Program-made: the position numbers and the translations under genes
Shown here: positions 1 to 64,000 of the stretch, in pieces
Position numbering within the stretch: the stretch's first letter is position 1
Layout: the number at the start of each line of letters is the position of its first letter
DNA from: an uncultured Bacteroidales bacterium
Lineage (GTDB): Bacteria > Bacteroidota > Bacteroidia > Bacteroidales > VadinHA17
Direction of reading: 5' to 3'
Assembly: GCA_963717685.1 (NCBI GenBank)
Contig: OY970346.1
Location: 1,454,981 to 1,518,980 of the forward strand
DNA length: 64,000 nt
The notes under the pieces: generated by a model
What the model saw: only the letters and a program-made list of their open reading frames with translations
Database searches by the model: none
What the model was told of the DNA's origin: nothing

Positions 1-30
1 ATAATCAATTATTTCCTCATTTTGGTCTCA

Positions 31-140
31 TGAACTCACCCCAACCCCTCTCTCCGCCAGTTGGCGGAAAGAGGGGCTATAAAGCTTTATCCCCCCTTCT
101 TTTGCCTGCAAGAGAAGGGGGTCAGGGGGTTGAGTTTATG
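31..140. repeat. GC-rich nested-palindrome intergenic repeat element
   Basis: Hairpin 45-59/62-76 (cccctctctccgcca gt tggcggaaagagggg, 1 mismatch). Hairpin 92-100/113-121 (cccccttct ... agaaggggg). Imperfect outer arms aactcacccc... / ...gggggttgagtt. Shares the motif ccccctt(ct)tttgcct(c)gcaag with the copies at 16741 and 16857. Confidence 0.6.
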
Positions 141-260
141 CATTTTCAAAATATTTCAGCCTTCTTATTATTGATTCCCGATAGTCATATTAAATAATTG
201 TCAGGTAGCATGACAGCAAAGTACATTATCCAGGATGAGGGGCGTAAAGGGTAGGCACAA

Positions 261-1157
261 ATGAAAAATTATAATCTGAATATCGCTGATTATATCATCA
301 GGTTTGAGAGCGGTGATGACGGACCGGAGCTGGGGTCTTCGGAGAGGTTCCTGAGGAATATTTGCACGAATGAGAGGCAGGATGTGCTGATAAGGGTTCA
401 TGGCGGCAGGCCGGCAATGCCTCATGCAGCAAAAAGAGTATTCAACGCTCCTTACGTTGAGGAGATCGACGGTAGCCGGGTGAAGAAGAGCGACAGGTTC
501 TGGAGCGTCAGCAGGCATCAGGATGATCTGTATATAAGGACCGTTTTCCCACTTTCATCTTCTCCCGGCAACGCAATATTGAAATTCTCGCTCACATCTG
601 TTACATGGGACCTGTGGATCGAAAACTCAGAAGACAAAACCGATCCCATGGAATACCCCCTTGACGGACTGATCCTTTATTACCTCACAGTCATCCATGG
701 GGACATCATGATACATGCATCGGGGATAAACACTGCCGGCAGGGGGTATCTCTTCAGCGGCATTTCGGGAAAAGGGAAGAGCACGATAGCAAGATTATGG
801 AACGATTCGGGCGCAACGATAATTCATGACGACAGGCTGATCATCCGCATTAAGGACAGTAAATATGTAATGCACAACACCCCGGTTTACAATGACGATT
901 CTCCTGGTGAATCACCGCTTGACAGGATATACCTGATCGAACATGGAAGGGAGAATGAGGTAATACCCGTAAAAGGTGCATCAGCAGTGAGCCTTGTGAT
1001 GGCAAACTGCATTCAGCACAACTGGGACCGTAAGATAATTTCAGGACTTCTCGGGTCAGTCTCCTCCATGTGTGCAAGAATCCCGGTCGCAAAGCTCCTT
1101 TTCAGACCCGACAGAAGCATAACAGATCATATTATCAGAGATGAACAGGGAGAATGA
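261..1157 (+). CDS. HPr-kinase-C-like (HprK-related) P-loop serine kinase-like protein
   Basis: 298-aa ORF. The C-terminal half reads IHASGINTAGRGYLFSGISGKGKSTIARLW...IIHDDRLII, i.e. a GxSGxGKST Walker A followed by an hDD motif as in HprK C-terminal domains. The N-terminal ~140 aa are unassigned. Overlaps the next gene by 17 nt. Confidence 0.6.
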   Translation: MKNYNLNIADYIIRFESGDDGPELGSSERFLRNICTNERQDVLIRVHGGRPAMPHAAKRVFNAPYVEEIDGSRVKKSDRFWSVSRHQDDLYIRTVFPLSSSPGNAILKFSLTSVTWDLWIENSEDKTDPMEYPLDGLILYYLTVIHGDIMIHASGINTAGRGYLFSGISGKGKSTIARLWNDSGATIIHDDRLIIRIKDSKYVMHNTPVYNDDSPGESPLDRIYLIEHGRENEVIPVKGASAVSLVMANCIQHNWDRKIISGLLGSVSSMCARIPVAKLLFRPDRSITDHIIRDEQGE

Positions 1158-1602
1158 CACACAAACAATACTGAAGGAAATCAGCTTTTCACTCCTTGAA
1201 AACGGGATAACAATAAGGGCTAAAGCAGATGGTTACAGCATGTATCCGTTCATAAAGCCGGGATCGGTCATCCTCCTAGAACCGGTGACCCCGGAAACAA
1301 CTCTTATTCCCGGTGCGATTGTCGCCTGGAAAAGAGATTCCGGCTTTGTTCTTCACAGGCTCGTAAGGATAATTAATGAGGGAGACGAAGTGCTATATGT
1401 CACCAGAGGCGACAGCTGCCCTGAAGAAGACACACCCCTGATCAGAGTTCGCATTGCCGGCAAAGTACTTGCAATTGAAGATGCGAATGGTAAAATAAGG
1501 GAAGGGTCACAACTTGTCAGCAAGCCATGGTACTTTTATAACAGGTTAAATATATGGATAATGGCCAGAGCAAAGAGAATTGCAAGGTCGATCAGCCAGT
1601 GA
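1141..1602 (+). CDS. S24/S26-family peptidase with SipW/Sec11-type Ser-His signature, no membrane anchor
   Basis: 153 aa. Boxes GYSMYP (nucleophile Ser), PGAIVAW, VLHRLVRI (His where bacterial SPase I/LexA have Lys) and TRGDSCPEEDTP (GDN-like box). No hydrophobic TM segment is visible. Confidence 0.55.
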   Translation: MNRENDTQTILKEISFSLLENGITIRAKADGYSMYPFIKPGSVILLEPVTPETTLIPGAIVAWKRDSGFVLHRLVRIINEGDEVLYVTRGDSCPEEDTPLIRVRIAGKVLAIEDANGKIREGSQLVSKPWYFYNRLNIWIMARAKRIARSISQ

Positions 1603-1675
1603 AGCAAAGGAGCTGAAGTTTAGTAAAAAGATTATTTCCCGTATATAGTTCTTTGAATAATTGTGTTCATAACAC

Positions 1676-1729
1676 AAAAGTCGTTTGATAAAATGTAAAA
1701 AAATACAAAAAGTCGTTTGATAAAATGTA
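1676..1729. repeat. 22-bp direct repeat x2 (aaaagtcgtttgataaaatgta), period 32 bp
   Basis: Identical 22-mers at 1676-1697 and 1708-1729, immediately upstream of the AAA ATPase gene. Confidence 0.8.
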
Positions 1730-1735
1730 TTTTTG
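1728..1735 (+). promoter_or_regulatory. Bacteroidetes-type -7 box (TAnnTTTG)
   Basis: tatttttg at 1728-1735, 16 nt upstream of the ATG at 1751. It overlaps the TTG (1733) used as start in the ORF track. Confidence 0.4.
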
Positions 1736-1750
1736 TGTAAAAATGTACAT

Positions 1751-3082
1751 ATGAGAAGGGCAAGACTTAAGGATCTGATAACCTGGAAAAACTCCGGTTC
1801 ACGAAAGCCTCTGATTATAAGAGGCGCAAGACAGGTCGGGAAAACCTGGCTAATGAAGGAATTTGGAAGATCACAATATGCACAGGTAGTTTATCTGGAT
1901 TTCGAGAAGAATAAGCGACTTAAAGGTTTGTTCAATGATGATTTTGATATAAAAAGAATAATAACAGCATTGCAGGCTGAGTCGGGGTTAACGATCGATG
2001 CAGGAAACACTTTGCTGATATTCGATGAAATACAGAGTGTCCCCGAAGCCATTACTGCTTTGAAATATATTCAGGAAGATTCCAACGGATATAATGTTGT
2101 GGCAGCCGGTTCCCTGTTAGGCATTGCTCTTCATTCTGATTTTTCTTTCCCGGTGGGGAAAGTGGATTTCATGGATTTATATCCGATGACATTTATGGAA
2201 TTTCTTGATGCAGTCGGAGAAAATGGTCTGGTTGAAATGCTTAACAATGGTGACTGGAAGCTAATAACAGTGTATAAATCCAGATATTTAGAAAGACTCA
2301 GACAATATTACTATGTAGGAGGGATGCCGGAAGCTGTCCTGAATTTCAGTTTGCAAAATAATTTCCAGGAAGTGCGAAATATTCAGAAGCAGATATTGAG
2401 CGCTTATGATCTGGATTTTTCAAAGCATGCTCCTGCCAATATTGTCCCCCGGGTCCGGATGTTGTGGAATTCAATCCCGTCACAGCTCGCAAAAGAGAAC
2501 CGGAAATTTATTTATGGATTGATAAAAGAGGGTTCCCGCGCAAAAGAATATGAACTGGCTCTCTCATGGTTAATTGATTGCGGGCAGGTTAACAGGGTGT
2601 TCAGAGTTACGAAACCCGCCATCCCCTTAAAAGCTTATGAAGACAGAGGTGCTTTTAAGTTGTTTCTTGTGGATATCGGATTATTATCAGCTATGGGAGA
2701 TATTGATGCTAAAACACTTCTTGAGAGAAGTGCCATATTCACTGAATTTAAGGGGGCCCTGACAGAACAATATGTATTTCAACAGTTAAACAGCACAAAT
2801 GAATTTGTGATTTATTACTGGTCCGGGGAACGTTCAACTTCCGAGATAGATCTGTTGATTCAACATATGGGTATTTATATTCCTGTTGAAGTCAAAGCAG
2901 AGGAAAATCTGCAGGCTAAAAGCTTAAAAGTATTCAGGGAGAAATTCAATCCGGAATTTTCTGTCCGTACCTCCATGTCCGACTATCGTAAGGAAGGATG
3001 GCTTGTTAATTTGCCATTATACGCGATTTGTTTATTACCGGGAATATGTAAAAGTCAGCAGGCTCCGGGCGCCGGACGATAG
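1751..3082 (+). CDS. AAA-family ATPase (AAA_14 + DUF4143-type, COG1373-like)
   Basis: Walker A GARQVGKTW and Walker B LLIFDEIQ. The long C-terminal region is typical of this stand-alone ATPase family. ATG 1751 is preferred over TTG 1733. The gene is markedly AT-rich (17/60 G+C in lines 1921 and 2761) compared with its neighbours (35/60 in lines 301 and 4741). Confidence 0.7.
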   Translation: MRRARLKDLITWKNSGSRKPLIIRGARQVGKTWLMKEFGRSQYAQVVYLDFEKNKRLKGLFNDDFDIKRIITALQAESGLTIDAGNTLLIFDEIQSVPEAITALKYIQEDSNGYNVVAAGSLLGIALHSDFSFPVGKVDFMDLYPMTFMEFLDAVGENGLVEMLNNGDWKLITVYKSRYLERLRQYYYVGGMPEAVLNFSLQNNFQEVRNIQKQILSAYDLDFSKHAPANIVPRVRMLWNSIPSQLAKENRKFIYGLIKEGSRAKEYELALSWLIDCGQVNRVFRVTKPAIPLKAYEDRGAFKLFLVDIGLLSAMGDIDAKTLLERSAIFTEFKGALTEQYVFQQLNSTNEFVIYYWSGERSTSEIDLLIQHMGIYIPVEVKAEENLQAKSLKVFREKFNPEFSVRTSMSDYRKEGWLVNLPLYAICLLPGICKSQQAPGAGR

Positions 3083-3293
3083 ACACAGGTAAAATATCTC
3101 CGTTCGATCCGTGGTGAATAATTTCTGACCGCCAGGACACGAAGGGTTTTCTAAAAAGCCGTTGAAGAGTGGCATATAATGAACAGACCGTCAATTAATC
3201 ATTTGCTCATTTAAAAAGTGTTACCTAAATTGTGAGGAAAAAGAGAACAACTGAAGGAAGGAATGGATAATAATTATCATGTTTTGATCGTCA

Positions 3294-5090
3294 ATGAAGC
3301 AAAAGGCTGAACATTTCAGGGAATCGATAAGGCTGGTCTGGAAATCGGCGCCGGGCTGGACATTCCTTAATATTTTCATTTCTGTCCTGCGAAGTTTCCT
3401 GCCACTATTGCTGATATGGCTCATTAAAGTCGTTATTGACGGAATAACAGCGACAGTTTCTGCTAAATCAGGCATCCCGGTCATTAACCTTCTCCGGCCC
3501 ATAGTCGCAGTAGTGATAATATGGTTTCTCGATGAGGCTGCTTCCGATATCGGGAATTTTGTCCGTAAGAAGCAATCCGTGAAGCTTGAAGCCTACATGT
3601 ATCGTCTTTTACACGAAAAGGCAGTAAGGCTAGACCTGTTAAATTTTGAGCGGCCCGAATACTTCGATTCGCTGTCACGGGCCTCAAGGGAAGCACCATG
3701 GCGCCCAAACAGCATACTGAATAACATGGTCTCTGTGTTCCGGGCCCTGTTGTCTCTGTTACTGATGGCCGGAGTGCTTACAATGCTTCACTGGACGCTG
3801 GTCATTCTTCTCCTTGTGGTCAATGTCCCGGGTATCTGGCTGAGATTTTACTATGCCGACATGCTTTATCTTTTCCAGCGGAAGCAGACACCGGAAGCCA
3901 GGAAAACAGCCTATTTCAACTGGCTCCTTACCGGCGACCGGCCTTCGAGGGAGATAAGGCTGTTCGGACTTGGAGATTATTTCATTTCGCTCTTCAACAA
4001 ATCATTCATGAAGACGAAGGAAGAAGAAACAGGCATAATAAAGAAACGAACCCTGATCGAGCTAATCTCCGATGTATTCAAGGCAGCAGCGGTGCTAATC
4101 ACAATAATGTTCATTGCCAGTCAGACTATCCACGGGAAAATCACCATCGGCCAGATGGCAATGTTCCTTCTTGCATTCAGGCAGGGCATGGTTAATATAA
4201 AAGAGCTATTCGGGTCGCTCGGTGGCTTGTATGAGGATTCACTGTACACCGGCGATACATTCGAATTCCTCGACCTGGCCGAGAATATTAAGGCAATACC
4301 TCCTGAAATTGTTCCCAATGGCATTGATAAAGCCATAACGGTTGAGGATCTCTCCTTCACATATCCCGGTAACAACATGACCACATTAGATAATATCTCG
4401 TTCCAGGTAAGGAAGGGAGAAATTATAGCACTTGTGGGTCCGAACGGAGCCGGGAAAAGCACACTCGTACGGCTGCTGTGCCGCCTTTATGACCCCGATT
4501 CGGGATCAGTAAAGCTCGATGGGAACGACATAAAAAGTATGGATCCTGATAAATACAGGAAGCTGCTGTCGGTGGTGTTCCAGGATTTCATGCTGTATAA
4601 CCTAAGCGCCGGAGAGAATATCAGGCTGGGAAATATTGATGAACAGCATCCCGAAGAGAAGATGACAAAAGCTTCGAAGGCGACAGGCATTCATGATCTT
4701 ATAACCGGTCTGCCCCAGGGCTATGCCACGCAGATCGGCAACCTGTTCGACGACAGCCGCGAGCTGAGCTGGGGCGAATGGCAGAAGCTTGCTCTTTCAA
4801 GGGCGCTCTTCAGGGATGCCCCGGTACTGATACTCGACGAGCCTTCAAGCTCACTCGATGCCGAAACTGAATATGAGATATTCAGCCATTTCAGGGAAAT
4901 AGTCAGGGGAAGGACCGCAATACTTATAAGCCACAGGTTTACAAATGTGAGCCTGGCCGACAGGATAATTGTGCTGTACGGAGGCAGGATAGCAGAAGCC
5001 GGCCCGCACAGCGAGCTGATGAAGAAAAAAGGGATCTATTACAAGATGTACACCAGTCAGAGCAGCAGGTTCGACAAGGATGAAAAATGA
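3294..5090 (+). CDS. ABC exporter, fused permease + ATPase (no peptidase domain)
   Basis: 598 aa. N-terminal multi-TM domain, Walker A GPNGAGKST, degenerate signature LSWGEWQKLALSRA, Walker B LILDEPSSSLD. Confidence 0.85.
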   Translation: MKQKAEHFRESIRLVWKSAPGWTFLNIFISVLRSFLPLLLIWLIKVVIDGITATVSAKSGIPVINLLRPIVAVVIIWFLDEAASDIGNFVRKKQSVKLEAYMYRLLHEKAVRLDLLNFERPEYFDSLSRASREAPWRPNSILNNMVSVFRALLSLLLMAGVLTMLHWTLVILLLVVNVPGIWLRFYYADMLYLFQRKQTPEARKTAYFNWLLTGDRPSREIRLFGLGDYFISLFNKSFMKTKEEETGIIKKRTLIELISDVFKAAAVLITIMFIASQTIHGKITIGQMAMFLLAFRQGMVNIKELFGSLGGLYEDSLYTGDTFEFLDLAENIKAIPPEIVPNGIDKAITVEDLSFTYPGNNMTTLDNISFQVRKGEIIALVGPNGAGKSTLVRLLCRLYDPDSGSVKLDGNDIKSMDPDKYRKLLSVVFQDFMLYNLSAGENIRLGNIDEQHPEEKMTKASKATGIHDLITGLPQGYATQIGNLFDDSRELSWGEWQKLALSRALFRDAPVLILDEPSSSLDAETEYEIFSHFREIVRGRTAILISHRFTNVSLADRIIVLYGGRIAEAGPHSELMKKKGIYYKMYTSQSSRFDKDEK

Positions 5091-6261
5091 ACTTGATATC
5101 AGGGATGAGGAGATACTTCTTCTCGGCCTGAGCCGCCTTACTTTCGGTCCTGAGCTGAAGGTGATGCTGCAAGCCCTGGCTGAGACCCTTACCGACTGGA
5201 ATTACTTCAGTGCCCTTGCAAATGTTCATGGCGTATCGGCGCTGGTCCTGCATAATCTTGAAAAGCTGGGTTTGCTCAGCCTGCTTCCCTCAGAAACAGT
5301 AAACAGCCTGAGGAGTGCCCTGATGATGAACCTCAGCCGGAACACCAGGAATGCCGAAAGCACGGCAGAGGTATTAAGACTTCTGAACCATGAAAACATC
5401 AAGGTAGTGCTCCTCAAGGGAATGGCGCTTGAAATGACCGTTTATGGCAACGAAGGGCTGAGGCAGATGCTGGATGTCGATGTACTTGTAAGCAGGGACA
5501 ACTGCATCAGGGCAAGAGATATCCTGGAGGAAAACGGTTTTGTCTCAGAGCCTTTAAAGTCGGTACTTTACAAACCCATTATAGCCGACATAGGCAAGCA
5601 TCTTCCCAGGCTGACAAAAGGCGGATTCTCAGTAGAGCTGCACCATGAGCTGTTCGGGGCCGGGAAGAATATCCTGACGAGGATACTTTACGACACCAGC
5701 CAAGAGACGACCCTGAACGGAGAGATGGCTTTCATACCAAAAGCACAGATATTCTTCCTCTACCTCGTAAGGCATCTCCATAGTCATGAGATGAACAACG
5801 AATCGCAGTTGAAGATGTATGCCGACCTGGTAGTTCTGATAGAGCAATTCGGGGATGAGATAATAAATTACGATCTGCCGGTGTATGCCTCCCAGACAGG
5901 GATGCCGGAGATACTGGCATGGAAGCTCGAGCCGCTGAGAGACCTGTGGGGCATGACGTTCCCCGGCTGGATAAATGAATTTATTGATAAATGGTACAAT
6001 CCTGATTCAATTAACAAATTCGTCTTTTTCCTCAAGAGTCCGGCGGGCAATGCCATTACAGGCAGGGGGTCGCTTTACAGGCATGACCTGGCAGAAATAC
6101 CCGGAATCCACAGGAAGATATTGTATGTGCTTGGCGATCTCTTTCCGACAATCACATTCCTGAAGAGACGCTATAATTGTAAAAGCAGATGGAAGGCAAT
6201 GCTTTATTATCCGCTCAGGTGGGGGAAGCTGTGGTATCTGGCCGGGGGGGAAGGAGCATAA
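5080..6261 (+). CDS. Uncharacterised nucleotidyltransferase-family protein (NTP_transf_5-like)
   Basis: 393 aa. The pattern VVLLKGMAL...GLRQMLDVDVLV...ARDILEENGF matches my memory of the family found next to HprK-like kinases and PqqD in peptide-modification loci. Overlaps the ABC gene by 11 nt. Confidence 0.5.
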   Translation: MKNELDIRDEEILLLGLSRLTFGPELKVMLQALAETLTDWNYFSALANVHGVSALVLHNLEKLGLLSLLPSETVNSLRSALMMNLSRNTRNAESTAEVLRLLNHENIKVVLLKGMALEMTVYGNEGLRQMLDVDVLVSRDNCIRARDILEENGFVSEPLKSVLYKPIIADIGKHLPRLTKGGFSVELHHELFGAGKNILTRILYDTSQETTLNGEMAFIPKAQIFFLYLVRHLHSHEMNNESQLKMYADLVVLIEQFGDEIINYDLPVYASQTGMPEILAWKLEPLRDLWGMTFPGWINEFIDKWYNPDSINKFVFFLKSPAGNAITGRGSLYRHDLAEIPGIHRKILYVLGDLFPTITFLKRRYNCKSRWKAMLYYPLRWGKLWYLAGGEGA

Positions 6262-6301
6262 AAGCCTGAGACAGGTATTTCCGGGTATCCTTGAGGATTC
6301 T

Positions 6302-6781
6302 TTATTTTGTGATGATGCTGTCCTTGTAATCGAGGAATATCCTGAAATAGCCTGACTGCAGCATGAAAGAATCGAGAGGGTTATCCTTGTTTTTCATGGT
6401 GAAATAGAAATCGCCCAGGATATCAAGGTCCTGGTATCCCAGCAGGCGCATTTGTCCGGCTGAAGAGACATATCTCCTTACTGTGCCTGAATCGGGTTTT
6501 ACGTTGAACACGGCTGTAACTGACGGGTACTCGTAAATGTTTTTAACGAATGTGGTATCGTAAGCCCTTATGTTGAGTGAATCAGACAGGAGGTCGTAAA
6601 TTTTCCAGCCATAGCCTCTAAGGGAATCGGCTTTATATACCGAGAAGCGGCAGGCGTAGCCGTCGGGGCTGTAATAGAGGTTATTGATATCGTACTGGAT
6701 AAGTCGTGATTTCACATAATCCGGAGAGCATGAGGCGGCCATGAGGATCAGTAAGACAAAAAGGAAGGCAGGCTTTTTCAT
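6302..6781 (-). CDS. Hypothetical lipoprotein
   Basis: 159 aa. Signal peptide with lipobox (LILMAASCSP). No recognisable domain. Confidence 0.6.
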   Translation of the reverse strand: MKKPAFLFVLLILMAASCSPDYVKSRLIQYDINNLYYSPDGYACRFSVYKADSLRGYGWKIYDLLSDSLNIRAYDTTFVKNIYEYPSVTAVFNVKPDSGTVRRYVSSAGQMRLLGYQDLDILGDFYFTMKNKDNPLDSFMLQSGYFRIFLDYKDSIITK

Positions 6782-7314
6782 AGCGATGGAATATGGCTTA
6801 AAATTATTGAAAAAAGCTGAACGGGAGAATCTTTATCAGGCAGATTTATGGATCTGTCCGGGGAAAATAATAAGTGTACATTATACACTTATTGCCGGTT
6901 GTCATTAAAAAATGTCCAGGCCGGCATTGAAATGATGAATTCAATCAGCTGCAATCAAAGAGAAACCCCGGACCTGAACCCGTATAGAAGAATCAGCTTG
7001 AAGCAAGTCCGGGGTTGAAGGGAATTTGGTTAGAAAAGCACTACCCTGATTAGCACGATTTAACGCAGAATTTGCATCACTCCCCTGTATTTTGAAATCA
7101 TTGATATGTCTGCCGGTTATCTGACATTTATTATTTACGATAAAAATATCCGGGCAGCGTACGGAAAAAAAGAACTCAGTGAATAAAATCAAATGGAGGG
7201 TCAGAATAATTTTAAATTAACAGTGGGAGAGAGCATTAAAATCGCGGCAGATATAATTAATTTAAAAGAAAATGCCACAAAGGCACCAAGACCCCATGGT
7301 TCACCAGGTTGTTT

Positions 7315-8490
7315 TTAATTACTTATTGATTGCCCGGGAGGGATTATTGAATTGAATCTTTCTTCGAATCCGGGGCTGAACCTTGAGTTCATCTGAATCA
7401 GGGAGCTGTCTCTTTTCAGGGGTACCATAAGTGAATCCCTGACAAATTTCGTTTTTTCATTGATAAATACGAGCTCGGAATGATTATGCCAGATTTTTTC
7501 AGGATTGTTTTCCAAATAAGAAAACTGAACATCTGAAACTACTTTCGAAAGGAAACCATCATCCCCATAAAAGTGTGAATATGAATAATGGTAAGGATAA
7601 TACTTTGCATCTTTAGTCCTGTATTGATCTGATCTGCCAATTGCCATCATTTCAGGGCTTAAATTAGTATCTATTCTTAGAATTAGCCAATTTCTTTTAT
7701 CAATAATGAAACGGCCATTTTTAAGCATATACTTTTTATTGGGCTTGAAATCTAACCGAGGATTGATACTGATAATAATTATTGAATCATTTGATTCCTG
7801 ATTGCTTAAGTACCATTCTTTTTCTTTAGAAGCACCTATAATGAAACTGTTGAATGGAGCATATGAAGCAGGCATATCATAATTTGGAATAAATGTATTT
7901 TTAAATATTGGATTCCTATTAACAATAATATTTTTAAGAATACATACGATTAAACTGCCATGACTAGGAGATAATAAATACTTGAGTTCATACAATATTT
8001 CTGCTTTTACCTCCGCCACTAATGTATCTCTGAATATAAACATATCTTTCCTATAACATGTTAAATATGCAGGTACGTTCATTGTTTTATAAGTAGTATT
8101 AATTGCTTTTTCTAGAATTGCCCTAGCACCCTTTGCACTGATTGTTATAGGATTCATTTCTATAGGCAATTCTTCCATTTCAATGAATTTCTGATCTTTT
8201 ATTCTCCCGAAAGTTGTTTTCAAAGTTTTATATGCCACATGTGAAATCTGAACGGAATCTTTCCCCTGTAGTACCAGAGAAAAATAGCCATCTGCATCTG
8301 ATACCTCGAGAATATTTTTGCCCGGAACTTTAATATGTGCATAAGCAATGCCATTGTTTGACCTGGAATCAATAAGACGGATTCTTGATGCCTGTTGTCC
8401 AAATAGATTTTGAGAAGCATAAAAATAAATAACCATTATGATCAAGAAGGGTCGTTTAAATATTGGATCTTTATTTTTTTTGCTTTTCAT
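7315..8490 (-). CDS. Carboxypeptidase-regulatory-like (CarboxypepD_reg) domain protein
   Basis: 391 aa. N-terminal signal/anchor followed by IRLIDSRSNNGIAYAHIKVPGKNILEVSDADGYFSL, typical of the CarboxypepD_reg fold. Very AT-rich (14/60 G+C in lines 7681 and 7921). Confidence 0.65.
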   Translation of the reverse strand: MKSKKNKDPIFKRPFLIIMVIYFYASQNLFGQQASRIRLIDSRSNNGIAYAHIKVPGKNILEVSDADGYFSLVLQGKDSVQISHVAYKTLKTTFGRIKDQKFIEMEELPIEMNPITISAKGARAILEKAINTTYKTMNVPAYLTCYRKDMFIFRDTLVAEVKAEILYELKYLLSPSHGSLIVCILKNIIVNRNPIFKNTFIPNYDMPASYAPFNSFIIGASKEKEWYLSNQESNDSIIIISINPRLDFKPNKKYMLKNGRFIIDKRNWLILRIDTNLSPEMMAIGRSDQYRTKDAKYYPYHYSYSHFYGDDGFLSKVVSDVQFSYLENNPEKIWHNHSELVFINEKTKFVRDSLMVPLKRDSSLIQMNSRFSPGFEERFNSIIPPGQSISN

Positions 8491-8504
8491 TTTTAAATGC
8501 TATT

Positions 8505-8547
8505 AAAAAAACCGAAAGAGAAAGGACAGCAAAACTGCCCTTTCTTT
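8505..8547 (-). terminator. Intrinsic terminator after the GG-leader peptide gene
   Basis: Minus-strand RNA forms GAAAGGGCAG uuuug CUGUCCUUUC (10 bp with one G-U pair), followed within 8 nt by a U7 run (plus-strand A run 8505-8511). Confidence 0.6.
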
Positions 8548-8559
8548 ATGAAAACCCTT

Positions 8560-8763
8560 TCATCTATTGCTAATATTAGCATTGATACCTTTAGTAATTT
8601 CTATTTGCACTGAGATTTTCAAATTATCCCAAAGCCATTCTGCGACATTTTTAATTCCATCCCAGATGTCAGCAAGGATTTCACCCAGCTTTGTTGTACC
8701 ACCGTTGATCTCCATCTGTTCGGAGACAGTAAGTTCCCTTACAGAAAATTTTTCGATTTCCAT
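8560..8763 (-). CDS. Double-glycine-leader peptide (class II bacteriocin-like / secreted peptide precursor)
   Basis: 67 aa. The leader MEIEKFSVRELTVSEQMEINGG fits the L(-12) E(-8) I(-4) G(-2)G(-1) pattern, with the GG codons at 8698-8703. The 45-aa core is TTKLGEILADIWDGIKNVAEWLWDNLKISVQIEITKGINANISNR. It lies downstream of a C39-ABC/HlyD pair. Confidence 0.75.
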   Translation of the reverse strand: MEIEKFSVRELTVSEQMEINGGTTKLGEILADIWDGIKNVAEWLWDNLKISVQIEITKGINANISNR

Positions 8764-8823
8764 GACAATAAGATTTAAATTATTAATGAATTTATCCCCC
8801 GTTTATTTCATTTGCCCGGGGTT

Positions 8824-9165
8824 TTAGCACTGCAACGAAACATTACCAATTTCGTGCATCTGCGTCCGGAAAAAAAGTATTCGGGAAAGAAAATTACCGC
8901 CTGTGCATTGTTTTTCTTCCTGGCAGCTCATTGGCTTTAAATCACATGTTATGGAAATCTCAAAAGGTTCCTTGTAATAGAATGTTTTGACCGATTTGGA
9001 GTAGACAATGGGAGCCCCTCTTGATTTCAATTCATCAAGCAATTCATAGAGGCTTGTGCGGCTTACTCCCAGTTGCTGTGCAAATTCTTGGGGAGTCCCG
9101 GTGCTTCTCCTTTCGACAAGCTTATGCATCCTTCTGATGCGATCGAGGTATTCAAATACTTTCAT
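8824..9165 (-). CDS. Small HTH-domain protein
   Basis: 113 aa. GTPQEFAQQLGVSRTSLYELLDELKSRG is a helix-turn-helix segment. Sits between the transporter and the peptide gene. Confidence 0.6.
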   Translation of the reverse strand: MKVFEYLDRIRRMHKLVERRSTGTPQEFAQQLGVSRTSLYELLDELKSRGAPIVYSKSVKTFYYKEPFEISITCDLKPMSCQEEKQCTGGNFLSRILFFRTQMHEIGNVSLQC

Positions 9166-9176
9166 ATTGCACTGTT

Positions 9177-11342
9177 TTATATTCTTATTTCATCAAATTC
9201 GATATTCTGATGCATCCACATTCTCCGGAAATGGCCGTCAATCACAGAGAGTTCTGAAAAGGTGCCCTCCTGTATCACCGAGCCGCCATCCAGTACAATT
9301 ATCCTGTCCGCCAGGCTTATAGTGGAGAGCCTGTGAGCTATAATTATTACAGTCTTTTTTTCTTCGCGAAGCAATCTTAGAGTGTCCTGAACAAATGATT
9401 CTGCCAACGAATCAAGGGAAGAGGTGGCCTCGTCGAGAATCAGCACCTCCGGATTGCGGTAAAGAGCTCTTGCAATAGCAATCCTTTGCTTTTGTCCTCC
9501 CGACAGAGTTGCACCATTCTCGCCAATGAATGTTCTGAACCCGTACGGAAGGCTTTCAATGAACCTTGTCATTCCAAGCTTTTCGCAAACTGAAAGGATC
9601 TTTTCCATATCTGGATTCAATTCACCTGCCGCAATATTATCGATAATGTTTCCTGAGAACAGGTCTATTCTCTGTGGCACAATTGAAACGATCCTTCTTA
9701 GTGATTTGCCTGTCAAATGGTTGAGATCGTACTTGCCAATCCTTATATGGCCACTTTGTAAAGGATAAAGATTTTGCAGCAACGATGCCAAAGTTGTTTT
9801 ACCGGAGCCGCTCTCACCGACAACGGCGGTTATTTCTCCTTTCCTTATCCTGAGATTCAGTGAATCAAAAACATCAACCCTGGTGCCGTATCTGAATTTG
9901 ACGTCCTCAAAACTAATATCACTTACCATTTCAGGACTGAGCTCGATCCTGTTATCGTCGCTATCAACTTCAAGATCAAAGATTTCAAACAGCCTGTCGG
10001 CAGCTATCCTGGCATCCTGAAGAGTACGGTTGAATCCAATGACTGAGGTTACCGGCCCGGTAAAGTAACCGACTATTGCATAGAATGAAAGCAGTTCCCC
10101 GGGAGTGATCTGAGATCTGATCACATAAACCGTGCCTGCCCAAAGTACAACCAATGTAATAAGCTGAGTTACAAGGGCAGAGGAGCTTGACGAGAAAATT
10201 GAATTTAATCCTGATTTAAAGATTTTTTCAAGCAATCCAATAAACCGTGTCTCTGTTTTTAGATTCGAATAGTCCTCAAGGCTGAACCGCCTGATAGTCG
10301 ATGCTGAATTAAGTGATTCCACGAGCTGAGCCTCGAGGTCTGCAGCTCTTTCCATGACCTTCCGCTGGACCTTGCTGTTAAGCTTGTCTGAGATATAGTA
10401 AATCATCAAATAAAAAGGAATTACCAGCAACATTATCACTGCCAGCTTCCAGAAGAAAGAAAACATCAGGATAAACGACACAAATAATATGAAGATATTC
10501 AGTACGAGATTGATCGATACATCATTGATAAAAACCCTGATCTTGACTGCATCACCTATTCTTGAAATAATCTCACCGGTTCTCATATTGTCAAAAAAGG
10601 ACTGGGGTAATTTGAGCAAATGCTGATAATATCCGAGTATCAATGACGCATCAATTCTCTGTCCCGTCTTCAGTATAAAGAGCGATTGGAAAAACCCCAG
10701 AAACAACCTTACCAGTATTATAAATATCATTGCCAGCCCCAGCAGGTTGAGAAGATTAAGGTTTCCTCCAGGAATTACATGATCAACAAGTTTGCCGACA
10801 TATATTGATGTTGACAATCCAAGAACAGAAAACGCTACCGCGCCGATAAGAGATTGTATCAGGATATCCTTATTTGGTCTTATCAGGTTCCAGAGTCGGG
10901 CCTGTAAGGACGATTTTTCATCCCTGACACTGAATTTCTCTCCGGGGGCAATCAATATCATGACCCCGGTCCATTCCTTCCTGAACTCATCATGAGGGAC
11001 TTTATGCAATTCTCCATCGAAGGGATCCATTATTTCAATGCACCTGTCAGTTGTTCCTACAATGACCACATAATGAGTAAGTACATTCTTTACAATGAGA
11101 TGAGCAATTGCCGGTTTTGGTATTTTGAAAAGACTCTCCCATTCGCCCTTTACCCCCTTGGCAAGAAATCCCAATTTCCCGGCTGCTTCCACTAACCCGA
11201 GGACATTGGTTCCCTTGCTGTCTGTTCCGGCAAGCTGCCTGATTCTCGAAACCGGCAGATTAACCCTGTAATGGGCTGCAACAGAAGCAAGGCAGGCGGC
11301 GCCGCAATCAGTTATATCCCTTTGTCTGACTTTAATATTCAT
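9177..11342 (-). CDS. Peptidase-C39-domain ABC transporter (bacteriocin/peptide processing and export)
   Basis: 721 aa. N-terminal C39 motifs QRDITDCGAACL (Cys), THYVVI (His) and IMDPFDG (Asp) are all intact. Followed by a 6-TM domain, Walker A GESGSGKTT, signature LSGGQKQRIAIARA and Walker B LILDEATSSLD. Confidence 0.9.
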   Translation of the reverse strand: MNIKVRQRDITDCGAACLASVAAHYRVNLPVSRIRQLAGTDSKGTNVLGLVEAAGKLGFLAKGVKGEWESLFKIPKPAIAHLIVKNVLTHYVVIVGTTDRCIEIMDPFDGELHKVPHDEFRKEWTGVMILIAPGEKFSVRDEKSSLQARLWNLIRPNKDILIQSLIGAVAFSVLGLSTSIYVGKLVDHVIPGGNLNLLNLLGLAMIFIILVRLFLGFFQSLFILKTGQRIDASLILGYYQHLLKLPQSFFDNMRTGEIISRIGDAVKIRVFINDVSINLVLNIFILFVSFILMFSFFWKLAVIMLLVIPFYLMIYYISDKLNSKVQRKVMERAADLEAQLVESLNSASTIRRFSLEDYSNLKTETRFIGLLEKIFKSGLNSIFSSSSSALVTQLITLVVLWAGTVYVIRSQITPGELLSFYAIVGYFTGPVTSVIGFNRTLQDARIAADRLFEIFDLEVDSDDNRIELSPEMVSDISFEDVKFRYGTRVDVFDSLNLRIRKGEITAVVGESGSGKTTLASLLQNLYPLQSGHIRIGKYDLNHLTGKSLRRIVSIVPQRIDLFSGNIIDNIAAGELNPDMEKILSVCEKLGMTRFIESLPYGFRTFIGENGATLSGGQKQRIAIARALYRNPEVLILDEATSSLDSLAESFVQDTLRLLREEKKTVIIIAHRLSTISLADRIIVLDGGSVIQEGTFSELSVIDGHFRRMWMHQNIEFDEIRI

Positions 11343-12511
11343 CCTTCATCATTTTTATTGTAAGGATTGAACCATTTTTCAGCCTTGTCAAATAATAAAT
11401 TGAACAGTGTCCGCCGGGTTACAATAATCCTTGCATTAAAACTCATCCCTTTCTTTATTTCGGCGCATATCCCGTTTTTAAGACTCAGATAAGTTTTCCC
11501 GGGTTTGCATTTAATCCGGAAATATGCATTTGCCCCATCTTCAACAATCATATCGTCAGATATATCAATTATCGTGGCATCAAGCAATCCCCATTCATTA
11601 TGATTCAAGGCATCGATCTGGATTTTAACTTTTTGATCTGGATGGATCAATCCTATATCACCTGGTTTTATGAAACAGGTAGCGATAAGATCTCCTGCAG
11701 GAGATATCTCGGCAATCATCTGGTTAACTGCCACAATAGCGCCAGGCTGGATATCGGAACTCCTGATTATTTCTCCGTGGACAGGAGCTACAACGACCCT
11801 GTTGTTTATCTGTTCCAGGTAACTTTGGAGATCCGCCTGCATTTCAATTGCGTCATTTTTTCTTTCCATCAGGTCGTCCTGCCATTGGTTTTTATGAAGA
11901 ACAAGTACCTGATTAAGGTTTTCCTCATCTGATTTAAAAATATACCGGGAGGTTTCAAAGTCGGCATCAGCAATAATATTCTGATTATGAAGAATCTCAT
12001 TTCGTCTGTGATCGGCAGATGATTTCTGATATTTCTGAAACTGAATGGCAAGGGAATTCTTCATTTTAGCAAACTCCGAATAATATCTCTTTGTCCCAAA
12101 ATTATCAGTATCGAGCTGTATATTATTTCTATCGATCATTGTCAGTTTTTCAAGATCAGCTATCGCCATGCTGTTCTCAAGGATTTTTTTCTGAAGCGCA
12201 TTTTTCTGTGCTTTAATCGTCTCCGAATCAATAATAAACAGTGTATCGCCTTTTTCAATTTCGATCCCATTTCTGACGGATGTATATGTTATCTTCCCCT
12301 GGAAAGGAGAATAAACAGTCTGTTTTTCTATTTCTGATTGAAAATATCCTCTTGCCTGAACTACGATATCAACATAAATAAATGGAAGAATAATCAGATC
12401 TGCAGAAATAAAAAAAATAATGATCCAGTAAATAATCCTGCTTTTCGGAGTTATCCTGATCAGATAATTCTCCAATGTATATTCAGTAAGCGATGAGGGA
12501 ATCATTTCCAT
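11339..12511 (-). CDS. HlyD-family membrane fusion / secretion protein
   Basis: 390 aa. Single N-terminal TM (IIYWIIIFFISADLIILPFIYV), a long coiled-coil-like middle and a beta-rich C-terminus. 4-nt ATGA overlap with the ABC gene. Confidence 0.85.
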   Translation of the reverse strand: MEMIPSSLTEYTLENYLIRITPKSRIIYWIIIFFISADLIILPFIYVDIVVQARGYFQSEIEKQTVYSPFQGKITYTSVRNGIEIEKGDTLFIIDSETIKAQKNALQKKILENSMAIADLEKLTMIDRNNIQLDTDNFGTKRYYSEFAKMKNSLAIQFQKYQKSSADHRRNEILHNQNIIADADFETSRYIFKSDEENLNQVLVLHKNQWQDDLMERKNDAIEMQADLQSYLEQINNRVVVAPVHGEIIRSSDIQPGAIVAVNQMIAEISPAGDLIATCFIKPGDIGLIHPDQKVKIQIDALNHNEWGLLDATIIDISDDMIVEDGANAYFRIKCKPGKTYLSLKNGICAEIKKGMSFNARIIVTRRTLFNLLFDKAEKWFNPYNKNDEG

Positions 12512-12771
12512 GATTTAGTTTTTAATATTCATTTCAGTCAACTTTTCTTCAGGAGACAATTCGCAAACATTCATGTCAATTTTGCGGTTTTTGTGACACA
12601 ACATTTTAAGAAAAATCAACATTGAGATTTAATTTATACATATTCTAAATAAAAAAGACTTAAAATCAGTAATATAGATCAGTCATGAAATTCAATGTGT
12701 AGGGTATAAGGATTGAGTCCGGAATATGGAAAATACACATAACCCGGCACACCATCCCCAAATCTTTTCTT

Positions 12772-12802
12772 TTTGCATTTTTGAAAATCATTATTATATT
12801 TG
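12772..12802 (+). promoter_or_regulatory. Bacteroidetes-type promoter (-33 TTTG / -7 TAnnTTTG) for the met leader
   Basis: TTTG at 12772-12775, a 19-nt spacer, then tatatttg at 12795-12802. Located about 40 nt upstream of the riboswitch P1 stem. Confidence 0.45.
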
Positions 12803-12842
12803 CCCCGTAAATCAGATATTCCTTCCTTTCAGGGGTGTTTGA

Positions 12843-12958
12843 TTTTTATTGAGAAGGGCGGAGAGATTAGGCTCTGCGAAACCCTGGCAACCAATCCTGC
12901 AGTAGTAGGGCAACGGTGCCAAAACCTAATCCCGGACAAACCCGGGAGATGATAAAAA
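12843..12958 (+). promoter_or_regulatory. SAM-I (S-box) riboswitch aptamer
   Basis: P1 is tttttattg (12843-12851) pairing with gatgataaaaa (12948-12958). Core reads GAGAAGGGCGGAGAGAttaGGCtCtGcGAAaCCCtGGCAACC ... GGTGCCAAAACC ... with P4 hairpin cccgg acaaa ccggg. This matches the S-box consensus elements AGAG-GGnGGAGGGA, GCAACC and GGUGCnAA. It sits upstream of metY-metX-hom. Confidence 0.8.
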
Positions 12959-13121
12959 CTGAACACGAAACAATGAAACCGCTTCATCTGTCACTCAGAA
13001 ACCTCATCATGCCGCTCATGCCTATGGACATGCGCCGGTAAAGATCCTGTATCAATATTACCCGTCTTACCAACTGTTGCAGGATCATTGCAACGGCAGC
13101 ACTATATACCTGCCTGCGTAA

Positions 13122-15472
<2,351 letters not shown>

Positions 15473-15473
15473 A

Positions 15474-16679
15474 ATGGTTGACAGGGAAAAACTGAGAATA
15501 GGAATGTTCGGTTACGGCTGCGTGGGGCAGGGCCTTCACGACGTGCTGAACAGCAGTAAAGGCTTCAGGGCCGATATTGTAAGGATATGCGTCAAGGACA
15601 GGACCAAGAAGAGAAGGATACCGATGTCGAACTTCACATTCGATAAAAATGATATCCTTGAGGACCCGTCAATAAACTTGGTCGTCGAGCTGATAGACGA
15701 TGCCGGCGAGGCGTTCAACATTGTCTCCACGGCGATGAAGAAAGGCAAGAATGTGGTAACTGCCAATAAGGTGATGGTGGCAAATCATTTCAGGGAGCTT
15801 GTCGGCCTTCAGGAAGAATATAATGTTTCGCTTCTCTACGAGGCATCTGCGGGAGCGAGCATACCGATTATCCGGAACCTGGAGGAGTACTACGACAATG
15901 AGCTCCTCTATTCGCTGCGCGGCATTCTTAACGGAACGACCAATTATATCCTGACACTTATGCACGACAGGGGCGCCGATTATGATGCAGCCCTCAGGGA
16001 GGCGAGGGAGAAGGGCTTTGCGGAATCAGATCCCACCCTCGATGTGGAAGGATGGGACGCAAAGTACAAGCTTTGCATAATTACAGGCCATGCATACGGG
16101 CTCTTCCTTGATCCGGGAGAAGTGTTCCATTATGGCATAAGCACCATTTCGAAATTTGACATACAGTACGCAAAGGAGAAGGGCTTTAAAATAAAGCTTG
16201 TGCCGTTCGTAGGGAAGACGAATGATAATACCATCACTAGTTTCGTGCTGCCCAGGTTCATTTCGCCTGACAAATACCTGTACAACGTCGACCACGAATA
16301 CAACGGCGTTATTACGGAAGCCGCTTTTGCCGACAAGCAGTTCTTCTCGGGAAAGGGAGCCGGCGGCCACCCGACAGGAAGCGCCGTGCTTTCGGATATT
16401 TCGGCCAATTCATACGGGTACAGGTACGAGTACAAGAAATACCAGCAGGGAACGATCACAAACTATACCCGCGATTACAGGATAGAGATATATTTAAGGT
16501 ACAGGAATGAAAAGGACCGTAATTTATTTGGATTTGAGGAAGTGTCGGAATATTTTAGCGGCAGATTGTACAAATATGTGATCGGGATCGTGAATCTTGA
16601 AAGATTGTATGCCTTGAGAGAACAACTCGGGCAAATGGATGTTTTTATAGTGAATACGGGAAGGAAGGGGATAAATTAA
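15474..16679 (+). CDS. hom: Homoserine dehydrogenase
   Basis: 401 aa. N-terminal dinucleotide fold GYGCVGQG, plus EASAGASIPII and GILNGTTNYIL motifs. Confidence 0.88.
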   Translation: MVDREKLRIGMFGYGCVGQGLHDVLNSSKGFRADIVRICVKDRTKKRRIPMSNFTFDKNDILEDPSINLVVELIDDAGEAFNIVSTAMKKGKNVVTANKVMVANHFRELVGLQEEYNVSLLYEASAGASIPIIRNLEEYYDNELLYSLRGILNGTTNYILTLMHDRGADYDAALREAREKGFAESDPTLDVEGWDAKYKLCIITGHAYGLFLDPGEVFHYGISTISKFDIQYAKEKGFKIKLVPFVGKTNDNTITSFVLPRFISPDKYLYNVDHEYNGVITEAAFADKQFFSGKGAGGHPTGSAVLSDISANSYGYRYEYKKYQQGTITNYTRDYRIEIYLRYRNEKDRNLFGFEEVSEYFSGRLYKYVIGIVNLERLYALREQLGQMDVFIVNTGRKGIN

Positions 16680-16719
16680 ACTTGATTTGTTACCTCAAAC
16701 ACGAACAAAGTAAAGTCCA

Positions 16720-16920
16720 GATGAAAGATAAAATTGTATTAACCCCCTTTTGCCTCGCAAGCTCGGCATCTCCCCCCAATGGGTGGAGATTTTGAGAGGG
16801 AGGGTGAGAAACAGAAAAATGTATATCTGAAAGATGAGATTGTCTTAAAGTGAAACAACCCCCTTTTGCCTCGCAAGCTCGGCACCTTCCTACTGTGGGA
16901 AGGCAGGGAGGGGGTTAAGA
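16720..16920. repeat. Tandem pair of GC-rich nested-palindrome repeat units
   Basis: A 28-nt identical block aacccccttttgcctcgcaagctcggca occurs at 16741-16768 and 16857-16884, each preceded by gaaagat(a/g)a(a/g)attgt. Unit 1 inner hairpin is 16768-16777/16781-16790. Unit 2 has hairpin 16885-16890/16898-16903 and a perfect outer stem aaccccct/agggggtt (16857-16864/16909-16916). Confidence 0.75.
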
Positions 16921-17037
16921 AAGGAATAAAAGTGTCCTTCCAGACTTTAAAAATGCGTTATATAAATTGTGAAGAAATACATAGCTGTCGGGATAACAAT
17001 GGTACAAAAAGGAAGAAATTGAAAAATATTAATTCCA

Positions 17038-20000
17038 ATGAATTCTTTACTCGAAGATATTATTAAAAAAAGGATCCTTGTTCTTGACGGGGCAATGGGG
17101 ACCATGATCCAGAAGCTCAGGCTCGGGGAAACCGATTTCCGTGGAGCAGAGTTTGCAGGTCATTCCAGGCCGCAGAAGGGCAACAATGATCTCCTGTCTC
17201 TGACCAACCCGCCGGTCATTAAGAATATTCACAGGGAATATCTTGAGGCCGGGGCAGATATCATTACCACGAATACCTTTAATTCCAATGCGATTTCCAT
17301 GGCCGATTATGGCATGGAAGAGCAGGTCCGCAGGATGAATATTGCCGCTGCCCGGAACGCGAGGGAGGCTGTTGACGAGTTTGAAAGGTCGATGGGATCG
17401 TCAGGACATTTCATAGCAGGCACTCTCGGACCAACAAACCGCACAGCCTCTATGTCGGCAGACGTGAATGACCCGGGAGCCAGGTCAGTGACTTTTGACA
17501 GGCTCGTTGAAGCCTACTCTGAACAGGCAAAGGGGCTTATGGAAGGAGGTGTTGATATCCTGCTCATCGAAACTGTCTTCGATGTCCTTAACTGCAAGGC
17601 GGCGCTATTTGCAATTGATACGGTCTTTGAGGAAATGGGCAAACGTCTGCCGGTCATGGTTTCGGTTACTGTCACCGACGCCAGCGGAAGGACGCTCACA
17701 GGCCAGACACTTGAGGCATTCCTGGTATCGGTATCGCATTTCCCATTGTTCAGTATTGGAATAAACTGCTCTCTGGGAGCAGAACAGCTCAGACCCTTTG
17801 TCGAAGAATTATCGGCTAAATCAGGATTTCATGTATCGGCACATCCGAACGCAGGCCTTCCGAACCAGTTCGGGGAATATGACCAGTCGGCGGAATTCAT
17901 GGCGTCAATCATTGAGGAGTTTCTGAAGGAGGGATGGGTGAATATAATCGGAGGCTGCTGCGGAACGACACCTCTTCACATAAGGAAAATATCGGAGATT
18001 GCAGGGAAATACAAACCCAGAATCAGTCCAGCCATAAATAAATATACAAGGCTTAGCGGGCTTGAGCCTCTTACAATAACGCCGGAGACAAATTTTGTCA
18101 ACATAGGAGAAAGGACAAATGTGTCGGGATCGATAAAGTTTGCGAGGCTTATAAAGGAGGAAAAATATTCAGAAGCCCTGGCAGTGGCACGGAGCCAGGT
18201 GGAAGGAGGAGCCCAGGTGATTGACATTTGCATGGATGAGGCGATGCTGGATTCCGAAAAGGCCATGGTCAGGTTCGTGAACCTCATTATGGCTGAGCCG
18301 GATATAGCAAAGCTTCCCCTGATGATCGACTCATCAAAATGGAATGTAATAGAAGCTGCCCTTAAATGCATCCAGGGCAAGTCGGTCGTAAATTCCATAA
18401 GCCTCAAGGAGGGAGAGGAAGCATTTCTTGAACATGCGAAACTTATAAGGAAATATGGAGCAGCAACGGTAGTGATGCTGTTCGATGAAAAGGGACAGGC
18501 TGATTCGCTGGAAAGGAAAACAGCCGTTGCCCGGAGGTCGTACACCCTTCTTGTTGAAAAGCTGGGATTCCCTCCTGAAGACATAATTTTTGACCCTAAT
18601 GTTCTGGCGATAGCGACCGGGATAGAAGAGCATAACAATTATGCCGTCGATTTCATAAATGCGACACGGTGGATAAAGGAAAACATGCCTTATTCCAGGG
18701 TAAGCGGAGGGATAAGCAACCTTTCATTCTCCTTCAGGGGAATTGACAAGGTGCGTGAAGCAATGCACTCCGTTTTCCTTTATCACGCGATTAATGCAGG
18801 CCTTGACATGGGCATAGTGAATCCGGGGATGCTCCAGGTTTACACTGAGATCCCAGGCGACCTTCTCCGCCTCACTGAGGACGTGGTGCTTAACAGGCGG
18901 AAAGATGCCACAGAAAGGCTTGTCAAGTTTGCAGGCGACCTGAAGGATGAGGGGAAAAAGGAAGAGAAAAGCGATGAATGGCGACTGATGCCCGTAACCG
19001 ACAGGATAAGACACTCGCTCATAAGAGGATTGGATGAATTCATCGAACAGGATACAGAGGAGGCGCGGGGATCATTTGAAAGATCAATCGATCTGATTGA
19101 AGGGCCGCTGATGTCAGGGATGAATGAAGTCGGCGACCTTTTCGGATCAGGAAAAATGTTCCTTCCGCAGGTGGTTAAAAGCGCAAGGGTGATGAAAAAA
19201 GCAGTGTCGAAGCTCGCCCCGTACATTGAAAAGGAAAATGCAGGCACGGAAAAAAAGAATGCAGGGCGGATTGTCCTTGCAACAGTCAGGGGAGATGTGC
19301 ATGACATTGGAAAGAATATTGTCAGCGTTGTGCTTTCATGCAACAATTATGATATCATTGACCTTGGAGTAATGGTTTCTTCCGACAGGATAATTGATTC
19401 CGCGATTAAAGAAAAGGCTGACTTCATCGGTTTAAGCGGATTAATAACCCCTTCGCTTGAAGAGATGGTGCATGTCGCATCGGAGATGGAACGAAGGAAG
19501 CTTAATGTACCGCTTCTTATCGGCGGAGCAACTACTTCGGAAATACATGCTGCAGTAAAAATAGCTCCAGCTTATTCAGGCCCCGTCATTCATGTAAAAG
19601 ATGCATCAAAAGCTGCAGGAGTGCTTTCTTCCCTCATGAGGAAAGATAACAGGGGATATATATCCTCTGTTTCAGAAAAATACAAAAAGATAAGAGAAGC
19701 TCATGCATCGGCTGGCGAAAAGCATGCACTGATACCGCTGGAAGAAGCCAGGAAGAACAGGCTCATCACTGACTGGGAGTCGTACAGGATCCATAAACCT
19801 GAAAGCCACGGACATCTTGTTATAGAAAGCATTAACATAGGTGTTCTTTCTGAATATATCGACTGGACATTCTTCTTTTATTCGTGGAAGATCACGGGCA
19901 GGTATCCTGCCGTTCTTGATGATCCTGTCAAGGGAGGTGAGGCAAGGAAGCTTTTCATTGATGGCAGGCATTATCTGGCTGAGATAATCGACAAGAGGCT

Positions 20001-20688
20001 GATAACAGCAAAGGCCGTTTTCGGAATTTATCCTGCTGTTGCGGAAGGGGATGATGTGATCGTTTATACAGGTAATATCCCTGAAGGGCCCGGAACAGAA
20101 TTAAGGTTCCTGAGGAACCAGGAGCCAAAAGAGAACGGAAAGCCGAATCTTTCTCTTTCCGATTTCATCGCACCTGCATCATCGGGGCTGACGGATAATA
20201 TCGGATTATTCGTGGTCACTGCAGAGATTGATGATGCAGCATTCGGACAATACAGGGATGACGACTATGCATCGATAATGATAAGGATGCTCAGCGACCG
20301 CATTGCTGAAGCTGCAGCCGAATGGCTGCATGAGAAGATAAGGAAGGAGTACTGGGGCTATGCCTGCGACGAGCGGCTGACAATAGAAGAAATGCTGGCT
20401 GTAAAGTACACGGGAATAAGACCCGCACCCGGCTATCCTGCATGTCCTGACCATACTGAAAAGGAAACAATTTTCGATTTACTGGACGCCAGGGCATCGA
20501 TAGGCGTGGAGCTGACTGAGAATTTTGCCATGACACCGCCGGCATCAGTTTGCGGATATATTTTCTCACATCCGGCTTCATCATATTTTGCCATTGGGAA
20601 AATCGGACGCGACCAGCTTGAGGATTATGCTACAAGGAAGAATATGACAAGCCAGAATGCTGCCAGATGGCTTGCACCTAATTTATAA
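17038..20688 (+). CDS. metH: Cobalamin-dependent methionine synthase
   Basis: 1216 aa. Contains Hcy-binding and pterin-binding domains, the B12-binding motif [10 protein letters not shown] (DxHxxG) and a C-terminal AdoMet-activation domain. Confidence 0.95.
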
Positions 20689-20698
20689 AACCAGCTGA

Positions 20699-21652
20699 AT
20701 GAGTGTCATTGACAAGATAAAAAGCGCAAAAGGCCCGTTGTTCACCTTCGAGCTGCTGCCTCCGCTTAAAGGGCACAGCATAGAAAGAGTCTATTCAGCC
20801 ATTGACAGGCTTATAGGGTTTCAGCCGGCATATATCAACTTCACCACCCATCGGAATGAGATCACTTATAAGGAAAGACCTGACGGGCTTGTTGAAAGGA
20901 GGATAACGCGCCTTCGTCCCGGGACCATTGCCCTTGCCGCCGCAGTAAAGTATAAATACAACATCACGGTGGTGCCTCATATCCTCTGCGGAGGCTTCAC
21001 CAGGGAAGAAACGGAGAATGTTCTCATAGAAATGAATTTCCTGGGCATTGATGATGTACTGGCATTGAGGGGAGATCCCCAGAGGGGAAGCAGAACCTTT
21101 ATACCGGAAAAAGAAGGGCATTCTCATACTTCCGAACTGGTAAAGCAGATCGTGGATATGAATAACGGGAGGTATCTCGAAGAGACATTGGAGGATGCGA
21201 CATCAAGTAATTTCTGTATCGGCGTGGCAGGGTACCCCGAAAAGCATTTTGAAGCGCCCAACATGCAGTCCGACCTGGAAAACCTGAAAAAGAAAGTCGA
21301 TGCCGGGGCAAGCTACATAGTGACCCAAATGTTTTTTGACAACGGAAAATTCTTCAGGTTCATTGAAAAATGCAGGGAGGCAGGAATAAATGTGCCGGTT
21401 ATTGCCGGTATCAAACCCATTTCAGCTCTTAATGATATTAACCTCCTTCCACAGACCTTCCATATTGAAGTCCCGAACGACCTGGTAAATTCAGTAAGAA
21501 AATGCGCCACTGACCACGAGGCAAGGGAGGTTGGAATTGAATGGGCAGCCATGCAGTCGAGGGATCTTATAAAGAAAGGAGTTCCGGGGATACACTACTA
21601 CACCCTGGGCCGCTCTGACAATATTGCAAGGATAGTGAAGGCGGCATTTTGA
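20699..21652 (+). CDS. metF: 5,10-methylenetetrahydrofolate reductase
   Basis: 317 aa. FTFELLPP N-terminus and IHYYTLGR C-terminal motif, typical of MetF. Begins 10 nt after metH. Confidence 0.9.
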   Translation: MSVIDKIKSAKGPLFTFELLPPLKGHSIERVYSAIDRLIGFQPAYINFTTHRNEITYKERPDGLVERRITRLRPGTIALAAAVKYKYNITVVPHILCGGFTREETENVLIEMNFLGIDDVLALRGDPQRGSRTFIPEKEGHSHTSELVKQIVDMNNGRYLEETLEDATSSNFCIGVAGYPEKHFEAPNMQSDLENLKKKVDAGASYIVTQMFFDNGKFFRFIEKCREAGINVPVIAGIKPISALNDINLLPQTFHIEVPNDLVNSVRKCATDHEAREVGIEWAAMQSRDLIKKGVPGIHYYTLGRSDNIARIVKAAF

Positions 21653-21744
21653 TTGCCGGAATGTATTGACAGGGCCTGGGTGCTATGTCTTAAAAATTAT
21701 AGATATCCTTTAAAAAGAAGAGGCTAATCAGCATGCAGCAGGAT

Positions 21745-23088
21745 TTACATTCTGAAAGCTTTCCTGATCTTGTCCACATAGTCAAGTTTCTCCCATGTAA
21801 AGAACTCGACTTTCTTCTGCCAAGCCTGTTTCCCGTTACCGTTCACACGGCATGGCTTGCTGCCCGGGACCGGATAGTAGACCTCAACATTCTTCACTTT
21901 TGGATCCCGTCCGAAATGTCCGTATGATGCAGTCTCAAGGAATATTGGATTTTTCAGTCCCAAACGCCTGATAATCGCATAAGGACGAAGATCAAACAGG
22001 CTTTTGATCTTGGCTGAAATATATTCGTCGGAAACGGCTTTCCCCCTGGCATCCTGTATTTTTGCAGTTCCGAAGGTATTGACATATAATCCTACAGGCT
22101 CGGCAATCCCAATGGCATATGCAACCTGGATAAGGACCCTGTCGCAGACACCTGCGGCAACAAGGTTTTTTGCTATATGTCGTGCGGCATAGGCTCCTGA
22201 CCTGTCGACTTTTGATGCATCCTTGCCCGAAAAGGCGCCGCCTCCATGCGCCCCATGGCCGCCGTAAGAATCAACAATGATCTTGCGCCCTGTAAGGCCT
22301 GTATCGCCATGAGGACCGCCAATAACAAATTTCCCGGTCGGATTGACTAGAAGCTCAAAATGGGTTTCAAAGAGCTTCTTAATTCTTGGAGGCAGGTTTT
22401 TTTTGACCAGGGGAATAAGGATTTTATTGATATCATCCCTGATTTTGTCCTGCATGGCTTTTTCCGCAGCTTTCACAGAGGCCGGAGAACTGTTCTTCGG
22501 GAGTATGAATTCATCATGCTGTGTGCTTATTACGATAGCATTGATGCCTACGGGATTATTATCATCGTCGTATTGAATTGTAACCTGTGATTTAGCATCG
22601 GGCCGAAGGTATTTCATAAGCTTGCCCTCATGCCTGATAGCCGAGAGTTCCCGGAGAAGGATATGAGCCAGCTCAATGCTTAGAGGCATATAGTTATCCA
22701 TTTCACGGCATGCATATCCGAACATCATGCCCTGGTCGCCAGCCCCCTGGTCTTCGGGATTATCCCGCACCACGCCCTGTCGTATATCAGGTGACTGGCC
22801 GTGGATTGTCGATACAACACCGCATGAATCGCAGTCGAAGCGGTATTCTGCCTTTGTATAACCAATATTTCTTATGACGTTTCTGGCCGTTTCCTGTATA
22901 TCGACCCATCCTGCTGTCTGCACCTCCCCGCCACATACAACCAGTCCTGTCGTCACGAAAGTTTCACATGCGACCCTTGAGTCGGGATCCCATCTGAGGA
23001 ATTCATCGAGCATTGCATCCGATATCTGGTCGGCTACCTTATCGGGGTGACCTTCAGAGACAGATTCAGAAGTAAATAAATATCCCAT
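21745..23088 (-). CDS. metK: S-adenosylmethionine synthetase
   Basis: 447 aa. Motifs [12 protein letters not shown] and GGGAFSGKD, plus a Bacteroidetes-type C-terminal FFTWEKLD tail. Confidence 0.95.
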
Positions 23089-23252
23089 TCTGATCTAAAT
23101 TTTTAATTAAACAAAAGATGGTAAGATTGGTTGGCAGGAAAAACAATAAATCTTGGCGTTTTAGCATTTTTTCCCGTGGTTGCAATCTGCACAAATCTTT
23201 CCACCTATAAAACCATGGCACAAAGCAAATAAAAAAAAACAAGAAAAAAAAA

Positions 23253-24167
23253 TTAACCCGAGGTCAGTATCCTGAAGATATCCTCAAGGTTGTTTTCTTC
23301 TTTCCGCAAGGAGAGGACGGTCAGCTTGTTAGTGACTGCAAATGAAAATATTAAAGGACGTATATCATCGTTGCCTTCGGCCTCTATTATTCTGACATTA
23401 TTTTCCTGGCTGCGAACCATTACTACATTAGGGATGCTGAGAAGCCCGGAATCATTTATATCCCGGTCAAATTCAACATGAATTACCTGCCTGGGATTCC
23501 GTATCTTCGAGTATATCCTGTTTTTTTCCTCATCAGCGACGATAATGCCTTTATCAATAATTATTATGCGGTCGCAAATCGCTTCGACCTCCTGCATAAT
23601 GTGGGTGGAAAGCAGTATCGTCTTCTCCTTTCCTGCATCTCTGATAAGGTTGCGGCTTTCCACAATCTGGTTAGGGTCGAGGCCTGATGTTGCCTCATCC
23701 AGAATAAGGACCCCGGGATTATGGATCAGTGCCTGGGCGAGTCCAACCCTCTGCCTGAAGCCTTTTGACAGCGAGCCTATCTTTTTATTCTGCTCGGGAG
23801 TCAGGCCGGTGAGCTCAATGATATTATCAACCAGCTTTTTGACATTATTCGTAATCCTGTAGACGGAAGCGACAAATCCCAGGTATTCCCTGACGTACAT
23901 CTCGGGATACAGAGGGTTGTTCTCGGGAAGATATCCGATATCTTTTCGGATCCCGGTATTTTCAGTGGAGATTTCGGTGTCATTTACAAAAACGGTTCCG
24001 GAAGAACAGGGGATGAAACCGGTAATTATCTTCATCATGGTTGATTTGCCTGCGCCGTTTGGCCCCAGGAAAGCAACTATTTCACCTGTCCGCACTTCGA
24101 AGGAGACATTATCGAGCGCTTTCTGTTCGCCGTAAAATTTTGTCACCTCCCGAACTAAAATAGACAT
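23253..24167 (-). CDS. gldA: ABC transporter ATP-binding protein, GldA-like
   Basis: 304 aa. Walker A GPNGAGKST, signature LSKGFRQRVGLAQA, Walker B LILDEATSGLD. The N-terminus closely resembles my memory of Flavobacterium GldA. The symbol is tentative. Confidence 0.6.
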   Translation of the reverse strand: MSILVREVTKFYGEQKALDNVSFEVRTGEIVAFLGPNGAGKSTMMKIITGFIPCSSGTVFVNDTEISTENTGIRKDIGYLPENNPLYPEMYVREYLGFVASVYRITNNVKKLVDNIIELTGLTPEQNKKIGSLSKGFRQRVGLAQALIHNPGVLILDEATSGLDPNQIVESRNLIRDAGKEKTILLSTHIMQEVEAICDRIIIIDKGIIVADEEKNRIYSKIRNPRQVIHVEFDRDINDSGLLSIPNVVMVRSQENNVRIIEAEGNDDIRPLIFSFAVTNKLTVLSLRKEENNLEDIFRILTSG

Positions 24168-24198
24168 CGTTCAGAATAAGTTATGCGATTACCTGCCA

Positions 24199-25074
24199 TC
24201 AGGCTCCCCATCCTCCCATAAACTGCGATGTGCTTGCATACGAGGATTTCGGATTCACGCAGCATACAGGTATTTTTGAGCTGTTTGCTATAATATACTG
24301 TTCCGATGCCCCCATCATATAATCAAGCAGCATAATATTCTTGGTTGTCATGATGACAATGAGGTCGGCATTTATTTTCTGTGCAAAATCCAGTGTCTGT
24401 TCTGCAAAATCACCCTTGGGAACCTCATGGATTTCATATTCTATATTGTTCTGAATGAGGTACCTTATTGCAAAATTCAGATTGATCTTTGTTTTCTTTA
24501 AAAGATTCTGATCGGTGGAAGTTGTGACAAGTATATGGATTTTTGATTCAAAGTACTTGCCTATGAAAATAGCCATCCTGATTTTTTCCTTATTTTCTTT
24601 TTTGAAATCAACAGGGAACACTATGTTATGGTACCTCTCCTCATCGGCCGGAGCATCCTGTACCACAATAAATGGCACTTTTGATTTCACTATGACTTTA
24701 AGAGCCCAGCTGCCTGTAAGCTTTTGCATTCCCTTCATGCCATGGGTCCCCATCAGGACAAGATCAACATTCTTCTTCTTATCATCCGGGACTCCCTTCT
24801 GATTGACGAAATCAGCAATTGCAGTAAAAATGCTTCCTTTTTCGACTTCCGAAAGGATGGTCATGTCGAATTTTTTACCGTTTTCGTCAGCGACATGCTG
24901 TAACAGCGCCTTCTTTTCACCCTCCTGGGCAGGCTTGATGCCCTTCTCGACAATATGAAGAAGGCATATTTTATGACCCACCATGCGGCTTATTTTTACA
25001 GCATGGGCAAGCGCATATTCTGCAACAGGAGTGAAGTCCCAGGTCACCACTATAATCTTTTCACGTTCTTCCAT
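24199..25074 (-). CDS. Universal stress protein (tandem USP domains)
   Basis: 291 aa with two USP-like halves (LVLMGTHGMKG... and LIVIMTT...). Confidence 0.7.
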   Translation of the reverse strand: MEEREKIIVVTWDFTPVAEYALAHAVKISRMVGHKICLLHIVEKGIKPAQEGEKKALLQHVADENGKKFDMTILSEVEKGSIFTAIADFVNQKGVPDDKKKNVDLVLMGTHGMKGMQKLTGSWALKVIVKSKVPFIVVQDAPADEERYHNIVFPVDFKKENKEKIRMAIFIGKYFESKIHILVTTSTDQNLLKKTKINLNFAIRYLIQNNIEYEIHEVPKGDFAEQTLDFAQKINADLIVIMTTKNIMLLDYMMGASEQYIIANSSKIPVCCVNPKSSYASTSQFMGGWGA

Positions 25075-25345
25075 ATTTATTTAAGATTTTCAAATAACAC
25101 TCAAAGTTATTCAGATTTTGCCAATTATCAAACCACCCGGTATCCAGTGCTCTGATTCAGATAGAAAACTGTTTTTAATGGGAATTATTATTAAATACCG
25201 GATAATCCTATTGGAACGGGATAATACACAAAAATAATGCCATTTTTGAACAGAAAAGGCCGCGCATTACCGAACAGGAAAGGCCTGAAAACCGTACAGA
25301 TCAAAATAATGGCGAATTAATCGAGGTTTCAGGTTAACAATTTAT

Positions 25346-25353
25346 TATTTTTG
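25346..25353 (+). promoter_or_regulatory. -7 box (TAnnTTTG) upstream of asnS
   Basis: tatttttg at 25346-25353, 24 nt before the ATG at 25377. Confidence 0.35.
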
Positions 25354-25376
25354 CGAGGTAATTTTTATTCAAAAAA

Positions 25377-26765
25377 ATGAAACGGACAAAGGTAAAAACG
25401 CTGTTATCATCACCCGATATCGGATCGGAAGTTATTGTGAAAGGATGGGTGAGAACAAAGCGCGGGAACAAGAACATTATTTTCATTGCCCTTAACGACG
25501 GATCAACGATAAATAATATTCAGGTCGTAGCGGAATCTTTATCATTTGATGAAAGCCTGATGAAGGATATTACGACTGGAGCCTGTATTTCGGTCAGGGG
25601 CAGGCTTGTTAAATCGCAGGGAAAGGAGCAGAGCGTGGAAATTATTGCGGAAACAATTGATCTTCTCGGAAAATGCGATGCTGAGACATATCCTCTGCAG
25701 AAAAAAGGACATTCGATGGAATTTCTGCGGGAAATTGCACACCTGCGCCCGAGGACGAATACTTTCAGCGCGGTATTAAGAATAAGGCATGCGATGGCTT
25801 TCGCAATTCATAAATACTTTAACGAAAGAGGATTCTTCTATCTTCACACGCCCATCATAACTGGAAGCGATGCGGAAGGGGCAGGTGAAATGTTCCATGT
25901 GACAACCCTGGATCTGAACAACGTTCCCATGAACGATGAGGGAACAGTCGATTTTTATAAGGATTTCTTTGGAAAGCCTGCGAACCTGACAGTCTCCGGC
26001 CAGCTTGAAGGAGAACTCGGAGCACTTGCACTCGGCGATATTTATACTTTCGGACCGACTTTCAGGGCCGAGAATTCAAATACCCCAAGACACCTTGCCG
26101 AATTCTGGATGATTGAGCCGGAAATGGCTTTTTATGATCTGGACGACAATATGGATCTTGCAGAGGACTTTGTAAAAAACCTGATCAGCTATGCCCTTCT
26201 GAACTGCAGGGATGACCTTGAGTTCCTTAACAACATGATAGATAAGGGCCTGATTGAAAGGCTCAATTTTGTCGTGAGGAATGAATTTACCAGAATGACA
26301 TATACCGATGCAATGGAAATTCTTGTCAGTTCAGGCAAAAAATGGGAATATCCCATAGGCTGGGGAAAGGATCTTCAGGCTGAGCATGAAAGATATCTTG
26401 TGGAGGAACATTTTAAAAGGCCCGTTATCCTGACTGATTACCCAAAAGAAATCAAAGCCTTTTACATGAAACAGAACGATGACAGGAAGACCGTAAGGGC
26501 GATGGACGTTCTTTTCCCCGGCATAGGAGAAATTATAGGAGGCTCACAGAGGGAAGAAAGCTATGATAAGCTTTATGCCCGCATCAAGGAGCTTAATATG
26601 CCTGAAAAAGATCTCTGGTGGTACCTGGAAACAAGAAAATTCGGAACAGCACCTCACAGCGGGTTTGGTTTGGGATTCGAAAGAATGATCCAGTTTGTAA
26701 CCGGGATGACAAATATACGGGATGTCATTCCATTCCCGAGAACGCCGAAAAATGCAGAGTTTTAA
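25377..26765 (+). CDS. asnS: Asparagine--tRNA ligase
   Basis: 462 aa class IIb enzyme. OB-fold N-terminus, motif 2 [21 protein letters not shown] and motif 3 GFGLGFERM. Confidence 0.92.
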
Positions 26766-26801
26766 CATAATTAACCGCAGGTTTAAATTGTACAGACAGG
26801 G

Positions 26802-28271
26802 ATGTTAAATCAGAAGTTACAGCAGAAATTGCTTCAGAAACTGTCTCCCCAGCAGATCCAGATGATAAAGCTGCTGGAGGTCCCGACCATGCAGATCGAT
26901 CAGCGGATAAAGAAAGAGCTGGAGGAAAACCCTGCTCTTGAAGAAGGTCCGCAGGAAGAAGATATTCCTGCAGAAGATAACCCGGGAGAACAGCCTGAGG
27001 GAAATGAAACTGATGTAAATAATGACCAGGACGAATTCACTCTCGATGACTATATGGAGGATGACGATATCCCTGAGTACCGGCTTCAGACAAATAATTA
27101 CAGCAGGGATGAAGAAAAAAGATCAGAAATACCATTTTCTGAAGGCGCTTCATTTCATGAGAATCTGATATCACAGCTTGGCCTGAGAGAGCTTACTGAC
27201 AAGCAGTTAGTTCTGGGCGAGTATATGATAGGCGATATCGACGAAGACGGCTACCTAAGAAGGGAACTGGCAAATATGGCAGATGACCTTGCTTTTTCCC
27301 AGAACCTTACAGCTACGATCGGGGAGCTGGAAGAAGTCCTTAAAGTAATACAGGATCTTGACCCTGCCGGCATCGGAGCCAGATCACTGAAGGAATGCCT
27401 GCTGCTTCAGCTTGAGAAAAAAGACTTATCACAGCCTGCGGTGCGGCTTGCCCATACAATCATTGAACAGTATTTTGAGGAATTTTCAAAACGGCATTAT
27501 GATAAGATAATCAGCCGTATGGAAATACATAATGACGATTTGAAATCGGCAATTGATGAGATACTTAAACTGAACCCAAAGCCGGGGGGCGTATACAGCG
27601 ATTCCTTAACGAGGATATCCCAGCCGGTAATTCCCGACTTCATCCTTGAACAGTCGGAGGACGGATTTGACCTGCATCTGAATTCGAAGAATCTCCCGGA
27701 GCTGAGACTGAGCCCTGTATACAGCGAAATGCTGAAAGATTATACCAGGGACAAAAGCAATAAAAAAGAGATGAAGGATGCAATCTTTTTTGTGAAACAG
27801 AAAATCGACTCGGCGAGGTGGTTCATAGATGCCATCAGGCAAAGACAGAATACGCTTCTTCTTACTATGAACGCGATCCTGGAATACCAGAAAGAATATT
27901 TCACCGATGGTGATGAAACCAGGCTGAAGCCTATGATCCTCAAGGATGTTGCAGATATGACCGGCCTTGATATTTCGACTGTTTCAAGGGTTGCAAACAG
28001 CAAGTACATTCAGACAGATTTCGGGATTTTTCCCCTGAAATTCTTCTTCTCAGAAGGGTTGCAGACCGACAGCGGCGAAGAGGTATCAACAAGGGAAATA
28101 AAAAGGATACTGCAGGATTGCATTGAAAATGAACAGAAAAGAAAACCGCTTACGGATGACAAGCTCACCAGGATCCTTAAGGAAAAAGGATATCAGATAG
28201 CCCGGCGCACCGTGGCAAAATACCGGGAACAACTCAATATCCCGGTGGCAAGACTAAGAAGGGAGATCTGA
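26802..28271 (+). CDS. rpoN: RNA polymerase sigma-54 factor
   Basis: 489 aa. Q-rich N-terminus, acidic region and the C-terminal RpoN box ARRTVAKYR. Confidence 0.93.
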   Translation: MLNQKLQQKLLQKLSPQQIQMIKLLEVPTMQIDQRIKKELEENPALEEGPQEEDIPAEDNPGEQPEGNETDVNNDQDEFTLDDYMEDDDIPEYRLQTNNYSRDEEKRSEIPFSEGASFHENLISQLGLRELTDKQLVLGEYMIGDIDEDGYLRRELANMADDLAFSQNLTATIGELEEVLKVIQDLDPAGIGARSLKECLLLQLEKKDLSQPAVRLAHTIIEQYFEEFSKRHYDKIISRMEIHNDDLKSAIDEILKLNPKPGGVYSDSLTRISQPVIPDFILEQSEDGFDLHLNSKNLPELRLSPVYSEMLKDYTRDKSNKKEMKDAIFFVKQKIDSARWFIDAIRQRQNTLLLTMNAILEYQKEYFTDGDETRLKPMILKDVADMTGLDISTVSRVANSKYIQTDFGIFPLKFFFSEGLQTDSGEEVSTREIKRILQDCIENEQKRKPLTDDKLTRILKEKGYQIARRTVAKYREQLNIPVARLRREI

Positions 28272-28903
28272 TGGAATATATGACAAGGCAATCTATATTT
28301 GATACACTGGCAAAAACAGTCTCAGTGCTGTTTCATCCGCTGCTGGTGACTTTTTACGGCATGCTGATCATCGTTCTTGCGCCGACACTCTTTGGATTTC
28401 TACCACCTGAAATAAAAAAAATCCTGCTGCTGATAGTTTTCATAAATAACGTCCTGATTCCGATCTCACTCATTCCATACTTCAGGTATCGAAAAATAAT
28501 CAGCTCCTGGGTTATGATAAGCAGGCAGGAAAGAATAATACCCATATTTGTAACTACCTTTTTCTATTTTATCACTGTTTCTATTTTTCTCAGGTTCCAG
28601 ATACCCGTTTTTATAAAAGCATTTCTTTTGATGGCAGCTATCCTTGCACTTGCCCTGGCAATAATAAACTTCAGACTCCGGATATCAATTCATTCAGCGG
28701 GAGCAGGCGCCCTGCTGGCATTGGTATTTATACTTTCAGTACAGATGCAGGTTGCTCTTACCTGGTATCTGATTCCGGCTATCCTTGGTGCAGGGGCAAT
28801 TCTTTCATCGAGGTTATGGCTTAATTCTCACACCCCCGGCGAAGTGTGGTCAGGCTTTTTCCTGGGAGTTGCAGCAACAGCCTTAATGCTGGTAATTTCC
28901 TGA
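28271..28903 (+). CDS. PAP2-like polytopic membrane protein
   Basis: 210 aa with about 6 TM segments. C-terminal SRLWLNSHTPGE fits the SR-x5-H-x3-(D/E) PAP2 motif. 1-nt overlap (TGATG) with rpoN. Confidence 0.55.
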   Translation: MEYMTRQSIFDTLAKTVSVLFHPLLVTFYGMLIIVLAPTLFGFLPPEIKKILLLIVFINNVLIPISLIPYFRYRKIISSWVMISRQERIIPIFVTTFFYFITVSIFLRFQIPVFIKAFLLMAAILALALAIINFRLRISIHSAGAGALLALVFILSVQMQVALTWYLIPAILGAGAILSSRLWLNSHTPGEVWSGFFLGVAATALMLVIS

Positions 28904-29986
28904 CAGTTCGTTCATGGCATTGTCAAGCAGGATCCTGCTTTGCGATATCATTTCTTCCGCCGGACAATCGTTTAGCTGATTTGACAGAAGCTCTCCGGCT
29001 ATTTCTTTCTGAAGGACGGACCTGAACCATCCCTTTCCTGCAAGATAACGGCCAAGATACTCCTGTTCGGTCTGTCCGGGCGTCGGGATAAGTATTGCGC
29101 TGCATTTCATGCTAATCAGTTCCATTATTGTCGTGTATCCAGCTCTTGTTATGATCGTTTCACCGGAGGAGACAGCATCCATCATCCCGGGCGAATCAAG
29201 ATGATTGTAAAAAACAATATTGCCTGAACGACGCATTTCATTTCCAATGCCTGGTCTGCCTTCGAGAAAAACAGTGATGGGTTCGCGATCCTTCAGTATT
29301 TCAGCCAGCTTCTGCTTCAGGATTTCACGCTGAGGTTCCGGCCCGGACAATATTACAGTATTGTGCCTGAAAGCAAATGGATTCGGCCCTTTGTCCTGAC
29401 TGACGGATGAGAACCTTGATAACAGGCCGATATACCTTACATTATCCGGAAGCCTTATGCCATGCGACAGTCTTCCCGAAACATTCAGTGAACCGGGCAG
29501 ATCGGGAATATAGCAGTAATCATATTTTCTGATAATTGCACGATGCATCAGGATCCCGATGAATTCCAGGAAGGTAAAATGCTTTGGGAAAGGGATCCTT
29601 GGCATATGGGTGACATACACGGTTACGACATCCCTGTTCCAGAGCCCGAACCGGTTATCGCTTATGACAATATTTATCGAATACTTACGGATTATTTTCT
29701 TTAGCCTGATGTGCTCTACTATGGTGTGATAAACAAGCACTGGCGTTTTGATAAGAAGAATGAGATATTGCGGGAAATAGCCTGAATAAGACGGTCTGAA
29801 GCCCGGGAAGTCGATAAATGCCAATCCGGGAAGCTCCTTGCTGAATAATGCCTGATGCTCTTTGCCGCAGCCGATTAAGATATTTCCTTTCATCTCAATC
29901 AGCCTCCTGGCAAGCGGGATCATCCGTGTCGCATGTCCCAGCCCCCATTCAAGAGGGCATATCAGTATATTAAGGTTTTTTATCAT
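28883..29986 (-). CDS. GT-B glycosyltransferase (MGT/GT28-like)
   Basis: 367 aa. N-terminal GLGHATR motif and a C-terminal nucleotide-sugar binding half (ITRAGYTTIMELI). Confidence 0.65.
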   Translation of the reverse strand: MIKNLNILICPLEWGLGHATRMIPLARRLIEMKGNILIGCGKEHQALFSKELPGLAFIDFPGFRPSYSGYFPQYLILLIKTPVLVYHTIVEHIRLKKIIRKYSINIVISDNRFGLWNRDVVTVYVTHMPRIPFPKHFTFLEFIGILMHRAIIRKYDYCYIPDLPGSLNVSGRLSHGIRLPDNVRYIGLLSRFSSVSQDKGPNPFAFRHNTVILSGPEPQREILKQKLAEILKDREPITVFLEGRPGIGNEMRRSGNIVFYNHLDSPGMMDAVSSGETIITRAGYTTIMELISMKCSAILIPTPGQTEQEYLGRYLAGKGWFRSVLQKEIAGELLSNQLNDCPAEEMISQSRILLDNAMNELSGNYQH

Positions 29987-29988
29987 GA

Positions 29989-30795
29989 TCAGCAGGACAC
30001 CTGAGACTTAATGCCGAGCTTGTTCACAAGAGATGCAATTTTCCTCAGTTCGGAGACAGGAATTTTTTTCAGATCCCCGCCTTCGGGTGTATCTCTTGAT
30101 ATCGTATAGATCATAACCTCAGAGGGTCTGATAATATCAATAGCCTTTATCCATGCCTCAATTTCCTCGTCAGTGGTATTGTCAATTTTCCGGCCATTGA
30201 ATGTTCCGCGGAGAAAAAGAGTCTGAATTATAAGCTTCCCGTTAAATTGCCGGAGCTGACTGATCAGTTCCTCCGGCTTAATATTCCCTTCCGGCTGGTT
30301 GTGAATCTTTATGGTCGGGTCGAGGGCAGAATCAAGCTTAAGGATATTTGAGTCGATTTTCATCAGTGCTTCCCTGATCCGTGGATTGCCTATTGCAGTT
30401 GAATTGGAGAGAACAGCAATTTCAGCTTCCGGGAAATATTTATTCCTCAATGATATGGTGTCATCGATTATATCAGGAAACCCGGGATGCAATGTAGGCT
30501 CTCCGTTACCTGCAAAAGTTATTACATCGGGTGTCTGGTTTTTTTCTTTCATGGAAGAGAGCTTCAGTTCCAGCGCCCTGAAAACATCTTCCCTTGAAGG
30601 CAGCCTGATATCACCTTTATTTTCCTTAAGAGTCCATCCGCATTCACAGTAAATGCAATTGAAATTGCAGATCTTTCTGTCGGGTGGCAAAAGATTTATA
30701 CCGAGCGAAACTCCCAGCCGCCGGCTTTTGACCGGCCCAAAAATTATTTCATTGAAAAGAAATGTTGCCATCGGGATCTGCTGTTTCAGCCGCAA
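29989..30795 (-). CDS. Radical SAM protein
   Basis: CNFNCIYCECG CX3CX2C cluster motif near the N-terminus. The true start may be Met9 (30771). Confidence 0.8.
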   Translation of the reverse strand: MRLKQQIPMATFLFNEIIFGPVKSRRLGVSLGINLLPPDRKICNFNCIYCECGWTLKENKGDIRLPSREDVFRALELKLSSMKEKNQTPDVITFAGNGEPTLHPGFPDIIDDTISLRNKYFPEAEIAVLSNSTAIGNPRIREALMKIDSNILKLDSALDPTIKIHNQPEGNIKPEELISQLRQFNGKLIIQTLFLRGTFNGRKIDNTTDEEIEAWIKAIDIIRPSEVMIYTISRDTPEGGDLKKIPVSELRKIASLVNKLGIKSQVSC

Positions 30796-30948
30796 AATTA
30801 ATAAAAAAGATACAATCCGATCTTTACTGGAAACCCTGGCATCCCTTGATCGGGAAGCAGCTCAGATCAGCCTTCTTATCGTCGTTTCAGGCAGGAGCTT
30901 ACTGTTCCTAAGGTTGGCATTTCAGGGTGAAGCAAGCCGGGAAGCGCT

Positions 30949-31755
30949 TCATAATGCTTTGGGATTCTTTCTGAATGAAAATGCCTTATTGGAGATTTCG
31001 ACGAACTTTTCATTATCGGAAATATTGTTTTCAAAGATATAATAGGAACCCTGAAGCTTGCATGGTCCTATGCAGTTGATTTTACCGGTTACATTATATA
31101 AATGAGGAGTGCCGTCCTTTATATATCTGACAGGTGGAAGATAAGTCCTGTGCCCTGTCAGGATACTGTCAGCGCTCACGTACCACGCCATGAAGCATGT
31201 ATTGTATGATAAGTCATCGGCGAACAGTGTCACCAAAAATGAAAGCGTAAACGTTCCGGGCCCGTTTACATCAAATGACAGGGAGGGAGTCACTGATCCC
31301 TTGGGATCGGGGAGCAGGAAATGGGCTGTATTTTTGTTCTTTTCGGCCTCGGTCAGTATTGCTTCCTCCTGTTTTTTAATTACCTGCGATTCTATTTCGG
31401 TAAATTTTTCCTGTATCATATCATAGATCTTTATCATCTGCTTTGGCTTATTCATGAAATAGTACCTTATGGTATTATTCATCTCTTCATATGTATATCC
31501 ATGATTTTTAATGATATCAATGTAATTGGAAACAGAATCCTTTACCAGGTACAAATCCCTCATCTGCGGAAGCGAAAGTATTCCATCGGCCAAATATGAA
31601 TCCTTAAGAATAGCAATAAAGTCTTTCTCAGGGATAAGACCTTTTCCTCCGGATTTATTTCCATGCCTGCATCCGGGGGCAATAATCAGCACTGCAAGAA
31701 CAATCAAAATAATCCTGACCCACAGAGTAACATGTTTTTCAGTACGATTGTTCAT
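30949..31755 (-). CDS. Hypothetical lipoprotein
   Basis: 268 aa. Signal peptide with lipobox (IIAPGC). 4-nt overlap with the upstream Lol-type permease gene. Confidence 0.6.
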   Translation of the reverse strand: MNNRTEKHVTLWVRIILIVLAVLIIAPGCRHGNKSGGKGLIPEKDFIAILKDSYLADGILSLPQMRDLYLVKDSVSNYIDIIKNHGYTYEEMNNTIRYYFMNKPKQMIKIYDMIQEKFTEIESQVIKKQEEAILTEAEKNKNTAHFLLPDPKGSVTPSLSFDVNGPGTFTLSFLVTLFADDLSYNTCFMAWYVSADSILTGHRTYLPPVRYIKDGTPHLYNVTGKINCIGPCKLQGSYYIFENNISDNEKFVEISNKAFSFRKNPKAL

Positions 31756-32972
31756 GGTTTATTAAGGTATTTTCTTGTAAGATATCTCACAGGATACCAT
31801 GCTGCCCAATAACCGATGAGAAGCACAGTGGCTGGAACGATCACAAAATCCTTCACTTTCATCACAATGGGATAGGAATTCATTATTAAGCTTGCGCTGT
31901 TCAGCTTAATGATGCCATAAGTCTGCTGTATCCAGCATACAAAATAACCAAGAATGATGCCGGCTATTGCTCCGATTATGGATATCATCCAGCCCTCAAA
32001 AATAAAGATCTTGCGGATGAGATCATTATTTGCCCCAAGACTTTTCAGGATTTCAATATCACGCTCTTTCTCTATTATAAGCATTGTAAGCGACCCGATT
32101 ATATTAAAGGATGCAATGATAAGGATAAAAGTAAGGATGATAAAGATAGCCAGACGTTCGGATTGCATGACTTTAAAGAATATTTCCTGCTGTTCAAAGC
32201 GATTTTGAACAATAAAACCGGTACCGAATATTTTCCTGACATTTTTCTGGACAGCACTGGCATCCGCCTTATTTTTTAATCTGATCTCTATGGAACTTAC
32301 CTCGCCAGGTTTTTCAATCAGATCACGCGCAAAGTCGAGCGGAAGGAACAAATACTTGGAGTCATACGATTGTTCCACCTGGAAGATGCCTGAAGTGAAA
32401 ATATAATTCCTGTTGAATGCATTTTCCGGGTCGGGATTGTATCCTGCGGTCCTTCGCGGAACATATATATTAATTGGTGTGATAAAGTTCACCCTGATAC
32501 CCAGATATTGTGCGATACCGATTCCCGGCACGGCCCACGGCCTTCCATTTGCTGACCTGAGCGTGAATTCTCCCTCCCACATTGAACTGTCGATATTCGA
32601 TATCCTCACATAATTGGCATCGACGCCTTTGATTGTCGCGATAAACTGCTTGTCACCGTATTTCAGCAAAGCATTTTCCTCTATTGTAAGTGAATAGCAT
32701 GAAATGCCGTCAACATGCGAAAGCAGTTTCATCCTGGATGAATCAGCAAGGAAAGTTTTTCCTTCCGTTGCCGTGACCTTCAGGTCGGGATCAAATGTGT
32801 TGAAGATACCGGTCACCATCAGCTGAAGGCCGTTAAACACCGACAGAATGACAATCAAAGCCATAGTGCCAACGGCCACTCCGGCTACAGATACTGAAGA
32901 AATGACATTAATGGCATTCCGCGACTTTTTTGCGAAAAGATATCTCTTTGCTATGTAAAGGGAAAGCCTCAC
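31752..32972 (-). CDS. LolC/LolE-type (FtsX/MacB-like) ABC transporter permease
   Basis: 406 aa. N-terminus YIAKRYLFAKKSRNAINVISSVSVAGVAVGTMALIVILSVFNG, a periplasmic domain and a C-terminal FtsX 3-TM bundle. Confidence 0.8.
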   Translation of the reverse strand: MRLSLYIAKRYLFAKKSRNAINVISSVSVAGVAVGTMALIVILSVFNGLQLMVTGIFNTFDPDLKVTATEGKTFLADSSRMKLLSHVDGISCYSLTIEENALLKYGDKQFIATIKGVDANYVRISNIDSSMWEGEFTLRSANGRPWAVPGIGIAQYLGIRVNFITPINIYVPRRTAGYNPDPENAFNRNYIFTSGIFQVEQSYDSKYLFLPLDFARDLIEKPGEVSSIEIRLKNKADASAVQKNVRKIFGTGFIVQNRFEQQEIFFKVMQSERLAIFIILTFILIIASFNIIGSLTMLIIEKERDIEILKSLGANNDLIRKIFIFEGWMISIIGAIAGIILGYFVCWIQQTYGIIKLNSASLIMNSYPIVMKVKDFVIVPATVLLIGYWAAWYPVRYLTRKYLNKP

Positions 32973-32975
32973 TTT

Positions 32976-33782
32976 TCACTTTCTTGCGATGACCAGTAAT
33001 CCGGTTCCTGTTTTATGCCTCAGGCAAAGATCAAAAAAGCTGAAGATCATTGAAACAGGGAAAAAGACCAGGTAATAAAATGGCAGCAGTATGAAGAAGA
33101 AATACGAAACATTAAGCATTCTGACAGGCAGCTTCATTGTCAGGAGCCACGATATATTTCCCGGCTTCCCGTAAGTGTATTCCGTTTCAGTTTCCCGGAA
33201 TCCGGCCCGGGCAAGTTTATTCTTAATCTCTTCAATGCCGTAGCCGTTCCTTACATGCTCGTCAATAAACGATTTGGTATCATCATGGACGTCTGAACCC
33301 CCTTTGTCAGAGGGTGTTGAAATCAGCAAAAGGCCATCATTTTTCAATGATTTATAAAAATTACTAAAAACCGCATCATCCTCCTTTATATGCTCCATGA
33401 CATCCACGCAAAGGATAAAATTATAGGTGTCCGGTTCGATATACAAAGCAAGATCAGCCTGGCTGAATGAAACCCTGGCGGACATGCCGGCCCTTCTGAA
33501 AAAAGTATTGCAGTCACTGACCTGGCTTTCATTTATATCCACACCCCTTATCTTCCAGTTTTTATTCAACCTGCACATTCTCCATGAGTACTGACCCAGG
33601 CCGGAACCTGCATCAAGGACCGTGGCATCGGCAGGGAGCTTATTCTTCAGACGTCCCAGGGCCTTTTTAATGTGCCATGTGCGCAAAAGAATCAAATCAA
33701 GGCAGGTATAAAGAAATTTTCTCAGAAAAAGAGGCCCTGAAAAAAATTTTCCAAGCAGATCCTTAATTGGTTCGTACTGCAT
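32976..33782 (-). CDS. Class I SAM-dependent methyltransferase with C-terminal TM segments
   Basis: Motif I VLDAGSGLGQY. The C-terminal part is hydrophobic (FFFILLPFYYLVFFPVSMIFSFF). Confidence 0.75.
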   Translation of the reverse strand: MQYEPIKDLLGKFFSGPLFLRKFLYTCLDLILLRTWHIKKALGRLKNKLPADATVLDAGSGLGQYSWRMCRLNKNWKIRGVDINESQVSDCNTFFRRAGMSARVSFSQADLALYIEPDTYNFILCVDVMEHIKEDDAVFSNFYKSLKNDGLLLISTPSDKGGSDVHDDTKSFIDEHVRNGYGIEEIKNKLARAGFRETETEYTYGKPGNISWLLTMKLPVRMLNVSYFFFILLPFYYLVFFPVSMIFSFFDLCLRHKTGTGLLVIARK

Positions 33783-33787
33783 TATTA

Positions 33788-34174
33788 TCAGGATTTCAGC
33801 AGTTTATCGATCTTATCGATATAATCAAGACTATCGTCAACATAAAAAGCGATTTCAGGTATAATGCGAAGCTGTTTCCTGACCTTGATACCTAAATCAA
33901 ATCTGATTTTACCGGCATGCTTTTCTATACCTTTAATAATATCACTGTTACCCGGAGAAGGGAAGATGCTTACGTAAATTTTGGCAAATGAAAGATCAGG
34001 CGCGATTCTAACCCTTGTCACTGATATTATTTTCCCGGGGGCGTACTCATTGCCTTTCCTGAGGAAAATATCAGCAATCTCTTTCTGTATCAGTCTCGCG
34101 ACTTTTTTCTGTCTTGTTGTTTCAGTTGATTCCAACGCCATCTTATTTAATCCCGCAAAGGTACTATTTTCCAT
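33788..34174 (-). CDS. rbfA: Ribosome-binding factor A
   Basis: TRQKKVARLIQKEIADIF... matches the RbfA N-terminal pattern. The likely true start is Met12 (34141). Confidence 0.8.
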   Translation of the reverse strand: MENSTFAGLNKMALESTETTRQKKVARLIQKEIADIFLRKGNEYAPGKIISVTRVRIAPDLSFAKIYVSIFPSPGNSDIIKGIEKHAGKIRFDLGIKVRKQLRIIPEIAFYVDDSLDYIDKIDKLLKS

Positions 34175-34318
34175 GGAAATAGTAATTCCGGGAAATTATA
34201 ACGACATTTTCCGGGAGAAACATTTGATTTCAATTTCCGGCACCAGCGGGACGCAATTGTCACTGCAGTACTTTCACAAGGATTTATTAGCTTTGTCAGG
34301 ATTTTATTAAAAAGTAAA

Positions 34319-35308
34319 ATGGAAACTGTAGTCAGCGGGATACGATCGACAGGGAATTTGCATCTTGGAAATTATTTCGGTGCGGTAATCAATTTTCTGA
34401 AAATGCAGAAGGAAAACAACTGTTTTTTCTTTATTGCAGATTATCATGCCCTGACGACTCACCCCAGGCCCGATGACATGCAGGGGAATATCAAAAAGGT
34501 ACTGGCTGAATATCTTGCATGCGGAATTGATCCGGAAATCGCCACTGTTTTTATCCAGAGCGATGTTCCAGAGGTGACTGAATTATATCTTCTGCTCAAC
34601 ATGAATGCATATGTAGGAGAACTTCAAAGGACTACCTCATTCAAGGAAAAGATCAGGAAGCAGCCTGACAACATCAATGCCGGACTCCTGACTTATCCGG
34701 TACTGATGGCTGCAGATATCATAATTCACAAGGCAAATAAAGTTCCGGTCGGGAAGGACCAGGAACAAAATCTTGAAATGACAAGACGCTTTGCGCGGCG
34801 TTTCAATACCATGTACGGAGTGGATTATTTTCCGGAGCCGGATGCGTACAATTTTGGTAAGAAACTGCTTAAAATACCCGGACTTGACGGGACAGGGAAA
34901 ATGGGGAAAAGCGAAAATAACGGGATCTATCTTGCCGATACGCCCCAGGAAATAAGAAAAAAAGTGATGAAAGCTGTTACCGATTCAGGTCCTGTCAAAC
35001 CAGGTGAAAAGCCTTCAGAGCCCGTAAAGAATCTGTTTACCCTGATGAGCGTTGTCTGTGATCCTTCAACTGTTAAATATTTCACAGATAAGCATGCTGC
35101 TGGCGAAATAAAATACGGAGACATGAAAAAACAACTGGCAGAGGATATCATAAAGGTCACTGATCCGATCCGGGAAAGGATAACTCAGATACTTACCGAC
35201 AGGAAATATTTGGCAAAGGTAGTGTCTGAAGGAGCAGAAAAAGCCCGTGCAAGTGCTTCCCGGACAATAAGGGAGGTCAGGGAGATAATCGGATACAGGC
35301 CATTTTGA
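34319..35308 (+). CDS. trpS: Tryptophan--tRNA ligase
   Basis: 329 aa. HIGH-type motif GNLHLGNY and KMSKS-type motif KMGKS. Confidence 0.93.
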   Translation: METVVSGIRSTGNLHLGNYFGAVINFLKMQKENNCFFFIADYHALTTHPRPDDMQGNIKKVLAEYLACGIDPEIATVFIQSDVPEVTELYLLLNMNAYVGELQRTTSFKEKIRKQPDNINAGLLTYPVLMAADIIIHKANKVPVGKDQEQNLEMTRRFARRFNTMYGVDYFPEPDAYNFGKKLLKIPGLDGTGKMGKSENNGIYLADTPQEIRKKVMKAVTDSGPVKPGEKPSEPVKNLFTLMSVVCDPSTVKYFTDKHAAGEIKYGDMKKQLAEDIIKVTDPIRERITQILTDRKYLAKVVSEGAEKARASASRTIREVREIIGYRPF

Positions 35309-35320
35309 CCATCAATAGAA

Positions 35321-35341
35321 AGCCAGGCTTTTGACCTGGCT
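35321..35341 (+). terminator. Terminator-like hairpin after trpS
   Basis: Perfect 7-bp stem agccagg (35321-35327) / cctggct (35335-35341) with a 7-nt loop. No clear U tract follows. Confidence 0.35.
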
Positions 35342-35492
35342 GACCTTGAAAAATCAAGTATATGATTGAGATTGCCTGTGTACTTATGAAAACAAATTGC
35401 GTGCCAAAAAGACATTCAGGCAGGTTGTTGGAATCCCGTTTGACCATGTTATTTATTAATTTTATGGTGGCTGGATCAATAAAGGTCATCAA

Positions 35493-38180
35493 ATGAGAAA
35501 AGCAGTAATTTTTGTTCTTGTTCTGATCCTGATTTCCTTCCTTGCAGTAATGGGATATTTTCTTCAGGAAGGCAGGCAAACGTTACTGACTGACCCCTAT
35601 AAAGCGGTATCGGCCAATGCTTGCATCGTTATAGAAACGACAGACCTGTCAAATTTTTTCAATTCTGTTTCCTCAGATAAGGGCCTGTTCGGCGAATTTG
35701 ACAAAATAAAGGAACTGGGATCATTCAGGGGAAGGATAAAATTTCTTTCCGGTTTGATGAACAGGCCGGGTTTCAAAAGAATAATAAATGGGAATCATGC
35801 AGTCCTTTCATTCCATTTATCAGTCAATGGGAAGCTTCAGACCCTCCTGTCTATGACAATTCCTCCTGAAATCAGGACAAGGCAACTCAGGGGAATGCTT
35901 GTTTCATCAGGAATCAGTAAGATAATTTCACGGAAGCAATTCGGAAATGATATTCTGGGACTTCCGTATGTTTATGAAAACATATCAGACACTGCATGGA
36001 TCTCTGGTGTTTCAGGCCTTCTGATATGCAGTTCATCATGGAACCTGATTAAAGATGCCATTTTGCAGACAGGCAGTGCAACGGATATCAGGGACACTCC
36101 TGGTTTTTCAAGGATCCTTCAGGCATCCGGCAAGAATGAAGACAGGATTTTCGTTGTTTTTGGCAATCTGGGCAAGGCAATCAGGCCGTTATTCAGTGCC
36201 GGATCAGGCTCCCTGGCCGAAAAAACAGGAAGACTTGCCGATTGCGCCGAAGGAGATATTTCCATGAACGATAATGGCATTGTTCTCAATGGTTATGCCC
36301 AATGTACAGATTCGGCTGATTTGTTTTACATGCATTTGCAGGGAACGGCGGGAGTACTTCACACATGCAAAATCCTTCCCTCGTCGACCGCCCTCTTTGA
36401 AACCATTATCACCGAAAAGATAAATTTTTCACAAACCGGACAAAAACCCTTATCCTCTAAAACATCAGCTCTGGCATCAAAGCTTTCCGGATTTATCGGA
36501 AAAGAAATAACGAAAGCATATATAGATATTAAAGGCCGTTCCTTAAATGAGAACACACTGATCATTTATGAGCTGAAGAACAGGGTATATGCTGAAAAAA
36601 TACTCCTTGATGAATTTGAGCCGGAAATGAATAAGAACAATGTGCTGTTCTTCAGACCTGACGACCAGACTAATATTCCAGTGTACCTGACACCGTACAA
36701 GAGATTTTCCTTTGCTATAAAACCAGGCTTTGAAGGCATCCCGGATGATTCGTGCTTCGCTTTTTATGATAATTATCTGATTACAGGCAGTTCTTTCATT
36801 ACCGTCTCAAAGCTTTTATATGACAATATTCTGAACAAAACACTTTCAAATGATCTTTCCTACAGGGATTTTGAAAGTACCCTTCCAACGGTTGCAGGGT
36901 ACTTTTTTTACTGTGTGCCATGGCGGCTGACTGATTATCTGTTTTCGACAGTAAATGAAAAAACGGCTGAAGGCCTGAAGTCCAACAGCAAATCCCTTGA
37001 CAAAATTGAGGCAATAGGATACCAGCTGACATCGAGCAACAACATGCTTTATAACAGCTTATCTGTCAGGTTCAGGGAAGAGGGCAGGCAGGAGTCGGTT
37101 ACCGAATGGGAAACCCTGCTCGACACCGTGGCTGCAATCAAGCCTTTCTTTTTTACGAATCATGAAACCGGAGCAAAAGAGATTTTTATACAGGATATGA
37201 ATAATAACGCATATCTTATAAATGAAGCTGGCAGGGTATTGTGGAAGGTTCCCCTGAAAGAGAGGATTGCAGGTACTGTCTATATGATCGATTATTACAG
37301 GAACGGAAAGTACCAGATATTATTCTCCGGTAAAAATTATCTTCACCTTCTGGACAGGAACGGCAATTATGTGGAAAGATATCCTGTAAAGCTCAGGTCG
37401 CCGGCAACCAGCTCTCTGGCTCTGTTCGACTATGATAACAATAAAAATTACAGGATTCTGATAGCCGGGGAAGACAAAAATATCTATGCCTATGATAAAT
37501 CAGGAAATCTGGTAAAAGGCTGGAACAGATTCAGGACCAGCGGGACAGTAAGTTCAGAATTGTACTGGTTCAGGGTTTCGGGTAAGGATTATATAGTTTT
37601 CGCTGATGAAACTTCAGTATATTTTATAGATCGCACCGGCAAGACAAGACTGATCCTAAGGGAACCTGTGACCAAGGCAAGGAATTCAGCAATTCGAATG
37701 ATTCCGGGAAGGGACCCATCAGTGGTCTGTTCGTCGCCTGACGGAACTGTGCAGCAGATATATTTTGACGGAACTGTCAGAAAATTCAGCCTACTGAAGC
37801 TTTCCGACAGCCATTGTTTCGATGTTTTTGATGTAAATGGCGATGGTTTTGGTGAATATATTTTTATTGACAAAGGTATATTGTATCTTTATGACCATAA
37901 TAGGTCTGAAATGTTTTCCAGGGAATTTGGTTCAAAGGAACTCGACGGTCCGATCAATTTCATCTTTTCAGGCTCTGAAAGAAAGATCGGCGTATTCGAT
38001 GCCGACAAGAACCTGATTTATCTTATGGATGGCAAAGGAACCGTAATGAGCGGCTTTCCATTAAAAGGAGCTTCGATGTTCTCGGTAGGAAAGCTTTCGG
38101 AACAAAACGGATGGCATCTTTTTGTAGGCGGAACCGACAGGTTCCTTTATAATTATAAGTTGGATACTGAAATCAAATGA
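35493..38180 (+). CDS. Large hypothetical protein: N-terminal signal anchor plus C-terminal beta-propeller/FG-GAP-like repeats
   Basis: 895 aa. TM segment AVIFVLVLILISFLAVMGYF. The C-terminal ~330 aa contain about 8 blade-like repeats (YQILFSGKNYLHLLDRNGN, YRILIAGEDKNIYAYDKSGN, YIVFADETSVYFIDRTGK, FDVNGDGFGEYIFIDKGILYLYD, KIGVFDADKNLIYLMDGKG, HLFVGGTDRFLYNY). Confidence 0.8.
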   Translation: MRKAVIFVLVLILISFLAVMGYFLQEGRQTLLTDPYKAVSANACIVIETTDLSNFFNSVSSDKGLFGEFDKIKELGSFRGRIKFLSGLMNRPGFKRIINGNHAVLSFHLSVNGKLQTLLSMTIPPEIRTRQLRGMLVSSGISKIISRKQFGNDILGLPYVYENISDTAWISGVSGLLICSSSWNLIKDAILQTGSATDIRDTPGFSRILQASGKNEDRIFVVFGNLGKAIRPLFSAGSGSLAEKTGRLADCAEGDISMNDNGIVLNGYAQCTDSADLFYMHLQGTAGVLHTCKILPSSTALFETIITEKINFSQTGQKPLSSKTSALASKLSGFIGKEITKAYIDIKGRSLNENTLIIYELKNRVYAEKILLDEFEPEMNKNNVLFFRPDDQTNIPVYLTPYKRFSFAIKPGFEGIPDDSCFAFYDNYLITGSSFITVSKLLYDNILNKTLSNDLSYRDFESTLPTVAGYFFYCVPWRLTDYLFSTVNEKTAEGLKSNSKSLDKIEAIGYQLTSSNNMLYNSLSVRFREEGRQESVTEWETLLDTVAAIKPFFFTNHETGAKEIFIQDMNNNAYLINEAGRVLWKVPLKERIAGTVYMIDYYRNGKYQILFSGKNYLHLLDRNGNYVERYPVKLRSPATSSLALFDYDNNKNYRILIAGEDKNIYAYDKSGNLVKGWNRFRTSGTVSSELYWFRVSGKDYIVFADETSVYFIDRTGKTRLILREPVTKARNSAIRMIPGRDPSVVCSSPDGTVQQIYFDGTVRKFSLLKLSDSHCFDVFDVNGDGFGEYIFIDKGILYLYDHNRSEMFSREFGSKELDGPINFIFSGSERKIGVFDADKNLIYLMDGKGTVMSGFPLKGASMFSVGKLSEQNGWHLFVGGTDRFLYNYKLDTEIK

Positions 38181-38187
38181 TCACGCA

Positions 38188-39684
38188 ATGACAGGGAAGG
38201 CGAAGTTAGTGATGATGATGCTTAGTGCAGTTCTGTGTTTAGATGCAGAATCCCAGAACAGCCAGGTACTATATTATATGAATCTTCCCCAGAATACTTT
38301 TATGAATCCGGCAATGAAGCCAGCTGAAAAATTTTATATAGGGCTTCCGGTGATCACAGGCATTAATGCTGGATTTGGCAACAACTTTCTGACTTTATCT
38401 GATCTGGTTCCTCCGGGAACAAAAATCGATTCGACCTGGACAAAAAATCCTCCGATTGACCCTGGCAAGCTGGCAGGGAAGCTCGCAAACTACAATACTA
38501 TAACGACAGATGCGAGCATCCAGCTTCTGGGCCTTGGAATGACGTTTGGCAAGGATTTATATATTTTCCTTGACGTTTCTGACAGGACCAGTGAGAAAGT
38601 GATTTTCCCCGGCGAGCTGGGAAAACTATACCTGACGGGAGATTCCCAGTTAACAGGAAAGACAATTAATCTTTCGGGTATGAATGTCCTTGGCCAGTAT
38701 TACCGGGAATATGGACTGGGGTTTTCCAAAAATATTACAAGTAAGCTGAGAATAGGGGCCAAAGTAAAGCTTTTATCAGGAATAGCTTCAACATCATTGG
38801 ATTATAATACACTTACTCTAAAGGTTAACAATGACTTAAGCCAGACGGTGACCACAGATGCTTATTTAAATGTGAGCGGAAAAACAACCCTGGACAGGGT
38901 ATTTAGTGAAAATGGCATACTGGGCAGTTCTTCGGGTTCAACAAACACAAGAACAGATTTAAAGGGTTTTATTCTTGATTATCTGAAAATTCCGGTCTCA
39001 AATCCGGGCGTAAGCCTGGATATCGGAGCAGTTTATAACCTTGGAAGTATGCTCACAATCTCGGCAAGCATGACTGATCTTGGCTTCATCGATTGGAAAA
39101 AAGATCTCAAGAGCTATAAGTCTTTGAATACTTTTTCACTTCCAGGCATCTCATTGTCTGACGTTAAAAACAATTCCGGGATCTCCATAGACAGTATGTT
39201 CAATTCACTTGTGAATTCAGTCAAATCAAGCTTCAAGGATACTGTTCCAAAATCGTTCAGAACCTATCTCCCCATGAGTATTTCTGCAGGCGTAAGCGTA
39301 ACCCCGTTACCCATTCTTTCCCTTGGAGTAATGTCGAATTCCAGGTTTTATGCAGGAACGGTGCAGGAATCGGTGACTTTATCGGCCAACGCATATCTTG
39401 GAAGGTTTCTCTCTGCAAGTGCGGCTTATACAATGGCTAATTATACTTACAACAATCTTGGCTTCGGTCTCGCTGTGAAGGCTGGTGTTGCACAGATCTA
39501 CTTGATAGCCGATAAAATTCCGCTCAGCTGGGAAAAAATATATGTGCAAGGCAATGATAATACCTATTCCGCTTACAGAATACCTCAGAACATGAATTTA
39601 TTGAATATACAGCTGGGACTCAATATTGTTTTTGGCAAGCCGGTATCAAAGAAAACCGACAAGCCAATGGTAATAGTTCAATAA
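38188..39684 (+). CDS. Hypothetical outer-membrane-type protein with PorP/SprF-like N-terminal motif
   Basis: 498 aa. Signal peptide, then SQNSQVLYYMNLPQNTFMNPAMKP, which resembles QQDPVTSQYMFDILTYNPGFAG of the PorP/SprF protein at 47427-48371. Beta-rich with alternating pattern and aromatic near-terminal residues. Starts 8 nt after the preceding gene. Confidence 0.7.
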   Translation: MTGKAKLVMMMLSAVLCLDAESQNSQVLYYMNLPQNTFMNPAMKPAEKFYIGLPVITGINAGFGNNFLTLSDLVPPGTKIDSTWTKNPPIDPGKLAGKLANYNTITTDASIQLLGLGMTFGKDLYIFLDVSDRTSEKVIFPGELGKLYLTGDSQLTGKTINLSGMNVLGQYYREYGLGFSKNITSKLRIGAKVKLLSGIASTSLDYNTLTLKVNNDLSQTVTTDAYLNVSGKTTLDRVFSENGILGSSSGSTNTRTDLKGFILDYLKIPVSNPGVSLDIGAVYNLGSMLTISASMTDLGFIDWKKDLKSYKSLNTFSLPGISLSDVKNNSGISIDSMFNSLVNSVKSSFKDTVPKSFRTYLPMSISAGVSVTPLPILSLGVMSNSRFYAGTVQESVTLSANAYLGRFLSASAAYTMANYTYNNLGFGLAVKAGVAQIYLIADKIPLSWEKIYVQGNDNTYSAYRIPQNMNLLNIQLGLNIVFGKPVSKKTDKPMVIVQ

Positions 39685-39726
39685 GCTGAATCATTTAGAG
39701 CCTTTCGGCCGGATAGGATCGTTTAC

Positions 39727-40485
39727 TTATTTCTTTTGAGAATTCCTTAATTGTTTTGCCATGACATTGGCAAAAACAAAATCATTCAGCGTTTCATTAT
39801 CGGAGTTCAATATTTCATCTTTATTGCCTTCCCAGCAGACAGCTCCGTCATTTATGAAAACTATGTTTTCTCCAATTCTCAGCACTGAATTCATATCATG
39901 AGTGTTCACAATAGTGGTCATGGAATACTCTTCGGTAAGCTCCTTTATAAGCTGATCGATTAGAATTGCCGTTATTGGGTCGAGTCCTGAATTGGGTTCA
40001 TCACAAAACAGATATTTGGGGGTCAGTGATATAGCCCTGGCAATTGCCACTCTTTTTTTCATTCCTCCCGATAGTTCTGAAGGAAAAAGGTGATTGGCGT
40101 TTATTATATCGACCCTGTTGAGGCATAAATTTACCCTTTCGTTTTTTTCCTCAGGTGTTTTATTTGTAAACATATCGAGGGGGAATCTGATATTTTGCTC
40201 GACCGTCAGGGAATCAAAGAGAGCGCTTCCCTGGAAAAGCATTCCCATCTCTTTCCTTATTTCTTTCTTGTTTATGAAGTCCAGCTTGTTAAAAAGGACA
40301 TCTTCGAACCATATTTCACCCGAATCAGCTTCATAAAGACCGGCAATGGATTTAATTAGAACGGTTTTGCCTGATCCGCTGCGGCCTATTATAAGATTAG
40401 TCTTACCTGTTTCAAACCTGACAGAAATATCCTTCAGAACATGATTATCGCTGAACGATTTATTTAGTTTTTCTACCCTGATCAT
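39727..40485 (-). CDS. ABC transporter ATP-binding protein, MlaF-like
   Basis: 252 aa. Walker A GRSGSGKT, signature LSGGMKKRVAIARA, Walker B CDEPNSGLDP. 4-nt overlap with the MlaE-like permease gene. Confidence 0.8.
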   Translation of the reverse strand: MIRVEKLNKSFSDNHVLKDISVRFETGKTNLIIGRSGSGKTVLIKSIAGLYEADSGEIWFEDVLFNKLDFINKKEIRKEMGMLFQGSALFDSLTVEQNIRFPLDMFTNKTPEEKNERVNLCLNRVDIINANHLFPSELSGGMKKRVAIARAISLTPKYLFCDEPNSGLDPITAILIDQLIKELTEEYSMTTIVNTHDMNSVLRIGENIVFINDGAVCWEGNKDEILNSDNETLNDFVFANVMAKQLRNSQKK

Positions 40486-41228
40486 TTTGAAAGCAGTAAT
40501 TGAGTCAGAATGACGTTGAACAGAAGAATCAGGACGCTGCTGTGTACGACAGCCTTTGTGCTTGCACGGCCAACCTCAAGGGAACCTCCTTCGACATAAT
40601 ATCCCTGGAAGGCCGAGACGCTAGTAATGATAAATGCGAAAACCAGCGTCTTTATCATGGAATACGTAATATAATATGGTACAAAAGCATACTGGATGCC
40701 ATAAATAAAATTATCAGTAGTGATTACTCCGGAAAGCGTTCCTGCCAGTCCTCCTCCGAAAATGCCGACGCAGATACTAATCAGTGTAAGGATGGGGTTG
40801 AACAGCAATGTGGCAATTATTTTCGGAAGAATGAGATAAGATGCTGAATTTACCCCCATCATTTCGAGGGCATCTATTTGTTCAGTGACTCTCATTGTAC
40901 CTATTTCAGAAGCTATGTTAGAACCGACTTTTCCGGCAAGTATCAATGCACTTATAGTGGAAGAGAATTCCAGGATTATTGAATCACGGCAGCCAAGTCC
41001 GATCAGATAGGACGGATATATGGGATTTGTCGTGTTATAGGCTGTTTGCAGGGTTATCACTGCCCCCATGAAAAAAGAAATAATGCTGATTATGCCGACT
41101 GAATAAAGGCCCAGATATACCAGTTCATGTACGGTCTGCCTGTAATAGACTGATGGCTTTTCAGGCCTGGAAAACACCTTTTTTAAAAGCAGAAAATAAC
41201 GCCCAAATAGTGTGAGAAACTTGATCAT
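40482..41228 (-). CDS. MlaE-family ABC transporter permease
   Basis: 248 aa polytopic protein. Its size and pairing with a MlaF-like ATPase fit the MlaE/Ttg2B family. Confidence 0.75.
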   Translation of the reverse strand: MIKFLTLFGRYFLLLKKVFSRPEKPSVYYRQTVHELVYLGLYSVGIISIISFFMGAVITLQTAYNTTNPIYPSYLIGLGCRDSIILEFSSTISALILAGKVGSNIASEIGTMRVTEQIDALEMMGVNSASYLILPKIIATLLFNPILTLISICVGIFGGGLAGTLSGVITTDNFIYGIQYAFVPYYITYSMIKTLVFAFIITSVSAFQGYYVEGGSLEVGRASTKAVVHSSVLILLFNVILTQLLLSK

Positions 41229-41312
41229 ATCAGTTCTTGACAGGGTTCAAAATTAAGAATATTTGCTGTATTTCCTTTTGACCTGATTCAAATCCGATAG
41301 CATAAATAGTTA

Positions 41313-41320
41313 TATATTTG
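41313..41320 (+). promoter_or_regulatory. -7 box (TAnnTTTG) upstream of the guanylyltransferase gene
   Basis: tatatttg at 41313-41320, 31 nt before the ATG at 41352. Confidence 0.35.
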
Positions 41321-41351
41321 CAAATCGTGTCATAGCTTTAAAAAATCAGTT

Positions 41352-42437
41352 ATGAATAACAGATATGTAGTTATCATGGCTGGCGGAGTCGGCAGCAGGT
41401 TCTGGCCTTTAAGCCGTCGCCAAAAGCCTAAACAGTTTCTTGATATCCTGGGAACGGGCGAAACGCTGCTGCAGCAGACCTTCAGGCGATTTAAATCGAT
41501 TTGCCCGGAAAGCAATATTTTTATTGTCACGAATAATGAGCATAAGGATCTTGCCGTGGAACAGCTTGGCATTGATCCATCAAACGTTCTGGCCGAGCCA
41601 TTCAGACGCAATACAGCCCCGTGCCTTGCTTATGGCACATTCAGGATTTTAAAGGAAAATCCTGACGCTGTAATTGCAGTCACGCCGTCGGATCATATTA
41701 TTATGAAAGAAGACAAATTCAACAGCGTAATGCAGGAGTGCCTGGAATTTGTAACGGGGAATGATGCATTGCTTACCCTGGGAATTAAACCAGACAGGCC
41801 GGAAACGGGTTATGGTTACATACAGGCAGATCGCAAAAAGCCTGTAAAGGAATTGGATAATGTTCTGAAGGTAAAGACGTTCACGGAAAAGCCCGACATT
41901 GACCTTGCAAGGAAATTCATTCAGAGCGGGGATTTTTACTGGAATTCAGGTATTTTCATCTGGAACATAAAATCAATAATAGCTGCCTTCGAAAAATACC
42001 TGCCTGATGTATATTCGGCATTTGATGAGGGAAAAAGCATTTTCGGCACAAGGCAGGAAAAAAGCCTTATAAGGAGGATCTACACTGAATGCAAGAGCAT
42101 CTCGATTGACTATGGAATTATGGAGAAAGCAAGTAATGTCTATGTCATGTGCACTGATATCGGATGGTCTGATCTCGGGACCTGGAGTTCGCTCTATGAG
42201 CATTCGGCGGTCGACAAGAAAGGCAATTCGGTTGTCAGCGGAAATATATTTTCCTATGACAACAGGGGGAGCATCTTTAATATAATGCCTGGAAAGGTTG
42301 CTGTGATCCAGGGCCTTAAGAATTACATTGTTGTAGATTCAGACAATGTACTGCTGATAGTGAACAAGGAGGAAGAGCAGAATATAAAGAACTACCTGGA
42401 AGACGTAAAGAAAGAGACAAAGGCCAAGTATCTGTAG
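41352..42437 (+). CDS. Mannose-1-phosphate guanylyltransferase (NTP-transferase domain only)
   Basis: 361 aa. N-terminus VIMAGGVGSRFWPLSR, the sugar-nucleotidyltransferase signature. Confidence 0.8.
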   Translation: MNNRYVVIMAGGVGSRFWPLSRRQKPKQFLDILGTGETLLQQTFRRFKSICPESNIFIVTNNEHKDLAVEQLGIDPSNVLAEPFRRNTAPCLAYGTFRILKENPDAVIAVTPSDHIIMKEDKFNSVMQECLEFVTGNDALLTLGIKPDRPETGYGYIQADRKKPVKELDNVLKVKTFTEKPDIDLARKFIQSGDFYWNSGIFIWNIKSIIAAFEKYLPDVYSAFDEGKSIFGTRQEKSLIRRIYTECKSISIDYGIMEKASNVYVMCTDIGWSDLGTWSSLYEHSAVDKKGNSVVSGNIFSYDNRGSIFNIMPGKVAVIQGLKNYIVVDSDNVLLIVNKEEEQNIKNYLEDVKKETKAKYL

Positions 42438-42486
42438 TTACTGGTAACGGTTATACTGAGGTTATCAAATATCAAAGCGGACAAAC

Positions 42487-42520
42487 AAAAAAAAGGCCCT
42501 GTATTCCGGAGCCTCTTTTT
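42487..42520. terminator. Putative bidirectional terminator between convergent genes
   Basis: An A8 run, the imperfect hairpin ggccctgtattccggagcc (42495-42513) and a T5 run. Lies between the stop at 42437 (+) and the gldN stop at 42532 (-). Confidence 0.4.
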
Positions 42521-42531
42521 GTGAATATCTT

Positions 42532-43389
42532 TTAATATTCCCACAGGTCGTGCTCAAAATTAAACAGCTCCGTTTTTAATCGTTCCGATTCAAAAAGTGA
42601 AGATTTGCCTACAGTATACTGGTTAATATTCCTGTCGTTGTAGACATTGGACTCTCCATAAATTGTACTGCTGAATCTTCTCTGCATGAAAAGGTCATCG
42701 TATGATACTCTCTGGGCATCATTATTGGAACCAAAGACTTCATTCTTGGCAAGGACATCTCTAATGTCGTCAAATTTTACCCAGAATAACCATTTATTAA
42801 GAGTTCTGTTGAGTTCAGGATCAAAGCCCATGTATATCGGGCAGATTGCAATAATCCTGACATCGAGCCTCGAAAGCTTTTTATCAAAATACCATTCTTC
42901 ATAAAGCATGAGTTCCTTTATCTCTTCAGGCTTCGGTGTTCCGGGGATTATTGAATCGCGGGTATGACCTTCAGCATCAATCTGGATATGCTGTACCTGC
43001 GGTTTTGAACCCATTTGCGTCTGTATATCCTGATATGTTGTCGGAACAGTCATCTGCTGAGGCGAGTAAGCAGTAACCCTTCCGGAATGTATTTCGTCAA
43101 GAAGTATTCTTATGAAGCTTTTTCTGCCATCAGCCACAGTGGTGTCTGTAGGGTAATAAAGACATTCGTTCATTTTTTCCCGAAGGTCGATCAGGCGGTA
43201 ATATCTTTTTGACCAGGCAACATCAGCTTCCCTAAGGTAAGGGTATTCTATTTTTTTGGCATCAGGTATGGATTTTTGGTAAATATCACCGAAAGATTGT
43301 GCATTCACCGTTCCCGCAAGTGCCAGTCCAATTATACCCAAAACTATTTTTTTATCCATATCAGTTAAAATATAATGCTTATTAATCAA
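42532..43389 (-). CDS. gldN: Gliding motility / T9SS protein GldN (PorN)
   Basis: 285 aa. Has a signal peptide and sits last in the gldK-L-M-N order. 8-nt overlap with gldM. Confidence 0.8.
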
Positions 43390-44998
43390 CTTTAAATACC
43401 AATGCGTTCAGGGCCTGGGGTATTCCGTCAGGACCAACTGCCTTAATATCCTTAATGATCAGTGTTTGCCCTCTTGTCATCAATGCCATGGCACTTTTTT
43501 GACCTTGAGTGAGCTGATCGTTGGTACTAGGCACCTCAATGTCGCCCGTACGGCCGGTATAGAACACTGTAAAACCGGTTACCTTATAGGGAAGGTTAAA
43601 GTCAAAGCCCTCAAGCCTTGCAAACACACCGGCCTGAGACAACAGCACACTTTTCTGAACCAGGCCTCCGGATGCATTTGCAAATACGGCTTCAGCTTTT
43701 GGGATCCTTTTGACTCTGAACGGGTAAGGTTTATATGTAGTGGTTTTCCCGTTGGCATCTTTCGTGGAAACCACTATCTGAACATCCTGGGTAGGTGAAT
43801 TAGGCTTGATAAAATAGTTGCCTTTAAATTCTTCGCCATTGACGTTCTTTATTCTTTCATCAGTTTTTGCTCCGTTGATGACATTAATTGATATCTGATT
43901 CGGACTGAAACCGGGAACAGAAACATCGAGCGGATTGGGGATTCCGTAATACATGACGTTCATGGCTGTCGGAGAGCAAATAACATTTGGTTCGCCAACG
44001 GTATATGAAGCTGTGAAATTATATGGCATTTCACGACCATCGCCGGTTCTTAATGTAATAACGCCTCCCCATGATTTTGGACCGACAGAACCGGCTCTGA
44101 CAGTATATACTCCCCTTCCTAATTCATCGAGAGGAAGAACCTGGTTGTCCACAGTAATATTAGGCTGTTGCGTAGTATCGGTAGCCATAATGAACACAGC
44201 AGCGTTATAATTGCTTCCAACAGTAACGTAATTTGCATCAGGAATCACTATCGGCTGAAGCTTGTTGAATTTGAAGTATGACTTATCAATCTCGGTATAA
44301 AGATGGTTAATTACTTCCGTTTCTCCATTTCTGACATCCACCTGGATAGATGACATTAAAGCCAGAGCTCCAACGACAGGCATTGTCTGGAACATACGGT
44401 TAGGCCATGCTTCCATCACCTTATCCTCATTTAGTCCTGCTTCTGCGGTAAGACTTTTATTCAAAGCATCTTCGGCAATGGTATTACCCCCATTTTCATG
44501 AAGAGTCTGAATAAGGAAATTACGATAGTCATTAATCATGGTTCTTAAGGCAAAACCTTTTCCGGTTTCATTGGAAGCTATAAGTATCTGGGATGGCACA
44601 TTGGGGTCATCATATTTGCCAATTTTTTCAATGTCATATTCTGACCCTATGACAGCTTTTTCAGCAACTGCTTTTTCAGCTCCGTCAGCTGTTTTAATGA
44701 TAAAGATCTTGAGATCCTGGATATAGTTAAAAATTTCGTCAGCACGTTCCTTTACAGCAAAAGCAGCATCCTTATACTTTCCTGCTTTTGTATGATTTTC
44801 AGCATCGGCTCTGGTAAATTCATCATAAATAAGGTTATTCTTAATGCCATAATTCTTGACAGTCGTCATAAGACCCTGATCAACTCTTATAAATGCTTTC
44901 ACGGCTTCCTTTGATACGTTTAGGGCAAGCATGGCAGTAAGTACCAGGTACATCATACCGATCATCTTTTGCCGTGGTGATAGCTTTTCCTGAGTCAT
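43382..44998 (-). CDS. gldM: Gliding motility / T9SS protein GldM (PorM)
   Basis: 538 aa. N-terminus [25 protein letters not shown] is the typical GldM TM helix, followed by a long periplasmic region. Confidence 0.88.
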
Positions 44999-45036
44999 CT
45001 TATAGGTAGTTTAATTGGGTAAAAACAAATGCTGTA

Positions 45037-45993
45037 TTACTTTACATTCATTGCAGCAAGCATATTTCCATAAACATTATTCAGGGCCGAAAGGTTATCA
45101 TTAAGTTTTGTCACCTGTTCGCGGTATTTTTTAGTATCACCAGCTGAGTCAGCCAGATCTTTAACAAGTCCCTGGAGTTCTTTATAAAGAGCTTCGGATT
45201 GTTTAACATGATCATCAGCACCCTTTTTCTGCAGTTCGTAAACTGCATTAAGTGCGGAGAGGTTTTTGTTAAGTACCTCAAGCTGTTGCTGATATGATTT
45301 GCCTCCCACTTCAATAAGTGACAGGGAATCTGCCATATTCTTGTAGGTGGACCCCGTCTCATTAATCACTTTTGTTGTATTCTGGTATGATTCAGCGAGT
45401 TTGCCAAGAGAATCAGTTGCGCCGTTTATGGAATTCATATATTTTGACGAAGCAGCCGATATATCACCCATGGTGCTCATATTTGAAGTTGCATCTCCAA
45501 GCTTTTTCATTCCGACTCCCAGTTTCTGGAAGAGTTCGGGAGTGATATCGGCTTTTTCGAGCATCTCATCAAATTTTGAAAGAGCCACTGATCCGCCGCC
45601 GCCAATAAAACCGCCGCCGCCAATGATACCGCCACTTCCAATGATACCGCCACCGCCAGCTGCACCCCCTCCGGCAACGGCACCGCCACCGGCTATTGCG
45701 CCACCGCGGTATTTACCTCCATGTGAAGGAAGTCCTTCAGCTCCCTCATCAGGCATACCGGCCAATTCGGGATAAACCAAAGACCAGTCTACCTCTTCAT
45801 GCAAAGGTTCGAAGGCTGAGAAGAAGAAAATGACAGCTTCTGTTAACAGACCTATGGTAAGCATTGTTCCAGCCAATGGCCAGTGCTGTATTTTAAACAA
45901 TGCACCAGTTATTACGACGGAAGCACCTAAACCATAAAGTTTCTGGATGAAATTCTTCCACCCAGTGCTTTGGACTAATTCTGCTAGGCTCAT
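45037..45993 (-). CDS. gldL: Gliding motility / T9SS protein GldL (PorL)
   Basis: 318 aa. Two N-terminal TM helices (LYGLGASVVITGALFKIQHWP, LTIGLLTEAVIFFFSAF), a Gly-rich linker and a coiled-coil-like C-terminus. Confidence 0.88.
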   Translation of the reverse strand: MSLAELVQSTGWKNFIQKLYGLGASVVITGALFKIQHWPLAGTMLTIGLLTEAVIFFFSAFEPLHEEVDWSLVYPELAGMPDEGAEGLPSHGGKYRGGAIAGGGAVAGGGAAGGGGIIGSGGIIGGGGFIGGGGSVALSKFDEMLEKADITPELFQKLGVGMKKLGDATSNMSTMGDISAASSKYMNSINGATDSLGKLAESYQNTTKVINETGSTYKNMADSLSLIEVGGKSYQQQLEVLNKNLSALNAVYELQKKGADDHVKQSEALYKELQGLVKDLADSAGDTKKYREQVTKLNDNLSALNNVYGNMLAAMNVK

Positions 45994-46033
45994 ATACCTG
46001 ATAATTTTAGGGTTATTTCAATGTATAATTAAA

Positions 46034-47380
46034 TTATTCTGCTGCACCGATATAAGATCTTACATTTCTGAAGCCAACCCATGATTTTGATGAATCCTGG
46101 TATTCAAAATCCCTTGTGCTGACCTGGAGAAAATATGAAATATCCTTCCAGGAGCCACCACGAATGACCTTGCGTTTCATTATTGGAGGATCCTGGGGCA
46201 GTGCATTGTACTCATAATTGGGCATCAGGTCATGCTGGAAAATATAAGCTGATGGCTGATAAGCGCAGCATGTCCATTCCGAAACATTTCCTGCCATATC
46301 ATAAAGTCCGTATTCATTTGGTTCATAAGATCCGACTTTGCCGCAATATACATTGCCGTCGTCGATATAATTTCCACGAAGGGGTTTAAAGTTGGCAAGG
46401 AAGCACCCCTTGTTATTGCGGGTGTACGGGCCACCCCAGGGATACATTGAGAGATCCAGTCCCCCTCTGGCTGCATATTCCCATTCTGTTTCCAGGGGCA
46501 GCCTGTATTCCTGGACGTCAGCTATTCCGTTATTACGCAGTGCGTTATTCATGAAGTCGGTTCTCCAGTGACTGAAGGCTGTTGCCTGTACCCATGATAC
46601 TCCAACAACCGGATAATCATCAAATGAGGGATGCCAGAAATAGAGCGATGCCTGCGGGTCGTTGAATGAGTAAGTAAAATCCCTGATCCAGCAGAGTGTA
46701 TCCGGGTATATGTTCAGGACATAATGCAAAATAAATGATGAACGGTCCTTAACGTCAGTCCGTGTGCCGTCAAGATTTGACACTTTCCCCTCATATTTTC
46801 CCGTGCCGTTCTGATAATCCTGGACGTATCTTGATTTTGCAGCCTGCTGGTAATCAACTTTGAAATATGAATAGTTAAGTTTACGGACATCAACCTGTTT
46901 TGCCCCATTGAATCTTTCTTCGGGAGGATAATACATTTCTTCGATTATTCCCTTGGTCGTCTCCTCTTTCGGGTCTATCTTTTCATTCCAGTCGATGACG
47001 TGAGGTTCAATGACATTGTTATCAGCGTCGGTAATGAAATAATTTCTATTGGGAATGTTTGCATCTCCAAGCTTTGTCCTGAGGATGGAGTCGCGTACCC
47101 AGTAAACGAACTGACGGTATTTGTTGTTTGTGATTTCCGTCTGGTCCATCCAGAATGCATCGACAGTGACAGATTTTGAAAGGCTGTTCATTGCAAAGAA
47201 CGCATCCTGATCGCTGGGTCCCATCATAAAGTTTCCTGCAGGTATAAAGGCCATTTCCAGAGGTTCAGGTTCAAAAAATTTCTTTCTTCCCTGTACGCCC
47301 GTCAGCTCTCCGTTTTTTGCTGAGCGGCATCCGCTTAATAATAGCGCAACTAACAGGGCAGATAGGATTACCTTTTTCAT
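46034..47380 (-). CDS. gldK: Gliding motility / T9SS lipoprotein GldK (PorK), FGE-sulfatase/SUMF1 fold
   Basis: 448 aa. Lipobox LLLSGC and an FGE-type C-terminus (YGLYDMAGNVSEW, VIRGGSWKD). Confidence 0.9.
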   Translation of the reverse strand: MKKVILSALLVALLLSGCRSAKNGELTGVQGRKKFFEPEPLEMAFIPAGNFMMGPSDQDAFFAMNSLSKSVTVDAFWMDQTEITNNKYRQFVYWVRDSILRTKLGDANIPNRNYFITDADNNVIEPHVIDWNEKIDPKEETTKGIIEEMYYPPEERFNGAKQVDVRKLNYSYFKVDYQQAAKSRYVQDYQNGTGKYEGKVSNLDGTRTDVKDRSSFILHYVLNIYPDTLCWIRDFTYSFNDPQASLYFWHPSFDDYPVVGVSWVQATAFSHWRTDFMNNALRNNGIADVQEYRLPLETEWEYAARGGLDLSMYPWGGPYTRNNKGCFLANFKPLRGNYIDDGNVYCGKVGSYEPNEYGLYDMAGNVSEWTCCAYQPSAYIFQHDLMPNYEYNALPQDPPIMKRKVIRGGSWKDISYFLQVSTRDFEYQDSSKSWVGFRNVRSYIGAAE

Positions 47381-47426
47381 ATTTCTTTAGAATTTATAAT
47401 GCAAGTAAGTTATTTTTTTTTAATAA

Positions 47427-48371
47427 TCATAAAAATCTTATACTTTTATATCTCATCGGACTTTTTCCCAGACTCAGGTCAAAGCTATAATCGACCATCA
47501 GTTCATGAGATCCTGCAGAGCTTTTTGATATGTCGGAAAGCGTAAAATCATAAGAATAGCCTATCCTTATTCCGTTGAACAACTGGAATCCGACAATGCC
47601 TATCACTGCATCTCCGGCTCTGTATGAAACGCCTCCCCAGATCTTTTTATTATATCTTACGAGTGAAGTTACATTGAACTGCACTGCTTTACCATCACTG
47701 TATCCGAATATGGATGGCAGCAATTCAAGTGAAGGATTGGGAAGCTGAAGCGTGTAGCCGCCGGTAAGATAATAATGCCTGCTGACATATGTTTCACCTT
47801 TTGAAAACTTAATTGTAGGTTGATTGATATGGGTGATTGATACTGATACGTAGTATTTATCTGCCTTAAGGAATGCACCCAGTCCCGCATCGAATGCGAC
47901 TGCACTCTCATTATTGACAGGAATAAGCGGATCCTGGTCAGGCTGCGTGAATCCTTCTCCCTGAGGTATAACCCATGCCGGATTGATGGCTTCATCAAGA
48001 ATTCCAAGGTTGATGCCGATACCAAGTTTTGCAAAGTCAAGATCGAGGATATATGAATAGACACCCGAAATGCTTATATCCTTGTCAAATCCAATATTGT
48101 CGCTTTCAACAACAAGTCCCAGGCCGCTTTTTATTTTAAAAATTGAGACAGGAGCACTTATATTGAACAAGGTTGTTCTTGGAGCGCCGTCAAATCCAAC
48201 CCATTGTTGCCTGTTGACAGCAGTGGCATCGACCATACCTGAAGTTCCCGCAAAGCCGGGATTATAAGTCAGTATATCAAACATATACTGGCTTGTCACC
48301 GGATCCTGTTGCGAGTAGCCAGGAGAGGCTATTAAGACTAAAAAAAGAAATGCGATGCCAAATCTTTTCAT
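47427..48371 (-). CDS. porP: PorP/SprF-family T9SS outer-membrane protein
   Basis: 314 aa. Signal peptide followed by the hallmark QQDPVTSQYMFDILTYNPGFAG. Immediately upstream of gldK. Confidence 0.88.
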   Translation of the reverse strand: MKRFGIAFLFLVLIASPGYSQQDPVTSQYMFDILTYNPGFAGTSGMVDATAVNRQQWVGFDGAPRTTLFNISAPVSIFKIKSGLGLVVESDNIGFDKDISISGVYSYILDLDFAKLGIGINLGILDEAINPAWVIPQGEGFTQPDQDPLIPVNNESAVAFDAGLGAFLKADKYYVSVSITHINQPTIKFSKGETYVSRHYYLTGGYTLQLPNPSLELLPSIFGYSDGKAVQFNVTSLVRYNKKIWGGVSYRAGDAVIGIVGFQLFNGIRIGYSYDFTLSDISKSSAGSHELMVDYSFDLSLGKSPMRYKSIRFL

Positions 48372-48438
48372 TTCTTTACTAAAACAAGCAAAAAGTAAGA
48401 GTTAAGCAAGTAAAATAAATAAAAATCTAAAACGTAAA

Positions 48439-48446
48439 CAAATATA
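48439..48446 (-). promoter_or_regulatory. -7 box (TAnnTTTG on the minus strand) upstream of porP-gldKLMN
   Basis: Plus-strand caaatata is minus-strand TATATTTG, 68 nt upstream of the porP start, in an AT-rich 177-nt gap. Confidence 0.35.
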
Positions 48447-48548
48447 CTTTTATTTATTTAAAGGTAAAAAATCTTCCGTTTGATGAATAATGTTCTGCAA
48501 ATGATAAACGACAGAATGTAATTGATGAAGCGAAAGAATGCCTTGTTC

Positions 48549-49718
48549 TCAGGGCTTTAACCTTTCGGTCCCCTGGATCCATCTTTCAGGGACTTCATTT
48601 CTGTTAGCCTTAAGATAATCTTCATGAGAACAGGAGATATAGGAGTTCCTGTCGTTGACGGCAGGTATTTCCATCCACCATCTGTCTGTCAGGTTACTTC
48701 TGATAAATATCAGGTCATCATCTAGGTCAGTGACCCTGACGTGGTATTTTATAAATCTTCCGGAATGACTTTCGCTCAGGACGGGGGTTTCGTACTGTTT
48801 TTGTGAAAAGCCTTCAAGGAAAAACCATAATATTTGTGCAGCCAGTCCTGTAGTCTGGTTGCGTAAGTCAAGATCAGGATCCACATCGAATAATCCGAAT
48901 ATTTTCAGGTTGTCTGAAATACCTGCATATCTGGCAAGCAGGCATATCTCCTCTCCGTAGAAGCCATTTGGAGAAGGGCTTACATTACCCGGTGCCTCTG
49001 ATTGTCTTACTGAAGCTATATCAAAGATAGCCGCATCTGAATCCCTGAAAAGCGGTTCCATCAGATGAATAGCCTTCCTGACATCACCTGTCCTTACAAG
49101 TTCAGATTTCCTCTTCAGAAAGCGATTGATTACCTGCTGGTCATTGAGGTAAGTCTGATATCCTATGTTAATGAAATGTCCGAATGTACTCTTGTGATTT
49201 TGCAGTATTGAATTCAGGTAACTGAATGAATCGTGCTCTTTCTTTTCGTTTATGAAATCAATTCTTGAATCGACTGAAAGGAAAGTGTACCTTGTCTCCA
49301 GCCTGGTAAATGCATTGTCAACAGCGACAATCAAAGCACTGCTGCCCCCGATCATAACCGGGAAAATATTCCTGCTCATCAGGAAAATAAGGATATCCGT
49401 CAGCCCTGCCACCGTATCATTGAAAGTGACACCCTGTTTCATATTCCCAAGATCGATTATTTTGGATTTTCCGGGGATCCTCGAAAGCTTGAATAATTCT
49501 CTTCTGATTCCATCAGGCGCTTTCATGGTACCTGTTCCCGGGGAATTTCTGCCTTCCGGCACGCCAAATAGTGCAATTTTGTACTTTTCGGTTTCACTGA
49601 GCGTCAGGCTTTCGGTATGCACTGCTATGTTATGAGGGAACCCTGCATGGTTTGCCAGGTGTTCAATGCCGGCCTGTTCAATGCTAACCGGATCAAAATA
49701 ATCGTTAAGATCAATCAT
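48549..49718 (-). CDS. Arginase/formiminoglutamase-fold protein with degenerate metal-binding motifs
   Basis: 389 aa. The family boxes are recognisable but altered: IGGSSAL (for GGDHS), SVDSRID (for DAHxD), FDIASVRQSEAPG (for SxDxDxxDPxxAPG). There is also a ~100-aa C-terminal extension. Confidence 0.7.
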   Translation of the reverse strand: MIDLNDYFDPVSIEQAGIEHLANHAGFPHNIAVHTESLTLSETEKYKIALFGVPEGRNSPGTGTMKAPDGIRRELFKLSRIPGKSKIIDLGNMKQGVTFNDTVAGLTDILIFLMSRNIFPVMIGGSSALIVAVDNAFTRLETRYTFLSVDSRIDFINEKKEHDSFSYLNSILQNHKSTFGHFINIGYQTYLNDQQVINRFLKRKSELVRTGDVRKAIHLMEPLFRDSDAAIFDIASVRQSEAPGNVSPSPNGFYGEEICLLARYAGISDNLKIFGLFDVDPDLDLRNQTTGLAAQILWFFLEGFSQKQYETPVLSESHSGRFIKYHVRVTDLDDDLIFIRSNLTDRWWMEIPAVNDRNSYISCSHEDYLKANRNEVPERWIQGTERLKP

Positions 49719-49723
49719 ATGGA

Positions 49724-52027
49724 TCAGGAGCTCTTTTTGTTTTTATTGCTTTTCAGAATTATATCCAGACAATCTTCCCTGGTAAGTTTTTCAGGGTCTG
49801 TGCCTTTCGGAAGCCTGTAATTACTTTTATCTTTTGAAAGATATGGACCATATTTCCCATTCATTATCTGAACTTCTCCGTAATCCCTGATTACCTTTTT
49901 CTTTTCCTTTTCATTTTTTTCGTTGATTATTTCTTTAGCTCTCTCAATTGTCACGGAATACGGGTCGTCAGTTCCCTTTTTCAGGGAATAGAATTTGTTC
50001 TTATGTCTTATGTAGGGGCCGAACTTGCCAATCCCGACTGTCATTTCTTCACCGTCATATGATCCAAGCGAACGCGGAAGGCGGAAAAGGTCAAGAGCTT
50101 CCCCAAGCGTTATTGTTTCCAGCAGCTGGTTTTTTGCAAGACTTGCAAACCTGGGTTTATTGCCATTTTCAGAATTTCCTATCTGTGCAACCGGACCGAA
50201 TCTTCCCATCCTGACCGTCACGGGCTCGCCCGTTTCAGGCTGTTTTCCAAGAAGCCTGGTTCCTGTCTTTCGGTCTTTTTTTTCAAGGGTGTTTTCGATA
50301 GTTTTGTGGAACGGGCCATAGAAGTCGTGGAGCATACTCGTCCATTTAAGCTTTCCGAGAGCTATCATGTCAAATTGTGCCTCCTCCTCGGCAGTGAAAT
50401 TGTAATCGACGATTTCGGAAAAATTCTCGATAAGAAAATCATTGACTATCATGCCAATATCCTGTGGAAATAATTTTGATTTTTCCCTTCCTGCGATCTC
50501 GGCCTTCAGTGTCGAAGAAATTTTTTCGCTATCAAGCCTTATGATCCTGACATTTCGTTTTTCTCCTGGTCTGTCTTCCCTTGAGACATATCCCCGGTTC
50601 TGAATGGTAGAAATTGTAGGTGCGTATGTCGAAGGCCGGCCTATGCCAAGTTCCTCCAGCTTTTTGACCAGGCTTGCTTCAGTATACCTGGGAGGCGGTG
50701 AAGTAAACTTCTGGGTGGCGTCAATAGTGTTATAAAACAAAGGCATTCCATTTTTTACAAGCGGCATTGCATACCTTTCATCATCCCCGTTTTCCTGATC
50801 GGTCGATTCAGTATATAATTTAAGGAAACCATCGAATTTGATGACCTCACCGGAAGCATTGAATTTGACCGCAGAATTGCTCATTTCAATTGTTATCGTA
50901 GTTTTTTCAACCTGAGCATCGGCCATCTGGGATGCGATGGTTCTTTTCCATATCAGGTCATAGAGATTCTTTTCATTCTGATTTCCGGAAATCGTCAAAT
51001 TGTCAGGATAAGCCGGACGGATTGCTTCATGGGCTTCCTGTGCACCTTTGGTCCTGGTCTTGAACTGGCGGGTCTTTGAATATTTTTCCCCGAATTCGGA
51101 TATAATTATTTCGCGTGATTTTGCCAGGGCAAGTTTTGAAAGATTTGTGGAATCGGTCCTCATATAGGTGATCTTTCCTGCCTCATAAAGCTTCTGCGCC
51201 ACAACCATCGTTTGAGCCACGGAGAATCCCAGCTTACGATAGGCCTCCTGCTGAAGCGTTGATGTCGTGAAGGGAGGTGCGGGAGATCTGGTTCCGGGCT
51301 TTACCGTTACGGCCGATACGGTATATCGTGATGCATTGCATAATTCCAGGAATTCATTTGCTTCTTTTTCACCGGGGAATCGGGTTGACGCTTCTGCCCT
51401 GATCAAGCCGGCATCCATTTTGTCTGTATCCTGGGAAAAGGCTGCGGTAATCTTAAATGATGATTCCGTTTTGAAGCGTATTATTTCCCTTTCACGCTCA
51501 ACTATCAGTCTTACAGCCACTGACTGTACTCTGCCGGCAGAAAGTGCAGGCTGGACTTTTTTCCACAATACAGGGGATATCTCAAAACCCACAAGCCTGT
51601 CAAGTATCCGGCGGGCCTGCTGGGAATTGACAAGATTCATGTCGATGGTCCTGGGATTTTCAATTGCCTCAGTGATGGCATCCTTTGTAATCTCATGGAA
51701 CACAATCCTTTTTGTTGTATTCAGGTCAAGGTCAAGGACATTGGCAAGATGCCAGGCAATTGCTTCGCCTTCACGGTCCTCATCAGATGCTATCCAGATA
51801 TTTTTTGCCCCGGAGGCCGCTTTGCGAAGATCGCTTACCACTTTGGCCTTTTCCCTGGGTATTTCATAATCAGGTGCAAAATCCTTTTCAATATTTATCC
51901 CAAGGTTTTTTTTCGCAAGATCCCTGATATGTCCAAAGCTTGATATTACACGGAAATCTTTTCCAAGAAACTTCTCAATGGTTTTTGCCTTTGCAGGTGA
52001 CTCAACAATAACAAGATTTTCGATCAT
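49724..52027 (-). CDS. topA: DNA topoisomerase I
   Basis: 767 aa. Toprim N-terminus LVIVESPAKAKTIEKFLG, active-site Tyr motif YMRTDS and Lys-rich C-terminal repeats. Confidence 0.95.
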   Translation of the reverse strand: MIENLVIVESPAKAKTIEKFLGKDFRVISSFGHIRDLAKKNLGINIEKDFAPDYEIPREKAKVVSDLRKAASGAKNIWIASDEDREGEAIAWHLANVLDLDLNTTKRIVFHEITKDAITEAIENPRTIDMNLVNSQQARRILDRLVGFEISPVLWKKVQPALSAGRVQSVAVRLIVEREREIIRFKTESSFKITAAFSQDTDKMDAGLIRAEASTRFPGEKEANEFLELCNASRYTVSAVTVKPGTRSPAPPFTTSTLQQEAYRKLGFSVAQTMVVAQKLYEAGKITYMRTDSTNLSKLALAKSREIIISEFGEKYSKTRQFKTRTKGAQEAHEAIRPAYPDNLTISGNQNEKNLYDLIWKRTIASQMADAQVEKTTITIEMSNSAVKFNASGEVIKFDGFLKLYTESTDQENGDDERYAMPLVKNGMPLFYNTIDATQKFTSPPPRYTEASLVKKLEELGIGRPSTYAPTISTIQNRGYVSREDRPGEKRNVRIIRLDSEKISSTLKAEIAGREKSKLFPQDIGMIVNDFLIENFSEIVDYNFTAEEEAQFDMIALGKLKWTSMLHDFYGPFHKTIENTLEKKDRKTGTRLLGKQPETGEPVTVRMGRFGPVAQIGNSENGNKPRFASLAKNQLLETITLGEALDLFRLPRSLGSYDGEEMTVGIGKFGPYIRHKNKFYSLKKGTDDPYSVTIERAKEIINEKNEKEKKKVIRDYGEVQIMNGKYGPYLSKDKSNYRLPKGTDPEKLTREDCLDIILKSNKNKKSS

Positions 52028-52120
52028 TTAGAGCGAGATTATTCTTTTTAAAAATATGGCAAAGTAAATCAATTAGGTTCCAAACTTCAAAATAAACCGT
52101 CAAGATTCTTCGGTTTTTAC

Positions 52121-52128
52121 TATTTTTG
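52121..52128 (+). promoter_or_regulatory. -7 box (TAnnTTTG) upstream of the PBP1A gene
   Basis: tatttttg at 52121-52128 overlaps the TTG (52126) used as start in the ORF track. This favours the ATG at 52147. Confidence 0.4.
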
Positions 52129-52146
52129 AAGCAAATTTCCGACCCG

Positions 52147-54492
52147 ATGGAAGTCAAAAAAGGCAACAGAAAATATCTGTTCTGGTTCTGGGGATTATTC
52201 ATTTTACCCTTTATTATTATTATTCTGTTATTTGTATTTATTTCAGAGGGGAAGCTCGGGCCGATGCCATCTTTCACTGAGCTTGAGAACCCTCATTACA
52301 ATCTTGCGGCAGAGGTGTACTCGGAAGACGGCGTGCTGCTTGGCAAAATAAGCGTGGAAAACAGGATGTGGACTGACTACAGAGACCTTTCGCCATACCT
52401 TGTAAATGCATTGGTAGCTACCGAGGATATAAGATACTACAGACATTCGGGGATTGATATACGCGGACTCGGCAGGGCAATAGTCAGGACAATTCTCCTT
52501 GGCCAGAATACGGGCGGAGGAAGCACGATCTCACAGCAGCTTGCAAAGCAGCTTTATCCCAGGGATACGGCAAGTGTTTCGGGATTTACCAGGAGATTAA
52601 GGCTTGGAGTATCCAAATTCAAGGAATGGCAAACAGCTGTAAAACTGGAAAACAGGTACACAAAGGAAGAAATTATTGCCATGTACCTTAATAAATATGA
52701 TTTCCTTTATCACGCCATCGGTATCAAATCGGCCGCTAAGGTATATTTCAATACAACACCTGACTCTCTCAACCTTCAACAGGCTGCCATGCTGATTGGA
52801 ATGCTCAAGAATTCAAGTGCATATAATCCGATCAAATACTATGACAGGATGCTCCAGAGAAGAAATGTGGTACTTACTCAGATGGCTAAATACGGATACA
52901 TTAAACCTGCAATTGCAGATTCGGTCAGGAAATTGCCCATTGAGCTCAATTTCCAGGTTGAGGATCACAACACCGGCAGGGCCACGTATTTCAGGGAATA
53001 CCTGAGAAACATAATGCGAAAGCCTGAACCTGACAGAAGCAAGTACGTACAGCAAACATCATACAATGATGCCTTATGGCAATGGCAGAACGACCCGCTT
53101 TATGGATGGTGCAACAAGAACAGGAAACCTGACGGGACCAATTACGATATCTATAAGGACGGGCTGAAAATATATACCACCGTCAACTCAAGGATGCAGC
53201 AATATGCCGAGGAGGCAGTAACGGAACATCTGTCAAAAGAGATACAACCGCAGTTTTACAGGACTGCAAGGTACTATAAGAATCCGCCCTACTCCGATGA
53301 TCTTAAAAAGGATGAAATAGATCAGCTTATCATGGCCTCGGTCAAGCAGAGCGACAGGTATTATATTATGAAGGCAAGAGGTTATTCCGATGACTCAATA
53401 ATGAAGGCCTTCAATACACCGGAAAGAATGACTGTCTTTTCGTGGAAAGGCGAAAGAGATACGGTCATGACGCCGCTTGATTCAATTAAATACTACAAAT
53501 ATTTCATAAGATCCGGCATTATGGTTGAAGATCCTCATTCAGGCTATGTGAAAGCATATGTAGGCGGACCGGATTTCAGGTATTTCAAATGGGATGCCGT
53601 GACCCAGCAAAGAAGACAGGTCGGAAGTACCATCAAACCCTTCCTGTATACTATCGCCATGCAGAATGGATATTCTCCGTGCTATGAGGTTGAAAATATC
53701 CCGCGATCATTCGATGTCGGAGACAGTACCTGGACGCCAAGAAGTTCTGGCCCCAAGGCATATCATGGGAAAATGGTGACACTGAAATGGGGTCTGGCTC
53801 AGTCCGAGAATTACATTTCGGCCTGGCTGATGGAACAGTTCCGGCCCTCGGCAGTAGCTGATCTGATGCATAAAATGGGAGTCAGAAGCTTCATTGATCC
53901 GGTTCCCTCTATATTCCTTGGAACATCTGACGTAAAGCTCGAGGAAATGGTCGGCGCTTATGGAACATTTGCAAATCATGGTATTTATGTAAAACCGATG
54001 TACGTCACCAGGATTGAGGATAAAAATGGCAATATCATATCCCGTTTCACACCGAAAATTGAGGAAGTATTGAGCGAGGAGACCTCGTATCTGATGCTCA
54101 ATTTGCTGCAGGGAGTTGTACTTACTGGTTCAGGACAGAGGTTAAGAAGGGATCCTTATAATCTCATGAACCAGATAGGAGGCAAGACGGGAACAACACA
54201 GGAACACTCCGATGGCTGGTTTATGGGAGTTACACCCAATCTCGTGGGCGGAGTATGGAGTGGATGGGAAGACCGGGCAATTCATTTCGAAACTCTCGGA
54301 GAAGGACAGGGGGCAAATATGGCATTGCCTGTACTGGCGATCTTCCTGAGAAAACTCTATAATGATCCTCAGTTCAGCAACATGGAAGCAGATGAATTTG
54401 AACGTCCTTCCAGTTTCAATATCGAGCTTGATTGCGATAAAGTCAAACGGGAAAACTCAAGAAGGGACAATACTTTCAGGGACAGATACTAG
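52147..54492 (+). CDS. mrcA: Penicillin-binding protein 1A (bifunctional transglycosylase/transpeptidase)
   Basis: GT51 motifs EDIRYYRHSGID and GGSTISQQLAK. Transpeptidase motifs STIKP (SxxK), SEN (SxN) and KTGT. The start is set at ATG 52147 (MEVKKGN...). Confidence 0.9.
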   Translation: MEVKKGNRKYLFWFWGLFILPFIIIILLFVFISEGKLGPMPSFTELENPHYNLAAEVYSEDGVLLGKISVENRMWTDYRDLSPYLVNALVATEDIRYYRHSGIDIRGLGRAIVRTILLGQNTGGGSTISQQLAKQLYPRDTASVSGFTRRLRLGVSKFKEWQTAVKLENRYTKEEIIAMYLNKYDFLYHAIGIKSAAKVYFNTTPDSLNLQQAAMLIGMLKNSSAYNPIKYYDRMLQRRNVVLTQMAKYGYIKPAIADSVRKLPIELNFQVEDHNTGRATYFREYLRNIMRKPEPDRSKYVQQTSYNDALWQWQNDPLYGWCNKNRKPDGTNYDIYKDGLKIYTTVNSRMQQYAEEAVTEHLSKEIQPQFYRTARYYKNPPYSDDLKKDEIDQLIMASVKQSDRYYIMKARGYSDDSIMKAFNTPERMTVFSWKGERDTVMTPLDSIKYYKYFIRSGIMVEDPHSGYVKAYVGGPDFRYFKWDAVTQQRRQVGSTIKPFLYTIAMQNGYSPCYEVENIPRSFDVGDSTWTPRSSGPKAYHGKMVTLKWGLAQSENYISAWLMEQFRPSAVADLMHKMGVRSFIDPVPSIFLGTSDVKLEEMVGAYGTFANHGIYVKPMYVTRIEDKNGNIISRFTPKIEEVLSEETSYLMLNLLQGVVLTGSGQRLRRDPYNLMNQIGGKTGTTQEHSDGWFMGVTPNLVGGVWSGWEDRAIHFETLGEGQGANMALPVLAIFLRKLYNDPQFSNMEADEFERPSSFNIELDCDKVKRENSRRDNTFRDRY

Positions 54493-54563
54493 CCAGACTC
54501 AGGCAGGCAGCAGTGCCAGGTTTAAATGCTCAGCCCGGAAGTCTATGAGCTGAATGGTATGGT

Positions 54564-55925
54564 TTAGCTGAAAAGGGATCTGACGAGGTTTTCTATTTTG
54601 CCTGTATGCACTAACTCAATATCGATGCCCTTTATTGGGATATTCTTTTGATATTTTGAGATATATATCTTCCTAAAACCCATCTTGGAAGCTTCCCTTA
54701 TCCGCTGTTCAATTCTCGAAACTGGACGAATTTCTCCTGACAGTCCGGTTTCGCCTGCAAAACACACCTCCCTCGGAACAGGAATATCCAGGCTGGAAGA
54801 AAGCACAGAACTCACTATTGCAAGATCAATTGCTGGATCAGCCACCTTGATGCCGCCTGCTATATTAAGGAAAACATCCTTTATTCCCAGCCTGAATCCG
54901 GCTCTTTTTTCAAGCACCGCAAGAAGCATGTTGAGGCGGCGGATATCAAATCCGGTAGCGCTTCTCTGGGGCGTTCCGTAAACGGCGCTGCTGACGAGTG
55001 CCTGTATTTCTATAAGAAATGGCCTTAGTCCGTCGACTGTGGCTGCTATTGATATTCCGCTCAAAGGTTCATCATGCTGGTTGATAAACATATCAGAAGG
55101 GTTGGACACTTCTTTCAGTCCTGCTTCAGCCATTTCGAAAATTCCTATCTCTGATGTGGAACCAAACCTGTTCTTGGCCGAACGCAGGATCCTGTATGAA
55201 TAATTATTATCGCCTTCAAAATAAAGGACTACATCAACAATATGCTCCAGTACTTTTGGGCCGGCAAGAGTGCCATCCTTGGTAATATGGCCAATTATGA
55301 ACACCGGGATGTTGGTTATTTTTGAATATTTCAACAGTTGTGCTGCACATTCACGGACCTGGGAAACGGATCCTGCCGACGATTCGATTAATTCGATGGT
55401 CATTGTCTGAATGGAATCGATTATTATAAGTCCGGGTTTCAGATTCTCGGAATGTGCCACTATTGATTCAAGGCTTGTTTCACTCAGGATATAGCAAAAC
55501 GGATTGGATCTTTTCAATCTTCTTGCTCTCAGGCTTATCTGCTCTTCGCTTTCTTCTCCCGAGACGTACAATATTTTCTTGCCTTTCAAAGCAATTGCAA
55601 GCTGCAGGGCCAGCGTCGATTTTCCCACCCCCGGCTCACCACCCAACAGGATAACAGAACCATTTACCATACCTCCACCCAGGATCCTGTCAAGTTCAGA
55701 AATCCCTGTATTAAGCCTGTTCTTTTCATCTGCCTCTATATTGTCGAGAAGCTGCGGCTTCTTTTTTTCAATGCCGGCGGAATATGATAACTCACGGGAA
55801 GAAGGAGGAGCGACGATCTCCTCATGGTATGTATTCCACTCCTTGCAAACAGGACATCTGCCGATCCATTTGGCTGACTCAGCTCCGCAATTCTGGCATA
55901 CAAATACTGTTTTGGATTTAGGCAT
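54564..55925 (-). CDS. radA: DNA repair protein RadA
   Basis: 453 aa. Zinc finger CQNCGAESAKWIGRCPVCKEW, Walker A GGEPGVGKST, KNRFG motif and a Lon-like C-terminal domain. Confidence 0.95.
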   Translation of the reverse strand: MPKSKTVFVCQNCGAESAKWIGRCPVCKEWNTYHEEIVAPPSSRELSYSAGIEKKKPQLLDNIEADEKNRLNTGISELDRILGGGMVNGSVILLGGEPGVGKSTLALQLAIALKGKKILYVSGEESEEQISLRARRLKRSNPFCYILSETSLESIVAHSENLKPGLIIIDSIQTMTIELIESSAGSVSQVRECAAQLLKYSKITNIPVFIIGHITKDGTLAGPKVLEHIVDVVLYFEGDNNYSYRILRSAKNRFGSTSEIGIFEMAEAGLKEVSNPSDMFINQHDEPLSGISIAATVDGLRPFLIEIQALVSSAVYGTPQRSATGFDIRRLNMLLAVLEKRAGFRLGIKDVFLNIAGGIKVADPAIDLAIVSSVLSSSLDIPVPREVCFAGETGLSGEIRPVSRIEQRIREASKMGFRKIYISKYQKNIPIKGIDIELVHTGKIENLVRSLFS

Positions 55926-55936
55926 AGCATGTGTTA

Positions 55937-56986
55937 TTATGGCATCTCTTTCTTAGAAAGGAGGCCTGGTCCATCATCTTTATGGTGATGAAAGCCATAC
56001 AGGGCGAAAAACGAGAAAATCCCGAGGATCAGTACGAAAATAAGCTGCGATTCATGGGCAAGCAGAGCATAGACAAGCCCGTCTTCAAGCTTAATTCCAT
56101 GGACAACTGCAAGGCCTCTTGAGACAGTATAGTGAAATACACCCAGGCCGCTTTGAACTGGAGCCGACATTGCAAGCCCGCCTATAACGAGGATAAAGAT
56201 TGAGCTCCAGAATGAAATATCAGATGTGCTCCTGAGGGAGAATACGACAAACCAGGTCATCAGAGCATAGTTTAACCATATGAAAATAGTATGGAAAATG
56301 AACTCCCATTTCCTGTCAAGGCTGATTATGGTTTTAAAGCCGTCTAAAATACCCCTTGCGATGTCAAAAATTTTAGCAAAGAGCCTTATTTCACGAAGGC
56401 TTTTCTTGTATTTTATCATCACTGCCAGAGCAATGATTCCCATGGCAGCCAGAATAATCCAGAAAATCCATGTCATTCCGAAAGGCGAGAGCACCTTTTC
56501 CTGAAAGGGTTTCAGGATGCTGTCATTCAGGAATTGTCTTATAAGCTTTCCGCTGGCGAAGATCAATGCAAATGTAATCAGGAGCAGGGTCAGGAAATCG
56601 ATAGTACGCTCAATAACCACCGTCCCGAAAAGCTTATCGACAGGAATTTTTTCCTTTTTGCCGAGGACAACGCAACGGGTCACTTCACCTATTCGCGGGA
56701 GTGCCAGGTTTGCAAGATATCCCGACATCAGGGCATAAAAGGTATTCTTAAATAAAGGATGATATCCGAGAGGATGGATAAGGATCATCCAGCGCCGTGC
56801 CCTGCTCAGATAAGCCAGCAAGGCAAATAAAAGTGAGAAAATGACCCAGAAGTAGTTGGCTTTCTCCAGGCCCTCCCAAAGACTTCTGAAATTGACGTTT
56901 CGGAATGCAAGCCAGAGAAGCAGGATCCCGACCGCAAGAAAAGCAAGGAACTTCAGTGATTGTATGACACTCTTATTTAGCTTCAA
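55937..56986 (-). CDS. Flippase-like / UPF0104 (lysyl-PG-synthase TM-region type) membrane protein
   Basis: 349 aa polytopic membrane protein. Pattern and length fit the family. 4-nt overlap with panD. Confidence 0.6.
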
Positions 56987-57333
56987 ATCAGTTTATTGGT
57001 TTTTGTATCAGGGAAAATGACCACCGGACGGAAAGATTTTGCTTCCTCAAAATCCATTGATGCAAACGACATGATAAGAATAATATCTCCGACAACCGCT
57101 TTTCTTGCAGCTGCACCGTTAAGGCAGACGGATCCCGAACCTCTTTTCCCTTTTATCACATAGGTTTCAAGACGTTCTCCGTTATTCAGATTCAGGACCT
57201 GAACTTTTTCATTTTCAAGAATATTGGCAGCATCCATCAGGTCTTCATCGATGGAAATGCTTCCTATATAGTTAAGGTTGGCATCCGTCACAGTTACCCT
57301 GTGAATTTTCGATTTAAGTACTTCAATTAACAT
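56983..57333 (-). CDS. panD: Aspartate 1-decarboxylase
   Basis: 116 aa. N-terminus [23 protein letters not shown] contains the Gly-Ser self-cleavage site. Confidence 0.93.
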
Positions 57334-57387
57334 TTCCGTTCAGTTGCTTTGTATAAACGTCGGTGCAAAGTTAATCATCCTTTTGAT

Positions 57388-58245
57388 TTACGCCAACGGG
57401 AGTTCAATATTATCGATAAGCCTTATTTTACCTGCCGTTACTGCGATACACCCGAAATATTTTTTCCCTTTATTAATTTCCCTGACTGAATTTACTGGAA
57501 TAAGCTCAATGTCGTCAACTATTTCAAAATATTCCACTTTAAATCCTATTTTGTTTTCAATGGCATTTTTGACATGGTTTTTAATGAAAGGGACATCTTT
57601 ATGCCCCATCATGGCTGCGGCTTCGGAGATCGTCCGGTATATAATGGAGGCATTTACCCGTATCCCGGGTTCCAGGAGCCTGTTTCGGCTGCTCATTGCC
57701 AGGCCGTCAGCCTCCCTTATTATCGGGCAAGCCTCTATTTTCACTTCGAGATTCATCTGCCTTACAAGGTTTTTTATTACCGCGACCTGCTGAAAATCCT
57801 TAAGGCCGAAATAGGCTATATCAGGCCGGATTATATCAAAGAGCTTGCTTACGATCTGGGCGACTCCGTTAAAATGGCCGGGACGCCGGACTGCCTCCAT
57901 GACATTTTCAAGATTTCCGAAATGAAATATCCTCTTATCCTCAGAGGGATACATTTCATGATCATCCGGAATGAAAACGATATCCTCTTCCCTTATGATT
58001 CCTTTTAAAAGCGAAAGATCAGCCCCGGGGGTTCTGGGGTACCGTTCAAGATCTGACTTGTCGTTGAACTGCGTCGGATTCACATAAATGCTGATTACTG
58101 CAAGGGGGCATTCGTCTGTTGCATTCCTGACAAGCGAAAGATGTCCTTCGTGCAGGGCGCCCATCGTAGGAACAAAGCCCACCGGATGCAGCCGGAGCCT
58201 ATTTATCCGCTCCTTAATTTCATTTATGGTTCTGATGATTTTCAT
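57388..58245 (-). CDS. panC: Pantoate--beta-alanine ligase
   Basis: 285 aa. VPTMGALHEGHLSL motif. Confidence 0.93.
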   Translation of the reverse strand: MKIIRTINEIKERINRLRLHPVGFVPTMGALHEGHLSLVRNATDECPLAVISIYVNPTQFNDKSDLERYPRTPGADLSLLKGIIREEDIVFIPDDHEMYPSEDKRIFHFGNLENVMEAVRRPGHFNGVAQIVSKLFDIIRPDIAYFGLKDFQQVAVIKNLVRQMNLEVKIEACPIIREADGLAMSSRNRLLEPGIRVNASIIYRTISEAAAMMGHKDVPFIKNHVKNAIENKIGFKVEYFEIVDDIELIPVNSVREINKGKKYFGCIAVTAGKIRLIDNIELPLA

Positions 58246-58380
58246 GTCAGGATTTTTTCTTGCAAATTTAAGAGTATTGGCGGAACCGGAATTCTTTTAT
58301 TGGCTTTATATAAAGTAAATAGCCTAGTTTCAGGGTGCCTTTAAAGATACCAACTTGTTAATTATCTCATTAATTATTAT

Positions 58381-58388
58381 TAACTTTG
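58381..58388 (+). promoter_or_regulatory. -7 box (TAnnTTTG) upstream of the glgA-like gene
   Basis: taactttg at 58381-58388, 35 nt before the ATG at 58424. Confidence 0.35.
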
Positions 58389-58423
58389 CACCTTATTAAG
58401 AAATGGAATACTGAGGCAGGTAA

Positions 58424-59230
58424 ATGGAAAGCAGAAAGGTTTTGTTCATTTCACAGGAGATTACTCCTTATCTGGGGGAAACCAAGTTATCAAAGATAGG
58501 CAGGTATCTGCCGCAGGGCATTCAGGAAAGAGGAAAGGAGATCCGTACTTTCATGCCAAGGTATGGATGCATAAATGAGCGCAGGAACCAGCTTCATGAA
58601 GTTATAAGGCTTTCCGGGATGAACCTGATAATTGACGATACCGATCATCCGCTGATTATAAAGGTAGCTTCTATTCAGAGCGCCAGGATGCAGGTTTATT
58701 TCATTGATAATGATGATTATTTCCAGAGAAAATTTACTGTTGTTGATTCGAGCGGAAAGGAATTTGATGACAATGATGAACGCGCACTTTTCTTTGCACG
58801 AGGAGTGATAGAGACCGTCAAAAAGCTTCGCTGGGCTCCGGATATAGTTCACTGTCATGGCTGGATGTCGGCACTGGTGCCCGTTTATCTCAAAAGCATC
58901 TACAGTGACGACCCGCTGTTCCATAATTACAAAATTATATATTCGATTTACAATAATGACTTTAAAACTCCGTTTAGATCAACGTTTGCCGATAAGTTAA
59001 GATTTGACGGTATTGACGGCGAAAACCTTAAACTGGTAAAAAAGCCCGATTTTATTAATGTTTCAAAACTGGCAATAAAATATTCCGACGGGATTATTAT
59101 CGGAAGTGAGGAAATCAATACTGATTTGATGAAATACCTGAAGACAGTCAACAAGCCTGTTCTTCAATATAAAGATGAGAGCCAATACATTGATGCCTAT
59201 AATGAATTTTATGACAAGATTTTATCGTAG
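58424..59230 (+). CDS. Glycogen/starch synthase-like protein (short Bacteroidetes form)
   Basis: 268 aa. KVLFISQEITPY...HCHGWMSALVP is typical of the starch-synthase catalytic N-domain. Confidence 0.75.
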   Translation: MESRKVLFISQEITPYLGETKLSKIGRYLPQGIQERGKEIRTFMPRYGCINERRNQLHEVIRLSGMNLIIDDTDHPLIIKVASIQSARMQVYFIDNDDYFQRKFTVVDSSGKEFDDNDERALFFARGVIETVKKLRWAPDIVHCHGWMSALVPVYLKSIYSDDPLFHNYKIIYSIYNNDFKTPFRSTFADKLRFDGIDGENLKLVKKPDFINVSKLAIKYSDGIIIGSEEINTDLMKYLKTVNKPVLQYKDESQYIDAYNEFYDKILS

Positions 59231-60572
59231 TTTTATATCTCCCCGAAGGCAATTTTCAGCGAATATCCTTAAATTAATTACTCTATTATTTTTCACAGGC
59301 ATCCTGTTTTATACATCATCCTGTGAAAAAGGAGCAACCAAAATTGGTTCGAGCCTTCTGCCTGGCAATGATTTTGTGACCATTAAGTCAACAGATTCCA
59401 TGACGGTCAAATCTTTCACCCTGTTTACTGATTCCGTACCTACGGCCGAACCGTCCATATCGTTCCTGGGCACTGCATATAATCCGTATTTTGGAACGAC
59501 CACTGCAGGTTTTGTTAGCCAGCTCAGACTCGAGGATTCTCTTACTGATGTTTCTTTCTATGTCATAGATTCAATAAACCTGTATCTTAAGTTCCTGACG
59601 GTCAGGGGAGATGTCAGCGGTGAGCATTATTTAAGGCTTTCAGAAATATCTAATGAGATATATGTAGATACAGTATATTATTCGAATGCCCCCGTTCCGC
59701 TTACAGGTTATGTGGTTGACAATATACCGCTTCCTGCCCTGAAGGCTGATACAATAAACAGCGTGACAGTCAATGTCCCAAAATCTTTCGCAGAATACCT
59801 GATGAGGGATCAGTCAATGCTTTTCTTGAGCGACAGCAAGCCGGATTTCAGATCATTCTTCAAAGGCTTGTACGTCCAGCTCCTCTCACCTGATAACCCT
59901 CTCATGGTATCAGTAAGCCTTGCCCCTCCCGGATCAGCTGCTTCATATTCCAACTATTTTTCGGTATTCATGCATGATGAATATGGAAGTACGAACACAT
60001 ATAGTTTTCTCCTCGACGCAAATGTTACCAATGCATCTTATAATGTTTATCAGCATGATTTCACAACTGCGGAGACAGGTAAAAAGATTCAGCATATAAA
60101 CGATTACTATGCTGATACGCTATCTTACGCCGAAAACATGAACGGACTTTTTACCAGGATTGAATTCCCGAGTCTTCCTGCGCTTAAAAAAGACCCCGCG
60201 TTGAGTAAAATTGCAGTAAATAAGGCACGGCTTATTATCCCGGTTGTTTATGACGGAATTAATTATATTCCCTCCACTATTCCTACAATCCTGTACCTCA
60301 GGTACCTAACTACGACAGGCAAAAAATACATTGTTCCCGATTACTCCTCCGTAAGTGCGACATTTTATGACGGCACGCCTGATACGACCGTAGCGAATGC
60401 ATACAACCTTAATATAGCTACTTTCTTGCAGGATTATCTTGATGATACTGCCGATACCATAAAGCCGGAACTTGAACTTTTTGTGGCCGATACATCCAAG
60501 TATGACGTCATCCTTAAAGCCAATAAAAGCTATAAACCTGTTAAATTTCAATTTACCTATACTAAGTTCTAG
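59175..60572 (+). CDS. Hypothetical lipoprotein (DUF4270-like)
   Basis: Lipobox LFYTSSCEKG. This is the usual neighbour of the short glgA-like gene in Bacteroidetes. The real start is probably an internal Met (59202 or 59211), which would reduce the 56-nt overlap. Confidence 0.7.
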   Translation: MRANTLMPIMNFMTRFYRSFISPRRQFSANILKLITLLFFTGILFYTSSCEKGATKIGSSLLPGNDFVTIKSTDSMTVKSFTLFTDSVPTAEPSISFLGTAYNPYFGTTTAGFVSQLRLEDSLTDVSFYVIDSINLYLKFLTVRGDVSGEHYLRLSEISNEIYVDTVYYSNAPVPLTGYVVDNIPLPALKADTINSVTVNVPKSFAEYLMRDQSMLFLSDSKPDFRSFFKGLYVQLLSPDNPLMVSVSLAPPGSAASYSNYFSVFMHDEYGSTNTYSFLLDANVTNASYNVYQHDFTTAETGKKIQHINDYYADTLSYAENMNGLFTRIEFPSLPALKKDPALSKIAVNKARLIIPVVYDGINYIPSTIPTILYLRYLTTTGKKYIVPDYSSVSATFYDGTPDTTVANAYNLNIATFLQDYLDDTADTIKPELELFVADTSKYDVILKANKSYKPVKFQFTYTKF

Positions 60573-60622
60573 ATTTTTAGAACCAATTTGGCTAAATTCG
60601 TACCTGCAACCTTTTAAGGAAA

Positions 60623-62458
60623 ATGTGCGGAATTATTGGTTATATAGGTTCCAGGCCGGCACGTAATATTGTGCTCAATGGACTTAAACGGCTGGAATAC
60701 CGGGGTTATGATTCAGCCGGAATGGCACTTATTAACGGTGAGACCAAAATCTTCAAATGCAAGGGGAGAGTGAAGGACCTGGAAGAGATGGTCAATCAAT
60801 CGAACTTTGACGGAACCACAGGCATGGGACATACCAGGTGGGCTACTCATGGAGAGCCTAATGAGCTCAACGCTCACCCGCAGGTATCGTACAGGGGAAA
60901 TTTCGTGGTCGTTCATAACGGCATAATAGAGAATTATGCCCTGCTCAAGAAGCATCTGCAAAGCCGTGGAATTAATTTTATAAGCCAGACCGATACAGAA
61001 GTCCTTGCAAATCTTATAGAGCATCTTTATATCGAGGGAGATCTTACTGCAGAGCAAGCTATTACCATGGCCCTTCAGAGGGTCAGTGGTGCCTATGGCC
61101 TTGTCATTATATGCACAAAGGAACCCGACACGCTTTTTGCAGCCAAAAAGGGAAGCCCGCTTGTTATCGGGGTAGGGGAAGGCGAGAATTTCATAGCTTC
61201 CGATGCAACTCCGATAGTGGAATACACCCAGAAGGTGATATACCTGAATGATGACGATATAGCCATTATCAGGAAAGATAAGCTTATTCTTAAAACATTA
61301 AGGAATGAAATGATAAAACCAGTCGTCAGGGAGCTTGATCTCAAAATTGGAGAGATAGATAAAGAAGGATTTGCTCATTTTATGCTGAAGGAAATTTTCG
61401 AGCAACCGAGAGCAATACATGACACATTCAGGGGAAGAGTGCTTCCCGATCATTCAGGCATAATGCTGGGAGGTCTTCATGACGTTCTTGATTCAATGTC
61501 CCAGGCCGAAAGGATCATCATAGTAGGTTGCGGGACATCCTGGCATGCAGGACTTCTTGGAGAATATTTTTTCGAAGAATATACAAGGATTCCCGTCGAG
61601 GTTGAATATGCTTCGGAATTCCGTTACAGGGATCCGATAATAAGGAAAGGAGATATTGTCATAGCCATAAGCCAAAGCGGAGAGACAGCCGATACTCTTG
61701 CAGCAGTCAGGCTGGCAAGGGAGAAAGGAGCCAAGGTTATTGGGATCTGCAATGTGGTTGGCAGCAGCATTCCCCGTGAGACAGATGCAGGGGTGTACAC
61801 GCATGCCGGACCAGAAATAGGAGTTGCTTCAACAAAGGCTTTCACTACACAGGTTACGGTCCTGGCAATGATGGCTTTCGAGATTGGCCACCTGAAAGGC
61901 ATAATATCAGATTCATTTTATACGGGTCTGATAACAGAACTGGCCTCCATACCCTCGAAAATAGAAAAAACCCTTAAGGTCAATGAACAGGCAATGACTC
62001 TTGCAAAAGTATTTCAGGATACGCACAATGCACTTTACCTTGGAAGAGGATACCTTTTCCCTGTGGCGCTTGAAGGAGCTTTAAAGCTAAAGGAGATATC
62101 GTACATACATGCCGAGGGCTATCCTGCTGCTGAAATGAAGCACGGTCCCATTGCTCTTATTGATGAAAATATGCCGGTTGTCGTGGTTGCTACAAAGGAC
62201 GATACCTATGAAAAGATAATTAGTAACATCCAGGAGATAAAGGCAAGAAAGGGAAAGGTCATTGCAATTGTCACTGAAGGAGATGAGATAATAAGGAAAA
62301 TGGCCGATTATGTCCTGGAAGTCCCTGTTACCTTACCTGTATTTTCAGGTCTTCTTGCTGTCATTCCTCTTCAGCTTTTGTCATATCACATAGCTGTTCT
62401 TCGCGGATGCAATGTAGACCAGCCAAGAAACCTCGCAAAATCGGTTACTGTGGAATAG
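60623..62458 (+). CDS. glmS: Glutamine--fructose-6-phosphate aminotransferase
   Basis: 611 aa. N-terminal MCGIIGY (Ntn Cys), two SIS domains and a C-terminal KSVTVE. Confidence 0.96.
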   Translation: MCGIIGYIGSRPARNIVLNGLKRLEYRGYDSAGMALINGETKIFKCKGRVKDLEEMVNQSNFDGTTGMGHTRWATHGEPNELNAHPQVSYRGNFVVVHNGIIENYALLKKHLQSRGINFISQTDTEVLANLIEHLYIEGDLTAEQAITMALQRVSGAYGLVIICTKEPDTLFAAKKGSPLVIGVGEGENFIASDATPIVEYTQKVIYLNDDDIAIIRKDKLILKTLRNEMIKPVVRELDLKIGEIDKEGFAHFMLKEIFEQPRAIHDTFRGRVLPDHSGIMLGGLHDVLDSMSQAERIIIVGCGTSWHAGLLGEYFFEEYTRIPVEVEYASEFRYRDPIIRKGDIVIAISQSGETADTLAAVRLAREKGAKVIGICNVVGSSIPRETDAGVYTHAGPEIGVASTKAFTTQVTVLAMMAFEIGHLKGIISDSFYTGLITELASIPSKIEKTLKVNEQAMTLAKVFQDTHNALYLGRGYLFPVALEGALKLKEISYIHAEGYPAAEMKHGPIALIDENMPVVVVATKDDTYEKIISNIQEIKARKGKVIAIVTEGDEIIRKMADYVLEVPVTLPVFSGLLAVIPLQLLSYHIAVLRGCNVDQPRNLAKSVTVE

Positions 62459-62475
62459 ACACAATAATTTTTTAT

Positions 62476-64000
62476 ATGGGCAGGAATAGAAGATACAGGA
62501 ATCTTACGGCCGGCGAGACTGACATTCTGATTTCCAACGGATGCTCATGCGAAAAATGGGGGAGAATAAAAGTCATTGAAGGATTTGATCCCGCACATTG
62601 CAGAAATGTCATTTTTTCGGGTGATATATGCCTGGGTACGTACAAAAGTTCCTTTACAGACGGATCAGGCGTCAAAACACATTCCGGCATTATGAATGCG
62701 TGGCTGCATAACTGTATCGTGGGATCGGATGTCATAATATATAATATAGGCCAGTATATCGCAAATTATATAATTGAAGATGAAGCGTCCATCAGGAATT
62801 GCGATAAGATTTTCACGGAGGGCAGCTCTGCCTTCGGCAATGGGACTCCTGTTGCAGTGCTTAATGAGGCCGGCGGAAGACTGGTCAGAATCCATGACGG
62901 GATGTCGGCTCATGAGGCTTATATAATTGCACTTTACCGGCACAGGGCAAAGGCCATCCGGAGTTTAGAAAAAATGGCGGATGATTATACGAATTCCCTG
63001 AAATCGAAGCTTGGAACCATTGGACATAATTCACAGCTGGCAAATTGCAGCACAATCAGGAATGTAAGGCTGGGTCCATACAGCAATATTGACGGGGCTG
63101 AGAGGCTGAATGAGGGATCGGTGAACAGCTGTCGGGAGGGCCCGGTATATATAGGCCCCGGAGTAATAATGGAACATTTCATTGTTTCTTCCGGATCAAT
63201 TGTCACGGAATCGACACTCGTAGATAAATGCTTTATAGGCCAGGGTTGCATACTGGCGAAGCATTACTCAGCAGAGAATTCGCTGTTCTTCGCCAATTGC
63301 GGAGGTTATCACGGAGAGGCCTGCTCAGTATTTGCCGGTCCCTATACGGTCACTCATCATAAGTCAACGCTTCTGATAGCCGGTATTTTTTCATTCATGA
63401 ATGCAGGCAGCGGTTCGAATCAGAGCAATCATATGTACAAACTGGGGCCGATTCACCAGGGTATTATGGAAAGGGGCTCAAAAACAACCAGCGATTCTTA
63501 CCTGTTATGGCCGGCACGAATCGGTCCGTTTACACTGGTAATGGGCCGCCATTACAAAAACATGGACACTGCTTCATTGCCTTTCTCATATCTTATTGAA
63601 AGCAACGACGAGAGCATACTTGTTCCGGGAATAAACCTGAGAAGCGTGGGAACAATCAGGGATGCACAAAAATGGCCCATGCGTGACAGGAGAAAAGATC
63701 CTGTCAAAACCGACCAGATCAATTTCAACCTTCTGAGCCCTTTTACAATCCGCAAGATGTTCGATGGAAGAGACCTGCTGAAAAAAATTAAATCGGAAAC
63801 ATCAGCTTCTGGTTCCTATTATTCCTATGATAATATGAAGATAAAAGACACAGCCCTTGAACGCGGAATATATCTTTACCAGGCGGGAATAGACAAATTC
63901 CTGGGGAATTCAATTATCAAAAGGCTTGAAAAGACAATGTTCAGTTCAAATGAAGAGCTCCTTCAGAGACTTTTCCCCGATAACCCGGTTGGCAGGGGAG
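62476..64000 (+). CDS. DUF4954-like left-handed beta-helix protein (3'-truncated by the window end)
   Basis: My own translation from ATG 62476 (MGRNRRYRNLTAGETDILISNGCSCEKWGRIKV...) stays open for 508 codons to the window edge. It is absent from the ORF track only because no stop lies in the window. It has hexapeptide-like repeats and is the typical glmS neighbour in Bacteroidetes. The four minus-strand ORFs listed here are antisense artefacts. Confidence 0.8.
   Translation, partial: MGRNRRYRNLTAGETDILISNGCSCEKWGRIKVIEGFDPAHCRNVIFSGDICLGTYKSSFTDGSGVKTHSGIMNAWLHNCIVGSDVIIYNIGQYIANYIIEDEASIRNCDKIFTEGSSAFGNGTPVAVLNEAGGRLVRIHDGMSAHEAYIIALYRHRAKAIRSLEKMADDYTNSLKSKLGTIGHNSQLANCSTIRNVRLGPYSNIDGAERLNEGSVNSCREGPVYIGPGVIMEHFIVSSGSIVTESTLVDKCFIGQGCILAKHYSAENSLFFANCGGYHGEACSVFAGPYTVTHHKSTLLIAGIFSFMNAGSGSNQSNHMYKLGPIHQGIMERGSKTTSDSYLLWPARIGPFTLVMGRHYKNMDTASLPFSYLIESNDESILVPGINLRSVGTIRDAQKWPMRDRRKDPVKTDQINFNLLSPFTIRKMFDGRDLLKKIKSETSASGSYYSYDNMKIKDTALERGIYLYQAGIDKFLGNSIIKRLEKTMFSSNEELLQRLFPDNPVGRG

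Follow-up and report, generated by a model that had tools for sequence, protein, structure and literature searches.

A gene cassette from Bacteroidales that probably corresponds to the biosynthetic core of linear polyphosphorylated peptides

Organization of the locus

The window, by which we mean the whole 64,000-nucleotide stretch of DNA that was analyzed, begins only 260 nt upstream of a kinase gene, the first of four same-strand genes. Their open reading frames (ORFs) lie exactly where a sequence-only reading of the window had placed them, in two pairs that overlap by 17 nt (kinase and peptidase genes) and 11 nt (ABC exporter and nucleotidyltransferase (NTase) genes). The features of the locus are as follows.

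1-33, plus strand: probable last codons of an RRE (PqqD-like, lppB-like) gene that runs off the left edge; the resemblance covers 9 nt only
45-76 and 92-121, unstranded: two REP-like GC-rich hairpins that occupy the space from the presumed RRE gene to the kinase gene
261-1157, plus strand: HPr-kinase-fold kinase gene, 298 aa, intact ORF
1141-1602, plus strand: Sec11/SipW-type Ser-His-Asp peptidase gene, 153 aa, intact ORF
1733-3082, plus strand: AAA_14 and DUF4143 ATPase gene, splitting the cassette between the peptidase and ABC genes
3294-5090, plus strand: MsbA-like ABC exporter gene, 598 aa, intact ORF
5080-6261, plus strand: NTP_transf_5 enzyme gene, 393 aa, intact ORF
8560-8763, minus strand: GG-leader peptide gene, part of a separate HTH / C39-ABC / HlyD bacteriocin-type locus

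The four genes had been described as one cassette, which is not an uninterrupted unit: the gene at 1733-3082, which separates the two pairs, had been overlooked. Its product matched Pfam AAA_14 (4e-28) and DUF4143 (2.7e-34) as well as the PADLOC candidate defence family PDC-S01 (2.2e-179), and its G+C content of 0.36-0.41 is below the 0.46-0.51 of the cassette. The gene is missing between the peptidase and ABC genes in every related locus, and is an unrelated insertion that stands outside the system. Together with the hairpins 5' of the kinase gene, this 1.7-kb insertion could disturb co-expression in this genome. Neither an asparagine-synthetase-like cyclase nor a transglutaminase-like protease turned up in the 46 ORFs scanned (6.3-62.5 kb of the window) or in the neighbour families that recur across 80 related loci, in agreement with the earlier view that the lasso cyclase and leader protease are absent.

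The encoded proteins

The family assignments of the sequence-only reading were borne out by profile for the NTase, the ABC exporter and the peptidase, while all matches of the kinase fell below curated cut-offs and its assignment is supported by an HPrK/P fold. The kinase matched the NCBIfam models HprK_rel_B (1.3e-9) and ScmC (5.2e-9) with scores far under those cut-offs (37.6 vs 200 and 35.9 vs 125, respectively), and Pfam Hpr_kinase_C at 0.007; a precomputed PF27840 ScmC match is also on record. The best PDB match of its AF2 model (pLDDT 81) was HPrK/P (probability 1.0, E 9e-5), and both the Walker A motif (G167-T175, with an intact P-loop) and H189-D-D-R192 were invariant in 22 homologues. 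We refer to this P-loop kinase as LppK-like on the grounds of family and fold, not of a direct sequence comparison with LppK.

The peptidase matched Peptidase_S24 (2.3e-5) and archaeal signal peptidase I (1.6e-13), with the NiSOD maturation protease also among its NCBIfam matches, and its family profile matched SEC11C/SEC11A at 3.5e-6. Alignment of homologues identified S33, H72-R73, RGDS 89-92 and D97 as invariant, and inspection of the sequence revealed no N-terminal hydrophobic anchor. The protein is homologous to LppS (WP_029196374.1; 31% identity over 103 aa, E 7e-14; hhalign probability 98%) and of similar size (153 aa, against 151 aa for LppS). We therefore assign it as a predicted soluble Sec11/SipW-type (S26B) serine peptidase, and a putative LppS-like leader peptidase.

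The exporter matched Pfam ABC_tran (1e-33) and ABC_membrane (4.5e-11), a domain profile search found no C39 or other peptidase domain in it, and its best NCBIfam match was MsbA (277 bits, under the cut-off of the model), consistent with an MsbA-like half-transporter that we term LppD-like. The NTase matched PF14907 NTP_transf_5 (6.6e-45) and carries invariant KG (113-114) and D132-x-D134 motifs; its AF2 model (pLDDT 88) has a pol-beta NTase fold with matches to MenT1, ANT(2'')-Ia, LnuA and FKRP. It is LppN-like, an accessory member, again by family and fold and not by direct sequence comparison with LppN.

The left edge of the window

The locus had been described as devoid of a PqqD-like RRE. 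This is literally true of the window, in which tblastn found no PqqD-like gene, but with the kinase gene starting 260 nt from the edge that absence is uninformative, and it is probably an artefact of the edge, given that a PqqD-like gene lies directly upstream of the kinase gene in 72/72 related loci and that nt 1-33 resemble the end of such a gene. Read from base 1, frame 1 of the window is open and gives IINYFLILVS before a stop codon, and the RRE genes of relatives terminate in KYLIIN, IIK or IIH; this resemblance of 9 nt only is suggestive of the window opening on the last codons of an RRE gene. A profile of the relatives' RREs matched the solved RREs PbaB1 (3.5e-8), TbiB1 (1.6e-6) and LppB (6.3e-6), its best NCBIfam match being lasso_PqqD_Bac, with ScmD also matched (1.2e-8).

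The region upstream of the kinase gene had fairly been called a repeat element, for the two hairpins there are near-perfect, their inverted repeats of 15 nt and 14 nt being 93% complementary and enclosing loops of 2 nt. In relatives the PqqD-kinase junction, a hotspot for inserted repeats, is occupied by similar GC-rich palindromes or by GxxExxY mini-elements.

Conservation in related genomes

At least 189 species-level genomes carry the gene set; the 80 species-level loci that were examined are almost all labelled Bacteroidales. The co-conservation expected of the four genes was observed, with the peptidase present in 71/75 loci, the ABC exporter in 64/64 and the NTase in 41/60, alongside the ubiquitous RRE; NTase deletion remnants were seen in two further loci. 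Catalytic residues are invariant in homologues from dozens of species at 55-70% identity.

The backbone of the locus consists of housekeeping genes (metY-hom, cysS-ispG-rnr and metH-metF-metK-asnS-rpoN), and it is the same across two deeply diverged clades, even where the locus splits into two modules. A cluster for a peptide antibiotic would not usually lie in such a conserved housekeeping neighbourhood. In a large sister clade, in which the split loci also occur, the kinase and peptidase are fused in one protein. Inspection of these fusions revealed no hydrophobic segment between the domains, an argument for a shared substrate on which the two act in the cytoplasm, and since the peptidase is here joined to a cytoplasmic ATP-dependent kinase, it would act in that compartment on a leader peptide and not on Sec signal peptides.

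The earlier statement that no precursor was in view also stood. Regex searches for the LppA-type motifs [Y/W]xxP...FET..S and Px9Fx[T/A] returned nothing credible, no precursor of the YxxPxVLxHQxIxFETxxS type lay within 10 kb, an HMM of 14 LppA leaders, run on the window and 91 loci in all six frames, gave a best E of 2.1, and the related loci share no conserved small ORF inside or adjoining the operon.

Relationship to linear polyphosphorylated peptides

Linear polyphosphorylated peptides (LPPs), the pathway to which was first described in 2026, are encoded by lppA-K-B-S-D-N clusters in Paenibacillus alginolyticus and other Bacillota (Popov et al., Nat Commun 2026, PMC13381572). The LPP core comprises a SpI-like peptidase, a discrete RRE, a kinase resembling HprK, an uncharacterised NTP transferase and a transporter of the MsbA-like kind, with no macrolactam synthetase. 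In P. alginolyticus, where the enzyme activities were demonstrated, deletion of lppK eliminated phosphorylation, deletion of lppS eliminated leader removal, and deletion of lppN had no visible effect; the kinase polyphosphorylates the core serine, the phosphates residing on Ser3 of the core, and leader removal by the peptidase is aided by the recognition protein LppB (PMC13381572).

The window's four proteins and the PqqD-type RRE of relatives make up the same five protein types, likewise with no macrolactam synthetase. LppS, like the window peptidase, is a soluble SipW/archaeal-type signal-peptidase-like protein of ~150 aa, and in both systems the NTase can be dispensed with, its absence from 19/60 loci paralleling the lack of an lppN phenotype. 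On the other hand, the phylum here is Bacteroidota, whereas the text of the LPP paper describes the family as Bacillota-restricted, patchy and horizontally transferred (PMC13381572); the genes run B-K-S-D-N and an A gene is lacking; the position among housekeeping genes is conserved, while LPP clusters lie beside capsule or lasso loci; and the sister clade has kinase-peptidase fusions as well as loci split into two modules.

We consider it likely that this cassette represents, in Bacteroidales, the counterpart of the LPP core. The sequence-only reading had proposed a distinct, uncharacterised pathway, related to those of paeninodin and pseudomycoidin but without a cyclase, for phosphorylating, cleaving and exporting a linear peptide; the activities agree with what has been shown experimentally for the LPP family (PMC13381572), but given the match to that core the pathway is no longer uncharacterised. 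By analogy with P. alginolyticus, the Bacteroidales proteins would carry out the same chemistry on a peptide presumably encoded outside the cassette. The PqqD-type recognition protein, presumably encoded immediately left of the window, would bind the leader of a ribosomal precursor peptide, the HPr-kinase-fold enzyme would add one or several phosphates to a core serine, the cytoplasmic Sec11/SipW-type peptidase would cut the leader off the precursor presented by the recognition protein, the NTP_transf_5 enzyme may then decorate the phosphate further, and the MsbA-like ABC protein would export the linear product. While the LPP pathway itself, with LppK, LppS, LppD, LppN and LppB, was already known (PMC13381572), an LPP-type set in Bacteroidales, in so many species, in a housekeeping setting, with a kinase-peptidase fusion clade and with no LppA-like precursor found, is new.

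Counting against the LPP assignment are the missing precursor, the position of the RRE gene outside the window, the family matches of the kinase, all under curated cut-offs, the co-expression that the insertion and hairpins could disturb, and the contrast between a patchy, Bacillota-restricted family and the conserved neighbourhood seen here. Alternatively, LPP-like chemistry might serve no dedicated pathway to a small-peptide natural product in Bacteroidales. It could instead belong to a system, inherited vertically, for modifying and exporting, or processing, a cellular protein or a peptide encoded elsewhere, with a physiological role (envelope, signalling), or to a resistance device that captures, modifies and expels foreign peptides. 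The failure to find a precursor in cis in more than 80 loci, the occurrence of the set in at least 189 species-level genomes, the backbone shared by deeply diverged clades even when split, and the presence of the antibiotic-modifying ANT(2'')-Ia and LnuA among the nearest NTase folds would all fit. However, unclustered precursor genes are an ordinary alternative, those fold matches are generic for the pol-beta superfamily, nothing points directly to another substrate, and to our knowledge leader-peptide binding is the only role of RRE proteins; we regard such a function as unlikely, though worth keeping in mind.

The GG-leader peptide had been singled out as the only clear secreted peptide nearby, and the cassette might tailor it, or its equivalents, as class-II-like bacteriocins secreted by the C39-peptidase ABC/HlyD pair. 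The HTH / C39-ABC / HlyD locus is indeed found 2-9 kb downstream of the cassette, both here and in ~17 related loci, but it owns a leader protease and an exporter, is not within 10 kb in the sequence covered for many loci that keep the cassette (e.g. L003 and the fusion-clade L088-L090), and varies in distance and intervening genes, transposases included. The peptides are highly variable, and that of the window has no [Y/W]xxP motif on inspection and no match to the LppA leaders; no link to the cassette was found, and a partnership is quite improbable. We give still less credence to the idea that the cassette has no function and is what remains of a paeninodin-type lasso cluster in decay, after loss of the cyclase, the B2 protease and the precursor. 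Firmicutes lasso clusters do have the RRE, kinase, NTase and ABC exporter as their accessory set (PMC7533575), and the RRE scores slightly better against the lasso protein PbaB1 than against LppB, but the four genes are all intact with normal lengths, a dedicated serine peptidase, even fused to the kinase, takes the place of B2, and the conservation pattern (invariant catalytic residues, at least 189 species) already contradicts decay.

Comparison with other systems

With the paeninodin and pseudomycoidin systems (PadeK/PsmK, PsmN, B1, D) the cassette shares the HprK-like kinase, the NTP_transf_5-type enzyme, the discrete RRE, for which PbaB1 was the best solved-structure match, and the ABC exporter; it differs in having no lasso cyclase, B2 cysteine protease or lasso precursor, leader removal here being assigned to the putative serine peptidase. 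That peptidase has the Ser-His(-Asp) pattern and the SM.P, HR and GD motifs of SipW, Sec11 and archaeal signal peptidase I (S26B), but not a visible membrane anchor. The pairing of an ScmC-matching kinase with a PqqD homologue recalls SynChlorMet (ScmC, the PqqD homologue ScmD and two radical SAM/SPASM enzymes), and the HprK_rel_B match recalls the HprK-related kinase A/B systems of NCBIfam; in both cases, however, the scores are far under the cut-offs, and the operon has no radical SAM/SPASM or ATP-grasp partner.

Two proteins of Paludibacter propionicigenes, WP_013444635.1 and WP_013444633.1, are listed in SSN cluster 8 of Supplementary Data 1 of the LPP paper, in the table only and undiscussed, with an RRE given and the remaining columns 0 or ND (PMC13381572). 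Paludibacter is likewise a member of the Bacteroidales; the adjacent RRE is 39% identical to the RREs of the window's relatives (hhalign probability 99.3%), and a Sec11-type peptidase with GNSMYP, HR and KGD motifs is linked to an ABC exporter. In Paludibacter the peptidase is fused to that exporter (~745 aa), whereas here it is free or, in the sister clade, fused to the kinase.

An LPP-type enzyme set split by an inserted gene

The four cassette genes lie on the plus strand as two overlapping pairs, the kinase and peptidase ORFs sharing 17 nt and the exporter and nucleotidyltransferase (NTase) ORFs 11 nt, and an ORF check of this strand reproduced both the boundaries and the overlaps described in the sequence-only reading. 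A fifth gene that this reading had passed over stands between the pairs.

Features of the cassette region
45-76 and 92-121, two GC-rich near-perfect hairpins upstream of position 261
261-1157, plus strand, kinase ORF, 298 aa
1141-1602, plus strand, peptidase ORF, 153 aa
1733-3082, plus strand, ATPase ORF (AAA_14 and DUF4143) between the two gene pairs, 449 aa
3294-5090, plus strand, ABC exporter ORF, 598 aa
5080-6261, plus strand, NTP_transf_5 ORF, 393 aa

Given that no related locus has an AAA_14 and DUF4143 gene between its peptidase and exporter genes, and that the G+C content of this gene is below that of the cassette, the ATPase gene is an insertion that splits the cassette. Its product matches the PADLOC candidate defence family PDC-S01 (2.2e-179). 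An anti-phage role for the operon as a whole was considered and set aside: PADLOC returned no matches for the kinase, the peptidase, the NTase or the associated RRE (the PqqD-type leader-recognition protein), the exporter gave generic ATPase-domain matches only, and the strong match was restricted to the inserted gene. A 74%-identical copy of this gene occurs elsewhere in one related locus from another genome (L021, 14584-15906, minus strand). A scan for sigma-70 promoters and terminators is uninformative for the phylum Bacteroidota. Downstream of the homoserine dehydrogenase gene of the window, a 53-nt GC-rich element is present in two direct copies (16731-16783 and 16847-16899, 81% identical) that by eye are similar in style to the hairpins at 45-121.

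The closest described system is that of the linear polyphosphorylated peptides (LPPs), a family defined only in 2026, whose conserved gene set comprises an SpI, an RRE that is discrete, a kinase resembling HprK, an NTP transferase that is uncharacterised and a transporter resembling MsbA (Popov et al., Nat Commun 2026, PMC13381572). The assignment of the first gene as an HPr-kinase-like kinase was upheld by fold and, below cut-off, by profile. Its HMM matches are all sub-threshold (HprK_rel_B 1.3e-9, ScmC 5.2e-9, Hpr_kinase_C 0.007), the sequence matches fall within residues 143-252, and Pfam's precomputed annotation is PF27840 ScmC. All of the 22 homologues compared keep the Walker A motif (G167-T175) and H189-D-D-R192 unchanged, and the best PDB matches of the AlphaFold2 model (pLDDT 81) are HPrK/P (probability 1.0, E about 1e-4) and then PEPCK, the HPrK/P match being limited to catalytic-domain chains of about 150-205 aa (TM 0.3 on the query, 0.5-0.6 on the target). 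The protein is not an HPr kinase/phosphorylase proper, for it scores 16.2 bits with TIGR00679 against an equivalog cut-off of 240 and has no match to the N-terminal domain of HprK. Nor is it a SynChlorMet component, as the ScmC model gives 35.9 bits against a cut-off of 125 and the operon contains no ScmE/ScmF-type radical SAM/SPASM genes, either in the window or in the relatives. The cassette thus has an HprK-like kinase as the LPP cluster has LppK, the likeness being one of family and fold.

The second gene encodes a predicted SpI-like (SipW/archaeal-type) serine peptidase homologous to LppS, the LPP peptidase (WP_029196374.1; 31% identity over 103 residues, E 7e-14, hhalign probability 98%), and of nearly the same size (153 versus 151 aa). 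HMM matches were to Peptidase_S24 (2.3e-5), archaeal-type signal peptidase I (1.6e-13) and SipW (2.2e-11), and a profile from 27 family members matches human SEC11C/SEC11A (3.5e-6). S33 (in GYSM), H72-R73, R89-G-D-S92 and D97 are invariant, the Ser-His-Asp arrangement being that of the Sec11/SipW (S26B) branch; inspection of the sequence shows no hydrophobic anchor at the N terminus. The second pair likewise follows the LPP set in that an MsbA-like exporter, a half-transporter without a C39 domain, and an uncharacterised NTP transferase share one operon. The NTase assignment is secure: the protein is a clear NTP_transf_5 member (6.6e-45) with invariant K113-G114 and D132-x-D134, and the structure modelled for it (pLDDT 88) adopts a pol-beta nucleotidyltransferase fold, with MenT1, ANT(2'')-Ia, TM1012, LnuA and FKRP as top matches.

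Conservation in Bacteroidales and the RRE gene

Homologues of the kinase fall into 1,114 clusters of 90% identity (E <= 0.001). Identity is 61-69% for the best non-self matches, and where these are named they belong to uncultured Bacteroidales, Bacteroidia or Bacteroidota. Among 50%-identity representatives a profile search gave 9,631 clusters at E <= 0.001, 192 of them at E <= 1e-30, and when one genome per GTDB species was scanned, 189 genomes proved to encode a relative. The source genome of the window is not among these species representatives, the best match there being 67%. Loci were compared in the best 80 of the 189 genomes, all of them metagenome-assembled and almost all labelled Bacteroidales, from fen, peat, lake sediment, soil and similar samples.

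Presence of the cassette genes in related loci (denominators are the loci among the best 80 with a long enough contig)
PqqD-type RRE gene, about 95 aa, immediately upstream of the kinase gene: 72/72 loci, one frameshifted
Peptidase gene: 71/75 loci; one more frameshifted, one remnant, two absent
ABC exporter gene: 64/64 loci
NTP_transf_5 gene: 41/60 loci; deletion remnants in two others

The genes read together as one cassette are therefore co-conserved, and the counts define RRE-kinase-peptidase-exporter as the conserved unit, with the NTase as an accessory that is frequently lost. Upstream of this unit the relatives have rnr on the opposite strand, then ispG, cysS and metY-abh-hom; the recurrent downstream neighbours scanned were gldN/M/L, an FGE-sulfatase-family gene, porP, an ABC-2 ATPase with DUF5687 and a CAAX-protease-like gene, and IS200-type Y1 transposases also recur nearby.

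The sequence-only reading had reported that no RRE accompanies the cassette. This holds for the window, in which tblastn found no PqqD-like gene, but only 260 nt precede the kinase gene, and given the position of the RRE gene in all 72 related loci with a long enough contig the absence is probably an edge effect. In the relatives the distance from RRE stop to kinase start ranges from -47 to 806 nt, and the long gaps contain either GxxExxY mini-elements (TIGR04256, 1.3e-37) with flanking GCCACCAAGGCAC-type repeats or GC-rich palindromes like those at window 45-121. The window itself opens with a frame (nt 1-33) that reads IINYFLILVS*, and the RRE genes of the relatives end in ...KYLIIN*, ...IIK* or ...IIH*. 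From the length and content of these gaps and the IIN-like start we think that the window begins in the last codons of an RRE gene and that the two hairpin elements were inserted in the junction, a reading that takes nine bases as its basis. The RRE profile of the relatives matches the solved structures of PbaB1 (9X90, 3.5e-8), TbiB1 (1.6e-6) and LppB, the LPP RRE (9X8Z, 6.3e-6).

The short RRE-kinase junction is an insertion hotspot for the mini-element. Its GxxExxY gene (129 aa) lies between inverted GCCACCAAGGCAC-type repeats, to which solo repeats are sometimes added, and occupies the junction in related loci L010, L018, L020, L021, L034, L038, L044, L049, L061, L069 and L079.

Kinase-peptidase fusions and split loci

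In several 50%-identity representatives of 430-577 aa the kinase is followed directly by the peptidase, the fused proteins retaining the (G/N)(Y/L/F/R)SM.P, HR and (R/C/K)GD motifs. Seen by itself, the fusion in loci L024/L087 might reflect a frameshift, since that contig also has a split rnr; this explanation is countered by more than 100 independent fused clusters. A search with one fused protein gave 313 clusters at E <= 1e-10, and among the 120 of these 313 matches listed nearly all are of fused length and from Bacteroidales genomes. Kinase and peptidase are thus a Rosetta-stone pair. By inspection no membrane segment lies between the fused domains, which implies that the peptidase works in the cytoplasm, like the ATP-dependent kinase. 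In one further representative (P0253, 481 aa) the RRE, the kinase and the start of the peptidase are apparently joined in one reading frame; the linker looks frameshift-like, and this triple fusion may be an assembly artefact.

Three of the fusion genomes have a split locus, in which the exporter-NTase genes, kept as a pair even here, lie upstream of cysS-ispG-rnr and the RRE and fusion genes downstream. Then come metH, metF, metK, usp, asnS and rpoN, which is the order of window 17-28 kb, and thus the two modules stayed in one housekeeping neighbourhood through rearrangements.

Relation to LPP and lasso peptide clusters

Expression of lppA-K-B-S-D-N (precursor, kinase, RRE, peptidase, exporter and NTP transferase) in B. 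subtilis yielded precursor as well as 45-aa core species, with between one and four phosphates that all sit on core Ser3; deletion of lppK abolished phosphorylation, deletion of lppS abolished leader cleavage, and deletion of lppN changed nothing (PMC13381572). Cleavage of the leader requires its presentation by the RRE and is poor when the precursor lacks phosphate (PMC13381572), and the natural kinase-peptidase fusions support this reported coupling of phosphorylation and leader cleavage. The mechanistic guess made from the sequence, of a pathway that phosphorylates or nucleotidylates, cleaves and exports a linear peptide or protein, was therefore essentially right, the enzyme set being LPP-type; the accompanying suggestion that the pathway is uncharacterised did not stand, since it was published in 2026.

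Only about one third of LPP-type gene sets are linked to lasso genes (PMC13381572). An ordinary lasso cluster cut by the window edge was considered. The LPP cluster, like the cassette, has no macrolactam synthetase in its core. No Asn-synthetase-like lasso cyclase is encoded in the 64-kb window, where 46 ORFs were scanned beyond the cassette, or within 10 kb in the annotated related contexts or among the recurrent neighbours, and neither the window nor the annotated related contexts has a Transglut_core-type match indicative of a B2 transglutaminase-like leader protease; the absence of both enzymes that the sequence-only reading had reported is thus borne out. In the relatives, moreover, it is rnr, ispG and cysS that lie directly upstream of the RRE gene, with no C or B2 gene, and we rejected the truncated lasso cluster.

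The cassette differs from the published LPP clusters in phylum, in genomic stability and in its domain fusions, and it lacks one of their defining features, the clustered LppA-type precursor. LPPs and paeninodins have been discussed as "restricted to the Bacillota", patchily distributed and driven by transfer; SSN cluster 8 in Supplementary Data 1 of the same paper holds two Bacteroidales entries that are absent from its discussion, Paludibacter propionicigenes and a Porphyromonadaceae MAG, in which the peptidase is fused to the ABC exporter and the RRE is adjacent (PMC13381572). This adjacent RRE is 39% identical to those of the relatives of the window. With the set in at least 189 species-level genomes of a large Bacteroidales clade, the LPP family widens to Gram-negatives of fens, peat, soils and sediments. 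We found no other paper that mentions the LPP family, and a Bacteroidales RiPP-mining paper makes no mention of the operon.

Search for a precursor

LPP precursors have a conserved leader (YxxPxVLxHQxIxFETxxS, Px9Fx[T/A]; PMC13381572), and a gene for one, in the cluster or within 5 kb, was taken as a mark of an LPP cluster. Scans with regular expressions for LppA-type leaders gave noise only and no credible match, and an HMM of 14 published LppA leaders, run against all six frames of the window and 91 loci, reached no better E than 2.1. When the small ORFs of the operon and its surroundings were all clustered, a 69-aa HTH gene was the only conserved family to emerge. An apparent ORF beginning MGFNL... 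downstream of this gene was rejected as precursor; several species have it broken, and its length differences are not multiples of three, so that it is more likely RNA or regulatory DNA. The variable RRE-kinase gap was likewise discarded as a hiding place, its content being mini-elements or palindromes.

The cassette substrate is therefore encoded elsewhere or carries a leader of another type. One proposal, which we offer as doubtful, is that the Bacteroidales LPP-type machinery is an old, vertically inherited chromosomal system and not a mobile antibiotic cluster, with its substrate unlinked or with no dedicated small precursor at all. If so, RRE-guided serine polyphosphorylation and signal-peptidase-like cleavage would serve physiology (an envelope function, signalling or a peptide-derived factor), and the kinase-peptidase fusions would be the natural minimal form of the enzyme pair. 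The enzyme set can in any case occur without a clustered precursor, so precursor-centred genome-mining tools will miss it, and a set with no LppA-like gene nearby poses the location of its substrate as a concrete question.

Neighbouring loci and elements

The GG-leader peptide at 8560-8763 belongs to a locus of its own.

Separate class-II-bacteriocin-type locus
8560-12511, minus strand, GG-leader peptide (67 aa), HTH gene, C39-ABC (721 aa) and HlyD (390 aa)

Only some of the genomes with the cassette also have this locus, and its peptides are highly variable; a link between the peptide and the cassette is improbable. Homologous peptides occur at related loci L034, L071 and L086, and other loci have unrelated GG-leader peptides, CAAX-protease-like genes and ABC-2/DUF5687 immunity-type genes. 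Immediately upstream of the C39-peptidase ABC gene is encoded a 113-aa HTH_11 protein (window 8824-9165, minus strand; homologues L034:11615-11956, L035:17730-18074 and L071:17041-17382) whose C-terminal tail, ...(S/T/N/A)GG, 5-7 residues, ILF(F/S)R..., is conserved. A double glycine is the kind of site cut by C39 domains.

After the exporter/NTase module most relatives have the 69-aa HTH_11-like gene (in one clade only), then a conserved palindrome ATATGTTGTATAACATAT and then a conserved non-coding stretch of about 230 nt. The stretch starts with GGGTTTTAATTT, includes TCTCGCTGCA...CGTGC and small hairpins that show some compensatory changes, and ends in a CCCCGGG...CCCGGGG-T-rich terminator. 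These elements are found at L020:13838-14340, L022:14843-15300, L035:14694-15200 and about 35 other loci, and also at the fusion loci L088:4200-4470, L089:3930-4200 and L090:4200-4470; they are absent from the window. The stretch, for which Rfam gives no match at E <= 0.01, may represent a small RNA or a regulatory element that goes with the exporter module.

Variants of the same hairpin element, TCTCGCTGC...GCTGATT...CCCCGGG, occur in several copies between unrelated genes, some after GTAG (five copies on the minus strand at L033:5784-9185; also L083, L061, L073, L076, L010, L016 and L024), and these regions repeatedly contain genes for IS200-type Y1 transposases of about 150 aa. The element has the look of a repeat family of the REP/RAYT type in these Bacteroidales, and if so weakens the small-RNA reading of the 230-nt stretch. 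Two riboswitches in the window score above the Rfam gathering score, a SAM riboswitch at 12843-12958 (plus strand) upstream of the metY-like gene and a SAM-II riboswitch at 23151-23210 (minus strand) upstream of metK.
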